A stretch of DNA of 64,000 nt from Escherichia coli. GTDB lineage: Bacteria; Pseudomonadota; Gammaproteobacteria; Enterobacterales; Enterobacteriaceae. The position numbers were made by a program, and so were the translations under genes. The notes beneath the pieces are model-generated. The model did not search any database. It was not told where the DNA came from and saw only the letters and a list, made by a program, of their open reading frames with translations. The stretch lies in NCBI RefSeq assembly GCF_003334335.1, contig NZ_QOWQ01000029.1. The stretch is one strand, 5' to 3'. Below, piece by piece: positions 1 to 64,000 of the stretch; within the stretch, counting starts at the first letter, position 1; every line of letters starts with the position of its first letter.

Positions 1-12624: not shown

Positions 12625-12977
12625 GCAATAGAAAGATTCCTTTATTTGTCTATGTCGATATATTACCCAATGGAAATAGTCACTTTTTTCTACCCTAACA
12701 TACTGAGAATCTGAGGCAACCCCTGATGGCAAATGTGGCATGAATATTGATGCGAGCAAATCGCCGGAATTTCCCGTGATATAAGGGCTGAGAGCAAATC
12801 GAGAAAGTTGATATTTTTTGTCAAAGATAGCGAAAAAACGCCTGAATATTGTGGTTTCAGGCGAATAATGCAACAGAGTATCAGTGTAGATCACCACAAA
12901 TTATTTGCGTGATAAAAAGCTATTTGGCGGGAATTATTTCCCTGCTGCGGGTAGTGATATTTTTGAAAATAACACCC

Positions 12978-13946
<969 letters not shown>

Positions 13947-16091
13947 TTAAAGTGCACAGGAGACGCAGCCTTCAATTTCAGTGCCTTCCAGCGCCATCTG
14001 ACGCAGGCGGATGTAATAGAGCGTTTTGATACCCTTGCGCCAGGCGTAAATCTGCGCTTTGTTGATATCGCGAGTGGTGGCGGTATCGGGGAAAAAAAGC
14101 GTCAGCGACAGCCCCTGATCGACATGGCGAGTCGCTTCCGCGTAGGTGTCGATGATCTTTTCTGCGCCAATTTCGTAAGCGTCCTGATACAGCGCCAGAT
14201 TCTCGTTAGTCATAAACGGGGCAGGGTAGTAAACGCGTCCTGTTTTGCCCTCTTTGCGTATCTCTACTTTCGCCACAATCGGATGAATACTCGACGTAGC
14301 ATGGTTGATATAAGAGATAGAACCGGTTGGCGGCACCGCCTGAAGATTCTGGTTGTATATGCCGTAGCGCATCACGTCGTCGCGCAGCTGCGCCCACATC
14401 TCACGGGTAGGTAACGTAATACCGCTACGGGTAAACAGTTCGCCAACTTTCGCCGTTTTCGGCTGCCAGTTCCCTTGCAGATATTGGCTAAAATATTCAC
14501 CACTGGCATAGCGTGACTGTTTGAACCCGGCGAAGGTTTCACCGCGTTCGCGTGCCAGCAACATCGAGGTACGCAGTGCATGCCAGGTGATGGCATAGAA
14601 ATAGAGATTGGTGAAATCCAGTGCTTCCGGCGAACCATAAGCGATGCCTTCTCGCGCCAGATAGCCGTGTAAATTCATCTGCCCCAGTCCGATGGCGTGC
14701 GAGGCGGCATTTCCGGCTTCGATGGACGGCACGCTGCGGATATGACTCATATCTGATACTGCCGTTAAACCGCGCACGGCAGTCTCTACCGTGCGGGCAA
14801 AATCGGGGGAATCCATGGTGTGCGCAATATTCAACGAACCTAAATTGCAGGAAATATCATGGCCTGTGCGGGTATAGTCGAGATTCTCGTCATACTCTGA
14901 GGCGCTGTTAACCTGCAAAATTTCTGAGCAGAGATTACTCATATTTATGCGCCCGGCGATAGGGTTAGCACGGTTTACCGTGTCTTCATACATGATGTAG
15001 GGATAGCCGGACTCAAACTGGATTTCTGCCAGTCGCTGGAAGAAATCACGGGCGTTGAGGTATTTTTTGCGAATGCGTTCATCGGCAACCAGTTCGTCAT
15101 AGTGTTGGCTGATGGCCACATCGGCAAACGGCTTGCCATAAACTCGCTCTACGTCATAAGGCGAAAACAGCGCCATCTGCGCATTCTCTTTTGCCAGATG
15201 GAAAGTGATATCCGGGATCACCACGCCAAGCGACAGTGTTTTAATGCGGATTTTTTCGTCGGCATTTTCCCGTTTCGTGTCGAGAAAACGCAGAATATCG
15301 GGATGATGAGCATGTAAATAGACTGCACCAGCCCCCTGACGAGCGCCGAGTTGGTTGGCATAGGAAAATGCGTCTTCCAGCATTTTCATCACCGGAATTA
15401 CGCCAGAAGATTGATTTTCAATACGTTTAATTGGCGCGCCCGCTTCTCGCAGATTCGACAGCAAAAATGCTACGCCGCCGCCGCGTTTCGACAGCTGCAG
15501 TGCGGAATTTACCGCCCGACCAATCGACTCCATATTGTCTTCAATACGCAGCAAAAAACAGGAAACCAGTTCGCCGCGCTGCTGCTTACCGCAGTTGAGG
15601 AATGTTGGCGTGGCTGGCTGAAAGCGTCCTGACAGCATTTCATCGGTCAGTTGCAACGCCAGCGTCTCATCGCCTTGTGCCAGCGTCAGCGCCACCATCG
15701 TTACTCGATCGGCAAAATCTTCCAGATAACGTTTACCGTCGAATGTCTTCAACGTATAGCTGGTGTAAAACTTCCATGCCCCGAGGAATGTCTGGAAACG
15801 AAAACCGCTGGTGTGTGCGTGGGCAAACAGCGTAATGACAAAGTCGCGAGAGTAGCGATTAAGAACGCTTTCATCATAGTAACCTTCGTTGACCAGCCAG
15901 TTCAGGCGCTGCTGCTGGCTACTGAAGGTCACACTGTTCGGACGCACATGCGTCGCAATAAAGGCGTCAACGGCCTGGCGGTCTTTATCGAACTGAATGC
16001 GACCTGCGCTATCGTAGAGGTTAAGCATCGCATTCAGCGCGTGGTAATCCATCGTTTCCTGCGTCAGGCATTCTGCGGTTGTCGTTGCCAA
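13947..16091 (-). CDS. nrdE: Class Ib ribonucleotide reductase alpha subunit
   Basis: 714-aa ORF; C-terminal GCVSCAL redox tail. Confidence 0.95.
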
Positions 16092-16474
16092 AATTCGGTT
16101 ACTCCTTTACGAACGTTTTCGATATCGCTTTGCGTACCCATGAGTTCAAAACGGTACAGCCACGGCACGCCGCATTTCCGGGCAATCACATCTCCGGCGC
16201 GGCCATACGCCTCACCAAAGTTGCGATTACCAGAAGCAATAACGCCGCGAAGCAACGCCCGGTTGTGCTCGTCGTTTAAAAAGCGAATTACCTGTCGTGG
16301 CACCGCGCCAGCCGTACCGCCGCCGCCGTAAGAGGGCACGATCAGGATGTAAGGCTCGTCTACCTGAATCCGTTCCCGCTCATTGAGCGGGATGCGCACC
16401 GCGGGCAGACCTAAACGTTCGATAAAACGCTGCGTGTTTTCGGAGCTGCTGGAGAAGTAGACGAGCTGGCTCAT
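16064..16474 (-). CDS. nrdI: Flavodoxin-like NrdI
   Basis: 136-aa ORF overlapping the nrdE start by 28 nt. Confidence 0.93.
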
Positions 16475-16716
16475 GCACTGGCCGCGTGTGGCGCTGGATG
16501 CAGACGGTTAATCATGTCCGGACGGAAACCAGACCAGCTAAGATCGCCAGCAATCACTACCGGCAACTGACGAAAGCCCTGAGCACGCAACGCTTCTGCC
16601 GCTTCAGGAACGCGATCGACATTAATCATTTCAAAATCAAAGCCCCGGTTTTCCATCGCCCGTTTGGTGGCGTGGCACTGAACGCAATCGTTACGAGTGT
16701 AAATAGTAATGCGCAT
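16471..16716 (-). CDS. nrdH: Glutaredoxin-like NrdH
   Basis: 81-aa ORF with CVQC redox motif. Confidence 0.93.
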
Positions 16717-16860
16717 GATTCGTATTTCCGTTTAAAATGAAGATACGGCGCGATGATACGCGTCGGGTTGTCTCTCTGTTGATACAGAGATACTAGATGT
16801 AGTTGAAAAAAGATTCAACCACACAATATATAGCAAATATTGGTCGAAATTACCCTGGAT
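16717..16860 (-). promoter_or_regulatory. nrdHIEF promoter region with NrdR-box-like palindrome
   Basis: AT-rich region upstream of nrdH containing ACACAATATATAG and a second partial palindrome; Fur and NrdR regulation is from memory. Confidence 0.5.
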
Positions 16861-16899
16861 ATGAGCGTGACGGGGTAGGGGGATTTTTGTGATTCACCA

Positions 16900-16932
16900 G
16901 GCAAAAAGAAACCCCGAAGACAGGCTTCGGGG
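16900..16932 (-). terminator. Rho-independent terminator after ygaM
   Basis: Minus strand ACCCCGAAGCCTGTCTTCGGGGTTTCTTTTTG. Confidence 0.7.
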
Positions 16933-16963
16933 TCAAAGACGCGTATTTATTATCATTTTTGCA

Positions 16964-17293
16964 CTACGATTTGCGCATGCTTAACAGTGCGCCGATAAAA
17001 ATACCTACCGCAGCTGCTGTACCCACGCTACACCAGGGTCTTTCACGAACAAAAGAATCCGCGCAGCCAACGGCATCGCGCGCGGCTTGCTGGACGCGAG
17101 TACGACCATGCATTCGCGCCCTGGTTTCTTTCAGCAATGCCTGAGCTTTACTGCGTGCGGCTTCAGCTTCCCCTTTGGCGTCGCTGCCCCAGGACTTCAA
17201 TACAGATTCGAGGCTGTCAGCTAATTGATTGACATCATTCTGGATATCCTGCACGCCATCATCAACGTCGTTGCGGTTCGGTCGGTTAAACAT
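16964..17293 (-). CDS. ygaM: DUF883/ElaB-family ribosome-associated membrane-anchored protein
   Basis: ORF 16964..17305; start moved to MFNRPNRNDVDD; C-terminal TM helix. Confidence 0.8.
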   Translation of the reverse strand: MFNRPNRNDVDDGVQDIQNDVNQLADSLESVLKSWGSDAKGEAEAARSKAQALLKETRARMHGRTRVQQAARDAVGCADSFVRERPWCSVGTAAAVGIFIGALLSMRKS

Positions 17294-17444
17294 ATGATCC
17301 CCCATTAGAATTCGATGTAATTTTCAGTGTAGACCATAATTTTCTTAACTGAGGTTCATCGCGGCTTTATGGACTTTTCTGAAAGCGTTGTGAATGCGCA
17401 ATCAGGTAAGGTAGGCCCGCGGTTGATAATAACGAGGATCAAAT

Positions 17445-17789
17445 ATGTATTTACGACCAGACGAGGTGGCGCGCGTACTTGAAAAAGTCGGTTTTACTGT
17501 CGATGTGGTAACCCAGAAAGCGTATGGTTACCGCCGTGGGGAAAATTATGTCTATGTTAATCGCGAAGCGCGAATGGGACGTACCGCTCTGGTAATTCAT
17601 CCAACATTAAAAGAACGCAGTTCGACACTGGCTGAACCCGCTTCCGATATTAAAACTTGCGATCATTACCAGCAATTTCCGCTCTATTTAGCAGGCGAGC
17701 GACACGAGCATTACGGTATCCCGCATGGCTTTAGTTCGCGTGTTGCGCTTGAACGTTATTTGAATGGTTTATTTGGCGAAGCCAGTTAA
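17445..17789 (+). CDS. ygaC: Uncharacterized protein YgaC (DUF2002)
   Basis: 114-aa [20 protein letters not shown]. Confidence 0.85.
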
Positions 17790-17825
17790 AGACGCGACTG
17801 GCGATGCCAGTCGCGAAAAGAAGAG

Positions 17826-18275
17826 TCAGGCTTTTACCTGCTGGTAACGGCTGACTTTAAACAGTCGGCGGCAATAATCGAGGAAGTAGCCATAAACCGC
17901 CCCCATCAACATCGAAACAACGATGTTTGAACTGACCGCCGCCATAATCTGATGCCAGTCTGCGCCCACCACTAACAAGATCGCCACATACACCGGTGAC
18001 TGGAACGTCACATAAGCCAGGATATCCGCCAGATTTTTTATCCAGCCCGACGGGCTAACTTTGCGTGCCGCGCGCATAAACAGATCACGGTACATACCGT
18101 ATGGCCATGCAATTAAGATGTTCACCGGAATCGCTACCAATCTGGAATAAAAAGACTGTTCGAAGCTCATTCCGGAGAGGAAAACTTCAATACACATGTT
18201 CACGACAGAACAGTAAACAACCATCGCGAACGTATCTGCAACTGCATGACGCAAGCGTGACTGCGGTGAGAACAT
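17826..18275 (-). CDS. alaE: L-alanine exporter
   Basis: 149-aa membrane ORF. Confidence 0.85.
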
Positions 18276-18943
18276 GCTAATGCTCCTTAATAAAAGCGTA
18301 ATGGGATGTTAATGGAGATGAAAGCAGTGGATCTCATTGCCATCTGCATTTTCGCATAGCGTATATCGCTGGCTATGACTAATCAATTAGTGAAAAATTT
18401 TTATTTAGTCAGTTTTTGTAGATAAAATATTCCGTAACGGCTCGTTTTTTGTACATTGTGGATTTTTACATGCCGATATGATTTATTTTTAATTAAATCA
18501 ATTAGATATGGCCTTACCTTTAATATCACTAATGAAAGTTTGGGGGTGAGGTAACGCTATAAGCGTAGAGAATTCGGTGTATGTAGTAGCTGGGTCATTT
18601 TCAGCATTTTTTATGCCAGACAATGTACATTAACAGCAGAAAGCACCAGTGATGGATGTTTTCTTTTATTCTGTTATATTGCATTTTTATTCACTTTGAT
18701 TTTGTCAGGCTTGCGGAATTAGCGAGCAGAGAGCGCCGCTCTGTTCACCAATAATCTAAATTACTCATCAAAATGGCTAATATATAATCTTGAAATTATT
18801 CTGAGAGTTTCAGAAAATAACAGCTGAAATAATCTCGCGCAGGACTGTAAATAGATTAAATTTTGTGGAAATATAATAAGTGATCGCTTACACTACGCGA
18901 CGAAATACTTTTTTTGTTTTGGCGTTAAAAGGTTTTCTTTATT

Positions 18944-19348
18944 ATGTCCGTAATGTTACAAAGTTTAAATAACATTCGCACCCTCCGTGCGATGGCTCGC
19001 GAATTCTCCATTGACGTTCTTGAAGAAATGCTCGAAAAATTCAGGGTTGTCACTAAAGAAAGACGTGAAGAAGAAGAACAGCAGCAGCGTGAACTGGCAG
19101 AGCGCCAGGAAAAAATTAGCACCTGGCTGGAGCTGATGAAAGCTGACGGAATTAACCCGGAAGAGTTATTGGGTAATAGCTCTGCTGCTGCACCACGCGC
19201 TGGTAAAAAACGCCAGCCGCGTCCGGCGAAATATAAATTCACCGATGTTAACGGTGAAACTAAAACCTGGACCGGTCAGGGCCGTACACCGAAGCCAATT
19301 GCTCAGGCGCTGGCAGAAGGTAAATCTCTCGACGATTTCCTGATCTAA
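18944..19348 (+). CDS. stpA: H-NS paralog StpA
   Basis: 134-aa [24 protein letters not shown]; long AT-rich upstream region. Confidence 0.95.
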
Positions 19349-19394
19349 TTACTGAGGCCGGATGTCGCTGCTAGGGCGCGTCCGGCGTCGCTTC

Positions 19395-19919
19395 TCAAGC
19401 TCGTTGGTTCCACGGCATCTTATCTAACAACCTTGCCATTCCACAAAAACCGCTGATTCCTGCAAACAGTAACCCGGCACCAACAAAGCCACTTAATAAG
19501 AAGAAACCGCTATTTACGGTATAACCCAGTACAACGCCGATTAATATTAAACCACCCGCAGCGATCTGCACCTGGCGCATTAACGGCAAGGGTTGAGATT
19601 TATTTACCGCTACTGGCAATCCTGCTTTTTTCCAGCCATCAATCCCATCTTCGAGTAAAAAGATTTCTGCGGGGGCGGCAATCGCTGCTAATTTATCGGC
19701 ATTATTACTGGTGCGTTTACCTGCCTGGCAGTGGAATATAATTTGCTCGTGACGTAATTTAGCCGGAAGACCTGACTGTTCCAGCACGGATAATGGAGCC
19801 AGATCTGCTTCAGGAATATGTTCACGAAGATATTCATCAGCATCACGAATATCGATTAACTTTGCGCCGCGTGCGATTAATTCTTGTGCATCATGCGGCG
19901 AAATGGTTGTCAAAGCCAT
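19395..19919 (-). CDS. ygaP: Rhodanese-domain inner membrane sulfurtransferase
   Basis: 174-aa ORF, rhodanese active-site Cys (FHCQAGKR), C-terminal TM helices. Confidence 0.88.
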
Positions 19920-19928
19920 AGTGACTCC

Positions 19929-20228
19929 TTACGGACAATAGACATTTTTCAGGGTGGCGATAATGGCATTTACCGCCTCATTTTTAATGGAATATAGAAT
20001 GCGTTGGGCATCCCGTTGGCTGTCGATAAGCCCTTCGTCCCGCATACGAGCGAGATGCTGTGATGTCGCAGAGGCACTCAGTCCGGTAATGCGCGTCAGC
20101 TCTCCCGCGCTGGTGCCGGGGGAACCGCTAAGCATGCACAGAATCAGCAATCGTTTAGGGTGGCTCATTGCTTTCAATAAGGCCGCTGCCTGTTCGGCAC
20201 TGGCCTGTAATTGCGCGAGTTCAGTCAT
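19929..20228 (-). CDS. ygaV: ArsR/SmtB-family transcriptional regulator
   Basis: 99-aa wHTH ORF immediately upstream of ygaP. Confidence 0.88.
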   Translation of the reverse strand: MTELAQLQASAEQAAALLKAMSHPKRLLILCMLSGSPGTSAGELTRITGLSASATSQHLARMRDEGLIDSQRDAQRILYSIKNEAVNAIIATLKNVYCP

Positions 20229-20410
20229 ATTTATTTAAGTATTTTCTAAATTAAGTAAACTCTAAACTAAAAATGCAACATATACCAGCCTCAGCAGCGT
20301 AAATGAGAGTAAAAGCGTAAGCTGAAACTGGCAGGCTCCGCTAAAATTACTACGCTTAAGAGATAAAATCTCTTTTTAAACAATGAGTAATTTTCTTATA
20401 GGGAGTACAT

Positions 20411-20569
20411 ATGGGTTTCTGGAGAATCGTCATCACCATCATTCTGCCGCCGCTCGGCGTGCTGCTCGGTAAAGGGTTCGGTTGGGCGTTCATTATTAAT
20501 ATTCTGTTGACACTGCTTGGGTATATCCCCGGTTTGATTCACGCGTTCTGGGTGCAAACCCGCGATTAA
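20411..20569 (+). CDS. yqaE: Pmp3/UPF0057-family small membrane protein (52 aa)
   Basis: Read directly from the sequence: MGFWRIVITIILPPLGVLLGKGFGWAFIINILLTLLGYIPGLIHAFWVQTRD; below the ORF-track size cutoff. Confidence 0.85.
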   Translation: MGFWRIVITIILPPLGVLLGKGFGWAFIINILLTLLGYIPGLIHAFWVQTRD

Positions 20570-20652
20570 ACCTGTGCTCATCCCCGCGGCGTTAACGCGC
20601 CGCGTTCCTCTGCTACACTTTCTGAGTGTTTCCGTTAACGAATGAGGTAGCT

Positions 20653-21102
20653 ATGGGTCTGTTCAATTTTGTGAAAGATGCCGGAGAAAAACTCTGGGAC
20701 GCGGTTACAGGTCAGCACGATAAAGACGATCAGGCGAAGAAGGTGCAGGAGCATCTGAACAAAACCGGTATACCGGATGCCGATAAAGTGAATATTCAAA
20801 TTGCCGACGGCAAAGCGACGGTCACTGGTGACGGCCTGAGTCAGGAGGCGAAGGAGAAAATCCTTGTTGCGGTGGGGAATATTTCCGGTATTGCCAGTGT
20901 CGATGATCAGGTGAAAACGGCGACACCAGCCACTGCCAGCCAGTTTTATACCGTTAAGTCTGGCGACACTCTGAGTGCCATTTCCAAACAGGTCTACGGT
21001 AACGCTAATCTGTACAATAAAATCTTCGAAGCGAATAAACCGATGCTAAAAAGCCCGGATAAAATTTATCCGGGGCAAGTGTTGCGTATTCCGGAAGAGT
21101 AG
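20653..21102 (+). CDS. kbp: BON-LysM potassium-binding protein Kbp (YgaU)
   Basis: ORF 20626..21102; start moved to [15 protein letters not shown]-terminal LysM ([13 protein letters not shown]). Confidence 0.88.
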
Positions 21103-21765
21103 TTAATTGCCAGCCATCGCCTGCTGGATAATGGGAATTGGCGTCAGTAAATGCTGGCGCATTAACTCACTGGCGCGCGCGGTATCTCGCGCCAGTACCG
21201 CCGCAGTCAGGGTCTGGTGCTGATCGTGTTTATCCTCCAGCATTTCCACCGAAAGCACCGTTCGCCGCAGCCAGATAAATCGATAACGCGCCGCCAGATC
21301 AAACAACCGTTCACGCATTTGCAGCAAATAGTGAGAACCACAGCCCGCCACAATTGCCGTATGAAACGCCTGATGACGCAGATCCCACTCATCAAGCATT
21401 TTCTCGCTGGCGTCACAGGCCTCAAGCTTACTCAGCAGATGCGCTTTTGCGAGAACGTCTGCCTCCCACTCATCGCCACCGCGGGCAATCGCCAGACTCA
21501 CTAACATCGCTTCCATATTGGCGCGGGCGTCGAAAATATCGAGCAGCTCCTGCTCTGACATAGACGCCACCCGATACCCTTTTTGATTCACCACCGTGAC
21601 CAGCCGTTCCGCCACCAGTTGCGAAAGAGCTTCCCGTAACGGCCCAACGCCAAGTGCATAACGCGATGTCAGCAAACTCATTCGTAATTTTTCATCCGGT
21701 TGAAAATTACCGCGAATAATATCGTTCTTCAGCCAGCGATAGCCATCCAGAGACGTAATGGTCAT
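21103..21765 (-). CDS. csiR: GntR/FadR-family repressor CsiR
   Basis: ORF 21103..21783; start moved to MTITSLDGYRWL. Confidence 0.85.
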   Translation of the reverse strand: MTITSLDGYRWLKNDIIRGNFQPDEKLRMSLLTSRYALGVGPLREALSQLVAERLVTVVNQKGYRVASMSEQELLDIFDARANMEAMLVSLAIARGGDEWEADVLAKAHLLSKLEACDASEKMLDEWDLRHQAFHTAIVAGCGSHYLLQMRERLFDLAARYRFIWLRRTVLSVEMLEDKHDQHQTLTAAVLARDTARASELMRQHLLTPIPIIQQAMAGN

Positions 21766-21785
21766 GGTGTGACTCCTGATCATGA

Positions 21786-23186
21786 TCAGCGCGTATTATG
21801 AACGGGTGTTTTTTGCCACAATACCAGCTTTTTCCAGCGAGCCATAATTGGCACGGTACAGATAATCCCTATCGCTAATAAGCCGGTGGAGATCACTTCT
21901 AACTGTTGCGCCGGACGGAATAGCATCACTACCAACACAAAGGTAATAAAGCCGATGACTAGCCAGGTGAGCCACGGATAAAGCCACATTCGCAAGCGAA
22001 TTTCGCTTCCTTCTGCTCGCAGAATTTTGCGCATCCGCAACTGTGAAACGGCGATGACTAAATAAACCAGCAGGGCGATAGCGCCGGAGCTGTCGATCAG
22101 AAATTTAAATACCTTCGCAGGCGCGTAATAGTTCACCACCACCGTTAAGAATGCCGCGCCGGTGGAGAGTAACACCGCCACGTACGGGGTTTTACTGCGG
22201 TTGATTTTACCCATTACCGCGGGAGCATCACCGCGACGACTTAAGGAGTAGAGCATCCTTGACGCGGTATACAGCGCCGAGTTCAGGCAACTGGTTACGG
22301 AAAGTAATATCACGCAGTCCATGATTAATTTCGCATGGGGAATATTGAGCAATTCCAGTACCGAGCGATAAGAACCGACGGCTTTTAGTCCGGGCATATT
22401 CCACGGAATTAATGCCACGACGACAAAAATAGAACATAAATAGAAGATAGAAATACGCCAGATAACCGAGTTGGTGGCGCGGACAATATGTTTTTCCGGC
22501 GTGTCGGATTCCGCGGCGGCAATGGTGACAATTTCTGCGCCCATAAACGAGAACATGGTGATCAACATCGCGCTTAATACCGCACCGAAACCGTTGGGCA
22601 TAAAGCCGCCGCTATCCCACAATCTTGAGATCCCGCTCACTTCGGCATACGGGTAAAAACCGCTAATTGCGACTGCACCAAGGAAAATAAAGGCCAGGAT
22701 AGCGATGACTTTGCACAGCGCCAGCCAGAACTCAAATTCGCCGTAGTTTTTAACGCTTAATAAGTTACTGCCAGTTAAGGCGAGGGTAATGACGAGGGAA
22801 AATAACCAGATGGGAATGCCTGGAACCCATGAGTGCAGGATCATGGCGGCGATGTTGGCTTCCAGCGGGATAACCAGTACCCAAAACCACCAGTACAACC
22901 AGCCGATGGTATAGCCCGCCCAGCGACCAATGGCTTTATCGGCATAGGTGGAAAACGAACCGGTATCGGGCGTGGCAACCGCCATTTCCGCCAACATCCG
23001 CATAATCATAACCACCAGTAGCCCGGCGAACAGATAGGCCAGTAATACCGCCGGGCCCGCTTCGGCGATGGCGACGCTGGAACCGACAAACAGACTTGCG
23101 CCGATAACACCGGCAATAGACAACATGGTGACGTGGCGTGACTTCAGCCCGCCGCCTAACTCATGTGGTTGCGATGATTGCCCCAT
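21786..23186 (-). CDS. gabP: GABA permease (APC family)
   Basis: ORF 21786..23249; start moved to MGQSSQPHELGGGLKSRH. Confidence 0.93.
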   Translation of the reverse strand: MGQSSQPHELGGGLKSRHVTMLSIAGVIGASLFVGSSVAIAEAGPAVLLAYLFAGLLVVMIMRMLAEMAVATPDTGSFSTYADKAIGRWAGYTIGWLYWWFWVLVIPLEANIAAMILHSWVPGIPIWLFSLVITLALTGSNLLSVKNYGEFEFWLALCKVIAILAFIFLGAVAISGFYPYAEVSGISRLWDSGGFMPNGFGAVLSAMLITMFSFMGAEIVTIAAAESDTPEKHIVRATNSVIWRISIFYLCSIFVVVALIPWNMPGLKAVGSYRSVLELLNIPHAKLIMDCVILLSVTSCLNSALYTASRMLYSLSRRGDAPAVMGKINRSKTPYVAVLLSTGAAFLTVVVNYYAPAKVFKFLIDSSGAIALLVYLVIAVSQLRMRKILRAEGSEIRLRMWLYPWLTWLVIGFITFVLVVMLFRPAQQLEVISTGLLAIGIICTVPIMARWKKLVLWQKTPVHNTR

Positions 23187-23333
23187 TCTGAATCCTCTCG
23201 AAAGTGTGTCACTTGGGAGAGCGCCCCGACATTTCCCGCGCCGGGTCACGCGTATAATTGTTATTGATTCTTTTTGCCGGAGAGCGGCTCCGCCTTACCC
23301 GGCCAACATAGATTTCTTCCTGTTCACGTACAG

Positions 23334-23418
23334 ATTGTCGGATGCGGCGTAAACGCCTTATCCGACCTGGATCCCCGTAGGCCGGACAAGACGCGCAGCG
23401 TCGCCTCCGGCATAGGAG
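23334..23418. repeat. REP element(s) in the gabT-gabP intergenic region
   Basis: CGGATGCGGCGTAAACGCCTTATCCGACC and GTAGGCCGGACAAGACGCGCAGCGTCGCCTCCGGCA. Confidence 0.75.
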
Positions 23419-23423
23419 CGGCG

Positions 23424-24704
23424 CTACTGCTTCGCCTCATCAAAACACTGGCTGATGATCTCCAGACCCTGACGGATCTGAGCGTCTTCAATGGTGAGCG
23501 GTACAAGGATGCGCAGCACGTTGTAATACGGGCCGCAGGAGAGAAGAATCAGGCCTTTATCGCGGGCGCGAGCCACGATCTCGGCGGTGAGTTTGGCGTC
23601 CGGCTTGTTGTGATCGCCGTCTTCAAACAGCTCAATGGCGATCATCGCCCCCAGCCCGCGTACGTCGCCGATCTCCGGGTGTTTTTCGGCTATCGCCAGC
23701 AATCCGTCTTTCAACTTCTGCCCCAGATCGTTGGCTTTTTGCAGCAGATTTTCCTGCTCAAACACCTTCAACACTTCCAGCGCAGCCACGCAGGCAATCG
23801 GGTTACCCGCATAGGTGCCGCCCAGACCGCCTGGAGCGACGGCATCCATTACTTCCGCGCGCCCGGTGACGCCCGCCAGCGGGAAGCCGCCCGCGATCGA
23901 TTTCGCAAAGGTGGTAAGATCCGGCGCAACGCCCATCTGCTCCATCGCAAACAGCGTGCCGGTACGCCCCGCGCCGCTCTGCACTTCATCGGCAATCAGC
24001 ATGATCCCGTGCTCGTCACACAGAGCGCGTAAACGCTGCATAAAGGCTGGCGACGAGGCGTAGAAACCGCCTTCGCCCTGAACCGGCTCAATCACGATGG
24101 CGGCGATATCTTCCGGCGCGGCATCATTTTTGAAGATCCGGTGGATGCTGGCGATAGCGTCATCCTCGCTTATGCCGTGCAGCGGGCAAGGATAAAGCGC
24201 GCGATAAACATGACCCGGCATCAGCCCCATGCCCGCAGAGTACGGATTCACCTTGCCGGTCAGCGCCAGCGTGTAATGCGTGCGCCCGTGATACGCGCCG
24301 CTAAAAGCGATGGTGCCGCTACGTTTGGTGGCGGCGCGGGCGATTTTTACCGCGTTTTCCACCGCTTCGGAACCGGTCGTAACCAGCAGCGTTTTCTTGG
24401 CGAAATCGCCCGGCACCTTCTGATTCATAATCTCGCACAGCTCCAGATACGGCTCGTAAGCCAGCACCTGGAAGCAGGTGTGCGACAGTTTTTTCAACTG
24501 CGCTTCCACCGCGGCCACCACCTTCGGATGCAGGTGCCCGGTATTGAGCACCGCAATCCCGCCCGCGAAATCAAGATACTCACGGCCTTCAACGTCCCAC
24601 ACCCGGCAGTTTTCCGCGCGGTCAGCGAAAATCGGGTGAATTTGCCCAACGCCACGGGGAATCGCCTGACTGCGGCGCTGCATTAACTCTTTATTGCTGT
24701 TCAT
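23424..24704 (-). CDS. gabT: 4-aminobutyrate aminotransferase
   Basis: ORF 23424..24710; start moved to MNSNKELMQRR; class III PLP aminotransferase. Confidence 0.93.
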   Translation of the reverse strand: MNSNKELMQRRSQAIPRGVGQIHPIFADRAENCRVWDVEGREYLDFAGGIAVLNTGHLHPKVVAAVEAQLKKLSHTCFQVLAYEPYLELCEIMNQKVPGDFAKKTLLVTTGSEAVENAVKIARAATKRSGTIAFSGAYHGRTHYTLALTGKVNPYSAGMGLMPGHVYRALYPCPLHGISEDDAIASIHRIFKNDAAPEDIAAIVIEPVQGEGGFYASSPAFMQRLRALCDEHGIMLIADEVQSGAGRTGTLFAMEQMGVAPDLTTFAKSIAGGFPLAGVTGRAEVMDAVAPGGLGGTYAGNPIACVAALEVLKVFEQENLLQKANDLGQKLKDGLLAIAEKHPEIGDVRGLGAMIAIELFEDGDHNKPDAKLTAEIVARARDKGLILLSCGPYYNVLRILVPLTIEDAQIRQGLEIISQCFDEAKQ

Positions 24705-24717
24705 TCGCATTCTCCAG

Positions 24718-46655: not shown

Positions 46656-47447
46656 TTAGCTGATTAACTGCTGGACAATTCGGCTGCCGAAGTAGGCCAG
46701 TGTCAGAATTACCGCGCCCGCAACGTTAAACCAGACGACGCGGCGTCCACGCCATCCTTCATGATAATGTCCCCACAGCAGCACAATATAGACAAACCAC
46801 GCCACGATAGAGAGCACAGCCTTGTCGATATTTTCCATGCTAAATAAGTTGTGCATGTAGAACAGGCCAGTGCAAAGCGTGAGCGTTAGCAGCACCACGC
46901 CAATCTGCGTGATGTGGAACATTTTACGCTCGATACTCATCAATGGCGGCATTTCCTGGTTAAACGCCAGCTTCTTGTTCTTCAGTTGGTAATCAATCCA
47001 CGCCAGTTGCAGCGCGTACAGGGCGGCGATAATTAGCGTGGCATAGGAAAAGAGCGATAAGCCAATGTGCACCAGCATCCCAGGCGTAGCTTCCAGATGG
47101 GTGATGTATTCATTGGGCATGAAGGTTGCCAGCGCCAGGTTGATAAGCGCAAAGGCATAGACAATGGGTAGCAGCAGCCAGCCACGATTGCGAGAAGCCA
47201 CAATGGTCATTACCGTACAGATCATCAAACTGACCAATGAACCAACGTTCAGCAGGCTGAGGTTTTGTCCGCTATCACCGTCGGGCAGGATGCGGGCTTC
47301 CAGAGCGATTGCGTGGCAGACCAGCGCAATGACCGCAGAAATAATAGCCATGCGCCGCCAGCCGCCGTTTTTTTGCAGCAGACCGGGAACAATCAGCGCA
47401 AGACTGACGGAGTAGGCGACAAGCGCGAGCAGAGCAAAAACGGGCAT
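46656..47447 (-). CDS. ypjD: Cytochrome c assembly-family inner membrane protein YpjD
   Basis: ORF 46656..47522; start moved to an internal Met to give 263 aa (start uncertain). Confidence 0.75.
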   Translation of the reverse strand: MPVFALLALVAYSVSLALIVPGLLQKNGGWRRMAIISAVIALVCHAIALEARILPDGDSGQNLSLLNVGSLVSLMICTVMTIVASRNRGWLLLPIVYAFALINLALATFMPNEYITHLEATPGMLVHIGLSLFSYATLIIAALYALQLAWIDYQLKNKKLAFNQEMPPLMSIERKMFHITQIGVVLLTLTLCTGLFYMHNLFSMENIDKAVLSIVAWFVYIVLLWGHYHEGWRGRRVVWFNVAGAVILTLAYFGSRIVQQLIS

Positions 47448-47613
47448 AGTGATGTCGACAGTTTGAGCAATAAGAAAGAGAAGCAGTATAGCGTCAGGTG
47501 AACGCTGCTCCAACCGTTGCATAACAACAAAGACGCCTTCATGTTATACTGCGGCAAAATACTGATGATGTGTCGCGATTGCGGCCAACCGTTTCCACCC
47601 CAGGCGAGAGACA

Positions 47614-48975
47614 ATGTTTGATAATTTAACCGATCGTTTGTCGCGCACGCTGCGCAATATCAGTGGCCGTGGACGCCTCACTGAAGACAACGTAAAAGAT
47701 ACGCTGCGCGAAGTGCGCATGGCGCTGCTGGAGGCGGACGTAGCTCTGCCGGTAGTGCGTGAGTTTATCAATCGCGTAAAAGAGAAAGCGGTTGGTCATG
47801 AAGTTAATAAGAGCCTGACGCCGGGGCAGGAGTTCGTCAAAATAGTCCGTAACGAACTGGTTGCGGCGATGGGCGAAGAGAACCAGACCCTGAACCTGGC
47901 TGCGCAACCGCCTGCGGTCGTACTGATGGCGGGCCTGCAAGGTGCCGGTAAAACAACCAGCGTTGGTAAACTCGGTAAGTTCCTGCGCGAGAAGCACAAG
48001 AAGAAAGTGCTGGTGGTTTCTGCCGACGTTTATCGCCCGGCGGCAATCAAACAGCTTGAGACGCTGGCAGAGCAGGTGGGCGTTGATTTCTTCCCTTCTG
48101 ATGTTGGTCAGAAGCCGGTAGATATCGTTAACGCGGCGCTGAAAGAAGCCAAACTGAAATTCTACGACGTGCTGCTGGTGGATACCGCTGGTCGTCTGCA
48201 CGTTGACGAAGCGATGATGGACGAGATCAAACAAGTCCATGCGTCGATTAACCCGGTTGAAACCCTGTTTGTGGTTGACGCCATGACCGGTCAGGATGCG
48301 GCCAATACGGCAAAAGCATTCAATGAAGCGTTACCGCTTACCGGCGTAGTGTTGACCAAAGTGGACGGCGATGCCCGCGGCGGTGCGGCGCTCTCTATTC
48401 GTCACATCACTGGCAAACCGATCAAGTTCCTCGGTGTTGGCGAGAAAACTGAGGCGCTGGAGCCGTTCCATCCGGACCGCATCGCGTCGCGTATTCTCGG
48501 CATGGGCGACGTACTGTCGCTGATCGAAGATATCGAAAGCAAAGTTGACCGCGCGCAGGCAGAGAAATTAGCCAGCAAGCTGAAAAAAGGTGACGGCTTC
48601 GATCTCAACGACTTTCTTGAGCAGCTGCGCCAGATGAAAAATATGGGCGGCATGGCTAGTCTGATGGGCAAGCTGCCGGGCATGGGGCAGATCCCGGATA
48701 ACGTCAAGTCACAGATGGACGATAAAGTGCTGGTGCGTATGGAAGCCATCATCAACTCGATGACGATGAAAGAGCGCGCTAAGCCAGAAATCATCAAAGG
48801 TTCGCGTAAACGCCGTATTGCTGCCGGTTGCGGTATGCAGGTGCAGGACGTTAACCGTCTTCTGAAACAGTTCGACGACATGCAGCGCATGATGAAGAAA
48901 ATGAAGAAGGGCGGAATGGCGAAGATGATGAGAAGCATGAAGGGTATGATGCCCCCAGGCTTCCCTGGTCGCTAA
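47614..48975 (+). CDS. ffh: Signal recognition particle protein Ffh
   Basis: 453-aa ORF, GTPase motifs, Met-rich C-terminal M domain. Confidence 0.96.
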   Translation: MFDNLTDRLSRTLRNISGRGRLTEDNVKDTLREVRMALLEADVALPVVREFINRVKEKAVGHEVNKSLTPGQEFVKIVRNELVAAMGEENQTLNLAAQPPAVVLMAGLQGAGKTTSVGKLGKFLREKHKKKVLVVSADVYRPAAIKQLETLAEQVGVDFFPSDVGQKPVDIVNAALKEAKLKFYDVLLVDTAGRLHVDEAMMDEIKQVHASINPVETLFVVDAMTGQDAANTAKAFNEALPLTGVVLTKVDGDARGGAALSIRHITGKPIKFLGVGEKTEALEPFHPDRIASRILGMGDVLSLIEDIESKVDRAQAEKLASKLKKGDGFDLNDFLEQLRQMKNMGGMASLMGKLPGMGQIPDNVKSQMDDKVLVRMEAIINSMTMKERAKPEIIKGSRKRRIAAGCGMQVQDVNRLLKQFDDMQRMMKKMKKGGMAKMMRSMKGMMPPGFPGR

Positions 48976-49145
48976 TCGGCCTGGCTTGTTTGCCATTTTG
49001 GCACCGGGATGTGCTCGTCATCCTCACGTACTGCGTGTACGCTCCGGTGACTGCGCGCACTCCGGCACCAAACTGGCTGCACCGCCGACGGCCTTTTACA
49101 GCAGAGTTAGCAACTGTTGATTGCAATTCCCGCAAAAATGAGTAA

Positions 49146-49472
<327 letters not shown>

Positions 49473-49490
49473 TCTGTCACGGTGGTCATG

Positions 49491-50039
49491 ATGAGCAAAC
49501 AACTCACCGCGCAAGCACCTGTTGATCCCATCGTTTTGGGAAAAATGGGTTCGTCTTACGGTATTCGTGGGTGGCTCAGAGTGTTTTCTTCCACCGAAGA
49601 CGCCGAAAGCATTTTTGACTATCAGCCCTGGTTTATCCAGAAGGCGGGTCAGTGGCAGCAAGTCCAGCTGGAAAGCTGGAAGCACCACAATCAGGACATG
49701 ATCATCAAGCTGAAAGGCGTTGACGATCGTGATGCGGCGAACCTGCTGACGAATTGTGAAATTGTCGTGGATTCATCGCAGCTGCCTCAGCTTGAAGAGG
49801 GGGACTACTACTGGAAAGACCTGATGGGCTGCCAGGTAGTAACCACTGAAGGCTACGATCTCGGTAAAGTCGTCGATATGATGGAAACCGGATCTAATGA
49901 CGTTCTCGTCATTAAGGCAAACCTGAAAGATGCGTTTGGTATCAAGGAACGTCTCGTACCGTTCCTCGATGGGCAGGTTATCAAGAAAGTCGATCTCACT
50001 ACTCGTTCAATCGAAGTAGATTGGGATCCTGGTTTTTAA
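49491..50039 (+). CDS. rimM: Ribosome maturation factor RimM
   Basis: ORF 49482..50039; start moved to [13 protein letters not shown]. Confidence 0.93.
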
Positions 50040-50069
50040 ACCACCGGATAAACGGTAAAAGACGGCGCT

Positions 50070-50837
50070 ATGTGGATTGGCATAATTAGCCTGTTTCCTG
50101 AAATGTTCCGCGCAATTACCGATTACGGGGTAACTGGCCGGGCAGTTAAAAATGGCCTGCTGAGCATCCAGAGCTGGAGTCCTCGCGACTTCACGCATGA
50201 CCGGCACCGTACCGTGGACGATCGTCCTTACGGCGGCGGACCGGGGATGTTAATGATGGTGCAACCCTTGCGGGACGCCATTCATGCAGCAAAAGCCGCG
50301 GCGGGTGAAGGCGCAAAGGTGATTTATCTGTCACCACAGGGACGCAAGCTTGATCAAGCGGGCGTCAGCGAACTGGCAACGAATCAAAAATTGATTCTGG
50401 TGTGCGGTCGCTACGAAGGTATAGATGAGCGCGTGATCCAAACCGAAATTGACGAAGAATGGTCAATCGGCGATTACGTTCTCAGTGGTGGTGAGTTACC
50501 AGCAATGACGCTGATTGACTCCGTTTCCCGGTTTATTCCGGGAGTACTGGGACATGAAGCCTCGGCAACGGAAGATTCCTTTGCTGAAGGATTGCTGGAT
50601 TGCCCGCACTATACGCGGCCTGAGGTGTTAGAAGGGATGGAAGTTCCGCCAGTGTTACTGTCGGGCAACCATGCCGAGATACGTCGCTGGCGTTTGAAAC
50701 AGTCGCTGGGCCGTACCTGGCTTAGAAGACCTGAACTTCTGGAAAACCTGGCTCTGACTGAAGAGCAAGCAAGGTTGCTGGCGGAGTTCAAAACGGAACA
50801 CGCACAACAGCAACATAAACATGATGGGATGGCGTAA
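50070..50837 (+). CDS. trmD: tRNA (guanine37-N1)-methyltransferase
   Basis: 255-aa [16 protein letters not shown]. Confidence 0.96.
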
Positions 50838-50875
50838 GCCCCCGAGATATCAGTTTACCCAGGATAAGAGATTAA

Positions 50876-51226
<351 letters not shown>

Positions 51227-51256
51227 GATTTCGCTTAAGCGACATCCTGTTAAGAA

Positions 51257-51285
51257 GGGCTGGCCAATTGGCTGGCCCTTTTTTA
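51257..51285. terminator. Rho-independent terminator after rplS
   Basis: GGGCTGGCCAATTGGCTGGCCC followed by TTTTTTAT. Confidence 0.75.
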
Positions 51286-51301
51286 TCTGTTTGCTGGTGT
51301 T

Positions 51302-51784
51302 TTAAGGGGTAGTAATCACCACTGCGACGCGGCGGTTCTCGGCGCGGCCCTGGGCGGTCTTGTTACTGGCTATGGGATATTTTTTTCCTAAACCCTGTGT
51401 GGTGAGATTGCTGCGTGGAATTTGTCCACCCATAGCCCATGCATCGGCCACGACATTCGCCCGTTTCAATGATAAGCCTTCGTTGTAACTGTCTTCACCA
51501 TAGTTATCGGTGTGTCCATCCATACGGGCATGTGTTAGCCCTGTCGAGGCCAATTTAGCTGCCATGGTTTGGATCTGTTGCTGGCTTTCCGGGAGCAATT
51601 TGTAGTCATTTTTTGCGAACAGAATGGCATCTGATAAGCCCAGCGACCAGTCGCCGGCGGATTCAGTAAATCCATAAGATTGCATAGCGGCGACTTGCTC
51701 AGGAGTAAACTTTCCCTGAGGGGACTGGCAGCCAGTCAGTATTAGTGAGGTGAAAACCAGGGGTGCTACCAGGTGCTTTATCAT
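51302..51784 (-). CDS. yfiB: OmpA-family outer membrane lipoprotein YfiB
   Basis: 160-aa ORF, lipobox LTGC, OmpA-like C-terminus. Confidence 0.9.
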   Translation of the reverse strand: MIKHLVAPLVFTSLILTGCQSPQGKFTPEQVAAMQSYGFTESAGDWSLGLSDAILFAKNDYKLLPESQQQIQTMAAKLASTGLTHARMDGHTDNYGEDSYNEGLSLKRANVVADAWAMGGQIPRSNLTTQGLGKKYPIASNKTAQGRAENRRVAVVITTP

Positions 51785-51799
51785 ATCGATATATCCTTG

Positions 51800-53026
51800 T
51801 TATCTCACCAGCTTTTCGGCACGCTGGTGTTTGGCCTGATACATATTGTGATCGGCAAGCTCTTGTAATTTTTCCGCAGAGGCGTGCTCAATGGTCATCG
51901 CGTAACCAATGCTTAATGTCATGGTGGTCTGATGGCCATTATGAAGATCAAACGGGAGATTAAAGATTTGTGTCAGTGCTGAACATATCTGCTGCACTTC
52001 AGATTCCGACTGTACATCATAGAGCACCATAGCGAATTCATCGCCGCCCAGGCGGTATGCTTTATGTCGCAGCCCGCCAAATTCAGCTAACCGTTTTGCG
52101 ATTTCAATCAAGACTCTATCGCCCGTCGCATGACCCCAGGTATCATTGATGTATTTGAAATTATCGCCATCAAGAAATAGTAACGCCGACGTTTTTCGGG
52201 CATCGGAATTGTTCATCAACGTGTTGATGCCGCTACGAAACGCTGCGCGGTTAGCCAGCCCGGTTAATGGGTCATGTAGCGCGGTACGTAGAAGCTGCGC
52301 ATTTTTAGCCTGTAAACGAAGCTGCCACTCTTCCATTTCATCCAGCAGACTGTTGAAGTCGAGAGCGAAGCGGTGAAACTCAGCGATACGTTCTTCCGAA
52401 ACTCGTCGGGAAAAATTGCGGTTGGAACGCACATCATGTACGACATCGGTGATATTTTTCAGCGCTTCTACCAGGCCATTGTGCAAATGGCGGGTGAGGG
52501 TAATTGCGATGCCTGATGCCAGCAGAATACAACCGGTCAGTACGGCGAGCGAAAACCAGATAAAATGGCTGATTGAACTGTCGCGAGCGGTTAAGCGTAC
52601 TTCGCCAATGGTTTCACCATTGTGACGAATCGGCTGAATGATGGGGGCAGGGAAGAGCCAGTGGCTTATGAAATTACTGAAAGTATCGCCTGGATCCTTA
52701 CGGGTGTAATGCCAGGATGCCAGAATATTTTGCTGCTTATCACGTACTTCTGCAGTTGAAAATTGCCCTTGCTGGCCCAGCGCTGCCAGTGTTTCAGTTG
52801 CTGCAGGGCCATCGGCAAAAACGACAGCTGCTTCCAGACTGTAAGTCATTGTTGCTGCTGTCAGTGCCAGGTTTTTTTGCGCGTACTGTTTCAGGGTCAG
52901 CACCGAGGTCACGGAAAGCAGCAACCAGATCAGCATCATAGTGATAAATATGCTGGTCATACTGATGTTGCGTAATGCTCTTTTAAACGTGGGGCGCTTA
53001 TTAAGAGAATTATCGTTATCCATCAT
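51800..53026 (-). CDS. dgcN: Diguanylate cyclase DgcN (YfiN)
   Basis: 408-aa ORF with TM/HAMP region and a GGDEF domain (RLGGDEF). Confidence 0.9.
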
Positions 53027-53534
53027 TTTTCTTCCGTGCGAGCATTAAGACATCCGGGTTGACCTTTACACCGCTACGCGATAAGGCATCCAGGTTTACG
53101 GCAAATCTGACGTCATTATTGTGGATGATCAGACAAAAGGCGCTACCAATAATGCACTCGGTATTTTGTTCGGCAATTAATAATAACGCCTTTGACGGAT
53201 ATTGTTCGGTTAATTCCATCTGGAATGTCGGTGACTCGTTGCCAAAATAAAAACCATTGCAGCCTGAAATCATCGCCTCTTGTTGAGTGTGAATGATGAC
53301 AGGCAGATAAGGCAAAGATGTCGCGGCATTCTCTTGTAGGGCGGTACTAAAACGTGAAGATGAAAAGATACATAACTTTGGTGGCCCTGATAGCGCAGGC
53401 CAGCGGGTGTAACTGACAATACCGGAAACCATCATACGCACGTTTTTCGCAACGTCAGAAGGCTCCTGAGCGAGTATTGGTGCTCCCGTCAGCAGGAGAA
53501 TCAGAAGTAAGAACAGTCGGTGAGAAAAACGCAT
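53016..53534 (-). CDS. yfiR: Periplasmic repressor of DgcN, YfiR
   Basis: 172-aa ORF with signal peptide; overlaps the dgcN start. Confidence 0.9.
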
Positions 53535-53683
53535 TCAGGGATCCCCACCATCTTCGCTCGAAATGCATCGATATTTTTTCAGAATGCTCATTAAAATATC
53601 ATTTTTTCATGCGACCGTCATCAATGTGAGAAATAAAACACAATGAGTAAAATCTTATGTTTAATTTATTTGTGGGGTTTTAA

Positions 53684-54049
53684 TTAATTTAATCGTATTG
53701 TGCTGGCATTTTCATCAGCCCCTTTTTGCCATACTTCATGCAGTTGGCTGGCATTTTCAACATTGTTGCAGCTGGCAGGAAAGCTTTTACCGGAAAGTCC
53801 TCGGGCATAAGTAAAATCGGTCTGGCAAGTTTTCTTTTGTCCTTCGGCATATCCTTTAAGGTATAGACCGCGATCCGCCTGTGAATCGCTAAATGCATCG
53901 TCATCTTTTATGGCGCTGCCCGATATCGCATCTTCCATACCGACATCATACCAGTCGGTGCTGGTCAAGGTTGGCGCGTGAGTATAAGGATCAATCTGAC
54001 ATCCGCTAACCAGTAAAGCCAACAAGGGGGCGATAAACTTTTTCATCAT
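53684..54049 (-). CDS. yfiL: Lipoprotein YfiL
   Basis: ORF 53684..54088; start moved to MMKKFIAPLLALLVSGC (lipobox). Confidence 0.75.
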   Translation of the reverse strand: MMKKFIAPLLALLVSGCQIDPYTHAPTLTSTDWYDVGMEDAISGSAIKDDDAFSDSQADRGLYLKGYAEGQKKTCQTDFTYARGLSGKSFPASCNNVENASQLHEVWQKGADENASTIRLN

Positions 54050-54258
54050 TTCTTTCTCCTTTTTCAAAGCATAGCGGATTGTTTTCAAAGGGAGTGTAAA
54101 TTTATCTATACAGAGGTAAGGGTTGAAAGCGCGACTAAATTGCCTGTGTAAATAAAAATGTACGAAATATGGATTGAAAACTTTACTTTATGTGTTATCG
54201 TTACGTCATCCTCGCTGAGGATCAACTATCGCAAACGAGCATAAACAGGATCGCCATC

Positions 54259-55329
54259 ATGCAAAAAGACGCGCTGAATAACGTACATATTACCGACGAA
54301 CAGGTTTTAATGACTCCGGAACAACTGAAGGCCGCTTTTCCATTGAGCCTGCAACAAGAAGCCCAGATTGCTGACTCGCGTAAAAGCATTTCAGATATTA
54401 TCGCCGGGCGCGATCCTCGTCTGCTGGTAGTATGTGGTCCTTGTTCCATTCATGATCCGGAAACTGCTCTGGAATATGCTCGTCGATTTAAAGCCCTTGC
54501 CGCAGAGGTCAGCGATAGCCTCTATCTGGTAATGCGCGTCTATTTTGAAAAACCCCGTACCACTGTCGGCTGGAAAGGGTTAATTAACGATCCCCATATG
54601 GATGGCTCTTTTGATGTAGAAGCCGGGCTGCAGATCGCGCGTAAATTGCTGCTTGAGCTGGTGAATATGGGACTGCCACTGGCGACGGAAGCGTTAGATC
54701 CGAATAGCCCGCAATACCTGGGCGATCTGTTTAGCTGGTCAGCAATTGGTGCTCGTACAACGGAATCGCAAACTCACCGTGAAATGGCCTCCGGGCTTTC
54801 CATGCCGGTTGGTTTTAAAAACGGCACCGACGGCAGTCTGGCAACAGCAATTAACGCTATGCGCGCCGCCGCCCAGCCGCACCGTTTTGTTGGCATTAAC
54901 CAGGCAGGGCAGGTTGCGTTGCTACAAACTCAGGGGAATCCGGACGGCCATGTGATCCTGCGCGGTGGTAAAGCGCCGAACTATAGCCCTGCGGATGTTG
55001 CGCAATGTGAAAAAGAGATGGAACAGGCGGGACTGCGCCCGTCTCTGATGGTAGATTGCAGCCACGGTAATTCCAATAAAGATTATCGCCGTCAGCCTGC
55101 GGTGGCAGAATCCGTGGTTGCTCAAATCAAAGATGGCAATCGCTCAATTATTGGTCTGATGATCGAAAGTAATATCCACGAGGGCAATCAGTCTTCCGAG
55201 CAACCGCGCAGTGAAATGAAATACGGTGTATCCGTAACCGATGCCTGCATTAGCTGGGAAATGACCGATGCCTTGCTGCGTGAAATTCATCAGGATCTGA
55301 ACGGGCAGCTGACGGCTCGCGTGGCTTAA
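54259..55329 (+). CDS. aroF: DAHP synthase, Tyr-sensitive
   Basis: ORF 54190..55329; start moved to [15 protein letters not shown]. Confidence 0.93.
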
Positions 55330-55339
55330 GAGGTTTATT

Positions 55340-56461
55340 ATGGTTGCTGAATTGACCGCATTACGCGATCAAATTGATGAAGTCGATAAAGCGCTGCTGA
55401 ATTTATTAGCGAAGCGTCTGGAACTGGTTGCTGAAGTGGGCGAGGTGAAAAGCCGCTTTGGACTGCCTATTTATGTTCCGGAGCGCGAGGCATCTATGTT
55501 GGCCTCGCGTCGTGCAGAGGCGGAAGCTCTGGGTGTACCGCCAGATCTGATTGAGGATGTTTTGCGTCGGGTGATGCGTGAATCTTACTCCAGTGAAAAC
55601 GACAAAGGATTTAAAACACTTTGTCCGTCACTGCGTCCGGTGGTTATCGTCGGCGGTGGCGGTCAGATGGGACGCCTGTTCGAGAAGATGCTGACCCTCT
55701 CGGGTTATCAGGTGCGGATTCTGGAGCAACATGATTGGGATCGAGCGGCTGATATTGTTGCCGATGCCGGAATGGTGATTGTTAGTGTGCCAATCCACGT
55801 TACTGAGCAAGTTATTGGCAAATTACCGCCTTTACCGAAAGATTGTATTCTGGTCGATCTGGCATCAGTGAAAAATGGGCCATTACAGGCCATGCTGGTG
55901 GCGCATGATGGTCCGGTGCTGGGGCTACACCCGATGTTCGGTCCGGACAGCGGTAGCCTGGCAAAGCAAGTTGTGGTCTGGTGTGATGGACGTAAACCGG
56001 AAGCATACCAATGGTTTCTGGAGCAAATTCAGGTCTGGGGCGCTCGGCTGCATCGTATTAGCGCCGTCGAGCACGATCAGAATATGGCGTTTATTCAGGC
56101 ACTGCGCCACTTTGCTACTTTTGCTTACGGGCTGCACCTGGCAGAAGAAAATGTTCAGCTTGAGCAACTTCTGGCGCTCTCTTCGCCGATTTACCGCCTT
56201 GAGCTGGCGATGGTCGGGCGACTGTTTGCTCAGGATCCGCAGCTTTATGCCGACATCATTATGTCGTCAGAGCGTAATCTGGCGTTAATCAAACGTTACT
56301 ATAAGCGTTTCGGCGAGGCGATTGAGTTGCTGGAGCAGGGCGATAAGCAGGCGTTTATTGACAGTTTCCGCAAGGTGGAGCACTGGTTCGGCGATTACGC
56401 ACAGCGTTTTCAGAGTGAAAGCCGCGTGTTATTGCGTCAGGCGAATGACAATCGCCAGTAA
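55340..56461 (+). CDS. tyrA: Chorismate mutase / prephenate dehydrogenase (T-protein)
   Basis: 373-aa [20 protein letters not shown]. Confidence 0.95.
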
Positions 56462-56503
56462 TAATCCAGTGCCGGATGATTCACATCATCCGGCACCTTT
56501 TCA

Positions 56504-57664
56504 TCAGGTTGGATCAACAGGCACTACGTTCTCACTTGGGTAACAGCCCAATACCTTCATTGAACGGGTGATTTCCCCTAACTCTTTCAATGCTTTTTGC
56601 ATTTCCGCTGATTCAAGATTGGCCTGAATATCCAGATAGAACATCTCTTCCCATGGATTACCGTGAATCGGGCGTGATTCCAGACGGGTCATAATCAGAT
56701 TGTGGTTGCGCAGTACCAGCAACGCTTCAACCAGCGCACCGGCTTGTTGCCCGGTCGCCATTAACAACGTGGTTTTCGCCGGAACCTGATCAGACACGTT
56801 AATGGCTTTACGCGCCAACACCACAAATCGGGTGAAGTTTTGTCGCTGATTTGCTTCAATACGCTCCAGTACCTGCAAACCGTACAAAGTGCCGCCAGCT
56901 TCGCTTCCCAACGCAGCAACATGCGGTGATTTTGCCTGTGCAACCTTTTCCATTGCCGCAGACGTACTTTCGGTATATTCAATCTTCCAGTGCGGATAAC
57001 GATTAAGGAATTTGCTGCATTGCTGGAATGGCTGCGGATGGCTGTAGACCGTATTGATGGTGGATAAATCAGTAGTGCCGGAGACCAACAAACAATGGTC
57101 GATAGTTAACGTCATCTCGCCAACAATCGACAAGCTGGTATGTTGCAGCAGATCGTAAACGTCGTTTATGGCACCGGAGCTGGTATTTTCAATCGGTACG
57201 ACGGCATAGTCGGCCTGGCCGGTTTCCACCTGATTAAAAATATCGGCAAATTTGGCGCAGCCACTTTCAATGAATTGCTCAAAGTGACGGGCAGCATACT
57301 GGCGCGCCGCAAGATGGGAATAAGAACCTTTGGGGCCGAGAAAAGCGATGCGTGCTGAGTGCGGATTAATTTTATTGAGATGTTGTTGGAGCAAAGCCTG
57401 CTGAGTTAATACGGAATCTTCAATGATGAGCTGGAACAGGCGAGTAATGTAATGGGCGTCCAGATGGTGCGCTTTACCGAGCGTAATTAATCTTTCCAGC
57501 AAATCGCGTTCACGATCAATATCACGTACCGGGCGATGCGAGAGCAGTTTGGCTTTTCCCACCTCGACGGCCAGTTCGCGCCGTTCTGCCAGTAACGCTA
57601 ATAATTTTTCATCCAGCGCGCTGATTTTCTCTCGCAGCGCCAGTAACGGGTTTTCCGATGTCAT
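56504..57664 (-). CDS. pheA: Chorismate mutase / prephenate dehydratase (P-protein)
   Basis: 386-aa [23 protein letters not shown]. Confidence 0.95.
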
Positions 57665-57684
57665 AGTGTTGCCTTTTTGTTATC

Positions 57685-57717
57685 AATAAAAAAGGCCCCC
57701 CGATTTGGGAGGCCTTA
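57685..57717 (-). terminator. pheA attenuator terminator
   Basis: Minus strand GGCCTCCCAAATCGGGGGGCCTTTTTTATT between pheL and pheA. Confidence 0.8.
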
Positions 57718-57762
57718 TTGTTCGTCTTCGCATTCTGTTTCACACGACGAAACGCCTCCCAT

Positions 57763-57810
57763 TCAGGGGAAGGTAAAAAAGAATGCGAAGAAAAACGGTA
57801 TGTGTTTCAT
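57763..57810 (-). CDS. pheL: pheA leader peptide
   Basis: Read directly from the sequence: ATGAAACACATACCGTTTTTCTTCGCATTCTTTTTTACCTTCCCCTGA = [15 protein letters not shown], Phe-rich. Confidence 0.85.
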
Positions 57811-57913
57811 GTTTGTTTCCTTAAGTGACTTTAGTACAGTACCCGTACTGTTTTCACGCTGTCAACAAAAAACGCGCCCGAAGGCGCGTTGGCGATACAC
57901 TCAATATAAAGGA

Positions 57914-58309
<396 letters not shown>

Positions 58310-58525
58310 TCAAAATGTGTGATGAAAATCTCATAATTTTGTCACTTTTTGTCAACGAATCTTTTTTGTGAGAAATCGCAGGAAGAGATGTTTTTTTACT
58401 TGAGGAATATCTCAAAGCGAGCCATATTTGATGAGATCGATAGCGACTAAATCGCTTCAGTTTCACAACTGACAGAATAAAAAAACGGCAGCTCAAGGGC
58501 TGCCGTTTTGTGTTTCAGGTTTCTG

Positions 58526-59263
58526 TTATGTATTGCTGCTGTTTGCGGCGATGATTTTCGCTACTTTTTCAGCTTGCGCATTCATCTGCATCTGACGGTA
58601 TGCATTTTCCATCAGCGGCAGCGCATCACGCGTAGCCTGGGTATCCGGGTAGTCGCGCAACATGCCTTCTACGCGGTTAACGACGGCAACCCATGCGCCA
58701 CGTTCTGTATAGTACTCGGCCACGGAGTATTCATATTTCGCCAGACGATCTTTCAGGAATACCAGACGTTTGGTGGCATCGGTGGTGTACTGACTGTTCG
58801 GATAGCCGCGCACCAGTTTGGAAAAGTCACTAAACGCAGCTCGTGCATGTTGAGGATCGCGATCGCTACGATCGACGCCAAAGAACCCTTGCAGCGCACT
58901 GTCATCCAGCGCCATATTGGTCAGGCCACGCATGTACATGACATAATCGATATTCGGATGGGTCGGGTTAAGGCGAATAAAACGATCGATAGCAGCCTGT
59001 GCTAACGGCAAATCGGCGTTTTTATAGTAGGCGTAGATGAGATCCAGCTGCACCTGCTGCGAATACGGACCAAACGGATAGCGATTATCTAACGCTTCCA
59101 GTTGCGTTATTGCCTGTCTCCAGTTACCGTCCTGCAGCTTTTGTTGTGCAGTCGCGTAAATTTCATTTGGCGGATTATCAGGTACTTCTTCCTTTGACCC
59201 CGAGCAACCCGCCAAAAACAGGCTTAGTGTGGCGGCTGCCACCAGATATTTCATGCGCGTCAT
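58526..59263 (-). CDS. bamD: Outer membrane protein assembly factor BamD (YfiO)
   Basis: 245-aa TPR lipoprotein, lipobox LAGC. Confidence 0.95.
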
Positions 59264-59397
59264 GACGTTTTGACTTTCCTCAAAATGTAATACGGGAGAT
59301 TCTCTGTTCCTGCTCCCGGTTAAGACCAGCTACAATAGCACACTATATTAAACGGCAAAGCCGTAAAACCCCAACGATAAACGAAGAAGCAGTATAT

Positions 59398-60378
59398 ATG
59401 GCACAACGAGTACAGCTCACTGCAACGGTGTCCGAAAACCAACTCGGTCAACGCTTAGATCAGGCTTTGGCCGAAATGTTCCCGGATTATTCACGTTCGC
59501 GAATAAAAGAATGGATCCTCGACCAGCGAGTGCTGGTTAACGGCAAAGTTTGTGATAAGCCGAAAGAAAAAGTATTGGGTGGCGAGCAGGTTGCCATCAA
59601 CGCTGAGATTGAAGAAGAAGCGCGTTTTGAACCGCAGGATATCCCGCTGGATATCGTCTATGAAGATGAAGACATTATTATCATTAATAAACCGCGCGAC
59701 CTGGTGGTACATCCTGGCGCGGGTAACCCGGATGGCACGGTACTGAATGCGTTGCTTCATTACTATCCACCCATTGCCGATGTACCGCGTGCGGGCATCG
59801 TCCATCGTCTGGATAAAGACACCACTGGCCTGATGGTTGTGGCAAAAACCGTTCCGGCTCAGACGCGTTTAGTCGAATCTTTGCAACGGCGTGAAATTAC
59901 TCGTGAGTATGAAGCGGTGGCGATTGGTCATATGACCGCAGGTGGCACGGTGGACGAGCCAATCAGTCGCCACCCGACCAAACGTACCCATATGGCGGTG
60001 CATCCGATGGGCAAACCAGCGGTGACTCACTATCGCATCATGGAACACTTCCGTGTGCACACGCGTCTGCGGTTGCGTCTGGAAACTGGACGTACGCACC
60101 AGATCCGCGTGCATATGGCCCATATCACTCATCCGCTGGTGGGCGATCCGGTTTATGGTGGCCGTCCGCGTCCGCCAAAAGGTGCTTCGGAAGCATTTAT
60201 CTCCACGCTGCGTAAGTTTGACCGCCAGGCGCTACATGCAACCATGCTGCGTCTTTATCACCCGATCTCCGGCATCGAAATGGAATGGCATGCGCCTATT
60301 CCACAAGATATGGTGGAGCTGATTGAGGTGATGCGCGCCGATTTCGAAGAACATAAGGATGAAGTGGACTGGTTATGA
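59398..60378 (+). CDS. rluD: 23S rRNA pseudouridine synthase RluD
   Basis: 326-aa ORF with S4 domain and HRLDKDTTG motif. Confidence 0.95.
   Translation: MAQRVQLTATVSENQLGQRLDQALAEMFPDYSRSRIKEWILDQRVLVNGKVCDKPKEKVLGGEQVAINAEIEEEARFEPQDIPLDIVYEDEDIIIINKPRDLVVHPGAGNPDGTVLNALLHYYPPIADVPRAGIVHRLDKDTTGLMVVAKTVPAQTRLVESLQRREITREYEAVAIGHMTAGGTVDEPISRHPTKRTHMAVHPMGKPAVTHYRIMEHFRVHTRLRLRLETGRTHQIRVHMAHITHPLVGDPVYGGRPRPPKGASEAFISTLRKFDRQALHATMLRLYHPISGIEMEWHAPIPQDMVELIEVMRADFEEHKDEVDWL

Positions 60379-64000: not shown

Follow-up and report, generated by a model that had tools for sequence, protein, structure and literature searches.

The closest described system is the NrdR operator of the nrdHIEF promoter of Escherichia coli K-12, which was reportedly studied by Torrents in 2007. 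It has since been characterised in biochemical detail. In the MST assays of Rozman Grinberg et al. 2025 (PMC12176259), the 57-bp 'nrdEF' probe carries two underlined 16-mers (i.e., NrdR box 1 and NrdR box 2) and was bound with a KD of 138 +/- 32 nM in the presence of ATP-dATP and of 187 +/- 36 nM in the presence of ADP-dATP. NrdR with ATP alone did not bind this probe, and a control promoter was also unbound. Mutation of box 1 or box 2 brought the KD up to 69,000 nM or more and 130,000 nM or more, respectively, and GFP production from the nrdHIEF promoter was repressed in vivo only when the linker between the boxes measured 15–17 or ~26 bp (Shahid et al. 2025, PMC12051234). Moreover, single isolated boxes showed no NrdR binding, the conserved positions of the NrdR box were given as C4, A6, A8, T9, T11 and G13, and binding was abolished both by G44C (i.e., G13C in box 2) and by the combination of T12G with G13T in box 1 (bioRxiv 10.64898/2026.05.11.724285). 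Upon deletion of NrdR, expression of the class Ib operon was derepressed 25–50 fold (PMC3458845) or >150-fold (PMC4409342).

The box pairs of the E. coli nrdDG and nrdAB operons share this architecture (16-bp boxes, a 15-bp linker and the C4...G13 signature) and are bound with a similar KD of 113–160 nM (PMC12176259), but they differ from the nrdHIEF pair in their box sequences and in their co-regulators (FNR and H-NS, DnaA). In nrdAB, furthermore, the functional pair lies downstream of its promoter and box 2 has a central AG (PMC12176259).

The window examined here is a 64,000-nucleotide stretch of the E. coli chromosome. The 901 bp around the boxes described below have matches in 5,422 of the 5,426 complete E. 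coli genomes and are 99.9% identical to K-12 MG1655, where the RefSeq annotation gives the genes as ygaM, nrdH, nrdI, nrdE and nrdF. E. coli NrdR itself is documented in the literature; the nrdR gene (b0413) is outside the 64-kb window. An intrinsic terminator (16934..16910) comes after ygaM, whose end is at position 16964, and bounds the nrdH control region on its upstream side; this region therefore extends roughly from 16717 to 16910. The features of the locus are as follows.

12978..16716, minus strand: regulated operon nrdHIEF (open reading frames and MG1655 RefSeq annotation)
12978-13937, minus strand: nrdF (open reading frame)
13947-16091, minus strand: nrdE (open reading frame)
16064-16474, minus strand: nrdI (open reading frame)
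16471-16716, minus strand: nrdH (open reading frame), with its ATG at 16716
16717..16782, minus strand: predicted 5′ leader of nrdH, ~67 nt when the putative start base 16783 is included (promoter geometry)
16783, minus strand: putative transcription start, an A, the seventh base after the –10 hexamer (promoter geometry)
16790..16795, minus strand: putative –10 hexamer TAGTAT, the last six bases of box 2, invariant in 80/80 loci
16790..16805, minus strand: NrdR box 2, sense CAACTACATCTAGTAT, plus strand ATACTAGATGTAGTTG
16806..16820, minus strand: 15-bp linker between the boxes, sense GGTTGAATCTTTTTT, of the same length as in the PMC12176259 probe
16813..16818, minus strand: putative sigma-70 –35 hexamer TTGAAT, read from the sequence inside the linker, its TTGAA near-invariant in 80 species
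16821..16836, minus strand: NrdR box 1, sense TTGCTATATATTGTGT, plus strand ACACAATATATAGCAA, directly upstream of the –35 hexamer
16836-16854, minus strand: weak candidate Fur-bound region, sense GGTAATTTCGACCAATATT, 11/19 to the Fur consensus, adjoining box 1
16910..16934, minus strand: intrinsic terminator of ygaM (terminator scan; 10-pair stem followed by a T run)

The initial annotation had pointed to two palindromic strings upstream of nrdH that resembled paired NrdR boxes a few helical turns apart. Both strings occur exactly, and once each in the window, i.e., ACACAATATATAG at 16821-16833 and CTAGATGTAGTTG at 16793-16805. The operon indeed runs on the minus strand as had been stated, but the letters quoted are those of the plus strand, a point of minor consequence for near-palindromes. 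The second palindrome is likewise real but had been drawn three bases too short, full box 2 being the 16-mer listed above. On the sense strand, the order upstream of nrdH is TTGCTATATATTGTGT-GGTTGAATCTTTTTT-CAACTACATCTAGTAT (16 bp + 15 bp + 16 bp), and all six of the positions C4, A6, A8, T9, T11 and G13 are present in box 1 as well as in box 2. Both boxes match the published core C.[AT].[AT][AT].[AT].G, with a C..G spacer of 21 nt between them, and the cores begin 117 and 86 nt upstream of the nrdH ATG, i.e., in the promoter region of a ribonucleotide reductase (RNR) operon. An NrdR pair is expected to have a linker of 15–16 bp and centres ~31–32 bp apart, at an integer number of helical turns; here the linker is 15 bp and the centres lie 31 bp (about three turns) apart, in agreement with this spacing.

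Box 1, linker and box 2 together make up 47 bp that agree at every base with the core of the 57-bp 'nrdEF' probe (PMC12176259), which supports the earlier proposal of paired NrdR boxes in the nrdHIEF promoter. The K-12 operator thus has the same 47 bp, the same 15-bp linker and the same place upstream of nrdH, and the only difference from the K-12 probe is one base in its 5-bp flank, outside the boxes, where the window has a sense A (plus-strand T, position 16840) and MG1655 has a C. The palindromes are therefore the textbook, already characterised and already known NrdR operator of E. coli nrdHIEF. Nucleotide-dependent specific binding, the requirement for two boxes, the dependence on their spacing and repression in vivo are all published for this exact sequence, and finding the operator here adds no new NrdR biology. 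We put the probability that the region 16780-16840 is an NrdR operator laid over the nrdHIEF core promoter, and bound by the NrdR tetramer when dATP is high, at roughly 0.96.

The chance expectation was considered separately for single boxes and for the pair. With the degenerate consensus ACACWATATATWGTGT and up to 3 mismatches, only box 1 was found, at an expectation of 0.51 per window, and the published core regular expression gave 245 single matches and 4 pairs in the 64 kb. The published pair expression is thus too permissive for genome-wide use and is useful only upstream of RNR genes. In simulated windows, the score of box 1 was equalled or exceeded by a single site in 24% of cases and that of box 2 in 12%, so that either box alone is within chance expectation in 64 kb.

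Because one box alone is unremarkable, a weight matrix was built from independent boxes, i.e., 18 boxes without those of nrdHIEF, taken from E. coli nrdAB and nrdDG (PMC12176259) and from Listeria and Streptococcus operons (PMC12051234). Pairs were scored at centre distances of 30–33 bp, with 100 first-order Markov simulations of the window as the null. A scan of this kind had been proposed together with the boxes, and it ranked box 2 first (15.3 bits) and box 1 second (14.2 bits) among 63,985 positions, well above threshold; the training boxes themselves score 9.4–23.1 bits. The pair reached 29.5 bits, against 15.3 bits for the runner-up pair and a simulated maximum of 20.05 bits, and none of the 100 simulations attained 29.5 bits. 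The box pair is far beyond chance.

Two further candidates were rejected. A third pseudo-box with its core at 16834-16843, one turn upstream of box 1 and separated from box 2 by a linker of ~24–25 bp, scores only 2.7 bits. A pair at 33845-33902 (19.1 bits) becomes the second-best NrdR-like pair if its 26-bp linker is allowed, but is most likely a chance occurrence, since its second box lacks G13. This pair sits in AT-rich intergenic DNA of the CP4-57 prophage remnant, near ypjA.

Conservation was assessed on one genome per species, yielding 80 Enterobacteriaceae nrdH loci in an alignment anchored on the –10 hexamer. The box pair was present at the same place in all 80 loci, matching the strict regular expression in 75 and showing one deviation in each of the other 5. 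In those 75 loci, the C..G spacer is 21 nt and the pair lies 115–119 nt upstream of the ATG. One of the deviating loci combines A6G in box 2 with a linker of 14 bp; the other four, from the Klebsiella oxytoca group, have 9 bp from C to G in box 1, a variant that is tolerated in one box (bioRxiv 10.64898/2026.05.11.724285).

Across the 80 species, positions 6–9, 11 and 13 of box 1 are invariant and C4 is kept in 76, so that five of the six critical positions are invariant, and the variation falls mainly at positions 3, 5, 10 and 15, outside the critical six. This pattern mirrors the NrdR logo. As the whole of box 1 precedes the –35 hexamer, its pattern is not attributable to RNA polymerase contacts. 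Box 2 is near-invariant throughout (positions 4, 7–9 and 11–16 are invariant), but this is partly due to its overlap with the –10 hexamer and is therefore not independent evidence for NrdR. Within the linker, GGTTGAA is conserved and the remainder is variable.

The putative core promoter, TTGAAT-17 nt-TAGTAT, is the only conserved sigma-70-like arrangement and matches the consensus at 8 of 12 positions, which is why it was missed by our promoter scanner with its cut-off of 9/12. The arrangement that the scanner reported further downstream, TCAACA-18-TATCAT (16782..16753), was dropped as it is not conserved. A Salmonella report places a Fur box 309 bp upstream of the nrdH start site, and the best Fur match (14/19) in the Salmonella locus of our set (L012) has its proximal end 309 bp upstream of the base equivalent to 16783. 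The putative transcription start at 16783 agrees with that distance. Given these –35 and –10 hexamers and a start at about 16783, box 2 would cover the –10 hexamer and part of the spacer, and box 1 would abut the –35 hexamer.

On this geometry, the 15-bp linker and the 31-bp distance between centres would place both boxes on the same face of the helix, and one NrdR tetramer would occupy them both, with a Zn-ribbon dimer on each box. In the published structures, NrdR is a tetramer whose Zn-ribbons touch DNA in pairs. According to the tetramer/filament mechanism described in PMC12176259, the tetramer requires ATP-cone domains loaded with dATP plus either ATP or ADP, i.e., it forms only when deoxynucleotides are plentiful, and ATP alone drives NrdR into filaments or higher oligomers in which the DNA-binding residues are hidden. 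At high dATP, one tetramer would thus bridge both boxes and occlude the promoter. Since box 2 holds the –10 hexamer and the linker holds the –35 hexamer, RNA polymerase is most likely kept off the promoter by the bound tetramer, as is probably the activator IscR. The positions of the –35 and –10 hexamers and of the start, as well as occlusion as opposed to bending or another mode of repression, are what we infer here. In 2010, the mechanism of NrdR repression was stated to be unknown (PMC2892513).

Of the other readings of these palindromes, the one that survives best is that IscR is the main ligand of box 1 and the –35 region, through a type II site, and that NrdR is secondary. IscR is reported to activate nrdHIEF from a type II site that overlaps the –35 element, which is embedded in the right half-site (PMC8561392), and a plus-strand CCACA at 16819-16823, straddling the border of box 1 and the linker, reads as a candidate CCxYA half-site. 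However, only this one half-site is recognisable, the expected partner 15 bp away being absent by reading, and the type II site belongs to a different protein with a different motif from the NrdR boxes. Binding of IscR, moreover, is not exclusive of NrdR and leaves box 2 and the 31-bp phasing unexplained, and the strong derepression of the class Ib operon upon NrdR deletion (see above) also speaks against a secondary role for NrdR. We hold a primarily IscR-bound site to be very unlikely. Since the putative half-site spans the end of box 1 and the start of the linker, it rather suggests that IscR may compete with NrdR at this border.

A second alternative, that the palindromes are Fur boxes and that iron rather than nucleotide control acts at 16790-16836, is one to which we accord scarcely any likelihood. 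The Fur box (consensus GATAATGATAATCATTATC, or TGAnAATnATTnTCA in its 7-1-7 form) is likewise an AT-rich palindromic operator, nrdHIEF is repressed by Fur and is a core member of the Fur regulon, and Fur is said to bind near the NrdR site (PMC12051234). The interval nevertheless holds no adequate match: consensus scans of 16780-16840 with the 19-mer and the 7-1-7 15-mer found no contained 19-mer at 11/19 to GATAATGATAATCATTATC and no 15-mer above 7/12 to TGAnAATnATTnTCA. An information-theory model of Fur also rates the nrdHIEF site as weak, at 10.1 bits (Chen et al. 2007). The initial annotation had named NrdR and Fur together as regulators; joint control stands as far as Fur is documented for the operon in the literature, but no Fur-like site was found inside 16780-16840 by these consensus scans.

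Around the NrdR operator, several Fur matches of low quality are present. The candidate at 16836-16854 adjoins box 1, two further 11/19 matches surround the nrdH start codon (16702-16720 and 16711-16729), and the best match near nrdH (13/19, sense AAAAATGATAATAAATACG) lies at 16942-16960, just downstream of the ygaM stop codon. The window contains 25 sites at exactly 13/19 and 31 at 13 or more, so that the matches near nrdH (11–13/19) are at chance level and none is convincing as a site. Neither did a Fur scan across the 80 species find a positionally conserved strong match. According to PMC12051234, the NrdR and Fur sites both fall within 143 bp of the ATG on its upstream side, which makes 16836-16854 or the start-codon region a better candidate than the distal 16942-16960. 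The distal match is shared only with one close Escherichia relative (L003), and the PnrdH cloning primer of PMC3458845 has its 5′ end at the same place. At 16836-16854, the O157-type allele described below has CGTAATCA, an 8-mer that is called a Fur box in PMC3458845.

Finally, the idea that the palindromes are nothing but core-promoter or UP-like elements for RNA polymerase, with an incidental likeness to NrdR boxes, is compatible with the invariant TAGTAT in box 2, the conserved TTGAA in the linker and the chance-level frequency of single-box matches in 64 kb, but is close to untenable and in practice refuted, as box 1, upstream of the –35 hexamer, keeps C-N-A-N-AT-N-T-N-G (five positions invariant, C4 in 76/80) while positions 3, 5, 10 and 15 vary, a matrix derived from other operons and phyla ranks both boxes best in the window and at canonical spacing, and mutation of C4 and G13 is published to cost NrdR binding and repression.

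Besides the NrdR operator itself, the region upstream of box 1 shows variation within the species. Over 16400-17300, the window departs from MG1655 at one base, 16840, where the plus strand has T for G (sense A for C). This base belongs to the weak Fur-like stretch and precedes box 1 by four bases. Of the 5,426 complete genomes of E. coli, only that of O176:H45 strain MIN9 has the exact 60-mer 16811-16870. This rare sense A might alter the relative influence of Fur, IscR and NrdR. In ~26% of E. coli genomes (e.g., O157:H7), a gene of the carboxymuconolactone-decarboxylase family, and not ygaM, stands directly upstream of nrdH, and in these same genomes ~70 bp upstream of box 1 are strongly diverged (window 16831-16900; positions 480-620 of locus L082). 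The O157-type box 1, TTACCATATCTTGTGT, keeps the critical positions and scores 11.3 bits on the weight matrix; from the middle of box 1 to the ATG, this allele is identical to the window.

The predicted nrdH leader has conserved elements of its own, among them a highly conserved ribosome-binding region. A perfect 6-bp hairpin, CTCTGT-ATCA-ACAGAG (16774-16789, minus strand), extends from the first base after the –10 hexamer and lies around the putative start; it is confined to the Escherichia loci, among which E. albertii and E. whittamii carry variants, and is absent from those of other genera. In the middle of the leader, the GC-rich palindrome CCGACGCG-N6-CGCGCCG (16734-16754, minus strand) is conserved across 77 distinct Enterobacteriaceae leaders. 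When it is modelled as a stem of 7 pairs, 79% of cells are paired and covariation is only weak (20 of 500 shuffles reach the observed value), RNAalifold on the 77 leaders yielded a 3-pair consensus only, and an Rfam search of 16600-17050 returned nothing near the gathering threshold. The palindrome may be either an RNA hairpin or a protein site.

Furthermore, the 80 species share a hyper-conserved block that spans the nrdH start codon (–24 to +21; 16696-16740, minus strand). Its mean identity upstream of the ATG is 0.92, and the synonymous third positions of codons 2–8 have a mean identity of 0.89 vs. 0.70 in later codons. The block comprises the imperfect inverted repeat AAATACGAAT-N6-ATTACTATTT and the two 11/19 Fur matches, and could reflect a constraint on translation initiation, an operator or an sRNA target. 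Either the start-codon block or the GC-rich palindrome could be an operator (perhaps a Fur site) or an element of translational control or RNA stability, although we regard the presence of additional, as yet undescribed control elements in the nrdH leader as rather unlikely overall.

In conclusion, a genuine operator was recognisable from raw sequence, and it is the best-studied NrdR binding site. Small leads lie in the rare single-base change beside box 1, in the alternative upstream alleles within the species and in the conserved leader elements. Through NrdR, the transcription of all RNR operons is tied to the balance of dATP and ATP, and the protein has come under discussion as a target for antibacterials.

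Follow-up and report, generated by a model that had tools for sequence, protein, structure and literature searches.

The AT-rich gap between alaE and stpA of Escherichia coli as the probable shared control region of two divergent genes

The 668-bp gap at 18276-18943 of the window (the whole stretch of E. coli DNA that was analyzed, 64,000 nt) is a real, ordinary and already described regulatory region; we estimate the probability that it forms the shared back-to-back control region of alaE and stpA, built in three parts, at about 85%. The gap is bounded by the start codon of alaE (L-alanine exporter; CDS 17826-18275, minus strand) and by the ATG of stpA at 18944 (CDS 18944-19348, plus strand). 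With alaE transcribed leftward (minus strand) and stpA rightward (plus strand), the gap is upstream of both genes, which stand back to back as divergent genes around a promoter region do. The original prediction described an AT-rich non-coding region upstream of stpA; the coordinates, the GC content of 33.8%, the lack of annotation in MG1655 and the lack of a credible ORF all bear this out. The gap is indeed upstream of stpA, but the divergent alaE on its other side had been omitted, and with it ∼230 bp of the gap that are likely to hold the alaE promoter and an Lrp operator.

The mechanism that we propose can be outlined as follows. The alaE-proximal ∼230 bp would carry a ribosome binding site, a sigma-70-type promoter (putatively TTGATT-17-TACGCT) and an array of conserved AT-rich blocks; Lrp bound to this array would slightly repress alaE in minimal medium and activate it in the presence of leucine or alanine. 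The stpA-proximal ∼100 bp would contain a promoter (putatively TGGAAA-17-TACACT) and a short leader. The middle ∼370 bp are rich in A-tracts, show no conservation of exact sequence and most likely work through their composition and shape; they could serve as a platform for the H-NS/StpA filaments silencing stpA as well as for Lrp assembly. Lrp bridges the gap to a second site in ygaP and thereby activates stpA.

The identity of the locus is clear. The gap is 100% identical to positions 2798496-2799163 of MG1655, where the curated record annotates no feature between stpA and alaE, and the local gene order (nrdHIE, ygaM, ygaC, alaE, stpA, ygaP, ygaV) is the reverse of that in MG1655. Of 5426 complete E. 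coli genomes, 5420 contain a single copy of the gap sequence, on the chromosome in every case. The first 39.5 kb of the window show 99.94% identity to MG1655; this match ends at 39476, at the edge of the CP4-57 prophage, therefore the source strain is K-12-like with island content differing there. It had also been claimed that this was the longest intergenic region in the core part of the window, which is true of the non-island part in the MG1655 annotation: the only comparable gaps, ypjC-ileY (750 bp, longer) and ileY-ygaQ (559 bp), adjoin the prophage and the island.

The composition of the gap sets it apart from its surroundings (33.8% GC versus 49.6% in the window). We counted 22 runs of at least four A or at least four T, as expected from the many A/T tracts noted originally; composition-matched shuffles gave 10.8 +/- 3.0 such runs, and none of 1000 shuffles reached 22. 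The count is about twice the expectation based on composition and is above that of 99% of windows of equal size. Power of the AA/TT periodicity in the 9.5-11.5 bp band is above the 95th percentile of the spectrum. Composition, tract count and periodicity all characterize the gap as AT-rich DNA with phased A-tracts. The further expectation that such DNA is bound by H-NS agrees with genomic SELEX, where the stpA/alaE spacer was bound by H-NS as well as by the RpoD holoenzyme (PMC3946193).

For occupancy by H-NS and Lrp and for their regulatory effects we relied on the literature, which concerns the identical sequence. Lrp ChIP-seq revealed a double peak at stpA-alaE (Ziegler and Freddolino, mBio 2023, PMC10127797). 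At the alaE promoter two Lrp peaks with slight repression were seen in minimal medium; with Leu/Ile/Val one peak was kept and activation was strong, and PalaE-lacZ was responsive to Lrp and LIV (PMC10127797). A second Lrp peak is located inside ygaP, >1 kb off, and its removal cuts Lrp activation of stpA >5-fold; bridging of the stpA-alaE fragment by Lrp was observed by AFM and was abolished by leucine (PMC10127797). Positive control of alaE via Lrp with L-alanine or L-leucine is stated in PMC6801825 with reference to Ihara 2017. As for stpA, it is silenced by H-NS, depends on Lrp in minimal medium and is induced by temperature and osmotic upshift (PMC4668568, PMC2814080).

The alaE side of the gap was delineated by comparison among relatives. 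With AlaE as query we collected 80 Enterobacteriaceae loci; in 58 of them synteny was kept, with stpA divergent beside alaE, and the stpA-alaE gap was 475-789 bp long. In the alignment anchored at alaE, the AAGGAG ribosome binding site is followed by a poorly conserved stretch and then by dense conserved blocks at about -75 to -230 from the ATG (about 18350-18505 of the window). The Shine-Dalgarno sequence AAGGAG is located at 18283-18288 on the minus strand, and 26 genera-level sequences all share (A)AGGAG. A pattern of TTG and TAnnCT at a fixed 17-bp spacing, conserved across Enterobacteriaceae, points to a core promoter at 18358-18386 (minus strand): TTGATT (18386-18381) and TACGCT (18363-18358) separated by a 17-bp spacer. 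Another -10 candidate, TATACG with a 15-bp spacer, was replaced by TACGCT with its 17-bp spacer. From the sequence, transcription of alaE is predicted to start near 18351, so the leader would be ∼76 nt long.

This putative start falls within a sigma-S polymerase ChIP peak assigned to alaE, 2797100-2797249 in U00096.2 coordinates (PMC4447067), which corresponds to about 18212-18361 of the window once shifted by +1978, the offset deduced from the entries for ssrA and omrA. The hexamers that Shimada et al. gave for the SELEX peak, 18465-18493 for stpA and 18529-18501 for alaE (PMC3946193), differ from those proposed here. A simple promoter consensus scan picked up neither the alaE nor the stpA promoter, and the data of Mendoza-Vargas 2009 contain no start-site entry for this region; both core promoters are putative and were placed by conservation.

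Upstream of the putative alaE promoter, at 18387-18505 on the minus strand, the blocks conserved in all genera read TAAATAAAAATTT, CAGAGyATTTTATCGACAAAAAG, gAAAAT and TGATTTAA. Given their conservation and the published Lrp peaks at, and Lrp control of, alaE, these blocks are likely to constitute the Lrp operator. Nineteen loci (from Kosakonia, Silvania, Superficieibacter and others) carry these blocks with stpA, ygaP and ygaV all missing within 3 kb; the module therefore belongs to alaE. In the 2017 work of Ihara the Lrp footprint reportedly covered -161 to -83; of two upstream fragments, the one of 240 nt is said to have been inducible and the one of 180 nt not. If the footprint was numbered from a start near 18351, it fits the present map.

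We saw two further features of the alaE side in the collected loci. The 19 loci just mentioned (a subset of L041-L079) lack the whole stpA-ygaP-ygaV block upstream of alaE, and synteny breaks in them where the alaE module ends on its outer side, ∼260 bp from the ATG. In Citrobacter amalonaticus (L010) a GC-rich insertion of ∼130 bp, present in no other genus, lies in the presumed alaE leader between the promoter region and the ribosome binding site; it explains a part of the 778-bp gap in this species and may be a small mobile repeat.

On the stpA side, conservation is confined to a shorter segment. The 101 bp before the stpA ATG (18843-18943) diverge by only 5-8% between Escherichia species. 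In the alignment anchored at stpA, CTGGAaAT and TAnnnT are kept across genera at a distance of 17 bp, and so is the AAAAGG ribosome binding site; no conservation between genera was detected in this alignment upstream of about -80. These elements suggest a core promoter at 18866-18894 (plus strand) with TGGAAA (18866-18871), a 17-bp spacer and TACACT (18889-18894), followed by a 5′ leader at 18900-18943 (plus strand) with the Shine-Dalgarno sequence AAAAGG (18927-18932) inside the invariant run GGCGTTAAAAGGTTTT (18921-18936). A TATAAT located in the promoter spacer (18872-18877) was considered as the -10 element as well; TACACT was preferred, being the only one of the two that is kept across genera, though TATAAT is a possible alternative.

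Farther upstream, a sequence resembling the Lrp consensus, CTTGAAATTATTCTG, occupies 18789-18803 on the plus strand (12 of 15 positions match), at about -105 from the putative stpA start; a CTGAATATAAT-like motif occurs at the same position in Salmonella, Citrobacter and Raoultella. We regard it as a weak candidate for an Lrp site, the consensus being no commoner in the gap than in shuffles. Scans with the Lrp (YAGHAWATTWTDCTR) and H-NS (TCGATAAATT) consensus sequences gave matches not above dinucleotide shuffles and thus do not place individual sites.

Some other details of stpA can be mentioned here. The T-run in its leader (18906-18912) consists of seven T both in the window and in E. albertii; locus L003 and all five other E. 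coli sampled have one T fewer, and three other Escherichia lineages have two fewer. The term-seq data of Adams et al. 2021 include a 3′-end inside stpA, at MG1655 position 2798243 (about 19196 of the window, plus strand), besides the main 3′-end at 2798048.

Between the two modules lies the AT-rich spacer, 367 bp (18476-18842), whose length varies between genera. Within E. coli it diverges by 4.4-7.4%, as against 1-4% for the third-codon positions in alaE and stpA; when E. coli is compared with E. albertii and with three other Escherichia lineages, the values are 43-47% for the spacer and 16-24% for the third-codon positions. Since divergence of the spacer exceeds that of third-codon positions, the spacer changes faster than nearly neutral coding positions. 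Outside Escherichia it was not alignable. The fast turnover matches what was reported for H-NS-bound upstream intergenic regions in general, which evolve faster than unbound ones (PMC4720273).

In this near-saturated spacer, a few short islands, among them GTAGAGAAT (18565-18573) and CAGCATTTTTTATG (18602-18615), are nearly fixed across Escherichia. The longest invariant run of the spacer across Escherichia is GTAGAGAAT; a run of this length was reached by 106 of 5000 shuffles. One could suppose that the islands are kept by RNA pairing between GCGTAGAGAAT and ATTTTTTATGC; one-sided changes in E. whittamii (L005) and E. albertii break the pairs, so RNA pairing does not explain the conservation. 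The islands are possibly protein-binding sites. The opposite extreme is found at 18511-18517, just beyond the conserved alaE module, where seven E. coli-like sequences carry six different 7-nt haplotypes; the variation includes three changes in one codon-sized triplet.

It had been suggested that a region of this kind might hide a small RNA or a very small protein, to be looked for by term-seq, by conservation of structured RNA and by ribosome profiling; we obtained no support for either. The best candidate for an sRNA gene would occupy the plus strand at ∼18500-18612, with TTTACA-17-TTTAAT (18465-18493) as the promoter and the only terminator-like hairpin of this strand, with a T-run (18589-18612; hairpin at 18589-18605), as the end. 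We singled out this segment because three features coincide in it: Shimada et al. listed TTTACA-17-TTTAAT as a constitutive RpoD promoter toward stpA (PMC3946193), the hairpin is present, and the plus strand at 18456-18605 folds better than shuffles, with the lowest z of all 50 windows of the sliding scan, -3.2, at 18456-18555. The hairpin, though, is fully paired only in the K-12-like sequence: most E. coli lineages have disrupted pairs, the helix is paired in 69% of cells, and two of its six pairs form in only one (the window sequence) and two of seven sequences. The best-folding segment showed no covariation among the seven E. coli-like sequences (157-209 of 500 shuffles reach the observed values), and it is unalignable in E. 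albertii and other Escherichia lineages. The TTTACA element, moreover, is the reverse complement of one of the alaE blocks that are kept in genera without stpA. In a permissive Rfam scan of the window only chance-level matches appeared (E 0.37-3.9, far under gathering scores), and at the gathering threshold 20 orthologous loci gave no match. In the list of Adams et al. 2021, the consecutive term-seq 3′-ends are 2798243 (inside stpA) and 2800533, with none in the gap, and the supplementary lists that we searched have no entry with coordinate prefixes 27985-27990. Having seen neither a promoter of its own combined with an intrinsic terminator nor conservation or covariation among relatives, we consider an sRNA gene very improbable. 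The 14-codon ORF pointed out originally does exist as a string at 18508-18549 on the plus strand, within the spacer (MALPLISLMKVWG*, 13 aa), and was rightly called unsupported. In favor of a genuine E. coli-specific micro-protein, the ORF is open in four of five other E. coli sampled and, with an altered C-terminus, in the nearest clade; its C-terminal LMKVWG is invariant in E. coli, and several changes are synonymous (TTA to CTG or TTG, ATA to ATT, CTA to CTC, AAA to AAG). Fourteen codons staying open at <8% divergence are, nevertheless, what chance would give, and a hand count of ∼9 nonsynonymous versus ∼6 synonymous changes is too small to show constraint. Codon 2 exists in five states in seven sequences, the stop codon is lost in one E. 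coli, and in four other Escherichia lineages, E. albertii among them, the ATG reads ACG or ATA, with in-frame stops as well in three of the four. This ORF is one of 18 ORFs of at least 10 codons in the gap; in the 16 nt before each of the 18 there is nothing like a Shine-Dalgarno sequence, and across the 11 Escherichia sequences every one of them is disrupted somewhere. The ribosome profiling supplement of Stringer et al. 2021 contains no candidate by gene name, peptide or prefixes 27985-27990, a search that covers the gap between its first 4 and its last 64 nt. Neither a start equipped with a ribosome binding site, nor an ORF preserved in relatives, nor, within this partial coverage, evidence of translation was found; we judge that the ORF is not a gene, and that it encodes a micro-protein is barely credible.

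The spacer invites two more readings, which concern its function rather than hidden genes. It might be functionless junk, incidentally AT-rich, left where an old rearrangement joined the alaE block to the stpA-ygaP-ygaV block; this would explain why synteny in the 19 loci breaks precisely where the alaE module ends on its outer side, and also the absence of conservation and the variable length. Every genus with stpA beside alaE, though, keeps a long AT-rich spacer, the shortest gap being 475 bp; the excess of A-tracts is beyond that due to composition, short islands are conserved within Escherichia, and the DNA is occupied by H-NS and Lrp, with an effect on stpA from a site >1 kb away (PMC10127797, PMC3946193). 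This combination makes junk distinctly improbable. One could speculate, on the other hand, that the spacer is active in its own right, either with lineage-specific versions setting the levels of stpA and alaE or with an H-NS-silenced E. coli transcript that starts from 18465-18493 and carries the 13-codon ORF. We think this unlikely. Were the spacer active, we would be looking at regulatory rewiring under the cover of H-NS, with GTAGAGAAT and CAGCATTTTTTATG as binding sites for some factor; a silenced transcript would imply an RNA visible only once H-NS/StpA silencing is lifted.

The shared control region of alaE and stpA, as we read the gap, is the very locus described for E. coli K-12 as an Lrp double-peak bridging locus (PMC10127797): the DNA, the genes and the Lrp and H-NS literature are the same, no difference in DNA was found, and what is added here is the layout of conservation and the failure to find hidden genes. 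It resembles H-NS-silenced promoters whose AT-rich control elements extend upstream or downstream (for example proVWX, bgl, hns autoregulation) in AT-rich, A-tract-rich flanking DNA, in silencing by H-NS/StpA through composition and shape with no strict motif, and in the faster turnover of H-NS-bound upstream sequence (PMC4720273). Unlike proVWX, bgl and hns, the silenced gene, stpA, encodes an H-NS paralogue, so there is cross-regulation, and the DNA is common to a divergent, Lrp-controlled gene for an amino-acid exporter. A resemblance to Lrp multi-site operators (ilvIH, dadAX, oppA) is seen in the series of AT-rich, conserved blocks preceding the -35 element, in activation and repression modulated by leucine or alanine, and in secondary peaks indicating bridging; in contrast to those operators, the Lrp sites of alaE-stpA are placed only as an array, the consensus scan being uninformative.

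Lrp bridging and H-NS silencing have already been studied at this locus, which carries little weight as a discovery. The useful outcome is a negative one: a long, AT-rich intergenic stretch of core E. coli DNA does not have to conceal a gene. The division into an alaE module that travels with alaE, a putative stpA core promoter and a rapidly diverging spacer provides a map for dissecting the control of stpA and alaE.

Insertion sequences have entered the gap in some E. coli strains. In strain 2017-02-1CC (L089) an IS1B is located inside the putative alaE operator, with a 9-bp target duplication at 18410-18418. In strain QL57EC (L088) an IS1X2 is present at 18683; it is associated with loss of the 5′-end of alaE and of the gap up to 18682, and alaE is left as a pseudogene.
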